Positions 1 to 64,000 of a DNA stretch of 64,000 bases are shown here, piece after piece. The DNA comes from Gammaproteobacteria bacterium (lineage in GTDB: Bacteria > Pseudomonadota > Gammaproteobacteria > Eutrophobiales > Eutrophobiaceae): NCBI GenBank assembly GCA_965204045.1, contig CBDBDW010000002.1, forward strand, positions 2,946,610-3,010,609, given 5' to 3'. The notes below the pieces were generated by a model. It searched no databases and was not told where the DNA came from. It saw nothing but the letters and a program-made list of their open reading frames with translations. Each line of letters starts with the position of its first letter. Positions within the stretch are counted from its first letter, which is position 1. Made by a program: the position numbers and the translations under genes.

Positions 1-1065
1 TTCGATATCCGGATGTCCCGGGTGGTTACGGAGTATCAGGCCGAAATTCTGGAGGATGAACGGGGACGTCGAGTTATCGCCCCCTTCCCGGACCAGGTGA
101 AGGTCAAGACCCAGTATGCCTCCGGGGTCAAAATCCACTCGGTCTACATGTCCAACTTCCAACTCCTGCCCTACAAGCGGGTCGAGGAACACTTTGCCGA
201 CCAGTTCGGCATCTCCTTGAGCGCCGGTAGCGCTTGCAACTTTAACCAGGAGGTGTACGAGAAGCTGGCTCCCTTTGAGGACTGGGTAAAGCGGGCGCTA
301 TCGACGGCGCCGTTACTTCATGCTGACGAGACCGGCATCAACATCGGCGGAAAACGACAATGGCTACATGTCGTATGCAGCGCCACGCTGACCCTGCTGG
401 CGCCCCATGACAAGCGCGGCGGTGACGCCATGGCGGCGATGGACGTCCTTCCCGAGTACACCGGCACCCTGGTACATGACCACTGGAAGCCCTACTACCA
501 GCTTCCTTGTGACCATGCTTTGTGCAATGCTCACCACCTGCGAGAGTTGGAGCGTGCCTGGGAGCAGGATAAACAGCAGTGGGCCCAACAGCTGCAGGCC
601 CTGTTGCTGGAGATCAATAAGGCCGTTGATACGGCCGGCGGTGCGTTGAACACCAGGCAGGCTGACGCCTTCAGGGAACGATACCGACGACTACTGGAAG
701 TGGCACAGACCGAGTGCCCACCACCGGACGAGTCACAACGGCATAAGGGACAACGAGGTCGACTGAAACGATCCAAATCCAGAAGCCTGCTGGAACGGGT
801 GCTTCAGTTCGAGGAGGATGTCCTGCGCTTTATGGTGGAACAGGACGTACCCTTTACCAACAATCAAGGCGAACGGGACCTGCGCATGAGCAAAGTCCAG
901 CAGAAGATCTCCGGCTGCTTTCGTTCAGAGCTTGGGGCAAAAATCTTTGCCCGGATCCGCAGCTATCTCTCAACCTGCCGGAAAAATGGGGTATCATCTG
1001 ATGAGGCCTTGCGGCTTCTCTACGAGGGTCGATGGCCCAAGTTTATGGGGATAGCCCCTGAATAG
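1..1065 (+). CDS. IS66-family transposase (TnpC-like), C-terminal ~350 aa; 5' end lies outside the window
   Basis: Reading frame is open from base 1. Motifs HVVCSATL, LVHDHWKPY and CNAHHLRELE match the IS66 transposase catalytic region as recalled from memory. No N-terminal part is present in the window. Confidence 0.75.
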   Translation, partial: FDIRMSRVVTEYQAEILEDERGRRVIAPFPDQVKVKTQYASGVKIHSVYMSNFQLLPYKRVEEHFADQFGISLSAGSACNFNQEVYEKLAPFEDWVKRALSTAPLLHADETGINIGGKRQWLHVVCSATLTLLAPHDKRGGDAMAAMDVLPEYTGTLVHDHWKPYYQLPCDHALCNAHHLRELERAWEQDKQQWAQQLQALLLEINKAVDTAGGALNTRQADAFRERYRRLLEVAQTECPPPDESQRHKGQRGRLKRSKSRSLLERVLQFEEDVLRFMVEQDVPFTNNQGERDLRMSKVQQKISGCFRSELGAKIFARIRSYLSTCRKNGVSSDEALRLLYEGRWPKFMGIAPE

Positions 1066-1110
1066 TTACAAATAAATTATGAAAAACGAGAGTCACGTCG
1101 GATACAGTGA
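1..1110 (+). mobile_element. IS66-family insertion sequence, right-hand portion (partial). The right inverted repeat cannot be delimited without the left end.
   Basis: Transposase 3' end followed by an AT-rich tail of about 100 bp. The right boundary is approximate. Confidence 0.4.
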
Positions 1111-1222
1111 AACACCTGTCGGATAGAGTTTAAGATTTTAAGGGTGAAAATGTGATCTCAAACGTTCTGTCATAGACATATACAGTTATTTTGTTGAGCA
1201 ACAAGATCAGGAGAACTGAAAT

Positions 1223-2122
1223 ATGAGTAGACTCTGGAAAATACATTGCAAAGAAGATGAATACCCAGGAATGTGGCGACGCTGGTTCAGAAATCAGTGC
1301 GTTGCTGTTGGCTATTCGAGTGCCTTTGGCTTTACGCTGGACGGAAGAAGCATAGCAAGAGGCTGGTCCATAACTCGTAAAGCGATCAAGGCTATGGAAA
1401 TAGGCGATTATGTCGTGGTATCACTGCAAAATAAGCGGGTAGGCGGCATGGGACAAATTACAGGGAAGGCAATAGGCGATGACGAATGGAACCCCCTAGT
1501 ACCAGTAAGCAACGACTTAGAATATGGAGAAATGGGACGAAGGATTCTTGTGCGGTGGGAGCTGACGACAGGCCCTGAATCTCAGGATTTAATCATTCAA
1601 ATGCCCCATGACAGGAGCTTTCAGCCTCCTACCGAAGTAAGACCAACCATATCACAAATAACATCAATGACAGTCGATGACCTTCGCGAAATTATGAACG
1701 ATGAGAAAAACTGGGTCAGCCTGTCAGGAAAGTTCAACTCTGAAAAAGCGATTTCAGATTACATTGCGTACTATTCCCATCATCTTGAGGACGGTTTGCT
1801 CCCACATCCTAACAAGCAAGTAAGGGAACACGTTTTTGAGGACGGAACGCGTTCAGACGTTTTGCTTATTGATAATGCTGGAATACCTGTAATAGTTGAA
1901 TGTAAGCAGTATGCGCCCGGGATAAATGCTATACACCAATTACGACATTATATGGAACAACTACAGGTTGAGACGGAAGAAGAGGTCAGAGGTATTCTCG
2001 TTCATGGTGGCGCCCAAAAGATTTCAAAAGAAGTCATTGCAGAAGCTGGAAAAGAACCACAAGTTGAAATTGTGAGTTACAGCCTGAAAGTTGACTTCAG
2101 ACCATCATATCAAGTTTTATAA
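1223..2122 (+). CDS. PUA/EVE-like N-terminal domain fused to a C-terminal PD-(D/E)xK nuclease; candidate modification-dependent (type IV-like) restriction endonuclease
   Basis: N-terminal segment (LWKIHC...IKAMEIGDYVVVSLQNK) has the layout of EVE/PUA-like modified-base readers. C-terminal SDVLLIDNAGIPVIVECK is a clear D...(E)xK nuclease core. RBS ggagaa sits upstream of the ATG. Confidence 0.45.
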   Translation: MSRLWKIHCKEDEYPGMWRRWFRNQCVAVGYSSAFGFTLDGRSIARGWSITRKAIKAMEIGDYVVVSLQNKRVGGMGQITGKAIGDDEWNPLVPVSNDLEYGEMGRRILVRWELTTGPESQDLIIQMPHDRSFQPPTEVRPTISQITSMTVDDLREIMNDEKNWVSLSGKFNSEKAISDYIAYYSHHLEDGLLPHPNKQVREHVFEDGTRSDVLLIDNAGIPVIVECKQYAPGINAIHQLRHYMEQLQVETEEEVRGILVHGGAQKISKEVIAEAGKEPQVEIVSYSLKVDFRPSYQVL

Positions 2123-2160
2123 TATTCTACCCCTAACCTGGCCAAGCCAGAACCAAAACT

Positions 2161-2283
2161 CGTTCGTCATTCCCGCGCAGGCGGGAATCCAGTGGACCAC
2201 ACGTCCCGGAGGGACACTTTATAATGTGTCGCAAGCGACAAGTTAATCGACTGGATTCCTGCCTTCGCAGGAATGACGAACGA
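2161..2283. repeat. MITE-like palindromic element, copy 1 (about 122 bp; terminal inverted repeats cgttcgtcattcccgcgcaggcgggaatccag / ctggattcctgccttcgcaggaatgacgaacg)
   Basis: Imperfect 32-bp terminal inverted repeats were read directly. The same core recurs at 36.64 kb and 57.2 kb. Confidence 0.7.
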
Positions 2284-2395
2284 GATTCTTTGCCATTTTG
2301 CACAAGATTTTACTGATAAGGGACTAAGCTTATTTTCTCTGACCATTTCCCTATCGATGATATTTCGAATTCTGCCTGATTTTCACCAGTAAAAT

Positions 2396-3016
2396 TTAAT
2401 CTGTCCCACTCACTTCATCGCCGGGGATCATTTCCAGGGACTCGATATCCCGGGTATTCAGATATACCCCGCCCTGTTTCAGGTCGCGCCTGACTGCAAG
2501 ATCGGCATTCAGGAGATAGGCAGGCCGGAGGACAATTTCATGGTGTTCGGCTGCCGGGTCGAAAGAGTAGTTATCAAGCCAACCAAAGTAGTGAATGCCT
2601 TGTTTTGTGCGTACCAGGGTCCAGAGTTCGTTATCAGCAGCATAGTTTGCAACCACCGGCCAAATTACTTGAGAGTCTGGGTCGGGTATGAACGGAATTA
2701 ATCTACGTAACCTATAAAATCCTATGAGAAAGAAATACCAGACAAGCCCGCCGACGAGCAGGATCAATATCGTCTCAGGCTGTATAGGGGCGTCGTCCCT
2801 GGCCAGGTTGAAAAGGTAAAGGTCTTTGTAATCAAAGATCCATGAGGTACCTGCAAGACCCAAAAGAACTATAAAACTATGAATAATACTCCAGGCAACA
2901 CTCTCGAACTGAGACATGCGTTTGGCAGGATAGTGGACGCGGTAGAGTTGCATGGCGAGGAAACCCGGCGCCAGGTAGAGCAAGAGGCTAATGGCCTCAT
3001 TAAAGGGAAAACTCAC
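2396..3016 (-). CDS. hypothetical integral membrane protein
   Basis: 206-aa ORF with several hydrophobic helices. No recognisable catalytic motif. Confidence 0.45.
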   Translation of the reverse strand: MSFPFNEAISLLLYLAPGFLAMQLYRVHYPAKRMSQFESVAWSIIHSFIVLLGLAGTSWIFDYKDLYLFNLARDDAPIQPETILILLVGGLVWYFFLIGFYRLRRLIPFIPDPDSQVIWPVVANYAADNELWTLVRTKQGIHYFGWLDNYSFDPAAEHHEIVLRPAYLLNADLAVRRDLKQGGVYLNTRDIESLEMIPGDEVSGTD

Positions 3017-3408
3017 AGCAAATGATTATCCTGATATCAGGATATTACTTGTCAGTGCTGGTGACGTTGTCTGGATTACTGGTTTCATTCGACTGTGTCC
3101 GTGTCGGTGGTCCAGAATCGGGAACCCTTAACGCTGAGAACGGAGGTTTGGTTTTAGGAGCCGGGTTGAAATGGATGAATGATCTTGAAAAATCAACATT
3201 GCGCCGTTTTTTATTGCCGGACATAGTGTCACCTCCTGATACTTTCTACGTTGTGATCTGTTAAATTTTCCACGATGGATATTATTGCGCGTGGCTCCGG
3301 GCAACGTCAAGTAATTTTGAGTATCTGGTAACCAATTTATTGCTCTTGCTGGTATCATTATGTTATGAGACTATCCCAAGCACATGACAACTGAACAGGG
3401 GGAAAATC

Positions 3409-3645
3409 ATGAGCGAACCGCAATGTCCACAAAAGTATCCTTACGGGTTGGAGCTGGAGGCCGGCGTGTATTTCTGGTGCAAGTGCGGGGCTTCCGCCAA
3501 TCAGCCTTTTTGTGACGGATCCCATGCCGGCAGCGAATTTGCACCGGTTCGGTTTGAGGTGAAAGAAACGGAAACAATATGGCTGTGCGGTTGCAAGCGC
3601 AGCGGCAATTCGCACTTGTGTGACGGCAGCCATAAAAATCTCTGA
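3409..3645 (+). CDS. CDGSH-type iron-sulfur domain protein (two CDGSH motifs)
   Basis: Two copies of C-x-C-x(n)-CDGSH (CKCGAS..FCDGSH and CGCKRS..LCDGSH). RBS ggggga lies upstream. Confidence 0.85.
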   Translation: MSEPQCPQKYPYGLELEAGVYFWCKCGASANQPFCDGSHAGSEFAPVRFEVKETETIWLCGCKRSGNSHLCDGSHKNL

Positions 3646-3654
3646 GCCGGCAGG

Positions 3655-4863
3655 ATGGACAAAACCTTAGCCGACCAACGGGAACTGGCCGACAATCTCG
3701 TTAATCGGGCCAGGGCCGTGGCGTCTGATTTACGCGCCCGCGCAGCAGCTGCGGAGGAGCAACGGCGCATCCACGCGGAATCTTACCGCGCCATGAAAGA
3801 GGCCGACTTGTTCCGCGCCTATGTACCGGTGCGTTTCGGCGGGTATGAACTGCACCCGCGCTATTTCTGGCGTGTTGCCGCGGAAATTGCCAAGGGCTGT
3901 CCTTCATCAAGCTGGGTTTACAGCGTCATGTCCTGTCACACCTTCGTGACCGCATTGTTTCCCGAACAGGCCCAGGAAGAGGTGTTCGGGTCCGACCCCA
4001 ATGCCGGCATCAGCGGCATCCTGCCTGATCGGACCAGCGCAACCAGGACAGATGGCGGTTACGTATTAAAAAACAGTGTCTGGCCGTTTGGCTCAGGTTG
4101 CCACAACGCAGACTGGTTCCTGCTCGGTGCGCAACTGGACGGCATGCCTCCGGGACATGACAAGGCGTTTTTCCTGGTGCCCCCGGAAGACATACAGATC
4201 AAGGATGACTGGTATGTGACCGGCCTCAGGGCCACAGGAAGCAACAGCGTATCTTTGAAACAGGATGAATACTTTGTCCCCGGACACAGGATGCTGAAGG
4301 CGGAAACCGCCCTGGCGCACAAGTACGGCACTGCAAGGCCGTTGCTCTACCGGGCGCCGTTCGCGCCGTTACTGGTGATTTCATTAAGCGCCGGCACTAC
4401 CATGGGCGCCGCCACCGGGGCGCTGGAATTCTACGAAGACCTGCTGCAAACCCGGTCCGCCAGGCCGATGGTTTATACCGATGACATTCCCAAAATACAA
4501 CTGTCCTCAACCCACCACATTCTCGCTGAAGCCACGGCAAAACTTGAAACAGCCAGGCTGATGACGGACCATGCCCTGGACTTGTGTTATGAGGCTGCCG
4601 TTGATAATAGCAGGATATTAAGCACGGAACAGCGTGCACGTCTCAGGTTATACGGGGTACATGCCATGCACCTGTGCCGGGAAGTCGTGAATATCCTGTA
4701 CCAGGATTCCGGCGGTTCTTCCCTGCATGAGCGCAGCCTGATGCAGCGCTACTATCGTGATATCAACGCCATGTCCATGCACGAGGCCATGCACGAGGAG
4801 ATTATCAAGGAGGTGTACGGCCGGTTAAGAATGAACCAGACGACTACGCACTGGCTGCTTTAG
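3655..4863 (+). CDS. acyl-CoA-dehydrogenase-fold flavin-dependent monooxygenase (group D, HsaA/DszC-like oxygenase component)
   Basis: 402 aa with ACAD-like architecture but no acyl-CoA catalytic-base context. It sits beside CDGSH and Rieske genes. Confidence 0.55.
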   Translation: MDKTLADQRELADNLVNRARAVASDLRARAAAAEEQRRIHAESYRAMKEADLFRAYVPVRFGGYELHPRYFWRVAAEIAKGCPSSSWVYSVMSCHTFVTALFPEQAQEEVFGSDPNAGISGILPDRTSATRTDGGYVLKNSVWPFGSGCHNADWFLLGAQLDGMPPGHDKAFFLVPPEDIQIKDDWYVTGLRATGSNSVSLKQDEYFVPGHRMLKAETALAHKYGTARPLLYRAPFAPLLVISLSAGTTMGAATGALEFYEDLLQTRSARPMVYTDDIPKIQLSSTHHILAEATAKLETARLMTDHALDLCYEAAVDNSRILSTEQRARLRLYGVHAMHLCREVVNILYQDSGGSSLHERSLMQRYYRDINAMSMHEAMHEEIIKEVYGRLRMNQTTTHWLL

Positions 4864-6061
4864 TAGCGCGCTGTGCGCCGTAGGGCAGTTCCTGTATGCC
4901 CCTGTTGGTATTGGAACAGAGTATACGCCAGGCCGTGATCAGCACGTCAGGACCAAATAACCGCTCCCTGTGCCAGCCATCCTCGACGGAATAGAACTCA
5001 TCCATGGCCTCGCGGGCGAACATGTCCTCGTTATTGAATTTTTGCGGGACGAAATCGCGCCAGAGATATTTCATCTCATCAAAAAAACCTTTTTTTTCCT
5101 GTTCGGTCCTGACTTTTGAGCCCCAGCCAATCATGTACCTGTGGGTCCTTTCCGTGACCGGCACGTACCATTCGAAATGGACGATATGGGGCGCGGGGAA
5201 GGGATCCACGCGCAAAACACCCGGCATCCAGATTCCGACTTCCGGGATCATGCCCTGCATCACTCCCGGCTCATCGGGCAGGTATCGGGCGGATATGGTT
5301 CTGCCCGACGCCACCTCCACCTGCCACAGGGGCGTGCCCGCGCCCCGTATCAATCTCACGCCGCAGGGACCGTTGTTTTCTCGTTCCCCGTTGACCACCT
5401 CCATGCTCTGGTCTTCACCCAGCCCTGTATCGCCAAGCACCGTCGGCACCTTGAAGCCGCGCACCAGCGGGGAGTTCCGGTGCATATAGGCATGGGCCGG
5501 GTCAAAGCCGTTTTCTGCGCCAAGCCGCCAGTTACAGTTGACTTCCCCGGCCCAGCCCTCGGGATACATCACCAGGTCTTCATCCAGGAATCCGGGAGGA
5601 ACGTCGGCTTCAAGCGCTGAGGGTTCCCTGTCGCCGATGAATACGAATACCAGCCCCTGGGTTTCCTTAACCGGATAGGTCTTTATCCTGTGTCTGCCGA
5701 TAAGGGCGCTCTGCGGATCGGTGATGATATTGACGAGTTTGCCGCTCTTCAGGTCGTAAGTAAAACCGTGATACCAGCAGGTGAGCGTCTCCCGCGTATA
5801 ACATTCCGGTTTTTTCGACAGCGGCACTCCCTTGTGGATGCATTGATCATGTATCGCATATACCTGCCCGTCAATCCGGCGAAACAGGATCCTTTCCCCA
5901 AGGATGACCATGCAGCGGAAATGCTCCACGGGTTCACCGTTGCCGGAACTGGCGTCTGCTTCCTCGAGCTCATGGCTGAAGAAAGCAGGATACCAGTGGT
6001 TGCGAAAGCCAAGTCCGGCGTCGAGATAGTCCTGCCAGGCCGATGGCTTGTTACCGGACAT
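4844..6061 (-). CDS. Rieske [2Fe-2S] non-heme iron oxygenase, catalytic (alpha-type) subunit
   Basis: Rieske motif CIHKG...CWYHG. Mononuclear iron motif ENGFDPAHAYMH (E-x3-D-x2-H-x3-H). 405 aa and no adjacent beta subunit, so phthalate-family-like. Confidence 0.75.
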   Translation of the reverse strand: MSGNKPSAWQDYLDAGLGFRNHWYPAFFSHELEEADASSGNGEPVEHFRCMVILGERILFRRIDGQVYAIHDQCIHKGVPLSKKPECYTRETLTCWYHGFTYDLKSGKLVNIITDPQSALIGRHRIKTYPVKETQGLVFVFIGDREPSALEADVPPGFLDEDLVMYPEGWAGEVNCNWRLGAENGFDPAHAYMHRNSPLVRGFKVPTVLGDTGLGEDQSMEVVNGERENNGPCGVRLIRGAGTPLWQVEVASGRTISARYLPDEPGVMQGMIPEVGIWMPGVLRVDPFPAPHIVHFEWYVPVTERTHRYMIGWGSKVRTEQEKKGFFDEMKYLWRDFVPQKFNNEDMFAREAMDEFYSVEDGWHRERLFGPDVLITAWRILCSNTNRGIQELPYGAQRATKAASA

Positions 6062-6066
6062 GGGAC

Positions 6067-6783
6067 CTACGCAAGCGCCAGCAGTTCCCTGACGAACTGG
6101 TCCGTGGCGGATGCCATGGGCGCATGGTCCGCGGCAAAGGTAACGACCTTGTCACAAGGCATAGCCTGCATCATCATTCGCTGGTATTCGATGGGTATGG
6201 CCTTGTCTTCCAAAGCCTCGAAATAGACCCGGGGCACACGGCCGAAATTCTCCTCGCTCAGGCGCAACGGCGTGCCCAGGGGTTTGCGCGCCATGGGGCG
6301 CTGCAATCTTACGGCCTTGTCCACGGCTGCCTGCGGCGAGGTGTTGTAAATGATGCCGGCGATATGCTCTTTCCTGAAGGTAACCACGCCGTCCCCGGAT
6401 ACGTCACAATGGCTGATTACCGGCGACTGCACAGGCTGGTTGCTCCAGAAATGTTTGGGCGAACTTCCATCGGGCAACAGGAATGCTGCGACATAGACCA
6501 GCGCCTTGATGCTGTCGGGCCGGTACTCGGCGGCCTGTGATATGGATATCCCCCCAAGGCTGTGACCGGCCAGCACCACGGGCTCGCTGTGCCCCTCCAG
6601 GACTTCAATAACGCGATCGCAGTAACTGTCCAGGGTGATTTCCGATAAAGGAGTTTGATCATTTCCCTGGCTGGGCAGATCGGGCGTGATGACTTCATGC
6701 CCAGCCCGTTCAACAGGCTCCCGCACCGGGTCCCAGCTCCAGCCACCGGAAAATGCGCCGTGAATCAATACGAACGTGGTCAC
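6067..6783 (-). CDS. alpha/beta-hydrolase fold esterase
   Basis: Nucleophile elbow GHSLGG. N-terminal VLIHGAF is typical of methylesterase-like alpha/beta hydrolases. Confidence 0.7.
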   Translation of the reverse strand: MTTFVLIHGAFSGGWSWDPVREPVERAGHEVITPDLPSQGNDQTPLSEITLDSYCDRVIEVLEGHSEPVVLAGHSLGGISISQAAEYRPDSIKALVYVAAFLLPDGSSPKHFWSNQPVQSPVISHCDVSGDGVVTFRKEHIAGIIYNTSPQAAVDKAVRLQRPMARKPLGTPLRLSEENFGRVPRVYFEALEDKAIPIEYQRMMMQAMPCDKVVTFAADHAPMASATDQFVRELLALA

Positions 6784-6860
6784 TTGTTCCCCCCTGTTAT
6801 CGATAATCGTCCGGCCCGATTATAATACGCTGCAGGAAAATATGTCCCGGCATCGCCCCG

Positions 6861-7604
6861 TTAACGCCGTAAAAACGCGATCCAGCGGTAGAAATTCAGC
6901 AGGCTGGACAGGGATGCGGAAACATAGGTCAGCGCCGCCGCTGTCAGGATGCGGCGCGCCACGGGTTCTGCGCTGCGCGGCAGGTATTCCCCCTCAATCA
7001 ACAACGGCAGGGCGCGGTTGAAACTTGCGTCCCACTCTACAGGCAATGTCACCAGGTGAAATATAACCGGCAGCACCAGTATCAGGATGCCGGAACCAAG
7101 CATCAGCGCTCCTGTCAGGGGTGACTTGATCAATATGGTTACAAACGGGAAGCTCACCAGTATGATTGATGCCGTTTTTTCCGTATACGCGATATACTTG
7201 GCCAGTTTCCAGCGCAGGTAAAGAGGTTTGAAACCGAACTGGTGCTGCAGGGCATGGCCGACTTCATGTGCGGCAACCACCACCGAGGTCAGGGATTTGC
7301 GATCATATACGCCTGAAGACAGGCACACGGTCCTGTTTTCCGGATCGTAGTGATCGCCCCCGTGTTCCAGCGCCTCGACCTTGCAACCGGTCAGCTCCAG
7401 ATGTGCGACCAGGTGACGAGCGAGTTCTCCACCTGTTCCGGGCAATTCGTCCACTATGGCGTCATAGCGTTTGAAAACGTATTTCGTCCACAGGTGAGGA
7501 CCCAGGATTAACGCCAGCAATAAAATAAAACCTGCGATACCAATTAACATAATCAGAAACCGGGAATCCTTAATTCTTGACTGACAATGACTCCGGCACA
7601 ACAT
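6861..7604 (-). CDS. membrane-anchored zinc metallopeptidase (HExxH); true start may be the internal Met at about 7550
   Basis: N-terminal transmembrane helix, HEVGHALQH zinc-binding motif and C-terminal membrane helices. Confidence 0.6.
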   Translation of the reverse strand: MLCRSHCQSRIKDSRFLIMLIGIAGFILLLALILGPHLWTKYVFKRYDAIVDELPGTGGELARHLVAHLELTGCKVEALEHGGDHYDPENRTVCLSSGVYDRKSLTSVVVAAHEVGHALQHQFGFKPLYLRWKLAKYIAYTEKTASIILVSFPFVTILIKSPLTGALMLGSGILILVLPVIFHLVTLPVEWDASFNRALPLLIEGEYLPRSAEPVARRILTAAALTYVSASLSSLLNFYRWIAFLRR

Positions 7605-8681
7605 TACCAGTCTGATACAGACAAAGGCAGGATCATGCCTGATCCGGCCCAGGCCGTTGTCATCAACCAGGTCCAGTCATTATACGACGATCTGGTAAGC
7701 GCAGGATCGGACAACCGCATCAAGCGTTTATTCACGCGGCTGTCTTCAACCCGGAACAGGCAGATACCAGGTATGTATCTCTGGGGCAGCGTCGGTAGCG
7801 GCAAGACATATATCGTTGACATGTTATACGACTGCCTTCCTTTTGAGCACAAGCTGCGCGTGCATTTTCACCGCTACATGCAGTGGGTGCACGCAGAACT
7901 GAAACGGCTCTCCAATGTTGAAACACCTCTCAGGCTGGTTGCGGACAAGCTTGCCAGGAATACCACCGTAATCTGTTTCGATGAGTTTCACGTCTCCGAT
8001 ATTACCGATGCGATGCTGCTGAGCGGGCTGTTGAGCGAGCTGTTCAGACGCGGAGTAACCCTGGTCGCCACCTCCAACGAACATCCCGACAGGCTCTATC
8101 GGGGTGGTTTGCAACGGGAACGGTTTCTACCTGCAATTGAACTGATCAAACAGCATACCAGCGTGATCAATCTTGATACCGGTATCGATTATCGCTTGCG
8201 TTACCTGGACCAGGCCAGGACCTACCACCATCCCCTGGACGCCGACAGCCGGCAACGTCTGACTGAGAGTTTTGCACAAATCGCTTCGGAAACCGCCGAA
8301 GCGAATACTACCGTTGAATTGGAAGGCCGCGAACTGAAAGTAAAACGAATCGCTTCCGGCGTGGTCTGGTTTGATTTCATGGAGTTGTGTGACGGTCCCC
8401 GCGGCGTTGCCGATTACATTGAAATAGCCCGGCAGTTTCAAACGGTCTTCGTGGAGGGCATCCCGCAAATGGATGATATGGACAATGACAGGGCAAGGCG
8501 TTTTATTACCATGGTGGATGAATTTTATGACCGCAACGTCAAGCTGATTGTTTCGGCGATGGTCGCGGCACAGGGGCTTTACATCGGCAAGCGCCTGGCT
8601 CAGGAATACAGGCGCACCGCAAGCAGACTTACCGAAATGCAATCCCATGAATACCTGGGACGTGCGCATTTGCCGGACTGA
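7587..8681 (+). CDS. zapE: cell division protein ZapE (AFG1-family ATPase)
   Basis: Walker A GSVGSGKT. Overall AFG1/ZapE layout. An alternative start at 7635 is possible. Confidence 0.8.
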   Translation: MTPAQHYQSDTDKGRIMPDPAQAVVINQVQSLYDDLVSAGSDNRIKRLFTRLSSTRNRQIPGMYLWGSVGSGKTYIVDMLYDCLPFEHKLRVHFHRYMQWVHAELKRLSNVETPLRLVADKLARNTTVICFDEFHVSDITDAMLLSGLLSELFRRGVTLVATSNEHPDRLYRGGLQRERFLPAIELIKQHTSVINLDTGIDYRLRYLDQARTYHHPLDADSRQRLTESFAQIASETAEANTTVELEGRELKVKRIASGVVWFDFMELCDGPRGVADYIEIARQFQTVFVEGIPQMDDMDNDRARRFITMVDEFYDRNVKLIVSAMVAAQGLYIGKRLAQEYRRTASRLTEMQSHEYLGRAHLPD

Positions 8682-8694
8682 TAAAAGAACTGGT

Positions 8695-8719
8695 GGGGAC
8701 AGAATTTAATTCTGTCCCC
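8695..8719 (+). terminator. rho-independent terminator hairpin after zapE (ggggacagaa-tttaa-ttctgtcccc followed by ttt)
   Basis: Perfect 10-bp stem read directly, followed by a T-run. Confidence 0.55.
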
Positions 8720-8783
8720 TTTATGCTGTGCTATCATTCCACAATTTCAGGGGAACAATAACAAGATCGAGGAGGTGTCATCG

Positions 8784-10832
8784 GTGTCCTATTCAACTGA
8801 AAACATTCGCAATATTGCCATTACCGGCCACAGCGGTTCGGGCAAGACCACACTCGTGGAAGCCTTGCTGCAGGGCGCCGGCGCGATCAATCAGAAAGGA
8901 TCGGTGGCGCGGGGAACAACCGTATGCGATTTTGACCCGCAGGAGAAAACTCACCAGCATTCCCTGGACAGCGCGATTGCCAGCCTGGATTACCAGGGCA
9001 GCCATGTCAACCTCATCGATACGCCGGGATATCCTGACTTTATCGGCCGCGCGTTATCCGTTTTGCCGGCCGTGGAAACCTGCGCTGTTGTGGTAAATGC
9101 CCAGGCCGGGGTTGAAATGGTAACCGGCAGGATCATGGAGTCAGCCGGAGAAAGAGGACTGGACCGCCTGGTGATCGTGAACAAGATTGATGCCGATGGC
9201 GTAGATACTGAAACCGTGCTGCAACAACTCAGGGAAGCCTACGGAAGCGAATGTCTGCCCTTGAATTTACCGGCGGCAGGTGGAACCGAAGTCGTGGACT
9301 GTTTTTTTCAGTCTGAAGGCAAGGAAACGGACTTTCTGTCCGTCGCAGAGGCTCACGTCAATATCGTCGACCAGGTCGTCGAACTGGATGAGGAACTCAT
9401 GGAACAGTACCTGGAACAAGGGGAGGACATCAAGCCGGAACAGCTTCACGAACCTTTTGAACAGGCCCTGCGTGAGGGCCATTTCATTCCGGTATGCTTT
9501 GTTTCTGCGGAAACAGGTGCAGGGGTGCCGCAATTACTGGAAGTTCTGGCAAGGTTAATGCCGAATCCCGGCGAGGGCAATCCACCTCCCGTCTTCCGTG
9601 GTGAAGGTGACGCGGCTGAAGAGATCGAAATCAGGCCGGACCCCGGCGGACATGTGATCGCTCACGTATTCAAGGTCAATATCGACCCGTTTGTCGGCAA
9701 ACTCGGGGTGTTCAGGATACACCAGGGAACGGTAACCAGGGACAGCCAGTTGTATATCGGCGACGGCCGCAAACCGTTCAAGGTGGGGCACTTGTTGAAA
9801 CTGCAGGGCAGGGAGCATAACGAAATAGACCGGGGCGTGCCGGGAGACATCTGCGCTGTGGCGAAAATCGATGAGATCCATTTTAACGCGCTGCTGCACG
9901 ATTCCCACGATGAAGACCAGGTTCACCTGCAATCCATCGATATCCCGGCGCCCATGTACGGCCTGGCCATTCAGGCGAAGAGCAGGGGGGATGAACAGAA
10001 GATATCAGACGCCTTGCACAAACTCGGGGCTGAAGATCAAAGCTTCCTGGTGGAGCACAATGCGGCTACAAATGAAACGGTCATCCGCGGCCTGGGTGAG
10101 TTCCACCTGCGAATCATGCTGGAAAAACTGAAGGACCGCCACAATGTCGAAGTGACCACAAGACCTCCGAAAATTGCTTACAAGGAAACCATTACCGCCA
10201 ATGCCGAGGGACACCATCGGCACAAGAAACAGACCGGAGGGGCAGGGCAGTTCGGCGAAGTCTTCCTGAGAGTCGAACCCTTGCCAAGAGGCAGCGGCTT
10301 TGAGTTCGTCGATGCCGTGGTAGGCGGGGTCATACCAAAACCCCTGGTCCCTGCAGTTGAGAAAGGCATCAAACAAGCGCTGGAAAGCGGTTTCCTGTCC
10401 GGCAATCCCATGCAGGACATCAGGGTGACGGTGTATGACGGGAAACACCATCCTGTAGATTCCAAGGAGGTGGCATTCATCGCCGCGGGCAAAAAAGCAT
10501 TTCTTGATGCGTTTCACAAGGCCAGGCCGGTCGTTCTTGAACCGATCGTTGATATCGATGTGACCGCTCCCAGTGGCGCCATGGGTGATATCAACGCTGA
10601 CATTTCGGGCAAGCGGGGGCGGATCAGCAACACTCTCGCTCTTGCCGGCGGCATGTCGACAATTACCGCCAGCGTACCGTTGAGTGAACTGGATAATTAC
10701 CAGTCACAACTGAAATCCATGACCGGCGGGGCCGGCTCTTATTCCCTCAGTTTCAGCCATTATGATCCGGTGCCGGCAAAAACGCAAAAGGAACTGATTG
10801 CCGCACACAAACCGAAGGAAGAAGAGGATTAA
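8784..10832 (+). CDS. EF-G-family translational GTPase (EF-G paralogue)
   Basis: G1 motif AITGHSGSGKTTL, G3 DTPGYPDF, EF-G domain order, about 682 aa. GTG start at 8784 with RBS gaggagg nine nucleotides upstream. The ORF-track start at 8775 overlaps that RBS. Confidence 0.8.
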   Translation: MSYSTENIRNIAITGHSGSGKTTLVEALLQGAGAINQKGSVARGTTVCDFDPQEKTHQHSLDSAIASLDYQGSHVNLIDTPGYPDFIGRALSVLPAVETCAVVVNAQAGVEMVTGRIMESAGERGLDRLVIVNKIDADGVDTETVLQQLREAYGSECLPLNLPAAGGTEVVDCFFQSEGKETDFLSVAEAHVNIVDQVVELDEELMEQYLEQGEDIKPEQLHEPFEQALREGHFIPVCFVSAETGAGVPQLLEVLARLMPNPGEGNPPPVFRGEGDAAEEIEIRPDPGGHVIAHVFKVNIDPFVGKLGVFRIHQGTVTRDSQLYIGDGRKPFKVGHLLKLQGREHNEIDRGVPGDICAVAKIDEIHFNALLHDSHDEDQVHLQSIDIPAPMYGLAIQAKSRGDEQKISDALHKLGAEDQSFLVEHNAATNETVIRGLGEFHLRIMLEKLKDRHNVEVTTRPPKIAYKETITANAEGHHRHKKQTGGAGQFGEVFLRVEPLPRGSGFEFVDAVVGGVIPKPLVPAVEKGIKQALESGFLSGNPMQDIRVTVYDGKHHPVDSKEVAFIAAGKKAFLDAFHKARPVVLEPIVDIDVTAPSGAMGDINADISGKRGRISNTLALAGGMSTITASVPLSELDNYQSQLKSMTGGAGSYSLSFSHYDPVPAKTQKELIAAHKPKEEED

Positions 10833-10847
10833 GCCCCCGAGAGTCCA

Positions 10848-10890
10848 GGGGTCAGAGTAAGAAATTCGCCAGAATTTTTACTCTGACCCC
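10848..10890 (+). terminator. rho-independent terminator after the EF-G paralogue (stem ggggtcagagtaa / ttactctgacccc)
   Basis: 13-bp inverted repeat with a 17-nt loop, then an A/T-rich tract. Confidence 0.55.
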
Positions 10891-11005
10891 AACTATCTTT
10901 TATATCTATTTGTCATATATATAGTCAAATTAAGCACTTTTATGCATAAGACTTAACTGCTATTCTTTGCGCCCTGTTGAATTTCGAGAGCAGTTTACAG
11001 TCGAT

Positions 11006-12700
11006 ATGTACCAATATGACGAATACGATCAGCAGATCGTAGACGAACGGGTAGCCCAGTTTCGCGACCAGACCCGGCGTTACCTGGCAGGAGAACTCAG
11101 CGAAGATGAGTATCGGCCGCTACGCCTGATGAACGGTCTGTACATCCAGAGGCATGCACCGATGCTGCGTGTGTCAATTCCGTACGGATTGTTGTCTTCA
11201 ACCCAGTTGCGCATGCTGGCGTATATTGCGGACAAGTACGATAAAGGCTACGGCCACTTCAGTACCAGGCAGAATATTCAGTTCAACTGGCCCAGACTGG
11301 AGACCGTGCCTGATATCCTGGCGGATCTTGCCAGTGTACAGATGCATGCTATCCAGACGAGCGGCAACTGCATACGCAACATCACCTCGGACCATTTTGC
11401 CGGCATCGCCGAGGATGAACTGGAAGACCCGCGCCCCTATTGTGAAATCATTCGCCAGTGGTCAACATTCCATCCGGAGTTTTCTTTCCTCCCGCGCAAG
11501 TTCAAGATTGCGGTATCCGGCTCGGAGAATGATCGCGCCGCGGTGCAGATACACGATATCGGCATTTACCTGGTCAGGAATGAAGCGGGTGAAACAGGCT
11601 GCAAAATACTGGTGGGCGGAGGCCTGGGGCGCACGCCTTACCTGGGGGTATGTATACGGGATTACCTTGAGAAGCAACACCTGCTGTCTTACCTGGAAGC
11701 CATCCTGCGAGTTTACAACCAGCTGGGCCGGCGCGACAACATGCATAAAGCCAGGATAAAGATCCTGGTCAATGCGATCGGTCCGGAAAAATTTACCGAT
11801 ATGGTTGAAACTGAATGGCGCCGAATCAGGGACACGGCCCTGTTGCTGGACCAGGCTGAGATCGACCGGGTCAAGGGTTTTTTCACCGAGCCGGAGTTTG
11901 ATAAAAACGCTGCCGATGACGCAACGTTCGCAAAACGCCTGGTATTGCAGAAAGACTTCAAACTGTGGGTGCGGCGTAATGTAAAGGCCCACAAGGCGCC
12001 GGGTTACCGCGCCGTTTACCTTTCGCTCAAACATCCGGGCGTTGCCCCCGGTGACGCTACGGGCGCACAGATGAATTTTATCGCGACCCTGGCTGATAAA
12101 TACAGCTACTCGGAAATACGCGTGACCCATGACCAGAACCTGATCCTGCCTCATGTCAGACAGGGAGACCTGTATTCGCTCTGGAATGCTTTAAGAAAGG
12201 AACAGCTCGCAACACCCAACATCGGCCTGCTGACGGACATGATATGCTGTCCCGGGCTGGACTTCTGCAACCTGGCTAACGCAGGATCCATCGATATAGC
12301 CGGACAAATCAATAAAAGGTTTAACGAACTGGATTACCTGCATGATATCGGTGATTTCCAGATCAAGATGTCCGGTTGCATGAATGCCTGCGGTCATCAT
12401 CATGTAGGACACATCGGGATTCTGGGTGTTGACAAGAAAGGCAAGGAATTTTATCAACTTACACTGGGCGGCTCGGCCGGGAATGCGGCGCGGCTCGGAG
12501 ACCGTCTGGGTCCTGCCGTCGCAAAGGAGGAAGTGGCAGAGACCATAGACAGGATATTGCAGGTATACCTGGAACAGCGGGAGGGAGAGGAGCAGTTCCT
12601 GGAAACCTACTTGCGGGTAGGGATGGATCCGTTCAAGGACAGGGTCTATGCTGCCGAAACCGGGCGCGTAGAGGAGTTCAAAGCCGTTGCGGGTTATTAA
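11006..12700 (+). CDS. cysI: sulfite reductase hemoprotein (siroheme/[4Fe-4S], CysI-like)
   Basis: Nitrite/sulfite reductase ferredoxin-like half domains. Cysteine cluster CMNACGHHHVGHIG. Start assigned to MYQYDEYDQ by analogy with pseudomonad CysI. The ORF-track start is 10967. Confidence 0.8.
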   Translation: MYQYDEYDQQIVDERVAQFRDQTRRYLAGELSEDEYRPLRLMNGLYIQRHAPMLRVSIPYGLLSSTQLRMLAYIADKYDKGYGHFSTRQNIQFNWPRLETVPDILADLASVQMHAIQTSGNCIRNITSDHFAGIAEDELEDPRPYCEIIRQWSTFHPEFSFLPRKFKIAVSGSENDRAAVQIHDIGIYLVRNEAGETGCKILVGGGLGRTPYLGVCIRDYLEKQHLLSYLEAILRVYNQLGRRDNMHKARIKILVNAIGPEKFTDMVETEWRRIRDTALLLDQAEIDRVKGFFTEPEFDKNAADDATFAKRLVLQKDFKLWVRRNVKAHKAPGYRAVYLSLKHPGVAPGDATGAQMNFIATLADKYSYSEIRVTHDQNLILPHVRQGDLYSLWNALRKEQLATPNIGLLTDMICCPGLDFCNLANAGSIDIAGQINKRFNELDYLHDIGDFQIKMSGCMNACGHHHVGHIGILGVDKKGKEFYQLTLGGSAGNAARLGDRLGPAVAKEEVAETIDRILQVYLEQREGEEQFLETYLRVGMDPFKDRVYAAETGRVEEFKAVAGY

Positions 12701-13193
12701 AAACGGCAAGGTGGAGGAAGATGGCTGGCAAAGGATTGCCGGGACGGATTCTCAACGACCATTACCTGAAGGCGATTTGATAGTGCCTCTTGACTATTGG
12801 CGCCGTAACAGGGAACTGCTGGCACGGCACAACGGCAGGATTGGCGTCTGCCTGGCGGGAGAGGACAGTCTCGATGATTGCTCCGGTTCGCTGGACCAAT
12901 TTGAACTGGTCGCCCTGGAGTTTCCCAAATTTACCGACGGGCGCAGTTATTCCCACGCCAGGCTGTTGCGCGATCGGTACGGCTATCGCGGTGAGATACG
13001 CGCGGTGGGGGAAGTGCTCAGGGATCAATTATTTTTTATGCAGCGTTGCGGCATCGATTCATATCAGGTCCGGGAGGGCAAGGATGCGGAAGATGCATTG
13101 AAAGGATTGTCGGACTTCAGCGTGAAATACCAGACAGCCGCAGACGGCGCGCCTCCCGTCTACAAGCTCAGGCAAAAGCAACGAAATCAGTGA
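12687..13193 (+). CDS. DUF934-family protein (conserved partner downstream of cysI)
   Basis: 168 aa, overlaps the cysI stop. The cysI-DUF934 arrangement is conserved in gammaproteobacteria. Confidence 0.65.
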   Translation: MRVIKNGKVEEDGWQRIAGTDSQRPLPEGDLIVPLDYWRRNRELLARHNGRIGVCLAGEDSLDDCSGSLDQFELVALEFPKFTDGRSYSHARLLRDRYGYRGEIRAVGEVLRDQLFFMQRCGIDSYQVREGKDAEDALKGLSDFSVKYQTAADGAPPVYKLRQKQRNQ

Positions 13194-13210
13194 GCCGGTG
13201 GTATCCCGGT

Positions 13211-13552
13211 TTAACCCTTCAGTGAACTGATTCCTGTATCCAGGTCATCATGAATGGTGAACAGGTTCACCAGACCGCTTATTTCGAATATCTTCATGAT
13301 GTTATCATTCAGGGAACACACCGAGAAAGAACCGGAGCTCTTGGCAAAACTCTTTGTGGCAAAAATCAGGACGCGCAAACCGGCGCTGGAGATGTAATTT
13401 ACATCGGAAAAATTAATGATCATCTTGTTGCAACCGTTTTTTATTTCCTCCATGACCTTGTCATGTACTTGTCCCGAGTTGGTTGCGTCAACCCTCCCCT
13501 TCAGGTTAAGAATAACAATACCGTCCTGATTTACTGTTTCAATCTCACTCAT
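13211..13552 (-). CDS. STAS-domain anti-sigma-factor antagonist (RsbV/SpoIIAA-like)
   Basis: 113 aa. Conserved phosphorylatable segment NYISSAGLRVL. Confidence 0.8.
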   Translation of the reverse strand: MSEIETVNQDGIVILNLKGRVDATNSGQVHDKVMEEIKNGCNKMIINFSDVNYISSAGLRVLIFATKSFAKSSGSFSVCSLNDNIMKIFEISGLVNLFTIHDDLDTGISSLKG

Positions 13553-13750
13553 TATTTTTCTCTTTCTCTGTTGGTCGCCGGCCTGAATTCAGCCGACATA
13601 GTATAAACTTTTGAATTTATCTGTCCAGCATTTTACAATAACATAAAATAATAATACATTATCGGGCAAAGTGGGCTAAATATATACTAGGGAGGTCCGG
13701 CATACAAGTGAATATCGATATTACATCGTATTTTTTGTGGGGATTGGTCG

Positions 13751-14245
13751 ATGAATAAAAAAAATGAAAGAATTAGATGGGTGTTGGAAAAACTGGCCGA
13801 CCTGGCAGAATTTTCAGAAGAATTCAGGTCCTATTGCGAAGAAAAGAACCTGGACGACGGCAAGATTTTTGAACTGGAATTGTCCCTGGAGGAATTGATC
13901 GTAAATTCATTTACCCACGGTTACAAGAGTAATGAAGATGGTACCGTCACCGTGGAATTCGAAGACACCGGACATGAAATCAGGATCAGTATGCGGGACA
14001 AAGCGCCTCCGTTTGATCTGTTCAGGGATGCGCCGGCGCCGCGGCTTGGCGGGGAAGACCCGGACCCGGAAGTTGTGGCTGAACTCGAACCGGATTCCGG
14101 ACCTGGGCAGGGAGATGAGACAGAACCAAAACAGGAGAAGGAGGGAGGCCTGGGCATCCACCTGGTAAAAAGTCTCAACGACAAGGTTGAGTACTATGGT
14201 TCAAAGGATGGAAACATCGTTGTCATTATAAAGTCCAAATCCTGA
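13751..14245 (+). CDS. anti-sigma regulatory factor, Ser/Thr protein kinase (RsbW-like HATPase_c) with an acidic insertion
   Basis: Histidine-kinase-like ATPase motifs (E..L..S..H; GGLGIHLV). About 40-aa acidic insert. Confidence 0.7.
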   Translation: MNKKNERIRWVLEKLADLAEFSEEFRSYCEEKNLDDGKIFELELSLEELIVNSFTHGYKSNEDGTVTVEFEDTGHEIRISMRDKAPPFDLFRDAPAPRLGGEDPDPEVVAELEPDSGPGQGDETEPKQEKEGGLGIHLVKSLNDKVEYYGSKDGNIVVIIKSKS

Positions 14246-14247
14246 CG

Positions 14248-17061
14248 TTACAGGCCGGTGAATTGAAAGGACAGGATAGTGATGTCATCGAACTGATCGG
14301 CCCGTCCTATAAACCTGAGCACGCTTCTGATAACGGAGTTCGTCATGTCCTTGGCGGTCTCAAACTCATTTTTCTTCAGCAAATCCTCTAACCGGTCATC
14401 GTCATAGAATTCATCCCGAATGTTCTGTGCCTCGGTTACGCCGTCTGTATAAAACAGCACCATATCACCCTCATCCATATCGATGGATTGCTGTTTGAAT
14501 TCTATGCCTTCAAATGTACCCACCAGAGGCCCCTGGATTTCTTCGAGACATATCAGCTCACCGCTCTGCTTCTTGATAAAAGGCAGGTTGTGTCCGGCAT
14601 TGGTTATAAGCAGCTTCCCGGTATTCAGATCCATGATGCCGATAACCAGGGTTACGAACATATTGCTGTCATTGTTCAGGGATAATTCATTGTTCACCCG
14701 GGTTACGATATCTTTTGTCTGGTCATTCTGGTCGAGGATCTTGTTGAGCAGGGCCTTGGTCACCGACATGAACAGGGATGCGGGTATGCCTTTCCCGGAG
14801 ACATCCCCAACGCAGAAATACACTTTGTCATTATGCAAGCGTGAAAAGTCGTAAAAATCTCCTGATACGCTTTGCGCAGGCTTGAGAAAGGCTTCCAGGG
14901 CAAAACCCTCCCCGCTGATCGGGTCCGGCAACATGTCCATTTGCACTTTCTGGCCTATTCTCAGGTCCTGGGCAAGCTTGTCATTATGTGACTTGATTGT
15001 CTTGAAGGCTCCCTTCAACTGCTCGTTGGCGCGGGTAACCTTGTTCCGGCTCCAGATGGACAGCAGGGTAAGCGTCAGGATCAATGCCGCCGTGAAACCG
15101 CTACCCGCCAGGGCCTGCCTTGTGAATGCCCTGAAAGTCGCAAACGCTTCATCACTGTCGTATTCATTGATGATGCCGAAGCCATAGGTGTTGTTCCAGG
15201 CCCAGTAACCGACCACCTTGTGTCCGAGGTAATTGTCGTATTCATCCAATTCCCCGCCGCTGTCGCCGGCGGTCACGCGCCGGACGGAGAGGGGCATTTC
15301 CCCGGGCAGGACGGCTTTTCCCTGCCGGCTGGCATACATTCCGACAATTGACTGGGTATCCGACCCCACCCAGCCCTGATCCAGGATCTGTTCTTTCCAC
15401 CGGGGTTCACTGATAAAGCGGCCATCCACATCAACCAGGTAAACCTCGCCGTAATTGCCGGAATAGCCTCTTCGCAGGATTTTGGCCAGCATTCGCTGCG
15501 GCGACGCCGTAATGAAGACCGCGCCCTTGTTCTCATCCATCAGAGCTCCGAAAACGACGTTATGCGACAGTAAGTCGCTGGCCGCTTCCCTGTTGGGGAA
15601 ATCGATTGTCGTTTTTTGTGTCAGCAGGCGTTCCATGGCGCCTGAGGGGAAGGCAAAAAACTTTCCGATCAGTTCTGCCCGGTTGCTGGAGAGCACGATA
15701 CCGTCGCGATCGACTACCAGGTAGTTTTCAAATATTTCAGGATTGGCGATACTGGAATCCTCGGCAAACTGTTTCAGGTCCTGGCCGATTGTGTCAGCAT
15801 CATCTTCCCCCGCATTCGGAAAAGCTGCGGTCGCCAGTTGCTGATGCAGTGCATGGTGCGGGAAGTCCTTCAATACTTGCAGTGATTCGTAAGTGACCTG
15901 GCGACTGACTGCTTCTGCGAAATTAACGGCATCCTGGCTGGACTGTTGCATCCAGTCCAGCACCGCGCTCTGGGTGGCGTCCAGGGTAAACTTCAACTCG
16001 TCCCTGACCTTGGTATAGGACTGAATCCTGTTCTCGCTCAGGAACCACCAGGAAAGACCCAGGGTCAGGAATGTGACGACAACGGCTGCGCCTATGAGCG
16101 GCCAGTTTTGCCAGAAAGTCGTGAAAAAAAACTGCAGGGACGTGGTGTCAGAGGTTACTTCGTCCTTATCTCCGGAAGTCTCAGCCTTGCTGGTCAACCG
16201 CTTGACCAGCGCGTCACGCGCGGAGCCTTTTGTGCCGGCTTCTGCAGAACTGTAACCACTGGCAGCCAATCGTTGCGCCAGCCTGGACTTGCCGCTATGC
16301 GCTTCTTTCTTTTTCATGGATGCCGCGCCGAGTATCAGGGAGATCAGGGCAAGACAGGCGGACAGGCCCAGGGTAACCATCAACACCACATTCAGACGCT
16401 TTTGCTTGTCACGGAATACTGTAATTTGTCCCGAGGTCCTGTGATCGAGAGTCTCAAAAAACTTGTCCAGCGGATTCATGATCTTTTCCTTGGCCGCGTG
16501 GTATTGCTCACCGTGCAGCAGATCCCGGGCCAGTTCCCGGTCGGGCGGACCCCTGGTGTGGCGTCCGGTAGCGTTCTCAAAAATACCGACCATGGCGTTC
16601 ATGGCCCGGTTTTCCAGGTTGACCAGTTCGTTGGATTCGGTTTCGGTTTCCTGTAACAGGGCAAATTCAGTTTCCGTAAACCGGGCATCCTTCATCAGGT
16701 CCTTCAGCGCCCTGGGCGGGGTGTCCACACGCGGCGGCATACCTGTGGCGGAGACGAAGTCCCAGTAGATCTTATAATAATCTGCCGGACGCGGCGCGTC
16801 TCCGCTCCGTATGGCCAGTATCCTGTCGAAATACTCCTTGAATTTCGGATCGCCCGTCACCGCATAGGTCCTGGCCATGCGGGTCAGGTCATCGGAGCTT
16901 TGTCGCAATTCATCAGCGAGCAGGTAAGACAGGTATCTTCTTTCAGCCGCTTCCGCTATTTTTGCTTCATTGTCCAGTACTTCCAGGTACAGGAACAGTG
17001 AGAGCAGCATAAGCGTCATGATTGACGCAAAAATCCTCACGAAGTGTTTTTGTAGATCCAT
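14248..17061 (-). CDS. membrane sensor serine phosphatase (PP2C/SpoIIE family, RsbU-like) with two large extracytoplasmic sensor regions
   Basis: C-terminal PP2C motifs (GDVSGKG, FYTDGVTE). Four predicted transmembrane segments bracket two periplasmic domains. Start taken at MDLQKHF (17061). Confidence 0.8.
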   Translation of the reverse strand: MDLQKHFVRIFASIMTLMLLSLFLYLEVLDNEAKIAEAAERRYLSYLLADELRQSSDDLTRMARTYAVTGDPKFKEYFDRILAIRSGDAPRPADYYKIYWDFVSATGMPPRVDTPPRALKDLMKDARFTETEFALLQETETESNELVNLENRAMNAMVGIFENATGRHTRGPPDRELARDLLHGEQYHAAKEKIMNPLDKFFETLDHRTSGQITVFRDKQKRLNVVLMVTLGLSACLALISLILGAASMKKKEAHSGKSRLAQRLAASGYSSAEAGTKGSARDALVKRLTSKAETSGDKDEVTSDTTSLQFFFTTFWQNWPLIGAAVVVTFLTLGLSWWFLSENRIQSYTKVRDELKFTLDATQSAVLDWMQQSSQDAVNFAEAVSRQVTYESLQVLKDFPHHALHQQLATAAFPNAGEDDADTIGQDLKQFAEDSSIANPEIFENYLVVDRDGIVLSSNRAELIGKFFAFPSGAMERLLTQKTTIDFPNREAASDLLSHNVVFGALMDENKGAVFITASPQRMLAKILRRGYSGNYGEVYLVDVDGRFISEPRWKEQILDQGWVGSDTQSIVGMYASRQGKAVLPGEMPLSVRRVTAGDSGGELDEYDNYLGHKVVGYWAWNNTYGFGIINEYDSDEAFATFRAFTRQALAGSGFTAALILTLTLLSIWSRNKVTRANEQLKGAFKTIKSHNDKLAQDLRIGQKVQMDMLPDPISGEGFALEAFLKPAQSVSGDFYDFSRLHNDKVYFCVGDVSGKGIPASLFMSVTKALLNKILDQNDQTKDIVTRVNNELSLNNDSNMFVTLVIGIMDLNTGKLLITNAGHNLPFIKKQSGELICLEEIQGPLVGTFEGIEFKQQSIDMDEGDMVLFYTDGVTEAQNIRDEFYDDDRLEDLLKKNEFETAKDMTNSVIRSVLRFIGRADQFDDITILSFQFTGL

Positions 17062-17168
17062 AGCGATAGAAATTTGTTGAAAATCTGTAATATCACCGAT
17101 GTGTTGACGCCCCGCACACAACGCAGCGGCGCGGGGCGTCCATCAAGGTTTTATGCCGGTTGGGACGT

Positions 17169-17636
17169 TCAAAACGGTATGTCGTCGTCAACAAATTCTC
17201 CACCATTACCGGGGGTATTCTCCTGCCGTGCGGGAGCATTTGCCGCAGACTGTTTACGCGCCTGCCCGGACGCGCCTGCAAACTCCTCTCCTGTGCCGCC
17301 CCTGCCGTCCAGCATTTGCATATCATAGGCGACGATCTCGGTGGTATAGCGGTCATTTCCGTCGCGATCCTGCCACTTATTCGTCCGTAGTCGCCCTTCC
17401 ACGTAAACCTTTGAGCCTTTGCGTAAATATTCGGACACGATTTCCGCCAGGCGGCCGAAAAAAACGATCCGATGCCACTCGGTCCGCTCCTGCTGGTCAC
17501 CCGTTTCCTTATCCCGCCACGATTCAGAGGTCGCCAGGCTTACGTTGGCGATAGGCGAGCCGCCGGAGGTGTACCTCACGTCCGGATCGTTTCCAAGGTT
17601 TCCGATTAGAATGACTTTGTTAATTCCTCTGGCCAT
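17169..17636 (-). CDS. ssb: single-stranded DNA-binding protein
   Basis: N-terminal [17 protein letters not shown] fold, Gly-rich tail ending DDDIPF. Confidence 0.92.
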
Positions 17637-17785
17637 AATTCAACTCCTTTATTATTGATATTAAACGAAAAACAACAGCGTTGGCGCCGCTGTTTTGAAG
17701 CAAGACGCAAATCCGGCTTGGACTCATGCCGAGCTTCCCTTATATTAGCAGGTTAATTCGAATCCGGCCAAACATATAAAGCATA

Positions 17786-20767
17786 GTGGATAACATTCGT
17801 ATCAGGGGCGCCAGGACCCACAACCTGAAGAATATCAATCTGGATTTTCCCAGGGACAGGATGATAGTGATCACCGGCCTGTCAGGATCCGGCAAGTCAT
17901 CCCTGGCGTTCGACACCATCTACGCGGACGGGCAGCGGCGTTATGTTGAATCACTTTCCGCGTACGCCAGGCAGTTCCTGTCAATGATGGAAAAACCCGA
18001 CGTCGATCATATTGAAGGACTGTCCCCGGCCATCAGCATCGAACAGAAGTCAACTTCCCATAATCCGCGCTCCACCGTGGGGACTATTACAGAGATATAT
18101 GACTACCTGCGCCTGTTGTTTGCCCGGGTGGGTGAACCTCGCTGTCCGGAACACCAGACTCCTTTGGCAGCCCAGACCATCAGCCAGATGGTGGACCTGA
18201 TACTGGAACAACCGGAAGGAAGAAGATTGATGTTGCTGGCTCCCGTGGTCCAGGGAAGAAAAGGTGAGCATATACAGGTAGTGGAAAGAATCAGGGCGGA
18301 AGGTTTCGTGCGGGCGCGTATCGACGGAGAAGTGCTTGAACTGGATAACGTGCCGGCAATGGACCTGCGCAGGAAACACACGATTGAGGCGGTGGTGGAC
18401 CGTTTCCGGGTGCGCCCGGATATCGGTCTGAGACTGGCGGAATCCCTTGAGACCGCAGTACGTCTTTCCGACGGTCTGGCAATCGTCGCTTCCATGGATG
18501 AAACCGATGCCGATGACATGGTGTTCTCAACCCGGTTCGCCTGTCCGGAATGCGGTTACAGCCTGAGTGAACTGGAACCCCGGCTATTTTCGTTCAATAA
18601 CCCGGTCGGCGCCTGTCCCCACTGTGACGGTCTGGGCGTAATCCAGTTTTTCGATTCCGACAAGATAGTCCAGGATCCCGCATTGAGCCTGCCGGACGGC
18701 GCCATACGCGGCTGGGACAGACGCAATGCATATTATTTCCAGCTGATCAAATCTTTGGCAAAACATTATGCTTTTGCCATTGATACACCGTACGCCCGGC
18801 TGCATGAGGATATTCGCCGGGTGATCCTGTACGGCAGCGGTTCTGAAGAAATCGAATTTGAATACCTGCACAGCAAACGCGGCATCATACGCCGCACCCA
18901 TACCTTTGAAGGTGTAATTCCGAACATGCAGCGGCGTTACCGGGAGACCGAATCGGTCATGATCCGGGAAGACCTGAACAGATACCAGAGCAGCCAGCCT
19001 TGTCCGTCCTGCTCAGGCCAGCGCCTCAACCAGGCGGCGAGGCATGTATTCGTAAACAATACCAGCCTGCCGACGATTACCGCGATGACCGTGATGCATG
19101 CCCGGGAGTTTTTTAAACACCTGGTCATACCCGGACGGCGCGGGGAAATCGCCACGCGCATATTAAAGGAAGTTGAGGACCGGTTGCGCTTCCTTGTCAA
19201 CGTGGGTCTGGATTATCTTGCGCTGGACAGGAGCGCGGAAACCCTGTCCGGGGGCGAGGCGCAGCGCATTCGACTGGCCAGCCAGATTGGCGCAGGCCTG
19301 GTCGGTGTGATGTACGTTCTGGATGAACCATCCATCGGTTTGCACCAACGGGACAATAAACGCCTGCTGGCCACGTTGAGGCAATTGCGCGACCTGGGTA
19401 ACACGGTGATCGTTGTCGAACACGACGAGGAGGCCATCAATGCTGCCGACCATGTCATCGATATGGGGCCGGGGGCCGGGGTGCATGGCGGCAGGGTGGT
19501 CAAGCAGGGCAGCCCCGATGATATCGCCCGGTGCAAGGAATCCCTTACCGGCGCCTACCTCTCGGGAAGAAAGCGCATTGACATGCCGTTACAACGCATC
19601 AAGCCTGATCCGGAACGGGTGGTGGTATTGTCCGGCGCTACGGGAAACAACCTCAAGTCGGTCCGGCTGGAACTGCCGCTTGGCCTCATGACCTGCATCA
19701 CCGGTGTTTCCGGATCAGGCAAGTCAACCCTGATTAACGATACCCTGTACCGGATTGCCGCGGGCGAACTGAACTACGTCGGCGCAAAACCGTCCCCATA
19801 CCGGACCATCTCCGGCCTTGAGTATATCGACAAGGTCGTGGATATCAATCAAAGCCCCATCGGTCGCACCCCGCGCTCGAACCCTGCCACCTATACCGGC
19901 CTGTTTACTCCCATCAGGGAGCTTTTCGCCGCCACCCAGGAGGCGCGCTCCAGGGGCTATAAACCCGGCCGTTTCAGTTTCAACGTCAAGGGAGGGCGTT
20001 GTGAGGCGTGCCAGGGAGACGGGCTGATCAAGGTGGAGATGCACTTTCTGCCGGACATATATGTCATGTGCGACGTCTGCAAGGGCAAACGCTATAACAG
20101 GGAAACCCTGCAGGTCCGGTACAAGGGTAAAAACATCCATGAAATTCTGGATATGACGGTGGAAGACGCCCGGGAATTCTTCTCGCCGGTGCCGCTCATC
20201 GCCCGCAAACTGCAAACCCTGGTAGACGTGGGGCTGTCCTATATCCGTCTCGGCCAGAACGCCACGACCTTATCCGGAGGTGAGGCGCAACGGGTGAAAC
20301 TGTCCAGGGAGTTGTCCAAACGGGATACCGGCAAGACGCTCTACATACTGGATGAACCGACCACCGGCCTGCATTTCCACGACGTCAAGCAATTACTCGG
20401 CGTGCTGCATCGATTGCGCGACCACGGTAATACGGTAGTCGTCATCGAACATAACCTGGACGTCATCAAGACTGCGGACTGGATCGTCGACCTGGGGCCC
20501 GAAGGGGGCGATGGCGGCGGAGAGATCATTGCCGCCGGCACACCGGAAGACATTTCAAAACTGGCGCATTCCCATACCGGGCGGTACCTGGCGCCGGTAA
20601 TAGACGAACACCGGGTTTGTATACCAGACAGCACAGACAAACGTGAAGAAATGAGGCCTCAGTTATTAAGAACCGAACTGATCAAGGGACAAAACAGCCC
20701 GGTTACAGATAACTGGAGTGCTGACGACTTTTTAGACAGGGTAAGGCAACAAGCCGGTGATAAGTAA
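17786..20767 (+). CDS. uvrA: excinuclease ABC subunit A, with a ~50-aa C-terminal extension
   Basis: Two ABC ATPase modules (GLSGSGKS twice) and zinc-finger cysteines. Divergent from ssb as in enterobacteria. Confidence 0.95.
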
Positions 20768-20880
20768 TCCCAACTGTCAGGTGCGCCAGGCTGCGGATAA
20801 CGATTTATCGGATATTGATATTCATATCCTGCATAAGTTCATACTTCCTGATAAGCGTCTGACATAGTATGGTGGGAATC

Positions 20881-21174
20881 TCAGCGTCCGGGTTTTTCCT
20901 GGATGATTGAGGGTTGCTTTTCTATCAACGCCAATAGAATCCGCGCCGGCCCTTCCGGGCGCTGGCGCCCCAGTTCCCAATTTTTCAGTGTATCGAGCGA
21001 GACATCAATGCTTTTGGCAAAAGCTGTTTGTGAGAGCCCTGTCTTGCCTCGTACAGTCACGACATCGGGGGCTGATACTTCAATTCCGTGCACCGCGAAA
21101 CCATTGCGACCGCCCTCGAGGTAAACGCGGGTATCCTTAAGGCCGGTCATGACTTTATCGAATGCTTCACTCAT
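20881..21174 (-). CDS. HTH (Xre-family) antitoxin, HigA-like
   Basis: 97 aa with a helix-turn-helix segment LSQTAFAKSIDVSLDTLKNWE. Overlaps the upstream toxin gene by 4 bp. Confidence 0.7.
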   Translation of the reverse strand: MSEAFDKVMTGLKDTRVYLEGGRNGFAVHGIEVSAPDVVTVRGKTGLSQTAFAKSIDVSLDTLKNWELGRQRPEGPARILLALIEKQPSIIQEKPGR

Positions 21175-21569
21175 TGGCGCCTCCTGTAATTTTCAATCAT
21201 ATCTTTTGCAGCAGCTACCAGTGCCTCTCGTTCCCCGGAGCTGAGATTTGTTTTCTCATTCTTGGCAAATACGGCAAGTAAAAACACGGGAATGGTTTTG
21301 TCGGAAAACAGAAACACTACACGCGCCCCGCTGCTTTTACCACGCCCTGAACGGGCAAACCGCATTTTTCGTATGCCTCCTCCAAGTGACACGCCAGACT
21401 TTGGATTCTTTGCTACTGTGTTGACGATTTCATCTCGTTCCGAGTCTGACAGTATTCCCTTTGCTGCCGTGAGATACGCAGGCGTCTCAACGACAGTCTG
21501 TAAACTACCGCTCATAGAAAAATCATAGGTATCCCGGGCCTCGAAGTCAATAGCGATTGTATAACACAA
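21171..21569 (-). CDS. RelE/HigB-like toxin (Gp49/phage-derived RelE-fold family)
   Basis: Motifs RKMRF...GARVVFLF...VFLLAVFAKNEKTNLS are characteristic of HigB/Gp49-like toxins. Toxin-first orientation with an Xre antitoxin downstream. Confidence 0.65.
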   Translation of the reverse strand: MCYTIAIDFEARDTYDFSMSGSLQTVVETPAYLTAAKGILSDSERDEIVNTVAKNPKSGVSLGGGIRKMRFARSGRGKSSGARVVFLFSDKTIPVFLLAVFAKNEKTNLSSGEREALVAAAKDMIENYRRRQ

Positions 21570-21678
21570 ACCGGGGTAATCGCATACTTTTGTTGCGTCT
21601 GCCTGAACCGGACTTTGATATACTTTCTTCTACTGTGATTGATAACATGGGAACGGAAATGAAAAAGGAAGAAACAGA

Positions 21679-24360
21679 ATGAATGAGAAACCAAAGGAAA
21701 ACCGCTTCCTGGACGCGTTGGAAGCCCTGTTTACCGGCGCCGAAGTAGAGGGCGAATCCGGCTTCATCAACCTGATGAGGATGAAACGGGGATATTTTAA
21801 ATCCTTGCGTCCGAAACTCATGGAAAAAATCGACAGTCGTGCCGGGAAAGATACGGCTTTCCGGGAAGAACTGTTCGATAAACTGTACACCTTTTTCAGT
21901 CGTTATTTCTGTGAAAGCGGCTCGATCTATTTCCGTCACTTGCCTGCTTTCTCAAAAATCTATGAGCGCGTCTATTCCTCTGATGAAGACGTTGCGTTGT
22001 CATGGAAAACCCACATGCTATATTACGTGAAATCGGACATCCTGGTGCGTTCCATGCCGGTAAGGCTGGAGGACAAACAGAATCCCGCACACAGGAGACT
22101 GTTTTACTTCGACGCTTCCCAGGTTGAACACAAACGTAACAACGAGCGACGCGAGTTTGTTTTTGAGTTCGCAAAAGTGGAAAGAAGCCCGGAAGGCAAC
22201 GTTGTACATCTCTCGGTATCCTACTCCCAGAAAGGCAGAAAAACCAAGCTTGAGACCATTATCAGAAAGGCCAGAAACGCGCCCGGCGCCAAGGTAATGC
22301 TGAGTGAAGATGACTTACAAGACGCATTTCGGGTTTTCAAACGGCAGACGGAAGCCGATTTCTTTATCAACAAGGATGCGCGGGGCTTTCTCCGCGAACA
22401 ATTCGACTTGTGGCTTTACCAGTACATGTTTCAGGATGAGACAATTTTTGAACAAAAACGGCTTGACCAGTTGCAAGCTATCCAGCTAACCGCGTACGAC
22501 ATCATAGATTTCATTGCCCAGTTTGAGGATGAACTGCGGCGGACCTGGGAGAAACCGAAGTTTGTACGCAACGTCAATTACGTGGTGACACTGGATAAAC
22601 TGCCCCCCGGACTGCTGGATAAGATTGTCAGGCACAAGGGCGCGGCAGCGCAGGTTGAGGAATGGCAATCGCTGGAACTGGTGGATGAGCAATTTTCCAT
22701 CGCGGAATTAAACAAGGGGGACGGTGAACTGGACCTGGAGAGTAACGGTCCCGTTAACAGGGCTTGCCGCTTTCTGCCTTTGGATACAAAGCATTTCAAA
22801 GAACTGGAGATGGAAATTCTTGGCGCGCTGGGCGACTTGGACGAGGCACTGGACGGCGAACTGGTACACAGTGAGAACTGGCAGGCGTTGAATACCCTGC
22901 AAAAGCGGTATAGGGGAAGGGTGAAGTGTATTCACGTTGATCCGCCCTATAACACGAAAACCAGCGGTTTTCTTTATCGGAATCAATACAAGCATTCCAG
23001 TTGGCTTACGATGATGGAAAACCGTGTGAATATTGCGTTGGAATTACTTGCGGAAGACGGTTCATTTTTGTGCCATATTGATGAGAACGAATACGAAAGA
23101 CTCCAGCTTCTCATGGAGAATACGGGATTGCTCAATCCCGGAACGGTAATATGGGATAAGAAAAACCCGATGATGGGAGCTAGAGGGATTTCTACTCGGC
23201 ATGAATATATCTTGTGGCGGACAAGACACGAGGGGGCTTTCTATCTCAAAAACACGAATGTCCAAGCCATGCTCGCTAAATCCAAAGAACTTATAAAAAA
23301 ACACGGTGGTGTGAATGGCAATGTGCGTAAAGAATTTTCGCGATGGGTAGAGGGCAATGTAGATCTCACCGGAGGAGAACGTGCTTACCGATTTTTAGAT
23401 GACAAAGGACAAGTTTATCGGGGTGTCGCTATGGTGTGGCCGAATCCCAACCCTGCTCCTGATAAATTCTTTGTTCCTTTAATACACCCTCTCACGAGAA
23501 AGCCATGTCCAGTTCCCCAAAGGGGTTGGTCGCAGTCGCCAGAAAGAATGAAAAGTCTTTTAGAAAAAGGGGAGATTCTATTCGGCAAAGACGAAACTAC
23601 TCAGCCACAGCGTAAGATATATCTCACCGGAGAATCCAGGCGCCCTGTCTCAACGGTCATTGAAAATGGTAAAAGAGGAAAGAAAGAAATAGATAATTTA
23701 GGACTGGACTTTTCCTACTGTCATCCTACATCACTTTATGAAGAATTGATAAATGCGTCTTCAATAAATGGAGATGGAGTCGCTCTTGACTACTTCGCTG
23801 GCTCTGGTACCACTGGCCATGCAATCATCAACCTAAATAAGGATGACGGTGGCAATCGAAAATATGTGCTCGTCGAAATGGGAGATTATTTTCATACAGT
23901 CCTGCTCCCGCGTCTAAAGAAAATCGTTTATTCCAAAGACTGGAAAGACAGGAAGCCGGTTTCCCATGAAGGCAGCAGTCACTTTCTCAAATACTACACC
24001 TTGGAACAATACGAAGAAACCCTGAGAAATTCCCACTATCAGGACGGCGAACAACTGGAACTGGACAGCATGAAATCGCCGTTCGAGCAATACGCGTTTT
24101 TCGGAGATGACAAACTCACCCACTCAGTCAGGCCGTTAAAGAACGGCAAATTGAAAATCAACCTCCACGCGCTCTACCCGGACGTAGACATCGCGGAGTC
24201 ACTCTCCAACATCCTCGGCAAACCCATCCGTCATCGTACGGCTGACACCGTAACGTTCACCGATGGCGCCACCGAAAAAACCAACCTCGCAACCATGACC
24301 GAGCAAGAGAAACGGCATTTCATCTCATTGGTGAAACCCTACCTGTGGTGGGGAGAGTGA
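21679..24360 (+). CDS. type III R-M Mod-like N6-adenine DNA methyltransferase (beta class: DPPY, then TRD, then FxGxG) with a ~400-aa N-terminal extension of unknown function
   Basis: IHVDPPYNT (motif IV) about 290 aa upstream of DYFAGSGTTGHA (motif I), which is the beta-class order typical of Mod. 893 aa, about 250-300 aa longer than typical Mod. Confidence 0.75.
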   Translation: MNEKPKENRFLDALEALFTGAEVEGESGFINLMRMKRGYFKSLRPKLMEKIDSRAGKDTAFREELFDKLYTFFSRYFCESGSIYFRHLPAFSKIYERVYSSDEDVALSWKTHMLYYVKSDILVRSMPVRLEDKQNPAHRRLFYFDASQVEHKRNNERREFVFEFAKVERSPEGNVVHLSVSYSQKGRKTKLETIIRKARNAPGAKVMLSEDDLQDAFRVFKRQTEADFFINKDARGFLREQFDLWLYQYMFQDETIFEQKRLDQLQAIQLTAYDIIDFIAQFEDELRRTWEKPKFVRNVNYVVTLDKLPPGLLDKIVRHKGAAAQVEEWQSLELVDEQFSIAELNKGDGELDLESNGPVNRACRFLPLDTKHFKELEMEILGALGDLDEALDGELVHSENWQALNTLQKRYRGRVKCIHVDPPYNTKTSGFLYRNQYKHSSWLTMMENRVNIALELLAEDGSFLCHIDENEYERLQLLMENTGLLNPGTVIWDKKNPMMGARGISTRHEYILWRTRHEGAFYLKNTNVQAMLAKSKELIKKHGGVNGNVRKEFSRWVEGNVDLTGGERAYRFLDDKGQVYRGVAMVWPNPNPAPDKFFVPLIHPLTRKPCPVPQRGWSQSPERMKSLLEKGEILFGKDETTQPQRKIYLTGESRRPVSTVIENGKRGKKEIDNLGLDFSYCHPTSLYEELINASSINGDGVALDYFAGSGTTGHAIINLNKDDGGNRKYVLVEMGDYFHTVLLPRLKKIVYSKDWKDRKPVSHEGSSHFLKYYTLEQYEETLRNSHYQDGEQLELDSMKSPFEQYAFFGDDKLTHSVRPLKNGKLKINLHALYPDVDIAESLSNILGKPIRHRTADTVTFTDGATEKTNLATMTEQEKRHFISLVKPYLWWGE

Positions 24361-24364
24361 TACA

Positions 24365-25015
24365 GTGAAGCAAGAAAATTACACCGCGCCCGTTTTTCGA
24401 CAAAAGGCATTCCATTGTCCGATATGCAATGTTTATGCAAACCAGGATTGGTATCCTGCCTACTATGGTTTTAGGGAACTTGGGTTAAACCAGATAGAGA
24501 TTCTACAAATTGCTCTTTGTGCTCATTGCGGACATTTTTCTTTCTGGCTGAACGGTAATCTCGTATATCCCAAAAAAATTACCGCCCCACTTGCGCATAG
24601 GGACATGCCAGAAACCGTAGTCGGCTATTACAACGAAGCGCGGGAAATATCTACTTCTTCTCCAAGATCTGCAGCAGCATTGCTTCGCATCGCCGCCAAA
24701 AAGCTCTGTGAAGCACTTGGAGAAAATGAACCTAACCTGAACCGAGCTATAGGCAACTTGAGCAAAAAAGGTTTGCCGCAAAATGTAATAAAATCACTGG
24801 ACACAGTCAGGATTGTGGGCAATGAAGGTGGCGCTCACGAAGGGCAGATTGATCTGACTGGTGAAGACAATAAGGAAATTGTTGACAGGTTATTCTGGTT
24901 AATCAATTTCATTATTGAAAAAACCATTACAGAACCAAGCGAAATAGAAAACACCTTCAGTTCCTTGCCGGAAAATAAAAGACAGGCTGCTGAAAAAAGA
25001 GACGAAGGAAAATAA
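24365..25015 (+). CDS. zinc-ribbon + DUF4145-like (possible HEPN-like) domain protein, translationally coupled to mod
   Basis: N-terminal CPIC...CAHC zinc ribbon. C-terminal segment RIAAKKLCEAL...SLDTVRIVGNEGGAHEG resembles DUF4145 as recalled from memory. GTG start 4 bp after the mod stop. Confidence 0.5.
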   Translation: MKQENYTAPVFRQKAFHCPICNVYANQDWYPAYYGFRELGLNQIEILQIALCAHCGHFSFWLNGNLVYPKKITAPLAHRDMPETVVGYYNEAREISTSSPRSAAALLRIAAKKLCEALGENEPNLNRAIGNLSKKGLPQNVIKSLDTVRIVGNEGGAHEGQIDLTGEDNKEIVDRLFWLINFIIEKTITEPSEIENTFSSLPENKRQAAEKRDEGK

Positions 25016-25187
25016 CAGTTGCAAAAGAATAGATTCGCTTCCTACTGTCACTTAAACATCGTGAATGGTGGAGGAAATAAGAATAGAACGGCAAAAGAAT
25101 CCTCTTCAGGATTTTGCACTGTAGCTATAGATATTCAGTTTATTGGAAGAAAATACCAAGCATAATTAATAACTGGAACTAGACAGC

Positions 25188-25481
25188 ATGAAATCACCGT
25201 TTCAGCAATACGTTTTTTTCGGTGACGATAAACTCGCTCATGCGGCCCAACCATCGGAAAACGGCAAACTGGACATCAACCTGCAAGACCTGTACCCTGA
25301 TATAGACATCGCAGAGTCACTTTCCAATGTCCTGGGCAAACCCATCCGTTGCCTTACAACAAATAGTGTTACCTTTATCGATGGAACGACAGAAAAAACT
25401 AACCCAGCCACCATGACAGAAGAAGAAAAACGCCATTTTCTCTCACTTATTAAACCTTATTTGTGGTGGGGTGTTCTATGA
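25188..25481 (+). pseudogene. diverged duplicate of the mod 3' end (97 codons, homologous to mod residues ~797-893); recombination scar or orphan fragment
   Basis: Protein identity to the Mod C-terminus is about 75% (MKSPFQQYVFFGDDKL.. versus MKSPFEQYAFFGDDKL..). Nucleotide identity about 75%. Copy B is more AT-rich. Confidence 0.7.
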
Positions 25482-26881
25482 ATCTCAATCTGAATATTAA
25501 AAATATCGGCAAGTTGACCAATGCTGAAATTCATATTGCAAACTTCACAGTGTTTGCAGGACCAAACAATACAGGTAAGAGTTTCGTTTCTAAGCTGCTG
25601 TATTCGCTGTTTAATGCTATGAACGCCAATCATATACAGATACATGTGAACAACTTGATCAAGCCCGTTGTAAGCAGTTTTTTCAGGCTGGATAGATTGG
25701 CACACTATAACATCGAAAAATCACAGCCTTTGCTGGAGGAGGGTGACCTAGAAAAACTGGAAGCCCTTGTCGAAGATTGTATGCCTGGTGACTCTAAAGA
25801 ACTGGATGAGGTTATAAGTAATCTTATCCACCAGACGAATGAGATTGAGAAAAAAGTAAACGATATTCAGATCCCTGAAGGAGTAAAAGAGGAAGCGAAA
25901 GGAAGGCAAAATGGAACATCACCTATCATGAGAATGAAAGAAACACATGAGGAATTAAAAAAATCTTTGGATAAATTAAAACAAGATTTAAGCGGGGGGG
26001 ATTGGCTGGATTTTATAGTCGCTGGGATGAAGTACAAAATCCGGCAAAACCTGATTCATAATTTCCAAACACCTACATTATCGGGCCTCATAGCTGAAGA
26101 CGATGCACCCTCAGAAATCATGTTCAAAAACTTCGGAAAATTCGAACTATTAAATGATGAAATCGAATTTGCGATAGACGAAATTTTGGTGCAGGAATTA
26201 CAACATCATTCCAACGTAATCTATCTGGAATCGCCCGTCTACTGGAAATTAAAGAATGCCCTAGATGATATAAGACGTAACCCGCGGAGAATGTTCTTTA
26301 GAAGAGAAAGGGAGCTACTGAGTGGCGTTCCCGAGTACTTCTATGATCTGATCACTGCACTAAGTTTTCAGCGCACAGGTGGCATTGCATTTCCGAACGT
26401 ATATGAAAAGTTGACGGGCAAGGAGGTCATGGGCGGGAAGATTGCCATTTCGGAAAGTGGCAATTTATCATTTCAAGAGAATGAGCGAAATTTCACATTG
26501 CCGCTTACCGCGATGGGAATAGTGAACATGGGAATATTGGCGTTGTTAATTGAACGTAATGTACTGGATAAAGATACTGTTATTTTTATCGATGAACCGG
26601 AAGCGCACCTACACCCCGCTTGGCAGGTCGTCATGGCGGAAGCCCTCTTTGAACTGTCCCGCTATGGTGTGAACGTAGTCATTGCTACCCATAGTGTGGA
26701 CATTCTTAAATGGCTGGAAGTACATGTGAAGAAAAAGCCTGAAGACAAGCAACTAATTGCACTAAACCAGTTTCCCGTCAACAACAGCGAAGTTGATGAA
26801 GATTTTGAAACCAAAATGGCAAATATCAAGCAGGAATTAACCCAGCCCTTCTCTGACTTGTATGTGGAAGGACTGTTATGA
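25478..26881 (+). CDS. ABC/SMC-like AAA ATPase (AAA_15/AAA_21-type) with a coiled-coil insertion; defence-associated ATPase embedded in the R-M locus
   Basis: Walker A FAGPNNTGKS. Walker B/D-loop VIFIDEPEAHLHP. H-loop IATHS. About 110-aa coiled-coil insert. No Toprim or other nuclease domain. Low-GC gene. Confidence 0.7.
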   Translation: MNLNLNIKNIGKLTNAEIHIANFTVFAGPNNTGKSFVSKLLYSLFNAMNANHIQIHVNNLIKPVVSSFFRLDRLAHYNIEKSQPLLEEGDLEKLEALVEDCMPGDSKELDEVISNLIHQTNEIEKKVNDIQIPEGVKEEAKGRQNGTSPIMRMKETHEELKKSLDKLKQDLSGGDWLDFIVAGMKYKIRQNLIHNFQTPTLSGLIAEDDAPSEIMFKNFGKFELLNDEIEFAIDEILVQELQHHSNVIYLESPVYWKLKNALDDIRRNPRRMFFRRERELLSGVPEYFYDLITALSFQRTGGIAFPNVYEKLTGKEVMGGKIAISESGNLSFQENERNFTLPLTAMGIVNMGILALLIERNVLDKDTVIFIDEPEAHLHPAWQVVMAEALFELSRYGVNVVIATHSVDILKWLEVHVKKKPEDKQLIALNQFPVNNSEVDEDFETKMANIKQELTQPFSDLYVEGLL

Positions 26882-27444
26882 CGTCTCTGGATAGCTTCCG
26901 GGAGAAACAGAATGTTTCCTCCGGCAAAGATTTTGAAGCCTTCCGCATGGATAACACAAAAAAGGCCGAAGGGATTCCTGATATGAGAACACACGTCGGG
27001 TTGGGTAGTTGTGATTGCTGTGACTATTTTCTTGTCCATGAAAATAAAGTTGTGCTGGTTGAAGAAACCCGGTTAGCGGATACCATTAAAACCATAGGAA
27101 AAAAATACTCTTACCTTACTGAACCCCACAGGCAGAAATTTACCGAAAATTGTGTCAGGCAGGAAAACTATGTGAAGGTATATGGGGCTTTGCTCGTCCT
27201 GTGCCGTCTGGCTGCGAAGTGCCGGGAAGCATCGACCCTGATACAAGACAAAAAACACGTTTTTTATCTTGTTGTCAAAGGAATGGAAACAGAAGAGGCA
27301 AAAAGGATGTTCGATAACTTGAAAGACAATTTGCAGTTGCAGTTACAAAGCGTCCTGACTCCGGCGGTAATGGACAATGTGGAAGTGATACCGTCCCGTG
27401 AGCTCCTGGCCGACAAACTATCACAACATGCAACCCGCTCTTGA
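26878..27444 (+). CDS. 188-aa partner protein of the ATPase (possible RloB/AbiLii-like or PD-(D/E)xK-like effector); function unknown
   Basis: Start overlaps the ATPase stop (ATGA). Contains IPD...x19...VHENK, a possible PD-ExK arrangement, and a CDCCD cluster. No confident domain call. Confidence 0.4.
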   Translation: MTSLDSFREKQNVSSGKDFEAFRMDNTKKAEGIPDMRTHVGLGSCDCCDYFLVHENKVVLVEETRLADTIKTIGKKYSYLTEPHRQKFTENCVRQENYVKVYGALLVLCRLAAKCREASTLIQDKKHVFYLVVKGMETEEAKRMFDNLKDNLQLQLQSVLTPAVMDNVEVIPSRELLADKLSQHATRS

Positions 27445-30400
27445 ACCCATCACCCAAACCCTGAACTACGGCGACCTGCCCGAAACCTGGCGCGTGCCGG
27501 AGATTGAACGCTTTTCAGTACAGAAAACACTGTATGACTATCAGGAAGACGCGCTTCGGTGTGCAGCGCGGGCGCTGTACCTGTACTATGGAAAGGAAGG
27601 AAATGACTACCAGACCGGGGAATCGCAAGCTGCCGACAGCGCCCGTAAGCAGGATTTTGCCAACCGGTACTCCTCTTCCCAACTTAACGACTTTTCAGTA
27701 AAGCAGTACGAAACCAACTCAGACAGACAAAACCGGAGAGAGAGCCCCGTCTTTAAAATTCTTTCCGAGTATATAACGCCGCAAGGTGAAGAAATTCCAT
27801 ACCGGCAACTCATTAATCGCATGTGCTTCTGGATGGCAACCGGCAGCGGGAAAACCCTGGTCATGGTAAAACTGGTTGAGTACTTGCACAGGTTGATGGG
27901 ACACGGTGGAATTCCACCGCACAAAATCCTCATTCTTGCTCCGAGCGATCATCTTATCGGACAGATTCGCCGGGCTATAGAAGAATTCAACCAAGCCGGC
28001 CTGAATATCGATTTTGTCCATCTTCGGGAACATGGAAAAATATCGCAGAGCCGACTCGGAGACTCTGTAACAGTCTATTACCATCGTAGCGACAACCTCT
28101 CTGACATGCAGAAGGAGGCGCTGACAGATTATCGCACCCACGAAGACGCCGGGAAATGGTATGTCCTCCTGGACGAGGCCCACAAGGGAGGCAAGGAAGA
28201 TTCAAAACGACAGGCGTATTACGCCATCATGGCTCGCCATGGGTTTCTGTTTAATTTCTCGGCCACGTTCACTGACCCTGAGGATATTGTAACGACAGTC
28301 AAGAAATACAACCTGGAGGAATTCATCAGGAACGGGCATGGTAAAAATATTTACCTGAATGAGAAAGAATACGAGGTGTTCAAACACAGGGAGCAGGAAA
28401 TCAGCCACGACGAAAGACGGAAAATCGTCTTGAAGTCACTTATCGCGCTGGCTTACGTGTCGCTCAGGGTGAAGGAACTCCGCAAAAATACGGGTTTGAA
28501 AGAACTCTATCACCTGCCTCTGATGCTGACCCTGGTCAACTCGGTGAATACCGACGTGGAAAATGAGAGGAATGACCTGTGGGCGTTTTTCCAGACCTTG
28601 CGCGAGATTGCTACGGGAGAGGTGGATGACGCGCTTTTCCGGACAGCAAAAAAAGACCTTGCGAAGGAATGGGCAGATGCGACCTTTCTTTTTGGGGAGG
28701 TCGGCGGAGAAATTATCCGGCTTGACCAGGCCCGAATCACAGGCATAAAACTAACCGACCTGCGCGAAGCGGTGTTTTCAGGTCGCAGAAAAAGCTCGTT
28801 ACAGTTAATCCGCAGCAAGGACAACAAGGAACTCGCTTTTCAGGTCAGAAACGCAGATGCCCCGTTTGCGCTGATTCGCATAGGAGATACCTCCAAGTGG
28901 CGGAATAACCTCCTGACAGGTTACGAAGAAACCAAAACCTTGCAGGAAAAATCTTTTTTTGATGACCTGGAAAAAAGTTCAATCACAATTCTCATGGGGT
29001 CCCGCTCTTTCTTCGAAAGCTGGGACTCCAACCGCCCCAATGTCATCAACTTCATCAATATCGGTGGAACCGAGGCAAAGAAATTTGTCGTGCAGTCCGT
29101 CGGGCGCGGCGTGCGCATCGAGACATTGCCCAACCAACGCCGCCGTTACGCCTTCCTGCCGGACAGTAACGAAAAGAACCTGCTTCAGGATTACGCCTGT
29201 GAAGTGCAGCCCGCAGAGACGCTGTTCCTTTTTGCCACTAATCGCAACGCGGTGAAGTCTGTTCTGGAAGGGCTGCAAACGGAAAAAAGCGGTATTTTTG
29301 AAAACGTTGACGGCTTTGTCAGGTCGCCAAAGCCGGTGATCAACGGCCAGTTACTGCCGCTCCTGGTCCCGGAATACAAAGAGGAAAAGACAGGTACGGC
29401 GACAAAGGCAAAATTTGCAATGAGTTCGGATACGCTGAACAGGTTCAGGAACTACCTTGCAAAAACTTCGGATTCGGCGCTTGCCGTCCGCGACAACCTG
29501 GTAGCCCGGGAGATAGCTGAGTTACGCGCATGCGCAGAAGGCAAAGAAAATATCCGCTTGGATCCGGGAAAGAACTACAGCAGCCTTGCCTTCCTGCAAA
29601 ATCGCCTCATATCCCACCTGTCAAAAACGGGGAGGATAGCCGATGGCCTGCGCGAACTGGATGAGGATGAAGACATCGTTCACTTTCGCAAAATACAAGT
29701 GCGACTGTCTCAAGGAGACCTGATCGATTTACAGAAGAAACTCAAAGCTGTCGCACAAGGCGATATATCCGAAGATGAAAAGAAAAAACGGGCGCTTCAG
29801 TACGCAGAAAACAAAATCAGCGAGGAAGAATTCATGGAGTATATCAGCGGCAAATCTGAAGAAACATTCAACGACTTGAAAATCAAAAACATTTCCAGGC
29901 ATTACTATGCGCCGGTTATTGCCGCCCAGACCGGAGCAGCGGATTTCATTAAGCACATCATCAGGGAAGAAAGCGAAGTGCGGTTTCTTGACAACCTGGA
30001 ACAATGGTTAGAAGACAATGACCCAGGATGGGACGCCTGGATGTTCAGCAAAATAGATGAGACATTGGACAATATCTATATACCTTACTACGATGCTACA
30101 ACCAATGAATACACTCGCTTCCTGCCGGATTTCATCTTCTGGATGTACAAGGATGATGAATACCGCATCGTTTTTGTTGATCCGAAAGGGACGGCGCACA
30201 AATCCGCCTATCTTAAAATTGACGGATATCAAAAACTGTTCGAACCGGAAAATAAACTGAAAGAATTCAAATACCGGAAACATGATCCTGGAACAAGCGC
30301 GGTATCGGAAGAGGATAACCCGGTTTCCGGCGCACGGATAAACGTCAGACTTTTGATGTTTAATGCGGATAGCGCCGTGCCGGATGCTTACAAGCGTTTC

Positions 30401-30448
30401 TGGACGGCTGCTCCGGCAGATGTTTTTTCCTGTGCCGCAAGCGGATGA
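27428..30448 (+). CDS. type III R-M Res-like subunit: SF2 helicase (motifs I, II, III, VI) with a C-terminal PD-(D/E)xK endonuclease
   Basis: MATGSGKT (I), LLDEAHKG (II), FSAT (III), QSVGRGVRI (VI). C-terminal LPDFIFW...IVFVDPKG. Start taken at MQPALEP (27428), overlapping the upstream stop. Confidence 0.75.
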   Translation: MQPALEPITQTLNYGDLPETWRVPEIERFSVQKTLYDYQEDALRCAARALYLYYGKEGNDYQTGESQAADSARKQDFANRYSSSQLNDFSVKQYETNSDRQNRRESPVFKILSEYITPQGEEIPYRQLINRMCFWMATGSGKTLVMVKLVEYLHRLMGHGGIPPHKILILAPSDHLIGQIRRAIEEFNQAGLNIDFVHLREHGKISQSRLGDSVTVYYHRSDNLSDMQKEALTDYRTHEDAGKWYVLLDEAHKGGKEDSKRQAYYAIMARHGFLFNFSATFTDPEDIVTTVKKYNLEEFIRNGHGKNIYLNEKEYEVFKHREQEISHDERRKIVLKSLIALAYVSLRVKELRKNTGLKELYHLPLMLTLVNSVNTDVENERNDLWAFFQTLREIATGEVDDALFRTAKKDLAKEWADATFLFGEVGGEIIRLDQARITGIKLTDLREAVFSGRRKSSLQLIRSKDNKELAFQVRNADAPFALIRIGDTSKWRNNLLTGYEETKTLQEKSFFDDLEKSSITILMGSRSFFESWDSNRPNVINFINIGGTEAKKFVVQSVGRGVRIETLPNQRRRYAFLPDSNEKNLLQDYACEVQPAETLFLFATNRNAVKSVLEGLQTEKSGIFENVDGFVRSPKPVINGQLLPLLVPEYKEEKTGTATKAKFAMSSDTLNRFRNYLAKTSDSALAVRDNLVAREIAELRACAEGKENIRLDPGKNYSSLAFLQNRLISHLSKTGRIADGLRELDEDEDIVHFRKIQVRLSQGDLIDLQKKLKAVAQGDISEDEKKKRALQYAENKISEEEFMEYISGKSEETFNDLKIKNISRHYYAPVIAAQTGAADFIKHIIREESEVRFLDNLEQWLEDNDPGWDAWMFSKIDETLDNIYIPYYDATTNEYTRFLPDFIFWMYKDDEYRIVFVDPKGTAHKSAYLKIDGYQKLFEPENKLKEFKYRKHDPGTSAVSEEDNPVSGARINVRLLMFNADSAVPDAYKRFWTAAPADVFSCAASG

Positions 30449-30494
30449 AAGGCAGACGACCAATTACTTTTTCTGAACAAACAGATTCTCATTT

Positions 30495-31430
30495 ATGACT
30501 GCTCTCATCTGCGGTTCCTTTGCATACGACCGGATCATGGTCTACCCGGGGCGTTTCAGGGAAGACATACTGCCGGACAAGATCCATATGCTCAATGTCT
30601 GTTTCGTCGTCCCGGACATACAGCACGAGTTCGGCGGCTCCGGGGGGAATATCGTCTATAACATGAAACTGCTGGACGCGGACTGCCTGCCCATGGGCAC
30701 GGTAGGGGTTGATTTTGCCGAATACCGCAAATGGCTGGAACAGAACGGAGTCGATCAACGACACCTGCGGGTAGTGGAAAATACTTTTACCGCGCAATGT
30801 TTCATTACCACCGACCTGGATAACAACCAGATCACGACCTTCCAGACAGGCGCCATGGCCCATTCCCATGAAAATCGGGTATCCATGGCCGAAGGCGTCA
30901 GTATCGGCATCGTCGCCCCGGACGGCAAGGAAGGAATGTTGCAACATGCCCGGCAGTTTGCCGAACAAGATATCCCGTTCATCTTCGACCCGGGCCAGAA
31001 TGTCACCGTGTTGACCGGGGACGAACTGTTGGACAGTCTTGAGCACGCGGCCTGGGCGGTCTTCAACGATTATGAGTGGCAACTGGTTACGGACAAAACC
31101 GGCCTCAGTGCCTCCGGGGCGTTGGACCGCGTCGATAGCCTGATCGTCACCCGCGGCGCTTCAGGCTCTATCATTCATACCCGCGCCGGCCCTGTAGACA
31201 TTCCGACTGCCAGGACGGAACACCTGGCCGACCCGACCGGGTGCGGCGACGCTTACCGCGCCGGCCTGTTGTACGGCCTGATGCGCGGCATGGACTGGGA
31301 AACCACCGGAAGGATTGCTTCCCTGATGGGCAAGATCAAAATTGAAGTGAGAGGCACACAGAATCACATATTCACCCGGCAGGAATTTGAGGATTTATTC
31401 AAACAATACTTCGGTTATTCTTTCTCTTGA
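30495..31430 (+). CDS. PfkB-family carbohydrate/nucleoside kinase
   Basis: Ribokinase-like fold with GG dipeptide (FGGSGGN) and C-terminal DPTGCGDAYRAG anion-hole motif. Confidence 0.7.
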   Translation: MTALICGSFAYDRIMVYPGRFREDILPDKIHMLNVCFVVPDIQHEFGGSGGNIVYNMKLLDADCLPMGTVGVDFAEYRKWLEQNGVDQRHLRVVENTFTAQCFITTDLDNNQITTFQTGAMAHSHENRVSMAEGVSIGIVAPDGKEGMLQHARQFAEQDIPFIFDPGQNVTVLTGDELLDSLEHAAWAVFNDYEWQLVTDKTGLSASGALDRVDSLIVTRGASGSIIHTRAGPVDIPTARTEHLADPTGCGDAYRAGLLYGLMRGMDWETTGRIASLMGKIKIEVRGTQNHIFTRQEFEDLFKQYFGYSFS

Positions 31431-31437
31431 TAGCAAT

Positions 31438-31461
31438 GGGGACGGACTTAAGTCCGTCCCC
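31438..31461. repeat. REP-like palindrome ggggacggac-ttaa-gtccgtcccc (family member 1), probable terminator/RNA hairpin
   Basis: Perfect 10-bp stem 8 bp after the kinase stop. Related copies at 44109-44159 and 56428-56452. Confidence 0.6.
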
Positions 31462-31591
31462 GGTTGCTTCGGATACTCCTTCCAATAACTAAATCCCCGG
31501 TTTGCAACTCCGGGATCTTTACTCTATACTGCCCGACCTTAATCCTTGCCTCACCGTATTGACGGGAGGCTGAATCCATGAGGATATGACA

Positions 31592-32101
31592 ATGAGACAT
31601 TATGAAGTCGTGTTTCTGGTCCACCCGGACCAGAGCGAGCAGGTGCCTGCGATGATCGAACGGTACCGTTCCATGATCGAGTCGAACCAGGGCTCCATAC
31701 ATCGCCTGGAAGACTGGGGCAGACGCCAACTCGCTTATCCGATCAACAAGATCCACAAGGCGCATTATGTGTTGATGAACATCGAGTGCGACCAGGCTAC
31801 CCTGCAACAGATTAATAACGCTTTCAGGTTCAATGATGCCGTTATCCGCGATCTCATTTTTCGCAGGGATGCCGCCATCACGGAACCTTCACTCCTGGCG
31901 AAAAGCAAGGAGCAGGAACAGGAAAGAGAAATGGCAGGCGATCCGGATAACACTGTCCGTGAAGATGCAGCCAGGGTTTACTCCGGGGCCGAAGAAACCG
32001 GGGATGACGGCAGCGGGGAGGAAACCGAGTCAAGTGCGCCGGCGCAAGGCACAACCAACGGTACATCCGCTGACGAACCGGAAGTTGAGACGGACGGCTG
32101 A
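31592..32101 (+). CDS. rpsF: 30S ribosomal protein S6 with a long acidic C-terminal tail
   Basis: [18 protein letters not shown] matches the S6 N-terminus. Tail is about 55 aa and E/D/G-rich. Confidence 0.9.
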
Positions 32102-32145
32102 CGGACTTGAGCAGGGCTTCCTTAACTAACGAATTCAGGTGAGAC

Positions 32146-32370
32146 ATGGCAAGATATTTCAGAAGAAAGCGGTTCTGCAAGTTTTCTGCGGAAGGTATAG
32201 ATGAAATTGATTACAAGGATATCAATACGTTGAAAGCATATATTACGGAAACAGGCAAAATTGTACCCAGCAGGATATCCGGCACCAAGGCCAAATACCA
32301 GAGACAGTTGGCGGCAGCAATCAAGCGGGCGAGATACCTGTCGCTGCTTCCCTACAGCGACGCTCATTAA
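32146..32370 (+). CDS. rpsR: 30S ribosomal protein S18
   Basis: [13 protein letters not shown]...[13 protein letters not shown] is the S18 signature. Confidence 0.92.
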
Positions 32371-32373
32371 AGC

Positions 32374-33294
32374 TTGCGCTTCAGGATGAAGGCGCTTGGC
32401 AACTATATACTGAGAACCCGCGTACATGCGATCCTGGCGATCAGCATATTGACGCTGCTCTCGATATTTATTTCGCCCTTTTCCTATTTCATCAGTGGCG
32501 CGCCCATGGGCCTCGCGGCTTTGCGCAAGGGGCCTGTTACAGGCCTCCAGGTTGCTGCCGGCTGCCTGCTGTTGACAGCGCTGCCTGCCATGGCGCTGAA
32601 CCTGCAGCCCGGCATACCCATCGCATTCATGGCAACCGTCTGGCTTCCGGTGATCCTGTGTGCAGGATTATTGAGGAACACGCAATCCCAGGGGTTGATG
32701 GTCCTGTGCGCGGGTACGGTCGGCGTATTTTTTACGGCATTGATTTACGTGATGCTGGAGGATATACAAACATGGTGGCATGAATGGTTTGAGGTATGGA
32801 AGCAATATGCGGAGTCTGAACCCGCCCGGCAGCAGCTTGAACAGGCTTACCAGTTGATCAGTCCGCTGCTGTCGGCAATTTTTGCATCCGGATTTGTTAT
32901 CAGTCTCATTATTACGATGTTACTGGCGCGCTGGTGGCAGTCAGCGCTGTTCAATCCAGGCGGTTTCAGGAAAGAATTTTATGCGTTGAGGCTGCCCCGC
33001 ATCCTGGTCTTCCCTACGCTGGCAGGTCTGTTGACATTACTGCTTATACCCGGCGCCGCATCAATAGCGCTCAGGGACACCGTGATCCTGATGCTGGTGC
33101 TGTACCTGTTCCAGGGAATCTCCGTCATACACGGTTTTCTGTATACCAGGGCGCGCTCCAGGGTCTGGTTGATAGTGATCTACGGCCTGTTTTTCATAAT
33201 GCCGCGTTTCATCCTGTTGTTTGTGAGTTGTGCCGGAATCGTGAATGCCTGTCTGGGTGGAAAACCGATCCGGATCGGCGATAACAACGCATGA
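32374..33294 (+). CDS. conserved hypothetical polytopic membrane protein located between rpsR and rplI
   Basis: 306 aa with at least 8 hydrophobic helices. Same syntenic position as a membrane-protein gene in pseudomonads. Confidence 0.5.
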   Translation: MRFRMKALGNYILRTRVHAILAISILTLLSIFISPFSYFISGAPMGLAALRKGPVTGLQVAAGCLLLTALPAMALNLQPGIPIAFMATVWLPVILCAGLLRNTQSQGLMVLCAGTVGVFFTALIYVMLEDIQTWWHEWFEVWKQYAESEPARQQLEQAYQLISPLLSAIFASGFVISLIITMLLARWWQSALFNPGGFRKEFYALRLPRILVFPTLAGLLTLLLIPGAASIALRDTVILMLVLYLFQGISVIHGFLYTRARSRVWLIVIYGLFFIMPRFILLFVSCAGIVNACLGGKPIRIGDNNA

Positions 33295-33330
33295 TTATGC
33301 TATGCTTAACCTAAACCAAGGAGTAAAACA

Positions 33331-33795
33331 ATGCAGGTGATATTACTGGAAAAAATCGGCAAGCTTGGGGAGTTGGGACAACAGGTCAACGTCAAGCCCG
33401 GTTACGGCAGGAATTATCTCATCCCCAACGGCAAGGCAGTGCCGGCCACGCCTGAAAACGTGGAAAAATTCGAGGCGCAACGGGCCGAACTGGAAAAAGC
33501 GCAGACCGATTCGTTTGCTACGGCACAGGGCAGGGCGGAAAAACTCAATGAACTGGAAGTTACCCTGCATAGAAAAGTCGTTTCCGATGACAAACTGTAC
33601 GGTTCCGTAGGGGTAAACGAGATTGCCGCGGCTATTGCCGCTTCCGGCCTGGAAGTCACGAAACGGGAAATCAGCCTGCCGGACGGTCCGTTCAAGTCGG
33701 TGGGTGAGTATGAAGTCGAACTGCACCTGCACGCGGATGTAGCTGCCCGAATCAAGCTCGTCATTGCCGCCGAACTGGAAAACGCCGAGGGCTGA
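33331..33795 (+). CDS. rplI: 50S ribosomal protein L9
   Basis: MQVILLEKIGKLGELGQQVNVKPGYGRNYLIP is the L9 N-terminus. Confidence 0.92.
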   Translation: MQVILLEKIGKLGELGQQVNVKPGYGRNYLIPNGKAVPATPENVEKFEAQRAELEKAQTDSFATAQGRAEKLNELEVTLHRKVVSDDKLYGSVGVNEIAAAIAASGLEVTKREISLPDGPFKSVGEYEVELHLHADVAARIKLVIAAELENAEG

Positions 33796-33815
33796 ACACG
33801 GTTGCCATTCCCGAT

Positions 33816-35207
33816 ATGGCCGAACCCGCTTATACCGCGCCTGATCCTGAAACGAGGTCTCTGAAAGTACCTCCCCACTCCATTGAGGCCGAGCAGTCGG
33901 TGCTTGGCGGCCTGTTCCTGGATAAGGACGCTCTTATCAAGGTTGTTGAACGGGTACAGGCGGATGACTTTTACCGGCAGGATCACCGGATTATCTATAA
34001 CGCCATCAATGCTCTTGACGGCGAGGGAAAACCCTTTGACCTGGTAACGGTTGCAGAATGGCTGGAATCCCACCAGCAACTGGATGATGCCGGCGGTCTG
34101 TCCTATCTTGCGGCGCTGGCGGAAAACACCCCCAGTGCAAGCAATGTCGGCGTCTATGCGGATATCGTGCGTAAACGTTCAGTGCTCAGGCAACTGATAT
34201 CCGCCACCGTGAAAATCAACGAAACCGTCTTTAATCCGATGGGGTTCAGCAGCGAACAGGTGCTTGATTTTGCCGAACAGACCATATTTGAAATTGCCGA
34301 ACAGGAAACCAGGGGGAAACGGGTTTACAACAGTATCAAGGACCTGCTGGTGGGCGCACTGGACAGGGTGGATGAGTTATACCGGAAGAAAACACCTGTC
34401 ACCGGTATCGCGACAGGGTTTGATGATTTTGATGAGCGTACTGCCGGGTTGCAGAAATCCGACCTGATCATCGTTGCCGGCAGGCCGTCCATGGGTAAAA
34501 CTGCATTTGCCGTCAATATAGCCGAACATGCAGTGATCAAGGAAGGGTTGTCCGCGGTCATCTTCAGCATGGAGATGCCGGGCGAGCAACTGGCCATGCG
34601 CATGATGTCGTCCCTGGGCAGGGTTGACCAGCACAAGGTCCGCACCGGAAAACTTCATGACGATGACTGGCCGCGCCTGACGTCGGCGGTGACGCTGCTC
34701 AAGGACAAAAAGCTGTTTATTGATGACACGCCGGCATTGACCCCGGCGGAACTGCGGGCAAGATGCCGGCGTATAGCCAGGGAACACAGCCTGGACATGA
34801 TTATTATCGATTACCTGCAGTTAATGCAGATTCCGGGCACGTCGGAAAACCGCGCAACGGAAATCTCCGAGATATCGCGCTCGCTGAAAGCCATGGCCAG
34901 GGAACTGGACGTGCCTGTCGTGGCGCTGTCCCAGCTCAACCGCAGCCTTGAACAACGCCCCAACAAGCGGCCGGTCATGTCCGATTTGCGCGAGTCCGGC
35001 GCCATCGAGCAGGATGCGGACGTCATCGTGTTCATTTACCGGGATGAAGTCTACGATGAGGACACTGCCGACAAGGGCATTGCGGAAATCATCATCGGCA
35101 AACAGCGCAACGGCCCCATCGGCACGGTGAAACTGGCTTTTCTGGGCCAGTTCACCCGGTTCGAAAACTATATCGAAGAACCTTCATATATGTCCAGGGA
35201 TGAATGA
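33816..35207 (+). CDS. dnaB: replicative DNA helicase DnaB
   Basis: IEAEQSVLGGL N-terminal domain. Walker A GRPSMGKT. RecA-like C-terminal domain. 463 aa, no intein. Confidence 0.92.
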   Translation: MAEPAYTAPDPETRSLKVPPHSIEAEQSVLGGLFLDKDALIKVVERVQADDFYRQDHRIIYNAINALDGEGKPFDLVTVAEWLESHQQLDDAGGLSYLAALAENTPSASNVGVYADIVRKRSVLRQLISATVKINETVFNPMGFSSEQVLDFAEQTIFEIAEQETRGKRVYNSIKDLLVGALDRVDELYRKKTPVTGIATGFDDFDERTAGLQKSDLIIVAGRPSMGKTAFAVNIAEHAVIKEGLSAVIFSMEMPGEQLAMRMMSSLGRVDQHKVRTGKLHDDDWPRLTSAVTLLKDKKLFIDDTPALTPAELRARCRRIAREHSLDMIIIDYLQLMQIPGTSENRATEISEISRSLKAMARELDVPVVALSQLNRSLEQRPNKRPVMSDLRESGAIEQDADVIVFIYRDEVYDEDTADKGIAEIIIGKQRNGPIGTVKLAFLGQFTRFENYIEEPSYMSRDE

Positions 35208-36585
35208 CCCGGCCCGAAAGGTAAAGACCCGGTACCAATGCAGCGAATGCGGCGCGGTCACGCTCAAGTGGACCGGGCAATGCGCGGATTGCGGCGCCTG
35301 GAACACGCTGACCGAGGTAACGCTCGAACAGAAGACATCGCTCGGTGAACGGTTCCAGTCCCATGGTTCCGGTCAGGCCGTAATCCGCCAACTTGACGAG
35401 GTGGACCTGGTCAAACAACCGCGTATGTCAACCGGGTCTGATGAACTCAACCGTTCCCTTGGTGGAGGCCTGGTCAGCGGTTCCGTGATCCTGCTGGGCG
35501 GCGATCCAGGCATAGGCAAATCCACGCTGTTGCTGCAAGTGCTGTCTTCGCTGGCGGATCGGGACCATGTAAAAGCCTTGTACGTGAGCGGTGAAGAATC
35601 CATCGAGCAGATCGGCCTGCGAGCCGCCAGGCTGGGTTTGCAGGCCGCCGACCTGTTTGTGCTGGCGGAAAACCACCTGGAACATATCTTTACCGCCGCG
35701 CGCCAGCATAAGCCCCGGGTACTCGTGATCGATTCCATCCAGACCGTATTTTCCGATGCATTACAGTCCGTTCCCGGTTCGGTTGCCCAGGTGCGCGAAT
35801 GCGCGGCCAGGCTGGTGCGGTTTGCAAAACAGACGCAAACCACGGTTTTCCTCGTGGGGCATGTCACCAAGGAAGGCGCCCTGGCGGGCCCTCGGGTACT
35901 GGAGCACATGGTCGATACGGTGTTGTATTTCGAGGGCGACGGCAACAGCCGTTATCGCATGATTCGTTCCGTCAAGAACCGTTACGGCGCAGTCAACGAA
36001 TTAGGGGTATTCGCCATGAGCGATAAAGGTCTTCGGGAGGTCAGCAATCCGTCAGCTATTTTCCTGACGGCCGATGGCGAACCGGCCCCGGGCACATCCA
36101 TCCTCGTGACCCGGGAGGGCAGCCGCCCCCTGCTGGTCGAAGTCCAGGCCCTGGTGGACCAGACCCATAGCAGCCAGCCGCGGCGGGTGGCCGTGGGCCT
36201 GGAACAAAACCGGTTGTCCATGTTGCTTGCAGTCCTGCACAGACACGCAGGCGTTGTTACCTGGGACCAGGACGTATTCCTCAATGTAGTCGGCGGCGTC
36301 AAACTCACGGAGACTGCGGCAGACCTGGCAATTCTTGTTGCGATCCTGTCGAGCCTGCGTGACCGGCCCCTGGCCGAAGACCTGGTTGTATTCGGCGAGG
36401 TCGGGCTGACTGGTGAAATCAGGCCTGTACAGGAAGGGCAGGAACGCCTTAAAGCGGCGCAAAAGCACGGTTTTAACAAGGCCATAATTCCCGCCGCCAA
36501 CTCTCCTAAAACGAAGATGGGAAAAGTCGAGATATTTCCGGTCAGGAAACTGAGTCAGGCTATCGAAGCTCTGCAGTCCATGTAA
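35200..36585 (+). CDS. radA: DNA repair protein RadA/Sms
   Basis: N-terminal zinc finger CSECGA...CADCGAWN. Walker A GDPGIGKST. KNRYG motif. Lon-like C-terminal domain. Confidence 0.92.
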   Translation: MNDPARKVKTRYQCSECGAVTLKWTGQCADCGAWNTLTEVTLEQKTSLGERFQSHGSGQAVIRQLDEVDLVKQPRMSTGSDELNRSLGGGLVSGSVILLGGDPGIGKSTLLLQVLSSLADRDHVKALYVSGEESIEQIGLRAARLGLQAADLFVLAENHLEHIFTAARQHKPRVLVIDSIQTVFSDALQSVPGSVAQVRECAARLVRFAKQTQTTVFLVGHVTKEGALAGPRVLEHMVDTVLYFEGDGNSRYRMIRSVKNRYGAVNELGVFAMSDKGLREVSNPSAIFLTADGEPAPGTSILVTREGSRPLLVEVQALVDQTHSSQPRRVAVGLEQNRLSMLLAVLHRHAGVVTWDQDVFLNVVGGVKLTETAADLAILVAILSSLRDRPLAEDLVVFGEVGLTGEIRPVQEGQERLKAAQKHGFNKAIIPAANSPKTKMGKVEIFPVRKLSQAIEALQSM

Positions 36586-36641
36586 GACTTGGGGTCAAGA
36601 GACTTGGCCGAACAGGACGCCACCCGTTCGTTAGCGCCCCT

Positions 36642-36703
36642 CTCGTCATTCCCGCGCAAGCGGGAATCCAGTGAAGTACTTGTCCCGAAGGGACACTTTA
36701 TTG
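36642..36703. repeat. MITE-like element, truncated copy 2 (left inverted repeat and core only)
   Basis: tcgtcattcccgcgcaagcgggaatccagtg...gtcccgaagggacactttat matches the left half of copies 1 and 3. The right inverted repeat is absent. Confidence 0.55.
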
Positions 36704-36706
36704 GGA

Positions 36707-37969
36707 CTAACCCCCGGATTCCAGACGTTCGCGCATCCCGGTCTCCAGCTCCTCTGCCATGCTGATTTCCTGTTCCGACAACTCCTGCAGCAGGGTGTCG
36801 CGCCGATGGATATCCATCTGGTTGCCGTCCTCCGCCAGCAGGTTGTACCAGGCCAGGGCCCGTGGTTTGTTCCTGGGAACGTCTTCCAGGCCGTTGAGAT
36901 AGATCAGCGCCAGGCTGCGCTGGGCCGCGGTATGGCCTTGTGCGGCGGATTTCTCGTACCACTCGACTGCCCTGGCGGGATCCTTTTCTGTCCCGTCTCC
37001 GTTGGCGTAGGCGGCAGCCAGCCGATACTGGGCCGGGGCATACCCCTCCCCGGCCGATCTGGTGAAATGCTCGAAGGCTTTTGCATGATCCTGCTCAAGG
37101 GTGTTGCCCAGGGCATAGGACATTCCCAGTTCATAATTGGATACGGCGCCTGAATTCGCCAGCGGAGCAGGACGCCCCACCTCGTTTTGCGCTGCCGGGG
37201 CCGTACTCTCATTACCCGGTCCTGCCGGTTCCGTTGTCCCGTCAACCGTTTGGTCTTTTTCCTTATCCTTGCCGAACAATCGGCCAAAAAATCCTTTTTT
37301 TTCGGTCTTTGCCGGGGGTGGAGCCGGCGTCTGCGAAATAAGCGGCGGTTGTGCGGGGGCTTCAGCTACCGGCTCCGGTTTTTTGTCACGGCCGAACCAG
37401 CGTTTGAAGAAGCCGCGTTTCTCCGTCTTGCCCCCGGCGGCAGACCGTTTCTCAACCTTGAGTGGAGGCAGTGATGCGGCCTCGCGCTCCAGTTCTTCCC
37501 TGGTCTTTGCAGTACTGATACGCCTGAGACTGGCGAGGTTGTCAGCCGCATCCTTACGGCCCTGCTGCGCCGCTTTTTCATACCAGTGGATTGCCTCGGT
37601 ATCGCTTTGCGGCACTCCTTCTCCCATCATGTACATGTTGCCGAGCCGGTACTGGGCCTCGGCATGTCCCAGTTCCGCGGCGCTGGCATACCAGCGCGCA
37701 GCCCTCGCAATATCAGGGTCCACCCCCGAACCGCGGTGATAAAGCACGCCTATTTCGTACTGGGCCAGGGCATTGTCCTGCCCGGCAAGAGAATAAAACA
37801 GGTCATAAGCAATATCGTACTCCTGGTTCCGCAGCGCCTGGTAAGCGGCATCCATGGTCTCTGAGCCGGCATCGGCGGCCTGGTTTTCACCGTCTTCGGC
37901 GCCGGCGCCGCCGCCGCCCGCAAAGGTCAGGATAATGGTAAAAGCAACAGGAAGGAAAAACCGAATCAC
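36707..37969 (-). CDS. secreted Sel1-like/TPR repeat protein
   Basis: Signal peptide followed by several Sel1-like repeats (AQYxLGxxYxxGxGV). Pro/Lys-rich low-complexity linker. Confidence 0.75.
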   Translation of the reverse strand: MIRFFLPVAFTIILTFAGGGGAGAEDGENQAADAGSETMDAAYQALRNQEYDIAYDLFYSLAGQDNALAQYEIGVLYHRGSGVDPDIARAARWYASAAELGHAEAQYRLGNMYMMGEGVPQSDTEAIHWYEKAAQQGRKDAADNLASLRRISTAKTREELEREAASLPPLKVEKRSAAGGKTEKRGFFKRWFGRDKKPEPVAEAPAQPPLISQTPAPPPAKTEKKGFFGRLFGKDKEKDQTVDGTTEPAGPGNESTAPAAQNEVGRPAPLANSGAVSNYELGMSYALGNTLEQDHAKAFEHFTRSAGEGYAPAQYRLAAAYANGDGTEKDPARAVEWYEKSAAQGHTAAQRSLALIYLNGLEDVPRNKPRALAWYNLLAEDGNQMDIHRRDTLLQELSEQEISMAEELETGMRERLESGG

Positions 37970-38323
37970 GGATCACATACGGACGCTATGTTAAGATAGC
38001 GCCCATTGTACCCAAAAAACCCGGCACAGAGAACGTCATCCCGGATTTTTCACCAGGCAATGCGGTGATTGTGCCGGATTTTTGCGCCAGTGAGCGCCTA
38101 CAACCGAAAGCATAACCGTAGTTGATGTATCCTTCGGGTGAATGCCATAGATTACGAGCCATTATACAGTCAGGGCCTATTTGAATCCCGCACTTTCTAA
38201 CGCGGGATTGTGGGTATATTAACCTGTGGAATTTGGGACAAAAGGCTTATACTCTTGTATGCTTACTTTATCTAATGTTTACTCTGGAATTAGTTAACCA
38301 GGCTGGATACAGGTTTAATCGCA

Positions 38324-39646
38324 ATGGACTCGAATAACACCCCTCTCCGAAATAACGGGCAATACCTCAACATGCTGCAGGGTGCGTTGCGTGCTGATTT
38401 GGATTTTCATGGTACGAACGGCAAACACACTACCCATGGCTGGCATCCTTTTCCGGCTAAATTTCCACCCCAACTACCACAGTTCTTTATTGAAAGCCTT
38501 TCGGATAAAAATGAAGTTGTTTTTGACCCCATGTTCGGTTCAGGTACAACGTTGGTAGAGGCTATGCGCCTGGGACGGCGTGCAATCGGTTGTGACATAG
38601 ACCCTTTGGCACGGATGATCACGCAAGCGAAGTTAGTTGCCATAAAACCGGTGAAAACACTGGAGATTGGATACAGGATCGTCGAAGCGGCACAACGCGA
38701 TTTTCATCATGACCAGGATCAACTGGAACGGGAACTGAATCAACGCTTCGATTCCAAAACACGTGAATTTATTGATTATTGGTTTTTGCCCCAGCAACAA
38801 TTGGAATTGCTTGCACTTTTGCAGGCTATCGAGGCAATACAGCAGGATGAAATGCAGAAATTCTTCAGGATGATTTTTTCAGCAACAATCATTGCCAAAT
38901 CAGGAGGGGTTTCCCTGGCTCGTGATTTAGCCCATACTCGACCACATAGGGTATCTGATAAAAAACCAAACTCGGCTTTTGTCGAATTCGCCAAGCGCTT
39001 AAAACATAATCTGGCTTGTTATACATCAACAGGTTTCCCTCGCCAGGAGCACATAGCAAAACAAGAAGTTGATCTTCGGGTCGCAAATGCAGATAAAACC
39101 GGTATCCCTTCTTCAAGTGTCGATTTGATTGTTACGTCGCCACCTTACGCGAATAATGCGATCGACTACATGAGAGCGCATAAATTTTCCCTGGTCTGGT
39201 TTGGTTGGAAAATAGAAGACCTTACGAAGATTCGTGCACGATATCTGGGACATGATGCCACTAACGGTGCTCAGTTTGAGCAGCTACCTCAACAATGTGA
39301 AAAAACGCTTACCAGATTGGTCGATCTTGACTATAAAAAAGCTGCGGCTCTACGCCGGTATTTCAGCGAGATGTCGGCTGTGATAAATGAAATGAAGCGA
39401 GTTTTGAAAAGAGGCAGAGCAGCCATAATCGTAGTTGGCACTTCCAATTTGTGCGGCATTGACGTGGAAACACAGAATGGGCTTGCTGCCATTGGTGAAT
39501 ATGTCGGTTTTGATTTGGCGGGAATCGGTATTCGCCGTCTGGATCGTGACAGGCGCATGATGCCGGCGCGCTGGGGCAAAGAACAACGCACACAAATTGA
39601 GAAACGGATGCATGAAGAATATGTAATCGGATTGTTAAAACAATGA
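38324..39646 (+). CDS. type II DNA methyltransferase, N4-cytosine/N6-adenine family (motif I DPMFGSGTT ... motif IV SPPY)
   Basis: FxGxG-type SAM motif at about residue 68 and TSPPYANN at about 265. SPPY is most typical of m4C methyltransferases. Low-GC gene. Confidence 0.75.
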   Translation: MDSNNTPLRNNGQYLNMLQGALRADLDFHGTNGKHTTHGWHPFPAKFPPQLPQFFIESLSDKNEVVFDPMFGSGTTLVEAMRLGRRAIGCDIDPLARMITQAKLVAIKPVKTLEIGYRIVEAAQRDFHHDQDQLERELNQRFDSKTREFIDYWFLPQQQLELLALLQAIEAIQQDEMQKFFRMIFSATIIAKSGGVSLARDLAHTRPHRVSDKKPNSAFVEFAKRLKHNLACYTSTGFPRQEHIAKQEVDLRVANADKTGIPSSSVDLIVTSPPYANNAIDYMRAHKFSLVWFGWKIEDLTKIRARYLGHDATNGAQFEQLPQQCEKTLTRLVDLDYKKAAALRRYFSEMSAVINEMKRVLKRGRAAIIVVGTSNLCGIDVETQNGLAAIGEYVGFDLAGIGIRRLDRDRRMMPARWGKEQRTQIEKRMHEEYVIGLLKQ

Positions 39647-40491
39647 ATATGGGAAAGATAGAAAAACTGCGTCGCGAATATCATCAGCGGATTTGCACTG
39701 AAGTGTTGCGCAAAAACGAAACTGGTATCCCGAACAATGCAGATAGCAAAAGTGCTGCAAGCGTTGAAATTGGCAAGGGTATCCTGGACCACATCGCGTA
39801 TGACGTGGAAACAGGCAAGTTGCCAGGACAAACAGCAGGGAACCAATTCGAGATGGTGACCAAGGACTTTTTGCAAAGAGCTTTCAGGTTGTTGCAGCAT
39901 TTACGCCCGGGTGAGTGGGAATTTTCTATAGGCGGTAGGATACGTGACTTCGAACAATATCAGCATTTAACCGATGTGTTGCGGGCAATAAGGGAAAATG
40001 AGGCATTACGGACCGTTTTTGGTGATTATATCGTTACACCTGATATCGTGGTCTGCCGTAAACCGGTTGAAGATAAGACAATCAATACAAATGATGTCTT
40101 GTTAAGTGATGATAAAGCTGCCGCGCATACCCCACTACGCTTTACAAACTCGCAATTGGATATTCTGCATGCCAGCATTTCTTGCAAATGGACTATTCGT
40201 AGTGATCGCTCACAAAATGCTCGAACAGAGGGATTGAATTTGATACGTAATCGCAAGGGCAAAACACCGCACATTGTAGTTGTAATTGGCGAACCCTTGC
40301 CCGGACGAATTGCATCACTGGCTTATGGTATCGGCGATATAGATTGTGTTTACCATTTCGCGTTACGCGAATTGAAGAAAGCAACTGAAGAAAGCGCTCC
40401 AGGCTCAGATTCACTGGATATACTTAATACTCTGATATCTGGCAAGCGCTTGCGGGATATAAGCGATTTGCCTTTTGATTTGGCAACATAG
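39643..40491 (+). CDS. candidate type II restriction endonuclease, NgoMIV/Cfr10I-like (PD...SxK...E arrangement)
   Basis: Overlaps the methyltransferase stop. VTPDIVV ... ISCKW ... E about 15 residues later fits the Cfr10I/NgoMIV/SgrAI variant catalytic motif as recalled from memory. No other domain evidence. Confidence 0.45.
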   Translation: MNMGKIEKLRREYHQRICTEVLRKNETGIPNNADSKSAASVEIGKGILDHIAYDVETGKLPGQTAGNQFEMVTKDFLQRAFRLLQHLRPGEWEFSIGGRIRDFEQYQHLTDVLRAIRENEALRTVFGDYIVTPDIVVCRKPVEDKTINTNDVLLSDDKAAAHTPLRFTNSQLDILHASISCKWTIRSDRSQNARTEGLNLIRNRKGKTPHIVVVIGEPLPGRIASLAYGIGDIDCVYHFALRELKKATEESAPGSDSLDILNTLISGKRLRDISDLPFDLAT

Positions 40492-40585
40492 AAACTTGAG
40501 AAACTTCTTAAGCGGCTGGTCAATAAATCATTACACAGACAAGGCTTTGTTGATTCCTGGGCTTTTCTAACGAGGGTTCAGAGTT

Positions 40586-41299
40586 TCAACTCTTAGTTAC
40601 CACCACCGGCAGTTTTGTATCAATCCGGATTTCATCTACAGAGACATACGCGCGCCAGGCTATGGCCTGCACACCGGCATCGATAGCCTGTCTCAGTGTA
40701 GCGCCGTAGATTCCGTCTATGTTATCGGCCGGCCGAACTTCAAAAACGTCTTTTCTCTGGACGCAGAAACAGATTACTGCGCGCTTCCCTCCTGCGGCAA
40801 CCTCCGCAAGTTCGCGCAGGTGTTTACTTCCCCGTTCACTGACAGCGTCAGGAAAATAGCCGATGCCCTCCTGAGCGAGTGTTACGTTTTTTATTTCAAC
40901 GTAACAGTCCGGTTTGCCGGCCCCCTCCAACAGCAGGTCAATCCGGCTGTTTTCCGCGCCGTAGCGTATTTCCTGCCGTATTGCGTCGTATCCCTGCAGG
41001 TCTTTTATTGTTCCATCCTGTATTCCCTCTCTGACCAGTTTATTCGGCAGGCCTGTATTTATGCCGACAAGGACTCCCGGAGCCGCCTCAACCAGTTCCC
41101 AACTCAAGGTATATTTGCGCTTCGGGTTGTCTGAACTTGACAGCCAGACCCGGGAACCGGGTTCGCAGCAACCCAGCATGGAACCGGTATTGGGAGTGTG
41201 TGCGGTAACGATACTTCCGTCATCAAGCTCAACGTCGGCCAGGAAACGTTTGTAACGTTTGAGCAAGGTCCCCTCTATCAGGGCCTGGTTAAATCTCAT
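40586..41299 (-). CDS. sfsA: sugar fermentation stimulation protein A
   Basis: MRFNQALIEGTLLKRYKRFLADVEL is the SfsA N-terminus. 237 aa. Confidence 0.85.
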   Translation of the reverse strand: MRFNQALIEGTLLKRYKRFLADVELDDGSIVTAHTPNTGSMLGCCEPGSRVWLSSSDNPKRKYTLSWELVEAAPGVLVGINTGLPNKLVREGIQDGTIKDLQGYDAIRQEIRYGAENSRIDLLLEGAGKPDCYVEIKNVTLAQEGIGYFPDAVSERGSKHLRELAEVAAGGKRAVICFCVQRKDVFEVRPADNIDGIYGATLRQAIDAGVQAIAWRAYVSVDEIRIDTKLPVVVTKS

Positions 41300-42897
41300 T
41301 AAAAGCTGAGCTTTACATAACTGCCAGGCGCATCTTCGATGACAGGCTGACCGTTGGCGCCGGGACGGCGCGCGGGAATTTTTTCACCGGCATATTGCTC
41401 CAGCCATGCCTGCCAGTCCGGCCACCAGGAACCGGAATGCGTATCGGCATTGGCGCGCCATTCAGCGGACGGGATGTCAACCCCGGGCCCGGTGTAATAT
41501 CCGTACTTGTCTGCGGCAGGCGGGTTGATGATGCCGGCAATATGGCCTGACTTGCCAAGTACGAACCTGACCGGCCCGGACAGCAGTTGCGCTCCCAGGT
41601 AGGCGCCCTCCCAGGGCGCGATATGGTCCTCTTCCGTGGAAATGAAGTACGCCGGGGTTCGAATCGCGCTGACGTCGACGGGGATGCCGGCTACACTTAG
41701 TCCTCCGGGTTCTTTGAACTCGTTGTTCAGGTACATGGTGCGCAGGTAAGTGCTGTGCATCCTGGCCGGGAGTCGGGTGGAGTCGGCATTCCAGTAAAGC
41801 AGGTCGAACGGAAACGGATCTTTCCCCAGCAGGTAGTTGCGCACGTAGAAAGACCAGATCAGGTCATTGGCGCGCAGCATGTTGAACGTAGCGGCCATTT
41901 CCTTGCCGTCATGGTAACCTTTTTCATTCATGGTCTTTTCAAGGTTGTCCAGTTGCTGTTCATCGATGAACACGCCCAGGTCCCCGGGGATTGAAAAATC
42001 GATCAGAGAGACAAAGAACGTAGCTGAAGCTGCGCGTGTATCGCCTGTTTCCTGCATGTACGCAAGTGTTGCCGCCAGCAGGGTGCCTCCGATGCAGTAT
42101 CCCACCAGGTTGATGCCGGATTCGCCGGTGGCTTCCTGCACCGCATCCATGGCCGCCAGCGCCCCCTCCGTCACATAGTCGGCAAAGTCCATGTGCGCCA
42201 GCTTCTCATCGGGATTTACCCAGGAAACCACAAACACCGTATGTCCCTGGTCCACCAGCCATTTAACCAGGGAATTATGGGGTTGCAGGTCCAGCACGTA
42301 ATACTTGTTGATCCAGGGCGGGATGATCAACAGCGGCTGCCTGCAGGTCAGCTCGGTTGCCGGTTCGAACTGCAGCAACTGGAGCAGGTCGTTCTGGAAA
42401 ACCACCTTGCCTGGCGTGGTGGCAACATTCCTGCCCAGTTCAAACGCATCCCGGTCCGTCATGGTGATGCGCAACTGCCCGCTTTCGGCATCGATGTCAT
42501 CGATAAAGTTCTGCATGCCCTTGAGCAGGTTGTCTCCTTTGGATTCCAGGGTGGCTTCCAGCGCTTCCGGATTGGTAAGCAGAAAATTGGTCGGCGACAT
42601 GGCGTCCACAAACTGCCTGGTATAAAAATTCACCTTCCTGGCGGTATCCTCGTCCAGTCCTTCCGTCTCCGCGGCGGCGGACTGTATGGCGTCGGCAGTG
42701 ACCAGGTAAGATTGTTTGATGAAACTGAAAAAAGGATTCTCGTCCCAGGCCGGGTGTTTGAAACGGCGGTCCCCGCTGTCGGGTTCCCGCACCGTACTGC
42801 TTTCCTCGCCCAGCATCGCTTTGGTGGCGTTAATCCACAGGTCGGAATAAGCGTTCCAGGCCTGCAGTGCCGCGTCGTGTTTTTTTTCGCTCATGAC
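41299..42897 (-). CDS. phaC: class I poly(3-hydroxyalkanoate) synthase
   Basis: Lipase box GYCIGG. PhaC N-terminal FYTRQFVDAMSPTNF region. Start taken at MSEKKHD because the longer ORF-track start is a high-GC extension. Confidence 0.85.
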   Translation of the reverse strand, partial: VMSEKKHDAALQAWNAYSDLWINATKAMLGEESSTVREPDSGDRRFKHPAWDENPFFSFIKQSYLVTADAIQSAAAETEGLDEDTARKVNFYTRQFVDAMSPTNFLLTNPEALEATLESKGDNLLKGMQNFIDDIDAESGQLRITMTDRDAFELGRNVATTPGKVVFQNDLLQLLQFEPATELTCRQPLLIIPPWINKYYVLDLQPHNSLVKWLVDQGHTVFVVSWVNPDEKLAHMDFADYVTEGALAAMDAVQEATGESGINLVGYCIGGTLLAATLAYMQETGDTRAASATFFVSLIDFSIPGDLGVFIDEQQLDNLEKTMNEKGYHDGKEMAATFNMLRANDLIWSFYVRNYLLGKDPFPFDLLYWNADSTRLPARMHSTYLRTMYLNNEFKEPGGLSVAGIPVDVSAIRTPAYFISTEEDHIAPWEGAYLGAQLLSGPVRFVLGKSGHIAGIINPPAADKYGYYTGPGVDIPSAEWRANADTHSGSWWPDWQAWLEQYAGEKIPARRPGANGQPVIEDAPGSYVKLSF

Positions 42898-42907
42898 AAG
42901 ACCCCGG

Positions 42908-44092
42908 TCAGGCGACTTCGAACAGGCCCGCGGCGCCCATGCCGCCGCCGACGCACATGGTGCACACCACGTAGCGGGCGCCGCGGCGTTTGCCTTCCAC
43001 CAGGGCATGGGCGACCATGCGGTTGCCGGACATGCCGTAAGGGTGGCCGATGGAAATGGCGCCGCCGTTCACATTAAGCGTCTCATTGGGTATGCCAAGC
43101 TTGTCGCGGCAATAAACCACCTGCACCGCAAATGCCTCGTTCAATTCCCAGAGATCGATATCATCCATGGTCAGTCCGTTCTGTTTCAGCAACTTCGGCA
43201 CCGCATAGACCGGACCGATGCCCATTTCATCAGGCTCCAGGCCGGCAACCGCAATGCCGCGATATATCCCCAGCGGCTCCAGGTTTCTCTGTTCGGCCAG
43301 GCGGCCGTCCATCACTACGCAGGCAGAGGCTCCGTCCGACAGTTGGCTGGCATTCCCGGCGGTAATGCAGCCGCCTTCAATAACCGGGGCCAGCCCCTGC
43401 AAACCCTCCGGAGTTGTATCCGGACGATTGCCTTCATCCTGTTCCAGGACAACCTCATGGTAGCTTACTTTTCCGGTTTCCTTGTCGAGTACGGCCTTGG
43501 TTGTTGCCAGGGGGGCCAGTTCTTCGTCAAATTTACCGGATTGCTGGGCGGACGCAGTGCGTTGCTGGCTTTGCAGCGCCAACTCATCCTGGGTTTCCCG
43601 GCTGATCCGGTAGCGCCGGGCCACCGTTTCCGCAGTCTGCAACATGGGCATATAGGCATGCGCGCTGTGCCGTGTTACGCCTTCATCGGTACTCTTGCTC
43701 ACCAGTTCGAAGGCGTCGTTCTGCACCAGGCTGATGGAATCCAGCCCTGCGGCTACGACTACGGGAGTATGATCCAGGAGCACCTGCTTTGCCGCGTTGG
43801 CGATAGCGATCATGCCCGAGGAGCATTGCCGGTCAAGAGACATGGCGCTTGTCGAGGCAGGCAACCCCGCGGCGAAGGCGCTGGTCCTGCCGATATTCCA
43901 GCCTGTCGTGCCCATTTGCATGGCGCAACCCATGATGACGTCCTCGATTTCCCCCGGTTCCAGGCCTGCGCGCCGCACGGCCTCACGGATAACATGGCCG
44001 CCCAGGGTCGGCGCCTTGGTGTTATTGAATGCGCCGCGCCACGCCTTGCCGATGGGTGTGCGCGCGGCGGCTGCGATCACTGCTTCTTTCAT
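42908..44092 (-). CDS. phaA: acetyl-CoA C-acetyltransferase (beta-ketothiolase)
   Basis: Thiolase active-site regions (Cys in LDRQCSSGM; C-terminal [12 protein letters not shown] and CVGGGMG). Immediately upstream of phaC. Confidence 0.88.
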
Positions 44093-44108
44093 TGTAGCGA
44101 ACCTCTCC

Positions 44109-44159
44109 GGGGACGGACTTAAGCATGCCCCCGCATGTTGTCAGCGGGGGTCCGTCCCC
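44109..44159. repeat. REP-like compound palindrome (outer stem ggggacggac / gtccgtcccc with inner stem gcccccgc / gcggggg), followed by tttt
   Basis: Nested inverted repeats read directly, between leuD and phaA. Confidence 0.55.
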
Positions 44160-44179
44160 TTTTGCGATGGTTATACCTC

Positions 44180-44827
44180 TCAGTTCAGGTCGGGAAACAG
44201 CCAGGGCCTTGCTCCAGCCCTTTGCCGCTCATATTCACGTATCACGTCGCTGTTCTCCAGGGTGATACCGATATCATCCAGGCCCTGCAACAGCCTTTCC
44301 TTGAGCGCAACCTCGATCTCGAATGTCAATTCATCTCCTGAGGGCCCGGTGACTGTCTGGGAGGGCAAGTCAACATTCAGACGATATCCTTCTGTCGCTT
44401 CGACCTCCATGAACAGGCGGTCCACCTGCTGCGCCGGGAGAACGATGGTCAGCAAGCCGTTCTTGCCGGCATTGGAAAAAAATATGTCCCCGAAACTTGG
44501 CGCAATCACACAACGGAACCCGTACTCGTACAGGGCCCAGACGGCATGTTCCCTGGATGAACCGCAGCCGAAATTTTCCCGGGCCAGAAGTATTTGCGCT
44601 CCCCGGTAACGGGGCCGGTTCAGCACGAAGTCTTCATTCAACGGGCGCCGGCTGCAATCCTGTTCCGGTTCCCCTGCATCAAGATAGCGCCAGGCATCGA
44701 ACAGGTTGGGGCCGAAACCGCTACGGCGGATGGATTTCAGGAACTGCTTGGGAATGATGGCGTCGGTATCGACGTTGGACCTGTCCAGCGGCGCAACCAG
44801 GCCGTCAATTGTTGTAAAAGCATGCAT
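44180..44827 (-). CDS. leuD: 3-isopropylmalate dehydratase small subunit
   Basis: LeuD signature [14 protein letters not shown]. 215 aa. Confidence 0.9.
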
Positions 44828-44851
44828 GGTTAATTCATAAAGTAATCTGCG

Positions 44852-46276
44852 CTACTCCGCTGTTTGTGCCGCGGATAACAATTCGCGCATATCGATAAAA
44901 TGGCCGGCTATGCCCGCGGCCGCCGCCATGGCCGGGCTGACCAGGTGTGTGCGGCTGCCGGCGCCCTGGCGTCCCTCGAAATTGCGATTTGATGTGGAAG
45001 CGCAACGTTCGCCCGCGCCCAACCTGTCTTCGTTCATGCCCAGGCACATGGAACAACCCGGCTCGCGCCATTCAAAACCGGCGTCCGAGAATATCCTGTC
45101 CAGTCCTTCCGTTTCCGCCTGGCGTTTTACTAGTCCTGAGCCCGGCACGACCATGGCCTGTCTGATATTTTCCGCGAGTTGTTTGCCGGCAACCACCCGG
45201 GCGGCTTCCCGCAGGTCCTCAATACGTGAATTGGTGCATGAACCGATAAAAATTTTATCCGGCCTGATGGAACTGATTGGCGTGCCGGGCGCCAGGCCCA
45301 TGTAAGACAGCGCATTCGCCATGCCTTCCCTCTTTACCGGGTCCGGTTCGTCGGCAGGATCAGGAACATCATCGTGCACGGATACCACCATCTCCGGGGA
45401 AGTGCCCCAGGTTACACAGGGCTGCACCCGGCCGGCATCAATCTCCACGGTTTGATCAAACATGGCATCCGGGTCGCTGCGCAGTCCTTTCCAGTACGTC
45501 ACAGCCTGGTTCCAGGCATCTCCGTTCGGCGCAAACGGACGCCCCTTGACGTAATCAATGGTCTTGTCGTCCACGGCAACCAGCCCGGAACGGGCGCCGG
45601 CTTCAATGGCCATATTGCATAAGGTCATGCGCCCTTCCATGGACAAGGCGGTGATGCCGGCGCCTGTGAATTCGATAACAAACCCGGCGCCGCCGGCTGT
45701 CCCGATTTTGCCGATGATGTGCAGTACCAGGTCTTTGGCCGTGATGCCCGGCGTCAAACTATTGCTCACATTGATGCGCATGTTCTTCGATTTTTTTGCA
45801 ACCAGGGTCTGGGTAGCCAGGACATGCTCCACCTCGGAAGTGCCCATGCCCATGGCGAGGGCTGCCAGCGCGCCGTTGGTTGTAGTATGGGAATCGCCAC
45901 ACACGATGGTCATCCCGGGCAGGCACACACCCTGTTCAGGGCCGATGACATGTACTATGCCCTGACGTTCATCAGAGAGTTCAATATAGGGAATGCGCCA
46001 TTCCCTGACGTTTCTCTCCAGGGCATCCAGTTGCTTCTTTGACACGGGATCGTCAATGGAATCCCTGTTGCGCGTGGGTACGTTGTGATCAGGCACGGCA
46101 AGGCTGGCCGTGCGGCGCCAGGGTTCGCGCCCGGCCAGTTTCAGCCCTTCAAATGCCTGGGGCGAAGTGACCTCATGCACAAGATGGCGATCTATGTAAA
46201 GCAGGCAGGCGCCGTCGCCGTAGTCCGCGACTACGTGCTCATTCCACAACTTGTCATAGAGTGTTTCTGCCTTCAT
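44852..46276 (-). CDS. leuC: 3-isopropylmalate dehydratase large subunit
   Basis: Aconitase-family [4Fe-4S] cysteines. [16 protein letters not shown] matches the LeuC N-terminus. ORF-track start 46348 is probably too long. Confidence 0.9.
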
Positions 46277-46399
46277 GGATGCAGTATGCCACAGAACCAG
46301 CCCGGATTTCTCACCAGACCGCTTGTTTGCGACTGAAAGTGTGGTCAAAATCAGTATACGATAACCAATACCGATGATTTATTGACCGGACACTGAGAC

Positions 46400-47047
46400 A
46401 TGAAAGTAACGATAATACCTGTCACGCCCTTTCAGCAGAATTCCACTATCCTGCAATGTGAAAGGACAAACCGGGCGGCAATCGTCGACCCAGGCGGCGA
46501 TCTGGACCGGATCATGGCGCAGGTTGAAGTCCTTGGGGTGGAACTGGAGAAGATCCTGGTCACGCACGCGCATATCGACCATGCCGGGGGCGTGGCAGAG
46601 CTGTCTGAGTCCACGGGGCTGCCCGTTGAGGGGCCGCAGCGCGAAGATAAATTCTGGATTGACCTGCTGGAAGAGCAGGGCGCCATGTTCGGTTTTCCGG
46701 GGTCATCACCATTTACGCCGGATCGCTGGCTTGAAGATGGCGATAAGGTCACACTGGGAGAGATCAGCATGGAGGTTCGTCACTGTCCCGGACATACTCC
46801 CGGACACATCATATTTTACGAACACGCATCAAAAATCGCCATCGTGGGAGACGTGTTGTTTAACGGTTCCATCGGCCGCACGGATTTTCCCCGCGGTGAT
46901 TATGCAACCCTGGTTCACTCCATAAAAAACCGCCTCTGGCCGCTCGGAGATGATGTACAATTTGTCCCCGGTCACGGCCCTGTCTCAACCTTCGGCCATG
47001 AACGGCTGACAAATCCGTTTGTCGGCGATAATGCCGGGAACTTCTGA
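46400..47047 (+). CDS. MBL-fold metallo-hydrolase (glyoxalase II-like)
   Basis: THAHIDHAGG metal-binding motif. Confidence 0.7.
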   Translation: MKVTIIPVTPFQQNSTILQCERTNRAAIVDPGGDLDRIMAQVEVLGVELEKILVTHAHIDHAGGVAELSESTGLPVEGPQREDKFWIDLLEEQGAMFGFPGSSPFTPDRWLEDGDKVTLGEISMEVRHCPGHTPGHIIFYEHASKIAIVGDVLFNGSIGRTDFPRGDYATLVHSIKNRLWPLGDDVQFVPGHGPVSTFGHERLTNPFVGDNAGNF

Positions 47048-47255
47048 CCAAGTCAGAGTTTCCGTAATATACAAATAAGGGCGCCTCTAAAAATTAGAGG
47101 CGCCCGTGCAGCATAGGGATGTGCTGCCATTTTTAATCACGTAAGTGATTGAAAATGAGAGGAAACGGAAAATCGCATTTTTCGTTTCCGTCTCTAAAAA
47201 TGTCCGGGATGGCATTTTTAGAGGTTACTATAACCGTAATCAAGAGGAACAAAAA

Positions 47256-47885
47256 ATGCAATTATATGTTTTCCCGCCTTCACCCAATTCGCTGCGCTGC
47301 CAGGCCGTTGCCAACCACGTCGGGCTTGACCCGGAACTGGTTACCGTGGATCTGCATACGGGCGCGCAGATGAATGCCGACTTCGTTGCGTTGAACCCGA
47401 ATCACAAAATTCCCACCCTGGTGGACGGAGACTTTGCCCTGTGGGAGTCCAACGCCATCATGCTGTACCTGGCCCGGAAGCAGCCCGACAATGACCTGAT
47501 TCCCGAAGATTTACATGACCGGACCAGGATGACCCAGTGGTCCTACTGGAATGCATCGCACTGGGGGCCCACCTGCGGCATCTTTACTTTTGAGAACCTC
47601 GTCAAAAAGTTCATGAATATCGGCGAGCCGGACCCTGCGCAACTGGCAAAGGGTGAGGAGGAATTCAACCGTTTCGGAACAGTATTGAACGATCACCTCA
47701 AAGGTCGTGAAACACTGGTGGGTAATTCGGTAACCCTTGCCGACCATGCCGTGGTGTCATGGCTGGTGCACGCGGAAACAGCCGGTCTCCCGCTGGATGA
47801 TTATGCCGAAATAACCCGCTGGTCGGGAAACATCCTTGGCTCAGCCCCCTGGCAGGAAGCGCTTGCTACAATACCCGGCGGCTGA
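47256..47885 (+). CDS. glutathione S-transferase
   Basis: N-terminal thioredoxin-like MQLYVFPPSPNSLRC with IPTLVDGDFALWES(N)AI motif. RBS aagagga upstream. ORF-track start 47145 is unlikely. Confidence 0.75.
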   Translation: MQLYVFPPSPNSLRCQAVANHVGLDPELVTVDLHTGAQMNADFVALNPNHKIPTLVDGDFALWESNAIMLYLARKQPDNDLIPEDLHDRTRMTQWSYWNASHWGPTCGIFTFENLVKKFMNIGEPDPAQLAKGEEEFNRFGTVLNDHLKGRETLVGNSVTLADHAVVSWLVHAETAGLPLDDYAEITRWSGNILGSAPWQEALATIPGG

Positions 47886-47914
47886 GATCCGGTGGCGGGC
47901 TTGCCTGGCGGTCG

Positions 47915-49276
47915 TCAACCCGCCAGGCGCTCGCCGGACATTTGCAGGTATTCTTCCTCGAAGAAGAACCGGTCCGCCCCGAACGCGGGTTTCAGGTGGT
48001 CCAGCCAGGTCGCGTTCTCATCGAATTCGGCGAAGAACGGCTGCTGTGTCCAGGCTTCGTTACGGCCCTGCAGGAAGCGCAGCAAAAACACCTTCTCATT
48101 ATTGATTTCCGTTACACCCTGTACCTGTACCTTGCCTGGAGAGGCGCTCATTGAGGGTCCCCGTACCGTTCGGGCAAGCCCGGATACGGACTGGTATGCG
48201 GTCTGGTAAACCTCCAGGGCCCGCGCCAGGGGCACTTCGAAGTAACGCCGGGCGCCGGTATCCCGTTCCACAAACATGTAATAAGGAATCATGCCCAGTC
48301 GGACCTGCTCCCGCCACAACCTCGACCAGACCATGGGATCATTATTGATCTTGTCCAGTAATGGCCCCTGACAACGGATTTCGGCGCCGGTATCGCGAAT
48401 CCGCTGGATGGCGCGCCTGGTCATGTAGGATTCCAGTTCTCGCCAATGGTTGAAGTGAGCCATGAATGCCACGTGTTTACCTGCCCTCACCAGTCTTTCC
48501 AGCAGGCGCAGGAGTTCATCGGCATCTTCGTCGGTGACAAAACGGTGCGGCCAGTAGGTCAGGGCTTTGCTGCCAATGCGCAAGGTTTGAACATGGTGAA
48601 GTGAGCGGTCAAGCAGAGGTTCGATATAATACTTCAGGTGATGGGTTTTCATCACCATGGGGTCGCCCCCGGTAAGCAACAGGTCGGAGACTTCCTTATG
48701 CCGTTTCAGATAGGTATAGAGACCGTCCGATTCGGCAGATGAAAACCGAATCGATTTATCTCCGACAAATTGCGCCCAGCGAAAGCAAAAAGTGCAGTAG
48801 GAATGGCAGACCTGGCCCTGGGACGGGAAAAACAGGACGGTTTCATGGTATTTATGCTGCATCCCGCCCAATGGCTCTTCATCCAGCATCGGCACGTTCA
48901 ATTCCATTTGTCCGGCCGGATGCGGGTTGAGATCCTGCCGGATCTGGGTCGCAAGGGCATGAATGGTCTTGGTGTCGGCGCCTGATTTGATCAGTTTCGC
49001 CATCCGGTTGAATGCAGCCGGCTCCAGCATGTCCTTCTGGGGGAAAGTGAGCAGGAACATGGGGTCTGTTTCGGCATCATCCCAGTCGATGAGCGTATCG
49101 AGCACATACTGGTTGACCCTGAAAGGCAGAATTTTGGCAACGACGCGAATATCGTGGCGTAATTGGCCGGGCAGGCTGTCGAGTTGGCTTATCTGGTCAA
49201 GATGTTTTTCTGTGTATACTTTGAACTTTGTGCTTGGGACAAGCTCAGGCCTTCTGGCAATAGCAGCATAATTCAA
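47915..49276 (-). CDS. KamA-family radical SAM aminomutase (lysine 2,3-aminomutase-like)
   Basis: CHSYCTFC (Cx3Cx2C) radical-SAM cluster. KamA-like length of 453 aa. Confidence 0.7.
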   Translation of the reverse strand: MNYAAIARRPELVPSTKFKVYTEKHLDQISQLDSLPGQLRHDIRVVAKILPFRVNQYVLDTLIDWDDAETDPMFLLTFPQKDMLEPAAFNRMAKLIKSGADTKTIHALATQIRQDLNPHPAGQMELNVPMLDEEPLGGMQHKYHETVLFFPSQGQVCHSYCTFCFRWAQFVGDKSIRFSSAESDGLYTYLKRHKEVSDLLLTGGDPMVMKTHHLKYYIEPLLDRSLHHVQTLRIGSKALTYWPHRFVTDEDADELLRLLERLVRAGKHVAFMAHFNHWRELESYMTRRAIQRIRDTGAEIRCQGPLLDKINNDPMVWSRLWREQVRLGMIPYYMFVERDTGARRYFEVPLARALEVYQTAYQSVSGLARTVRGPSMSASPGKVQVQGVTEINNEKVFLLRFLQGRNEAWTQQPFFAEFDENATWLDHLKPAFGADRFFFEEEYLQMSGERLAG

Positions 49277-49383
49277 TGATACTCTCCCTATAATTTTTTC
49301 GGGGCTGTCGTATTTATTATTTGCCCCAGCGGGTTATTTTAGTTTTCTACATTAGGTTAAAATAATAACAGACTTTATTCGAG

Positions 49384-50028
49384 ATGACAATGCTACTCAA
49401 CAGAACCAAAACGAATATGCCGGATATGGACAACGCCCTGCCGGGGCGCGCCGTGGCGCTGCCCACTGCAGAGCGGCATTATGTCCACGGCCGGCCATTG
49501 AAACCGCCTTTCCCCGAAGGGATGATGAGAGCCGTGTTCGGACTGGGCTGTTTCTGGGGCGCGGAAAGGATATTCTGGCAATTGAAGGGCGTTTACACCA
49601 CGGCGGTCGGCTATGCCGGCGGGCTTACGCCAAATCCAACCTATCGAGAAGTGTGCAGCGGAATGACGGGTCACAATGAAGTGGTGCTGGTGGTTTATGA
49701 TCCAGAAGTCATCTTCTACCGGGATTTACTGCGGGTATTCTGGGAGGCGCACGATCCGACCCAGGGCATGCGCCAGGGCAATGATATCGGAACGCAGTAC
49801 CGGTCCGGTATCTATACCTTTACCGGTGAACAGGACAGAAGCGCCCTGGATTCAAGAGATGAGTACCAGACGGTCCTGTTGGGTAGCGGTTATGGCAGTA
49901 TCACTACCGAGATAACGGATGCCCCGGCATTTTATTACGCGGAAGACTACCACCAGCAATACCTGGCAAAGAACCCCGGCGGGTACTGTGGACTTGGAGG
50001 GACCGGAATCAGCTTTGGCAACCCCTGA
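49384..50028 (+). CDS. msrA: peptide methionine sulfoxide reductase MsrA
   Basis: Active site GLGCFWGAE and conserved GYAGG. Confidence 0.88.
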
Positions 50029-50044
50029 TTAAGTCAGAGCGTCA

Positions 50045-50566
50045 TCAACTCCCAGGCACCCCGGCGGCGTATTTGTTAATCCATTCTTCTGCCGCTCCTT
50101 CCCGGTTGAGAACAAACGGACCTTCGCGAAATTTCTTTTCCTTGATATATTCCTCAATATAACAGGTCTGTTCCACTATACGGGCGCGGCTGGCGTCTTC
50201 ATGGTGTCCGAGCCATAAGCCGATCTCGTAATAATCTTCCCGGTCGCGCACCATCACTACCTTGCCGTGGATTTTCTCCAGCCTGTCATTCAGCGTGATT
50301 GTCGCTTCTATGGTCGTGCCGGGCGCCAGGTATTCCTCGGACTGGAACAACAGGCCGGTGTTGCCCTGGTTATCCCCGGACTGCTCCATTTCAATATCCG
50401 GCAAAAGACGCTTGTAATCCAATGGAAAGCCGTGCCGGTGGTGAATAAAGCCGGTTTGCGCGTCAGTAATGGGGACATTGCCGATATCCTTCAGGTATGT
50501 CCTGCGCTTATCCCCGGAACGTCTTCTCATCATGCTGTTTACTTTTTGTAATAACATAGCCCCCAC
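50045..50566 (-). CDS. hypothetical protein, possible PilZ-domain c-di-GMP effector
   Basis: N-terminal RRRSGDKRR and DIEMEQSGDNQG loosely resemble the PilZ RxxxR / DxSxxG motifs. Weak. Confidence 0.3.
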   Translation of the reverse strand: MGAMLLQKVNSMMRRRSGDKRRTYLKDIGNVPITDAQTGFIHHRHGFPLDYKRLLPDIEMEQSGDNQGNTGLLFQSEEYLAPGTTIEATITLNDRLEKIHGKVVMVRDREDYYEIGLWLGHHEDASRARIVEQTCYIEEYIKEKKFREGPFVLNREGAAEEWINKYAAGVPGS

Positions 50567-50704
50567 CCGGTTGAAATTACTGGTTGTACCTTATATCCTA
50601 TTGATATGGAAAAATCAAGTGTTTTTTTTAAAAAAACATAAAGTTAAACGATCTAAGTAATATTTAACCTGAATAGTATATCCCGATAGCAGGGTAGCTT
50701 TGCA

Positions 50705-51187
50705 ATGAACAGAAATATCGTTATTACCGCAATTGTCCTGATCGCCGCCGCTACGGCTTACTCGTTTCTGAGCCTGGACGGAACCACAGGGAGGGATGAG
50801 GCCAAACCGGATAACGTTCAGTCAAGACAGGCGGAGTCCCCCATGCATGCGGAACCCGATCCTGCACAAACTGCAGAACAAAAACGCAGGGAAGCGATGC
50901 GCTCTGAATATGACAGGCTTGAGCAGGCGCGGGATGGCGTAAGGAAGCAGCTTGGAATACTCAAGTCCCGGTTATGGAAACTGCGCGTGCCGCCTGACCA
51001 GGCCAGGACAATACAGGAACAGATGCGGCAGGGTTATGCGCTATTGAAAAATCCACCTTTACTGGGCGCTTTTTCAAGTGCGGATGAAATTACCGGGGAA
51101 ATAGAAAAAGTGAACGGGGTCAACGACAGGCTGAAAGCCCTTGAGACGGATATGGACGGGTACCTGGCCGCCCGGGAGCCCCGCTGA
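50705..51187 (+). CDS. hypothetical exported coiled-coil protein
   Basis: N-terminal transmembrane/signal segment then a charged helical region. The 3' end overlaps convergent mtaB by 68 bp, so the boundary is uncertain. Confidence 0.35.
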   Translation: MNRNIVITAIVLIAAATAYSFLSLDGTTGRDEAKPDNVQSRQAESPMHAEPDPAQTAEQKRREAMRSEYDRLEQARDGVRKQLGILKSRLWKLRVPPDQARTIQEQMRQGYALLKNPPLLGAFSSADEITGEIEKVNGVNDRLKALETDMDGYLAAREPR

Positions 51188-52475
51188 CGCCTGCTTCCGC
51201 CACCAGCGCGCCGCTGCCCTCATCGTATTCCCTGACATGGGCAGTCACTATGCTGTTGGGGCGGGGAGAGGCGCCCGCAACCCTGATGGTTGTACGCAGG
51301 TAGTTGGGGGAGTAACCGAAGCGGACCTGCTTTCCGTTTAATTCCTCCGTATCGTTTTCTACCAGGACTTTGAAGTTTCGGCCCGGGTATCGCCGCATAT
51401 AATCATGTTTCATCTGCGTTGCAAGGTGATGCAATTCCTTGCAGCGCAATTTTTTTATCCCGGGGGGCAGTTGCCCCGGCAATAGAGCAGCCCGGGTGCC
51501 GGCCCGGGCCGAATAAGGAAAAATATGGATATGTGGAAACCCGATTTCCCGGCAGAAATCCAGGGTTTGGCGCCATTCTTCGGGCGTCTCACCCGGAAAT
51601 CCGGCGATGATGTCCGTTGTGATATTCAGGTCGGGGACATGCTGCCTGAGTTGGTCCGCCAGTTTTACAAAATGCACGCGCTTGCAGCGCCGGCCCATGC
51701 GCCGCAGTACGCTGTCACTGCCGCTTTGCATGGGCAGGTGCAGGTGCGGCATAAACCTGGGATTATCGAACAGTTCATGGAAGCCGCCGCCGATATTCCA
51801 GGGTTCCAGTGAACCCAGTCGCAGCCGGGGAATATCGGTTTCATCAAGGACGGTTTTAATCAATGCCGTTAAATCAGTTCCCAGGTCGCGCCCGTAGCCG
51901 CCGATATGTACGCCGGTCAGGACAGCTTCCCGGATTTGACGCGAGTGTAACGAATTTATCTCATCGACGATCTCCCTGGTTGTCCGGCTTCGTTCCGCGC
52001 CCCGGGCCAGCGTGACTATGCAGAACGTGCATTTATGCCGGCAGCCGTCCTGTACCTTGATAAAGGCCCGGTTACGCCCGCGGCTGAACAGGGCGGTTTC
52101 ATCCGGTTCCGTAGCCGCCACCGGCATGGCTTCTGCGGCCAGCCGCTGTTTTACGATATCCACCAGGCGATCCTTGTCGGAATTGTCTATTACCAGGTCT
52201 ATGCCCGGTAATTGTTTGATTTCGCCGGGTTGCAGGCTCGAATAACAACCGCTGACTACCAGTTTGGCTTTTGCGTTGCGCCGCTGGCTGCGCCGAATCA
52301 GTTGCCTGGACTTTTTTGCCGCCTCACAGGTCACCGCGCAGGTGTTGACGACTACCAGGTCGGCATTGTCCGTGGTTGTGGTCAACTGGTGACCGTCCGC
52401 CTGGAAACCTGATGCCCAGTGTTCCAGTTCGGCCTCGTTCAGGCGGCAACCCAGGGATTTAAGCGCAACTTTCAT
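51120..52475 (-). CDS. MiaB-family radical SAM methylthiotransferase (MtaB-like)
   Basis: N-terminal MTTase cysteines (LGCRLN, NTCAV, SGCY). Radical [15 protein letters not shown]-like C-terminus. Confidence 0.75.
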
Positions 52476-53616
52476 ATGTCTCCCGCGCGATGATCAGTTT
52501 CTGTATCTCGGATGCGCCTTCATAGATGCGCAGGGCGCGGATTTCCCGGTAAAGCTCTTCCACCTTTTCACCGCGTGTCACGCCGCGCGCGCCGAATAAC
52601 TGCACGGCGCGGTCTATGACCTGCTGGGCCGATTCGGTCGCATGCAACTTTGCCATGGCGGCTTCCCGCGTGATGCGGTCTGTGCCGCAGTCCCTGGTCC
52701 AGGCGGCGCGGTACACCAGCAGGGCGCTGGCATCGACGGCCACGGCCATGTCCGCGATACTGTCCCGGGTCATCTGCATATCGGCAAGCGTCCTGCCGAA
52801 AAGCTGCCGCGTCCCGATATGACTGAGCGTCTCTTCCAGCGCGCAGCGCGCAAATCCCAGCGCTGCCGCGCCTACTGTTGAACGAAACACGTCCAGTGTG
52901 GCCATGGCGATATTAAACCCTTCACCCGGCTTGCCCAACAGGCTTGTCTGCGGCGCCCTGCAATCCCTGAACTCAAGGCGCGCCAGGGGATGTGGCGCAA
53001 TCACTTCAATGCGTTCCGCTATTTCCAGTCCCGGCGTTCCGGCATCGACAATGAAAGCGCTGAGACCTCCCGCCCCGGCTTCTTCGCCGGTGCGGACGAA
53101 CAGGGTATAGAAGTCGGCAATGCCGCCGTTAGATATCCAGGTCTTCTCGCCGTTGATGATGTAATCGTTTCCGTCCTTTACCGCGCTCGTAGTCAGTGAG
53201 ACGACGTCGGAACCTGCCCCGGGTTCGGACAGGGCGAATGCTGCAATCCTGTCGCCGTTGCGCACTGCGGGCAAATAATCGTTTTTTTGTTCCCGGGTGC
53301 CGAACAGGGCGATGGCGCCGCTGCCCAGCCCCTGCATGGCGAAAGCGAAATCCGCCAGCCCGGAATGGCGCGCGAGGGTCTCGCGGATAAGGCATAATGA
53401 CCTGACATCCGGCGGGTCATCGGAACCGGGCGCCGGCGCAGCATGGTTGAGCCAGCCGGCGTCGGCAAGGAGTTTAACCAAATCCCTGCAGGCATCGTCG
53501 ACGTCACCCTGGTGTTGCCGGGGCAGGGACTGCCTGCACCAGTCATCCAGTCCGGCGGCCAGTTGCCTGTGCCGGCCGGTAAAAAAAGGCCAGTCAAGAA
53601 AGCTGCGGTCAACCAT
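52459..53616 (-). CDS. acyl-CoA dehydrogenase
   Basis: ACAD fold, [11 protein letters not shown]. Start taken at the ATG overlapping the upstream stop (TGATG at 53614-53618). Confidence 0.8.
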
Positions 53617-54425
53617 CAGTCGCCTTTGAATACGGGTTTTTCCTTGTTCATGAAAGCCGTATAGGCCCGGCGAAAATCTTCGGTCTGCATGCACATCGCC
53701 TGGGCCTGTGCCTCGGCTTCAATGGCCTGGTCCAGGGCCATGTCCCATTCCTTGCGCAACATGGTCTTGGTGACGCCATGGGCAAATGTCGGCCCGCGCA
53801 CAAGTTGCCCGCCCAGCCTGCGCGCTTCATTCTGCAATTCGTCCGCCGCGGCCAGGGAGTTGTAAAAACCCCAGCGATGGCCTTCTTCCGCATTCATGGA
53901 ACGGCCTGTGTAGAGCAGTTCCGCGGCGCGTCCATGGCCGATTATCCTGGGCAGGATGGCGCAGGCCCCCATGTCGCACCCCGCCAGTCCGACGCGGGTG
54001 AACAGGAACGCGGTTTTTGCTTCCGGGGTGGCGATACGCATATCGCTGGCCATGGCGATGCAGGCGCCGGCGCCCACACAGATACCGTCCACTGCGGCAA
54101 TAATCGGTTGAGGGCAGTGGAGCATCGCCTTGATGAGGTCGCCGGTCATCCGGGTAAACTCCAGCAGGTCTTTCATATTCATTTCCGTGAGCGGCCCTAT
54201 GATGTCGCGCACGTCGCCGCCGGAGCAGAAGTTCCCTTCTGCGCCGGTGATGACCACCACCTTGACATCCTCGGCCGCTGCCAGGAGACGAAACGTATCC
54301 CGCAGTTCCGCATAAGAAGCGAAGGTCAGGGGGTTTTTCCTCTCCGGGCGGTTCATGGTCACCGCGGCCATGCCGTCGGAACAGGACCAGGCAAAGTGTT
54401 GTGGATTATGACCTTGCATATTCAT
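53616..54425 (-). CDS. enoyl-CoA hydratase/isomerase (crotonase family)
   Basis: Crotonase oxyanion-hole segments ([14 protein letters not shown]). Confidence 0.8.
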
Positions 54426-54448
54426 GGGGTTACCGGGGTTTCCTCATC

Positions 54449-55213
54449 TTACATCACCTCGCCGCCGGCAATCGGAATGGACTGGCCGGTGATCGATTCG
54501 CTGCCGGGCAGGCATAACCAGGCTGCCGCCGCTGCCACTTCTTCGGGCTCGATGAAACGGCGCTGGGGGTTCACGGACTTGAGGCGCGCTTCCGTCTCCT
54601 CCCTGGTCATGCCTGTCTTGTCCATGATCCTGGTTATTGCCTCGGCGACCAGGTCCGTATTGGTATAGCCGGGACAGATCGCATTGACGGTAATGCCGGT
54701 GCTCGCGAGTTCCAGCGCCAGGGACCGGGTCAGGCCGATCACGCCGTGCTTGGCCGCGCAGTAGGCCGTTACGTACGCATAGCCGGTAAGCCCGGCCGTG
54801 CTGGCGATATTGACGATGCGACCCCAATCGGCCTGCAGCATCCCGCTCAGCACCTGCCTGCTGCAATAAAACACGCCGCCCAGGTTGACTGCCAGCGTCT
54901 GTTCCCAGTTGTCGCTGTCTATCCGGGCAAACGGACTGCTGTAGGCTGCGCCGGCGTTGTTCACCAGGATGTCAACCGGGCCGAAGCAGGCTACGGCCTT
55001 GTCAAATCCGGCTTGTACGGCTTCTTCGTCGGTAACATCAACCTGTACCGAGGTTGCCCGTTCCAGTTGTTTCTCCCGGGCATGTAAAGCGCTTTCCGTC
55101 CTGCCCATAAGGGTAATCCTGGCGCCCAGGCGATTCATCTCATCTGCGATGGACGCGCCTATCCCTTTTCCACCGCCGGTCACCACCACGTGTTTGTCGC
55201 TGAGCGCAGCCAT
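54449..55213 (-). CDS. SDR-family oxidoreductase (3-hydroxyacyl-CoA dehydrogenase-like)
   Basis: TGGGKGIG cofactor motif. Catalytic YxxxK (YCAAK). Confidence 0.8.
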   Translation of the reverse strand: MAALSDKHVVVTGGGKGIGASIADEMNRLGARITLMGRTESALHAREKQLERATSVQVDVTDEEAVQAGFDKAVACFGPVDILVNNAGAAYSSPFARIDSDNWEQTLAVNLGGVFYCSRQVLSGMLQADWGRIVNIASTAGLTGYAYVTAYCAAKHGVIGLTRSLALELASTGITVNAICPGYTNTDLVAEAITRIMDKTGMTREETEARLKSVNPQRRFIEPEEVAAAAAWLCLPGSESITGQSIPIAGGEVM

Positions 55214-55249
55214 TTTCCCGGCAATGCCGAATACAATATTCCCTGTCGG

Positions 55250-56407
55250 TCAGCGGTTAGCCGTATGCCCGCAGGCCATGCCGGCGATGATCATCTTCTG
55301 AATATTGGACGTCCCTTCCACCACCTGCAGGGATTTGGCGTCGCGATAGAACCGCTCTGCAGGATATTCCGTGGAATAGCCGTAAGAGCCGAAGATCTTC
55401 ATACATTCGTTCGCTGCGTGTACTGCCGCTTCCGACGCTGCCAGCTTGGCCATGGAGGTTTCGTACTGGTTGGGCCTGCCCTGGTCCTTCAACCAGGCGG
55501 CCTTGTACACCAGCAACTGCGCGGCCTCGTGTTCCACTGCCATATCCGCTATCTGGGACTGGATCATCTGGTGGCGTGATATGGGTTTACCGAACTGTTT
55601 ACGCTCGTTGGCATAGTCGACGGCAAGCTGCAGCGCGCCGCCAGCCACGCCCAGGGCGCCGGCGGCGCAACCGATGCGGGTATTGTTCAACTGCCACATG
55701 CACATCCTGAAACCGTTATTAAACTCACCCAGCAGGGCATCCCTGGGAACACGAGCCCCCTCAAAGACGAATTCACCGGTCGGAGAGCAATGCAGTCCCA
55801 GCTTGGTCTCGATGGGACGGGCGGTGCATCCTTCAAGGTTCCTGGGTTCGATGATAAAACAACTGATGCCCTTGTTACCTTTTTCCCTGTCCGTATAGGC
55901 ATACAGCAGGCCGGCATCACCGATGTGGGCATTGGAAATCCAGATCTTGCTGCCGTGCAGTTCGAAATGATCGCCTTTATCAACAGCATAGGTCTTCATG
56001 CTGGCGACATCCGAGCCCGTATCGGGTTCGGTCATGGCAAAGAAGCCCATTTTTGTCCCGTCTATCCAACCCGGGATGTATTTTTCCTGTTGTTCACGGG
56101 TACCGAACTTCGCTACCGACAGGGGAGGCCCCAGGTTCTGCATGTTGAACGGCAGGCGCCAGGAAGCGGACACCCGGGCGATCTGTTCCGCCATGAGCGC
56201 GGATTCCAGGAAGCCCATGCCGTTCCCGCCGAGTTCATCCGGCAGGACGCAGGAAAAGAAACCGAGTTCACCCATTTGCGCCACGCGTTCCAGTTTGAAC
56301 TCCCGGTTTCTTTCCTCTTCTTCCAGGGTCGGGGCTATCTCCTCCAGGGCAAACCGTTTGGCGGTGTCCTGCACCAGTTGCTGTTCTTCGGTTAATTCAA
56401 AAAACAT
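55250..56407 (-). CDS. acyl-CoA dehydrogenase (short/glutaryl-type)
   Basis: MFFELTEEQQ N-terminus. ACAD signature regions. Confidence 0.85.
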   Translation of the reverse strand: MFFELTEEQQLVQDTAKRFALEEIAPTLEEEERNREFKLERVAQMGELGFFSCVLPDELGGNGMGFLESALMAEQIARVSASWRLPFNMQNLGPPLSVAKFGTREQQEKYIPGWIDGTKMGFFAMTEPDTGSDVASMKTYAVDKGDHFELHGSKIWISNAHIGDAGLLYAYTDREKGNKGISCFIIEPRNLEGCTARPIETKLGLHCSPTGEFVFEGARVPRDALLGEFNNGFRMCMWQLNNTRIGCAAGALGVAGGALQLAVDYANERKQFGKPISRHQMIQSQIADMAVEHEAAQLLVYKAAWLKDQGRPNQYETSMAKLAASEAAVHAANECMKIFGSYGYSTEYPAERFYRDAKSLQVVEGTSNIQKMIIAGMACGHTANR

Positions 56408-56427
56408 GGCCGCCTTCCTTTAGTAAA

Positions 56428-56452
56428 GGGGACGGATTTCAAATCCGTCCCC
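56428..56452. repeat. REP-like palindrome ggggacggat-ttcaa-atccgtcccc (family member 3), probable intra-operon terminator/attenuator
   Basis: Perfect 10-bp stem. On the minus strand it is followed by tttactaaag. Confidence 0.55.
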
Positions 56453-56486
56453 GGATGAAACCCAAAAAAACATGGCTGCCTCTCAT

Positions 56487-56717
56487 TCATTGTGTCTCAA
56501 TGGACATCAGGGGTTGCTCTTCCTCCACCGTATCGCCTTCCCGGACGTAAATCTCCTTTACCCTGCCGTCACAGGGCGCATACACGGGGGTTTCCATTTT
56601 CAATGCCTCTATGATGAGCACTTCATCATCTTCCTCTACGCTTTCATCCAGCGCCACCGAGATTTTCCAGATGGTCCCCGACAGGGGCGCCAACACGTCT
56701 TCCGTATTTTTCTGCAT
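56487..56717 (-). CDS. biotin carboxyl carrier-like subunit of the Na+-translocating decarboxylase
   Basis: Biotinyl-domain EALKMETPV (AMKM-type) motif. Start taken at MQKNTEDV because the ORF-track extension is unlikely. Confidence 0.65.
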   Translation of the reverse strand: MQKNTEDVLAPLSGTIWKISVALDESVEEDDEVLIIEALKMETPVYAPCDGRVKEIYVREGDTVEEEQPLMSIETQ

Positions 56718-56745
56718 TGTTATGTAACCTATTGATTTATAAGCG

Positions 56746-56961
56746 TCACACAGCGACAGGCGTAAGGCTGAATACTCGGGAATACTTTGCAGCAGTCTTG
56801 ACGTCACCCCGACGCAGGGACTCACGTACATCGTCAAGCCTGTAAGCGTCATCAAGAGACAGGTATGGCGACCACTCTCCGGGTTCTTCCAGCAACTCTA
56901 CTTCAACTTCCGCAACAAAGTTACCTTCGTGAATGAACTTCGTCTGTTTTCTCTTGGTCAT
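56746..56961 (-). CDS. small hypothetical protein (71 aa)
   Basis: ORF only, no motifs. Confidence 0.25.
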   Translation of the reverse strand: MTKRKQTKFIHEGNFVAEVEVELLEEPGEWSPYLSLDDAYRLDDVRESLRRGDVKTAAKYSRVFSLTPVAV

Positions 56962-57181
56962 TGGCGTCTCCGCTTGAAATCAGGTTCCCATTTTTCAGGA
57001 TTGGGGATGTATGCAGTAATTAACACTGCGGCGATCTCATCATATCCATGCTCCGAAATTCGGATATTTCCCTCAAGAACCAGTGCTCTGACGTTGTTGA
57101 ATGTATTACTCACAACACTCTTTACCGCTGCTTATATTATCATTGCATGAGTATGTATTATAGAGAACTTAAGAAAATCTT

Positions 57182-57398
57182 TAACTACTCACCCCCACTC
57201 GTCCTTCCTGCACTTCTCCTCGTTCGTCATTCCCGCGCGCCCCCCGTCATTCCCGCGCAGGCGGGAATCCAGTGAAAAAAACGTCCCAAAGGGACACGTT
57301 ATAAGGTGTCGCAAGCGACCCGTTTAACAGACTGGATTCCGGCCTTCGCCGGAATGACGAAGGGAGCGCGGGACGAACAGGAGGGGTGAGTAGTTACA
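57182..57398. repeat. MITE-like element, copy 3, nested inside an additional outer inverted repeat (aactactcacccc / ggggtgagtagtt)
   Basis: Inner inverted repeats cgtcattcccgcgcaggcgggaatccagtg / actggattccggccttcgccggaatgacg. Core gtcccaaagggacacgttat. Outer 13-bp inverted repeats read directly. Confidence 0.7.
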
Positions 57399-57731
57399 AA
57401 GAGTGATAAATAACCATACAATAATCGTGTAGGCTATAAACTCTCCATTTTCTGATATACCAAGACTTGCAAACATGAACACAACGATAAACACCGTCCA
57501 GGAGAGAGTGTAATTTCTGATGATATTCCAGACGGTTCCTCCCTCTCGAACTTCCCCTGCTTTTAAATTTCGATATGCAAAATACAGTGGTAAAGCGATA
57601 AAAGTCCCTAATATGAACGTTAGGAATGACCAGCCAAGAGAGCGATTTTTCCTTGTTCGCGCATCGAAGAAAACCCAAATAGAAAAGGGCAAACCTAGCA
57701 CTGATCCCACAATAAAAAATAACTCGCTCAT
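57324..57731 (-). CDS. hypothetical membrane protein whose last ~25 codons and stop are supplied by the MITE
   Basis: Three to four hydrophobic helices. The 3' 75 nt lie inside repeat copy 3. Confidence 0.4.
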   Translation of the reverse strand: MSELFFIVGSVLGLPFSIWVFFDARTRKNRSLGWSFLTFILGTFIALPLYFAYRNLKAGEVREGGTVWNIIRNYTLSWTVFIVVFMFASLGISENGEFIAYTIIVWLFITLCNYSPLLFVPRSLRHSGEGRNPVC

Positions 57732-57768
57732 AGGTTCTGCAATATTAGATTGATTGTCCTCCGCGCAT

Positions 57769-58872
57769 TTATTTCAATATGGTCAGGAATATACCGGCTG
57801 CAATGACGGTGCCGATCACACCGGCGATATTGGGGCCCATGGCAAACATGAGCAGGTAATTCTTTTTATCGGACTGAGCGCCGATTTTCTGCACGACCCG
57901 GGCCGCCATCGGTACTGCCGAGACGCCAGCGGCGCCGACCAGGGGGTTAATCTTGTTCACGCTAAAAACATTGATCAGTTTGGCAAACAGTATGCCGCTG
58001 GCCGTGCTGACCATAAACGCAAACAGGCCCAGGAAGAAAATAAGTATGACGTCGGTGCGCAAAAAAGTGTCCGCGCTCATGGTGGCGCCGACGCTGACGC
58101 CGAGGAATATGGTCGCGATGTTCATCAGGGAATTCTGCGCCGTATCGGTCAAACGATCGACAACCCCGGATTCGCGGAACAGGTTGCCGAGCATGAACAT
58201 GGATACCAGCGGCGCCGATGCCGGCACCACCAGGATAATCACCAGGGCCGCAATGATGGGAAACAGCAGTTTCTCCCTGGAACCGACCTTGCGGCCCTTG
58301 GCCATGCGGATTTTTCGCTCATTCTCCGTAGTCAACAGGCGCATGATGGGAGGTTGAATGATCGGCACCAGCGCCATGTAGGAATACGCGGCGACGGCGC
58401 AGGCACCAAGCAGGTGCGGCGCCAGTTGGGCCGCCAGGAAGATAGTCGTCGGCCCGTCCGCGCCTCCGATAATACTGATAGTAGCCGCGTCCTCCAGGCT
58501 GAAGCCCAGGCCGACACCCAGAAAAAACGTCAGGTAAACGCCCACCTGCGCGCCGGCGCCCAGGAAGATAAGCCGCGGTTGCGAGAGCAGGGGGCCGAAA
58601 TCGGTCAGCGCGCCCAGACCCAGGAATATCAAGGGTGGGAGGATGCGCCACTCTATCCCGTGATGGTAAAAGCGCCAGAGCAAACCTTCCCCCGTCTCCA
58701 TCAATCCGGTCAGCGGCAGGTTGGCAAGGAGGATGCCGAACCCGATGGGCAATAACAGCAGCGGTTCATACTGTTTGGTAACGGCCAGGTAGATCAGCGC
58801 CAGCCCGATCAGCCACATTACCACCAGGCCGGGCGTGACGGCAAAAATACCCATGTTTTCGATAAATGCCAT
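57769..58872 (-). CDS. Na+-translocating decarboxylase beta subunit (OadB/GcdB/MmdB family membrane pump)
   Basis: 367-aa polytopic protein with the conserved OadB-like layout. Lies between the gamma-like and biotin-carrier genes. Confidence 0.8.
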   Translation of the reverse strand: MAFIENMGIFAVTPGLVVMWLIGLALIYLAVTKQYEPLLLLPIGFGILLANLPLTGLMETGEGLLWRFYHHGIEWRILPPLIFLGLGALTDFGPLLSQPRLIFLGAGAQVGVYLTFFLGVGLGFSLEDAATISIIGGADGPTTIFLAAQLAPHLLGACAVAAYSYMALVPIIQPPIMRLLTTENERKIRMAKGRKVGSREKLLFPIIAALVIILVVPASAPLVSMFMLGNLFRESGVVDRLTDTAQNSLMNIATIFLGVSVGATMSADTFLRTDVILIFFLGLFAFMVSTASGILFAKLINVFSVNKINPLVGAAGVSAVPMAARVVQKIGAQSDKKNYLLMFAMGPNIAGVIGTVIAAGIFLTILK

Positions 58873-59000
58873 TACTCTTCCTTGTCCGCCGCCGGCTTGT
58901 CCGCCACCAGAGCGAGCAGCTTGATGCAGAGGTACAACACTGCCATACCGGCGAATACTCCGCCGATACCGTTCAGGAAAACTTCCAGGGCCTGTTCCAT
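58872..59000 (-). CDS. OadG/GcdD-like small membrane-anchor subunit (42 aa; below the ORF-track size cut-off)
   Basis: My own translation is MEQALEVFLNGIGGVFAGMAVLYLCIKLLALVADKPAADKEE. Stop overlaps the beta-subunit start (TAATG). Confidence 0.45.
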   Translation of the reverse strand: MEQALEVFLNGIGGVFAGMAVLYLCIKLLALVADKPAADKEE

Positions 59001-59085
59001 TTACTCGATTCTACCTTGATTTCACCAGTGCGCCGGACATTAACAGGTATTACCTTGTTGTTCAGGTGAGATACGCTGGTCAGGG

Positions 59086-60834
59086 TTATTGCCGAATGAT
59101 CCTGGGCAGCATCACCTGGTGCCTGGGGCAGATTGAGCGGGGGTTCTGGTAGGCCGCGCCGGCAAATGCCGTGAGATAATTGCGCAAGTCCGCCAGGTCC
59201 ACGATCTCATCGACCAGGCCGTAACGCGCGCAATACTCGGGGCTGGAATGCTGCCGGTATTGTTCAGCAAGCGCGTTCATCCTGCCGGCCACTTCATCCA
59301 GTGCCTTGCCCGCGTCCTTGTCCTTCATTGCGCGCCTCGAGTACATGGCGACCGCTGCGGTTTCCCCGTGCATGACTGCGATCTCGGTGGCCGGCGTGCC
59401 CAGCGTGAACGCATTGTGCCGGTTTGCGGTCGGTCCTCCCATCAGGTAATGGGCCGCGGCCGTACCCTTGCGCAGGACGACAAGCATCATGGGCACGTCG
59501 GTCTGCTGTATGGAATAAATCAGGGACTGGCCCAGGCCGAGCAATTCGGCTTTCTCCGCCAGGTCGCCGACGTCGATGCCGGACGTATCCTGGAACCAGA
59601 CAACCGGGATTCGGTCCCGGCCGCAGTGGGTGACGAATTCGTTCATCTTGATCAGGCCCTGGCGGTACAGTTTCCCTCCCATGCCGGGATAGTCCGCATA
59701 CTCCGGATAACCTTTGCCCAGGTAGCCGGAACGGTTGCCGATACAGCCGACCGCGAAGCCGTCCATCCTGCACAATCCGGTATAGACCTCCGGGCCGTAG
59801 TCCGGCCGGAACTCCATGTGTTCGCTGCCGTCCACCACCCGGGCCAGTATTTCATCGAACGAATACACTTCCTTCTGGTTGCCGGGCAACAGGTAATACA
59901 GGTCCTCCGCTGCAAATGCCGGTTCCGCAGGATCTGCAACCCGGAAAAAACGGGGTTTGTAGGCGGGTATGGCTTCCATGTATTCCCGGATGCCGTCGAG
60001 CACACCGGTCTCCTCGTCAAACACCTCGGTAAAGAACCCGGTCTCCCGGTAATGGGTATCGACTCCTCCCGGCGGTTCGGCGCTGAAGGCGCGGGTCTTC
60101 TCAACCAGGTCTTCCAGCATTTCCGCGCTGAAGCCTCCTTTCGGCGCCATGCCCGAGACGATGCCGACACCGCCGACGGCTATGTTGGCGCCCTTGTGGG
60201 CCAGCAGAATGGTGGGGCTGATACCCTGGTAGCCGCCGCCCGCAGGGTTGGTGCCGTAGATGCCGGCCAGTACGGGGATGCCCAGCTGGTTCAACTCCGC
60301 ATGGCGATAAAACGTCGTGCCCGACCCGCGCCGGTTGGCATAGAATTTTTCCTGTTCATCCAGTTTCACCCCGCTGCAGTTGACCAGCCAGATCAACGGG
60401 ATATTAAGGCGCTTTGCGAGGTCGGTAACGCGCAGTATGTTCTCCGACTGGCCCGGCAACCAGGCGCCGGCCAGCACCTTGTTGTCGAAACCGATCACGA
60501 CGGCCCAGCGTCCTGCAACCCTGGCAAGCCCGTCCACCACGTTGGTTGACCCGTTGGCATTATCTGAAGGGTTGTACAAGCTGTGCAATGGCCGCCAGGT
60601 CCCCGGGTCGATAAGGTATTCAAGGCGTTGCCATACTGTCATCGAACCGCGCTTGTTGATCTGCTCGGTGGAGAACCCTGCGTTCTCGATGTCTTTCCTG
60701 CGTTGCCCGATTTCCGCCTCGACCTGTTTCAACTGTTCCATGCTTGCAGAAGCACGCTTGATGCGGCCGGACTTCAATTCCTTGCCGAATCGCTGCATGT
60801 TCTCAAAATAAGGCTTCATAAGATTTTTTCTCAA
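59086..60834 (-). CDS. carboxyltransferase (alpha) subunit of a biotin-dependent Na+-translocating decarboxylase (GcdA/MmdA-like)
   Basis: Two crotonase-like carboxyltransferase half-domains. 582 aa as in GcdA. Confidence 0.8.
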   Translation of the reverse strand: MRKNLMKPYFENMQRFGKELKSGRIKRASASMEQLKQVEAEIGQRRKDIENAGFSTEQINKRGSMTVWQRLEYLIDPGTWRPLHSLYNPSDNANGSTNVVDGLARVAGRWAVVIGFDNKVLAGAWLPGQSENILRVTDLAKRLNIPLIWLVNCSGVKLDEQEKFYANRRGSGTTFYRHAELNQLGIPVLAGIYGTNPAGGGYQGISPTILLAHKGANIAVGGVGIVSGMAPKGGFSAEMLEDLVEKTRAFSAEPPGGVDTHYRETGFFTEVFDEETGVLDGIREYMEAIPAYKPRFFRVADPAEPAFAAEDLYYLLPGNQKEVYSFDEILARVVDGSEHMEFRPDYGPEVYTGLCRMDGFAVGCIGNRSGYLGKGYPEYADYPGMGGKLYRQGLIKMNEFVTHCGRDRIPVVWFQDTSGIDVGDLAEKAELLGLGQSLIYSIQQTDVPMMLVVLRKGTAAAHYLMGGPTANRHNAFTLGTPATEIAVMHGETAAVAMYSRRAMKDKDAGKALDEVAGRMNALAEQYRQHSSPEYCARYGLVDEIVDLADLRNYLTAFAGAAYQNPRSICPRHQVMLPRIIRQ

Positions 60835-60979
60835 ACAGAAATGGATGATGTCAGAAGGCTTTACCCTTGCGGGTGGAACACATTATAAATTAGGAATCAG
60901 GAATTAGGAATTAAGAATTCCATACATTAGCGGTTATAATGTATTACCTGTCCCGCCGACAGGCAAAACAATAACCAGG

Positions 60980-61381
60980 ATGTCACTTATGCGGATACTA
61001 CAACCACCGGATTGGCCCGGACCAAAAGGCTATTCTAACGGAATTGCAGCACGGGGCAGGCTGGTATTCGTCGCCGGGCAGATCGGCTGGGACAGGAACA
61101 ATATGATTCTCAGCGATAATCTCGCCGACCAGGTGCGCCAGGCCCTGGAGAATACGATTGCAGTGCTGGCGGAAGCGAATGCCGGGCCCGAGCATGTCAC
61201 CAGGATGACCTGGTATATCCTGGACAAACAGGAATACCTGTCATCCCGGAAGGATATAGGTCAGGTCTACAGGGAAATCATGGGCAGGAACTACCCGGCA
61301 ATGTCATTGCTGGCGGTCTCCGCACTGCTTGAGGACGGGGCAAAGGTGGAAATCGAAACAACGGCCGTCATACCCGATTGA
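60980..61381 (+). CDS. RidA/YjgF-family protein
   Basis: 133 aa with YjgF-like fold motifs (PARS..). Confidence 0.8.
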   Translation: MSLMRILQPPDWPGPKGYSNGIAARGRLVFVAGQIGWDRNNMILSDNLADQVRQALENTIAVLAEANAGPEHVTRMTWYILDKQEYLSSRKDIGQVYREIMGRNYPAMSLLAVSALLEDGAKVEIETTAVIPD

Positions 61382-61390
61382 GGCAATACC

Positions 61391-61891
61391 GTGTCCGGCG
61401 TCAAGCAAGACGGCAGGGAAACTGATCCTTCAAAAGCTCAAACCGGCGATTCCAAACATTCGCTGAGGGCCTGGCTCTACCTTCTCAAGTGTTCAAAAAA
61501 ACTTGACCAGATCATGTCGGCCAGGCTGCGGCAGTCCTATGGGAGTTCCCTGTCCAGGTTCGATGTGCTGGCGCACCTTGACCTGGCGGGAGACGCGGGT
61601 CTCAGCACCTCTGCACTGGCAGCAAAACTGCTGGCGTCGAGAGGAAATATCACCCGCCTGCTGGACAGGATGGAGCATGACGGTCTCGTCTTCAGAAATC
61701 AGCACTCGTCGGACAGGCGCGTCCAGAATATCTGTTTGTCACGGGCGGGCGCCGAACTGTTCCGTCAGATGGCGCCGGACCATGAGCGCTGGACCCACGA
61801 AATCCTGAGTGTGCTCAAGCCCGTGGAACAGGAGGAACTCGTGCGCCTGCTGAAGACCGTAAGGGAACGCCTGGAAGAAGAACAGGGGTGA
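61391..61891 (+). CDS. MarR-family transcriptional regulator
   Basis: Winged helix LSTSALAAKLLASRGNITRLLDRMEHDGLVFR...DRR. Confidence 0.8.
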   Translation: MSGVKQDGRETDPSKAQTGDSKHSLRAWLYLLKCSKKLDQIMSARLRQSYGSSLSRFDVLAHLDLAGDAGLSTSALAAKLLASRGNITRLLDRMEHDGLVFRNQHSSDRRVQNICLSRAGAELFRQMAPDHERWTHEILSVLKPVEQEELVRLLKTVRERLEEEQG

Positions 61892-61978
61892 GCAGAAAAT
61901 CCTGAAGAGAGTCGAGACGCAAATCGTTTACATGTAAGATAATCCCATTTACACTCTGGTAAAAATGGAACGGCTTGC

Positions 61979-64000
61979 ATGAACGGTTTGAAAATAGTCT
62001 GTCTCGGAGGGGGGCCGTCTTCGCTCTATTTCTCCCTGCTGATGAAAAAAGCGAATCCCGGTCATGATATTACCGTGATCGAGCGCGGTCCGCGCGACGC
62101 CACCTGGGGTTTCGGGGTGGTATTTTCCGATGATACCCTGCACGGGTTCATGGAGGCCGATGCGCCCAGCTACAAACGCATAGTCGAGCAGTTCGCCTAC
62201 TGGGACAGGATAGAGACGCGCATCCATGGGACCCGGGTCGTCAGCGGCGGCCACGGCTTCTGCGGCCTGTCGCGCCTTAAGCTGCTGAATGCCCTGCATG
62301 ACCGTTGCGAGGAGCTTGGCGTTACCCTGAGATTCAATACCGACATCACCGACCTGGCGCAACTGGACATGGACGGCCACGACCTGGTTGTCGCCGGCGA
62401 CGGCATCACCTCCATGGTGCGCAGCGCGTATGCCGAAGAATTCGGCACCGAAATGGACTGGCGTCCCAATCGCTTTTGCTGGCTGGCTACCACCCTGCCG
62501 CTGGACAATTTCACCTTTGCGTTCCGCCGCAACGAACATGGCTGGTGGTGGGTGCACGGGTACCGTTATGAAGAGGGCATGTCCACCTGGATCGTGGAGT
62601 GCAGCCACCAGGCCTGGCTGAATGCAGGGATGGATGCGTTCTCGGAGGAGGATACCCGGGCTTATATCGAGGAGGTGTTCAGGGAAGACCTGCAAGGCCA
62701 TCCCATCATCACCAACCGCTCGCCCTGGCGCGAGTTTCCCGTGGTGAGCAACGCAAGGCTCTGTCACGGGAATATCGTGCTGCTGGGCGATGCGGGCCGC
62801 TCGGCGCATTTTTCCATCGGTTCCGGCACCAAGCTGGCCATGGAAGACGCGATCACGCTGGCGCATGTATTTCAGCAACACGGCAACCGGGTCAGTGCGG
62901 CCCTGGATGCCTACCAGGAGATGCGCAAACCCGAGGCGGACCGCCTGCAGCGCACCGCGGTCACCAGTCTGCGCTGGTTCGAGAACGTGGACCGTTACGC
63001 CCGGCAGGATGCGCTGCAATTCACGTTCAACATGCTGGTGCGTTCCAAACGCGTGACTTACGACAACCTGAGGCTGCGCGATCCGGCTTTTATCCGTTCT
63101 ATGGACCGCTGGTTTGCGCAACATGCCCGCACCCTGACCGGGTTCGACGATATCGACACGGAAAACCCTGCAGCGCCGATGTTCCAGCCGTTCAGGATAG
63201 GCGGACTGCGCGTGGAGAACCGCGTACAGTTGTCCGCCATGTGCCAGTACTGCGCACCGGACGGCATGCCCGGAGACTGGCATTTTGTTCATTACGGCGC
63301 CCGGGCCGTAGGCGGCGTCGGTCTCGTGAATACGGAAATGCTGTGCACCTCCGCGGACGGGCGCATCACGCCCGGCTGCGCCGGGATATGGAATGCGGAA
63401 CAGGCGGAACAATGGCGGCGTATCTGTACGTTCGTGCACAGCCACAGCAATGCAAAAATCTGTGCGCAGATAGGTCACGCCGGGCGCAAGGGCGCGACCT
63501 GCATCCCCTGGCAGGGCGGCATCGACCAGCCCCTTCCGGAAAATGCCTGGGAGATTATTGCGCCGTCTGCCTTGCCGTACCTGGAGCACAGCCGCCTGCC
63601 CAGGGAAATGTCGGGGGAAGAGATGGACAGGGTGGAAGCCGATTTCGTGAATGCCACCGTGAACGCCGTTACCGGCGGTTTCGACATGCTGGAACTGCAC
63701 ATGGCGCACGGTTACCTGCTGTCTTCGTTCATCAGTCCTTACACCAACCGGCGCGCCGACGAGTACGGCGGGGATATAGGCAACCGGGCCCGCTACCCGT
63801 TGCGCATCCTGCGCGCCGTGCGCCGGGCATGGCCGGCGGAACGGCCCGTATCGGTGAGAATTTCAGCAACGGACTGGATCAGCGGCGGACTGACCGAACA
63901 GGACCTGCGGGAACTCCTCCTGCTGCTCAAGGAAAGCGGCGCCGACATTATCAACGTGTCAACGGGCCAGGTGGTCAGTCACGAAGATCCCGTTTACGGG
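61979..64000 (+). CDS. bifunctional FAD-dependent aromatic hydroxylase / Old-Yellow-Enzyme-like oxidoreductase (salicylyl-CoA 5-hydroxylase-like); 3' end outside window. Not in the supplied ORF track.
   Basis: My own translation from the ATG at 61979 has no stop for 674 codons. N-terminal FAD motif KIVCLGGGPSSLYFSLL. C-terminal OYE motifs (FRIGGLRVENR, HMAHGYLLSSFISPYTNRRADEYGG). Confidence 0.75.
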   Translation, partial: MNGLKIVCLGGGPSSLYFSLLMKKANPGHDITVIERGPRDATWGFGVVFSDDTLHGFMEADAPSYKRIVEQFAYWDRIETRIHGTRVVSGGHGFCGLSRLKLLNALHDRCEELGVTLRFNTDITDLAQLDMDGHDLVVAGDGITSMVRSAYAEEFGTEMDWRPNRFCWLATTLPLDNFTFAFRRNEHGWWWVHGYRYEEGMSTWIVECSHQAWLNAGMDAFSEEDTRAYIEEVFREDLQGHPIITNRSPWREFPVVSNARLCHGNIVLLGDAGRSAHFSIGSGTKLAMEDAITLAHVFQQHGNRVSAALDAYQEMRKPEADRLQRTAVTSLRWFENVDRYARQDALQFTFNMLVRSKRVTYDNLRLRDPAFIRSMDRWFAQHARTLTGFDDIDTENPAAPMFQPFRIGGLRVENRVQLSAMCQYCAPDGMPGDWHFVHYGARAVGGVGLVNTEMLCTSADGRITPGCAGIWNAEQAEQWRRICTFVHSHSNAKICAQIGHAGRKGATCIPWQGGIDQPLPENAWEIIAPSALPYLEHSRLPREMSGEEMDRVEADFVNATVNAVTGGFDMLELHMAHGYLLSSFISPYTNRRADEYGGDIGNRARYPLRILRAVRRAWPAERPVSVRISATDWISGGLTEQDLRELLLLLKESGADIINVSTGQVVSHEDPVYG

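Follow-up and report, generated by a model that had tools for sequence, protein, structure and literature searches.

A two-gene cassette of an ABC ATPase and a small partner with a predicted, putatively remodelled restriction-endonuclease-like site, embedded in a Type III restriction-modification locus

The window analysed here, a stretch of 64,000 nucleotides, carries on its forward strand a Type III restriction-modification (R-M) locus in which further genes are embedded. An intact mod gene (positions 21679-24360, 893 aa; PADLOC MTase_III 8.5e-202, Pfam N6_N4_Mtase) is followed by a 216-aa PD-T7-4 homologue (24365-25015), which matches PADLOC PD-T7-4 over its full length (1.6e-72) and Pfam DUF4145 (2.4e-11) and represents a second embedded defence gene besides the cassette described below. 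Next comes the 3'-end remnant of a different Type III mod allele (25173-25477), which shares 76% amino acid and 74.7% nucleotide identity with the final 100 codons of the resident mod (24050-24353) and matches PADLOC MTase_III at 6e-06. The stop codon of this remnant overlaps, in an ATGA, the start of a gene for an ABC ATPase of the OLD/PtuA-like clade (25478-26881, 467 aa, no nuclease fused), and a second ATGA, as read from the sequence, joins the ATPase stop to the start of a 188-aa partner (26878-27444) that belongs to an unannotated family with a predicted restriction-endonuclease-like (REase-like) alpha/beta fold. An intact res gene completes the locus (27428-30448; Pfam ResIII 2e-15, PADLOC REase_III 1.5e-25); its ORF is open from a GTG at 27398, and the probable start is the ATG at 27428, which would overlap the 3' end of the partner by 17 nt. 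The cassette thus lies between mod and res, co-directional with them and with overlapping gene ends of its own, and a promoter and terminator scan of the locus gave nothing beyond chance. A preliminary description had proposed two overlapping genes for proteins of 467 and 188 aa joined by an ATGA, and both ORFs are confirmed. Its broader picture of a defence-type module between mod and res, in which an ABC ATPase that stands alone is linked by translational coupling to a small partner of predicted nuclease fold, holds as well.

Both cassette ORFs are real genes and not chance ORFs, because their dN/dS ratios against the orthologous locus of a sister genome (L001) are 0.188 for the ATPase and 0.182 for the partner, because the partner family forms 262 clusters at 50% identity, and because the gene order, with an ATPase directly upstream of the partner, is kept in some 60 of the 64 related loci, which come from seven phyla. 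This last figure also answers, in the affirmative, whether homologues of the partner occur beside ABC ATPases, which had been set as a test of the pair. Purifying selection acts on both genes, ATPase and partner co-evolve (r = 0.72, 54 loci), and the ATPase begins with an ATG whose methionine is likewise used by its homologues. The GC content of the cassette genes (0.41 and 0.45) is lower than that of mod (0.477) and res (0.495), as had been remarked before, and lower than that of core genes (0.55-0.56). One protein (P0084) that had been considered as a fusion of ATPase and partner, and hence as a Rosetta stone, was rejected; it is an internal-deletion product in which the N-terminal half of the ATPase is joined to the partner.

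ABC domains are the only domains that Pfam recognises in the ATPase (AAA_15 2.5e-17, AAA_21 2.3e-13). A check against these two profiles had been suggested and turned out positive, but given that both are common to many defence ATPases, the match does not discriminate. No fused Toprim or nuclease domain was found in profile scans or in the structural model, which consists of an ABC head, a helical insert and a C-terminal helix, in agreement with the earlier statement that the protein is neither OLD nor GajA. Walker A, Q-loop, Walker B and H-loop are intact. In a 32-sequence alignment (A3), the P-loop G28-P-N-N-T-G-K34-S35 (25559-25582) has invariant G28, P29, N30, G33, K34 and S35, with N31 and T32 conserved in at least 90%, and invariant columns also mark a signature-like L341-P-x-T-A-M-G347, the Walker B and D-loop F370-x-D372-E373-P-E-A-H-L-H-P380 and the H-loop A403-T-H405-S406 (together 26498-26695). 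A match to phrog_14430 spans the entire ATPase (4e-77), and no close relatives of the ATPase were found in GenBank phages, plasmids or IMG/VR.

Two further parts of the ATPase deserve attention. Residues 52-196 (25631-26065) form a hypervariable insert, with a mean column conservation of 0.46 (0.25-0.37 at its centre) compared with 0.84-0.86 for the ATPase core, and this insert is a candidate trigger-sensing surface. AF2 predicts it as helices at 52-78, 88-99, 106-128, 149-173 and 176-196. The protein had been called a coiled-coil ATPase, and a helical insert is indeed there; however, it consists of five bundled helices, each 12-27 residues long, and is not a long coiled coil of the Rad50/SMC type. 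At the C terminus, residues 443-467 (26804-26878; DFETKMAxIKQELTxPFSDLYxEGL) are conserved at 0.79, with F443, L454, P457, F458, L461, Y462 and G465 invariant, and the AF2 model places a helix at 443-466. This helix is a putative docking site for the partner, by analogy with WonB, for which docking on the dimerised C-terminal extensions of WonA has been predicted (PMC12137116).

The partner is predicted to adopt a REase-like rather than a Toprim-like fold, and its most conserved residues are of a catalytic type. Across 196 family members, the acidic residue D25 (26950-26952), just past an N-terminal beta-hairpin, is near-invariant (98%). The core motif C45-x-C47-C48-D49 ... E62-E63-T64 on the beta2-beta3 hairpin (27010-27069) is a putative PD-(D/E)xK-like site, with D49 preceding a predicted strand at 50-54 and E62 lying within another at 57-64; conservation here is 99% for D49 and E62, 97% for C48, 87% for C47 and 76% for C45. 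Position 64, the lysine site of PD-(D/E)xK enzymes, is threonine in 86% of members and lysine in 11 of the 196 (6%), and these 11 members carry the canonical E-x-K at 62-64, while the partner in the window reads E62-E63-T64, with the canonical catalytic lysine replaced by threonine. A following helix motif, E96-N97-x-x-K100-x-Y102-G103 ... C109 (27163-27210), is conserved as well (K100 99%, Y102 95%, G103 94%, C109 84%), and its E96 and N97 co-vary with T64, being found in 84% and 69% of members with threonine or serine at position 64 but in only 9% and 9% of those with lysine. Taken together, these residues point to a putative, remodelled PD-(D/E)xK centre, and the CxCC...C cysteine set may bind metal or sense redox state. 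A different site had been suggested previously, on the basis of the string IPD-x19-VHENK. The string is present, but D35, E55 and K57 do not form the active site, because they are conserved in only 60%, 14% and 20% of the 196 members.

Searches for a named family gave little for this protein. Neither HNH nor Toprim nor AriB signal was found by Pfam and PADLOC scans, which bears out the view that the partner is of neither the PtuB nor the AriB type. No NERD or other PDDEXK Pfam match was found in 48 members of the family, a Foldseek search of the PDB returned nothing significant, and none of the 150 proteins listed by an exhaustive profile search led to a named family. A match to MafB in a profile search of PDB sequences was dismissed as chance.

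The pair is narrowly distributed, apparently almost exclusively in bacteria associated with sponges, and yet crosses phyla, and many of its hosts are named as sponge symbionts. Type III mod/res genes or their remnants adjoin it in about one third of loci, whereas no Type III genes lie within 10 kb in about two thirds; the pair also stands alone between ffh and ilvBNC. In the sister genome it occupies the same chromosomal site, but beside a Type II R-M system. Neighbouring defence genes include PD-T7-4, PtuA-like, AriA-like, SIR2-like and RmrA-like genes and PDC-S01. Elsewhere the same mod-res gap is filled by unrelated cassettes, and the gap therefore behaves as a general landing pad. Across the family, the flanks carry mod-tail and res-head remnants. 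Since no homologues of the partner were found in phages, plasmids or IMG/VR, mobility is inferred only from the patchy cross-phylum spread.

We consider it reasonably probable that the cassette is an autonomous anti-phage module of the class that combines an ABC ATPase sensor with a small REase-fold partner, a class recognised only recently, with the validated examples HEC-02, WonAB and PD-T4-4, and the best reading of the cassette is that of a divergent, unannotated variant. In such a module, the ATPase would dimerise or oligomerise through its ABC heads, its conserved helix at the C terminus would hold the 188-aa partner, and the hypervariable insert would detect a phage-derived cue. ATP binding or hydrolysis would then license the partner to cleave nucleic acid; if the analogy to WonAB extends this far, the target may be RNA, leading to translation shutdown and abortive infection. 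Within the partner, D25, D49 and E62 would bind metal, K100 together with E96/N97 would be supplied by the following helix, threonine would take the canonical lysine position, and the CxCC loop would lie beside the site. The surrounding Type III R-M system would provide only a landing pad and a shared operon, with the module itself being independent.

Other readings of the same locus have to be weighed against this. The partner could be a catalytically dead adaptor of REase fold, with a DNA- or ligand-binding or regulatory role and perhaps sensing metal or redox state through its CxCC...C cysteines, in which case toxicity or protection would be due to the ATPase itself or to some host factor that is recruited. 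We regard this as unlikely. The 98-99% invariance of three acidic residues and of K100 is typical of a metal-dependent site that works and not of one in decay; the family includes both K64 and T64 forms, with positions 96 and 97 changed in a compensating manner, and this suggests that the site was remodelled rather than lost; and in the validated relatives it is the small partner that acts as nuclease effector. Alternatively, the pair might be a guard of the Type III system that fires when a phage anti-restriction protein disables Mod/Res. PrrC, which unites an ABC-type ATPase and an anticodon-nuclease domain in a single protein and depends functionally on a Type I R-M system, sets the precedent as a defence gene that is also embedded inside an R-M operon, that of EcoprrI. 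The position of the pair between mod and res, co-directional, with overlapping ends and with no terminator between, would fit such a role, as would the Type III genes or remnants adjacent in a third of loci. However, in the remaining two thirds the pair has no Type III genes within 10 kb, unlike PrrC with its Type I system; some copies lie between housekeeping genes; the orthologous locus has Type II R-M instead; and a gap that also hosts unrelated cassettes behaves as a general landing pad. A guard function thus appears decidedly improbable.

The locus could also be read as a toxin-antitoxin or addiction module that stabilises the island without phage sensing, given that it is an overlapping two-gene operon of low GC content in a mobile island where a RelE/HTH pair is found as well. 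As an antitoxin, though, an ABC ATPase of 467 aa with a full catalytic set and a hypervariable insert would be atypical, and for WonAB a simple toxin-antitoxin model has been excluded by experiment (PMC12137116), so we find this reading very improbable. The preliminary description had instead likened the pair to RloA/RloB or AbiLi/AbiLii, with which it shares the architecture of an AAA_15/21 ATPase and a small downstream ORF in an R-M locus. This resemblance did not survive closer comparison and has almost nothing left to recommend it: the RloB/AbiLii profile PF13707 matches neither the partner in the window nor 48 members of its family at E <= 1, the family has no AbiLii match in PADLOC at E <= 0.1 and no Toprim-like match, AbiLi is not among the top 25 PADLOC matches of the ATPase, and the predicted fold of the partner is REase-like. 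At the profile level, the RloA/RloB reading is effectively refuted.

Two linked and more speculative readings are put forward jointly as a doubtful possibility. One is that D25/D49/E62, a threonine in place of the lysine, the helix residues E96/N97/K100 and the CxCC...C cysteines make up an undescribed configuration of the REase site; the partner would then be a functionally distinct effector and not another copy of NERD. The other is that homologous recombination may use as its arms two conserved stretches, the 3' end of mod and the 5' end of res, between which cassettes shuttle. Units of mod tail, cassette and res head would in that case move between genomes, forming integrase-free, integron-like defence arrays, and the pair would have spread this way across at least seven phyla, many of its hosts being sponge symbionts. 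The wider interest lies in the fact that pairs of an ABC ATPase and a small nuclease are turning out to be among the largest classes of bacterial immune sensors, with few partner types described, to which the cassette adds a partner family recognised by no public profile. A partner without the textbook lysine, in which the other catalytic-type residues are 98-99% invariant, offers a natural test of how far a PD-(D/E)xK site can be rebuilt. In addition, the narrow cross-phylum spread and the mod-tail and res-head remnants make the origin of defence genes inside R-M operons testable, and 'guilt by embedding' is extended to Type III systems, which were outside the analysis of the original study.

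Closer relatives of the cassette than those named in the preliminary description are HEC-02, WonAB and PD-T4-4. HEC-02 (Hma-embedded candidate 02) likewise has two genes in one operon, for an ABC ATPase and for a partner of about 170-190 aa, and sits inside a modification-based defence system, which is Hma for HEC-02 and Type III R-M for the cassette, and its defence needs both genes (Payne et al. 2024, bioRxiv 10.1101/2024.01.29.577857). Among 133 PADLOC families, the HEC-02A models PDLC04214 (9.8e-32) and PDLC04213 (5.4e-29) match the ATPase best, followed by PD-T4-4_A (6.6e-25), NsnB and AriA. In its Walker B half, the ATPase shares 29% identity over 125 aa with the validated HEC-02A of Dickeya (BLASTP, E 5e-16). 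Its additional helical insert, some 145 aa long, splits the HEC-02A match into two stretches and accounts for the greater length of the cassette ATPase (467 aa versus 342 aa).

For the partner the comparison with HEC-02, in which the small protein HEC-02B is a NERD-like PD-(D/E)xK protein, is different. The HEC-02B model PDLC04225 matches the partner in the window weakly (E 0.0035) and 7 of 48 family members weakly over nearly their full length (best 3e-4), and four other HEC-02B models match members weakly as well (1.5e-4 to 0.012). Among 5,027 PADLOC models, these five are the only recurrent matches of the family, weak as they are, and HEC-02B models are also the only PADLOC matches, again weak, of ten members with Lys-64. 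Alignment of the partner by hhalign with a single HEC-02B sequence was not significant, nor was that with a 43-sequence HEC-02B alignment (probability 0.75-2%); under permissive settings, a likewise non-significant alignment placed D25, D49, E62, T64 and K100 of the partner collinear with D23, D43, E56, K58 and K78 of HEC-02B. Homology of the partner to HEC-02B is thus without statistical support. The two also differ at the site itself, in that HEC-02B has an invariant K58 where the cassette partner has T64, so that the (D/E/Q)xK signature of HEC-02 is absent from the partner in the window, and in that the cassette partner has a CxCC loop and not the H116/E118 motif of HEC-02B.

The nearest solved structures of the ATPase are Septu and retron PtuA (8sux, 8eea and 9kjx; Foldseek E ~1e-6, prob 1.0, with a TM score of only 0.3-0.35), in which a helical insert likewise accompanies the ABC head and which follow an oligomeric sensor-plus-nuclease logic; PtuB, in contrast, is an HNH nuclease, and the cassette partner has neither HNH nor a PtuB match. 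OLD, Gabija GajA and PARIS AriAB were considered and rejected, Toprim being found in neither cassette protein. PD-T4-4 has the same two-gene layout of ATPase and PD-(D/E)xK protein (Vassallo et al. 2022), and the PD-T4-4_B profile matches none of 48 members of the partner family. WonAB, compared here by description (WonA/B, AWB73975.1 and AWB73976.1; also SHI83489.1/SHI83462.1), consists of an ABC ATPase whose motifs deviate in an OLD-like manner and which is extended at its C terminus, and of a small partner of PD-(D/E)xK fold, and requires both genes for defence (PMC12137116). WonB retains the canonical catalytic lysine (K71) in a 16-kDa protein, whereas the cassette partner has threonine in 188 aa, and WonAB is prophage-borne, whereas the cassette lies on the chromosome and was not found in phage, plasmid or viral collections. 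Nevertheless, the cassette has the layout of WonAB, with a C-terminally extended ATPase and a small partner of predicted REase fold directly downstream, and WonAB is its best mechanistic template.

The genes for the ABC ATPase and its partner are genuine and conserved, and together make up a two-gene module of defence type. The ATPase ORF (467 aa, 25478-26881, + strand) begins at ATG 25478; a longer form starting at GTG 25463 was rejected because homologues share the methionine of ATG 25478. The start of the partner ORF (188 aa, 26878-27444, +) overlaps the ATPase stop as ATGA; both genes stand as the preliminary description gave them. The ATPase gene itself begins in a second ATGA, which it shares with the stop of a 97-codon ORF, a remnant (25173-25477, +) of the 3' end of the Type III restriction-modification (R-M) gene mod. 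For res, the probable start is ATG 27428, within the 3' end of the partner gene, so that the two overlap by 17 nt. The GC content of the pair (0.41 for the ATPase gene and 0.45 for the partner gene) is lower than that of the flanking mod and res (0.477 and 0.495), as had been noted, and core genes have 0.55-0.56. Relative to the orthologous locus L001 of a sister genome, both genes are under purifying selection (dN/dS 0.188 for the ATPase and 0.182 for the partner). Of 64 loci in species-representative genomes, about 60 have the ATPase gene immediately upstream of the partner gene, the exceptions being contig edges or degraded copies; the identities of the two proteins also co-vary across loci (r = 0.72). 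The proposed architecture, an ATPase with a coupled partner, was correct. As labelled, the hosts belong to Gamma- and Alphaproteobacteria, Nitrospirota, Acidobacteriota, Latescibacterota, Chloroflexota, Thermodesulfobacteriota and Verrucomicrobiota, and many of them are sponge symbionts by name (Poriferihabitaceae, Spongiihabitans, Porifericomitaceae, Porisulfidus).

The ATPase carries only the Pfam domains AAA_15 and AAA_21 and has no NCBIfam match at the curated cutoff. Its best PADLOC match of 133 is HEC-02A (9.8e-32), followed by PD-T4-4_A, NsnB, PDC-M47A and AriA. An alignment of 32 sequences shows little or no variation in Walker A (GPNNTGKS, 28-35); also conserved are Q197, YLESP (249-253), LPxTAMG (341-347), which resembles the signature motif, FxDEPEAHLHP (370-380; Walker B/D-loop) and H405. 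Conservation is high in the ABC core (0.84-0.86) and the C-terminal helix (0.79) and falls to 0.46 over residues 52-196 (0.25-0.37 at the centre). The AlphaFold model (pLDDT 80.3, pTM 0.82) comprises the ABC head, an insert of five helices and the C-terminal helix (443-466), without any additional domain. Its nearest solved structures are PtuA of Septu and of retrons Eco7/Ec78/Ec83 (E ~1e-6, probability 1.0, TM 0.3-0.35), and then the OLD-type effector of Eco8 and the heads of Rad50 and SMC. Despite its full-length match to phrog_14430 (function not annotated; E 4e-77), the ATPase had no close relatives among GenBank phages, plasmids or IMG/VR. One Poriferihabitaceae locus (L035, 7133-9995) has two ATPase genes in tandem ahead of its only partner gene; the encoded paralogues share 35% and 47% identity with the ATPase of the window. 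In a metagenomic protein of 445 aa (P0084), residues 4-291 of the ATPase, its N-terminal half, are followed by residues 15-181 of the partner; rather than a genuine fusion, P0084 is most likely a decayed copy with an internal deletion across the Walker B half.

The partner has no match in Pfam, NCBIfam or PHROGs, and GenBank phages, PLSDB plasmids and IMG/VR gave no homologues. Its family is small, with 73 clusters by word-indexed search and 262 clusters at 50% identity when 1.84 billion representatives were searched exhaustively with a profile; among the matches listed, none has a Pfam domain or a name other than 'hypothetical protein'. The catalytic residues proposed previously, D35/E55/K57, turned out to be wrong: the string IPD-x19-VHENK is indeed present, but across 196 diverse members these residues are only 60%, 14% and 20% conserved. 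The near-invariant polar residues are instead D25 (98%), D49 (99%), E62 (99%) and K100 (99%), together with C48 (97%), Y102 (95%), G103 (94%), C47 (87%), C109 (84%) and C45 (76%). D49 is predicted to start a strand and E62 to lie in the next, an arrangement as in the PD-(D/E)xK core. In PD-(D/E)xK enzymes, the catalytic lysine normally lies two residues after the acidic residue corresponding to E62. This position (64) is threonine in 86% of members and lysine in 11 of 196 (e.g. LIEDKQL, LIEEKRL). On the K100 helix, E96 and N97 are found in 84% and 69% of T/S64 members vs 9% each of K64 members (Fisher 4e-7 and 1e-4, although K64 is possibly one clade and independence thus overstated), and C47 is retained in 55% of K64 vs 89% of T/S64 members. 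We infer from this pattern that the family may hold two alternative active-site configurations, rather than decayed sites.

The same Type III mod/res family, or its remnants, adjoins the pair in 21 of 64 loci (about one third), and in ten to eleven of these the pair lies between intact mod and intact res. Elsewhere it stands alone among housekeeping genes (e.g. in the ffh/ilvBNC gap) or beside other defence cassettes (PtuA-like, AriA/AriAB-like, a SIR2/pAgo-associated-like pair, RmrA-like, PDC-S01). The L001 genome, related to that of the window (core genes 83-92% nucleotide identity), has the pair at the same uvrA|...|pfkB-rpsF-rplI-dnaB site with 84.7% identity; its neighbour there is a Type II R-M system (N6/N4 MTase and EcoO109I-type REase, L001 6922-8533), and Type III genes are absent. 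Thus, the pair is autonomous and its R-M neighbour interchangeable. In the window, this site (20.8-30.5 kb) holds RelE/HTH, Type III R-M and PD-T7-4 genes; only the ATPase-partner pair is common to both genomes, and the site is therefore a variable defence hotspot. The RelE-family toxin (PF06296, 132 aa) and HTH antitoxin (97 aa; 20881-21569, -) mark the edge of the low-GC island (about 20.8-30.5 kb), with uvrA on one side and mod on the other. The second defence gene in the mod-res gap, a full-length PD-T7-4 homologue (DUF4145, PADLOC 1.6e-72; 24365-25015, +), begins 5 nt past the mod stop.

Gap cassettes are repeatedly flanked upstream by the last 30-290 codons of mod and downstream by the first 40-120 codons of res, as also seen in L004, L016, L021, L022, L024, L026, L027, L030, L031 and L034. 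The window remnant has only 74.7% nucleotide identity to the resident mod tail and therefore comes from another mod allele. Together, the repeated flanks and this foreign-allele remnant suggest cassette exchange by homologous recombination via the 3' end of mod and the 5' end of res. L022 has three to four cassettes, every one of them between such remnants, and some 'solo' copies of the pair, e.g. in L016 (ffh/ilvB), retain both scars. The L024 gap contains two PD-T7-4 homologues and the pair. Another two-gene cassette (about 400 aa and about 330 aa) recurs in the same gaps (L004 10604-12825, L011, L028, L039, L050, L057); the first of its proteins has a weak resemblance to SIR2/pAgo-associated proteins (Aga_SIR2-PNTD, 2e-16). 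A remodelled, cysteine-flanked active site in the partner and mod-tail/res-head sequences acting as recombination arms for cassette exchange would be the most novel aspects of this locus if true, and we put them forward as a tentative, rather doubtful proposal.

As for mechanism, the ATPase would oligomerise via its ABC heads, with the partner docked on the conserved C-terminal helix, and a cue from the phage would be sensed by the hypervariable insert of the ATPase. Depending on its nucleotide state, the ATPase would then license a putative metal-dependent nuclease centre of the partner, formed by D25, D49 and E62 with K100 and E96/N97. By analogy with WonAB of V. cholerae, the target may possibly be RNA and the outcome abortive infection. 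The coupling of the genes, the selection on them, their motifs, the resemblance in fold and the defence setting are observed, whereas a complex of the two proteins, the sensing surface, catalysis and the target are inferred.

The class to which the pair most likely belongs is already known and experimentally validated; the unannotated partner family and its non-canonical site are new here. The suggested family analogy with RloA/RloB or AbiLi/AbiLii proved mistaken. HEC-02B models are the only recurrent PADLOC matches of the partner family. HEC-02 consists of an ABC ATPase and a NERD-like PD-(D/E)xK partner embedded in Hma systems, and its defence requires both genes (Payne et al. 2024, 10.1101/2024.01.29.577857). 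Compared with the validated Dickeya proteins (Supplementary Table 2 of that study), the Walker B half of the window ATPase is 29% identical to that of HEC-02A (E 5e-16), and Walker A also matches. Seven of 48 partner members match the HEC-02B model PDLC04225 (best 3e-4), and the ten Lys-64 members have PADLOC matches to four different HEC-02B models alone (1.5e-4 to 0.012). Profile-profile comparison with a HEC-02B reference alignment of 43 sequences (invariant D23, D43, E56, K58 and K78) is collinear, pairing D25 with D23, D49 with D43, E62 with E56, T64 with K58 and K100 with K78; given a probability of only 0.75-2%, homology of the partner to HEC-02B is plausible but unproven. WonAB comprises an ABC ATPase and the 16-kDa PD-(D/E)xK protein WonB, and has been grouped with PD-T4-4 and the 'OLD-ABC ATPase + novel REase fold' operon of Krishnan et al. 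2020 (PMC12137116). Its defence needs both proteins, with WonB depending on WonA ATPase activity and predicted to dock on the dimerised C-terminal extensions of WonA, and it acts by abortive infection via translation arrest that leaves genomic DNA intact (PMC12137116). WonAB offers the best-studied mechanism for the class of the window pair, to which it is likened in architecture.
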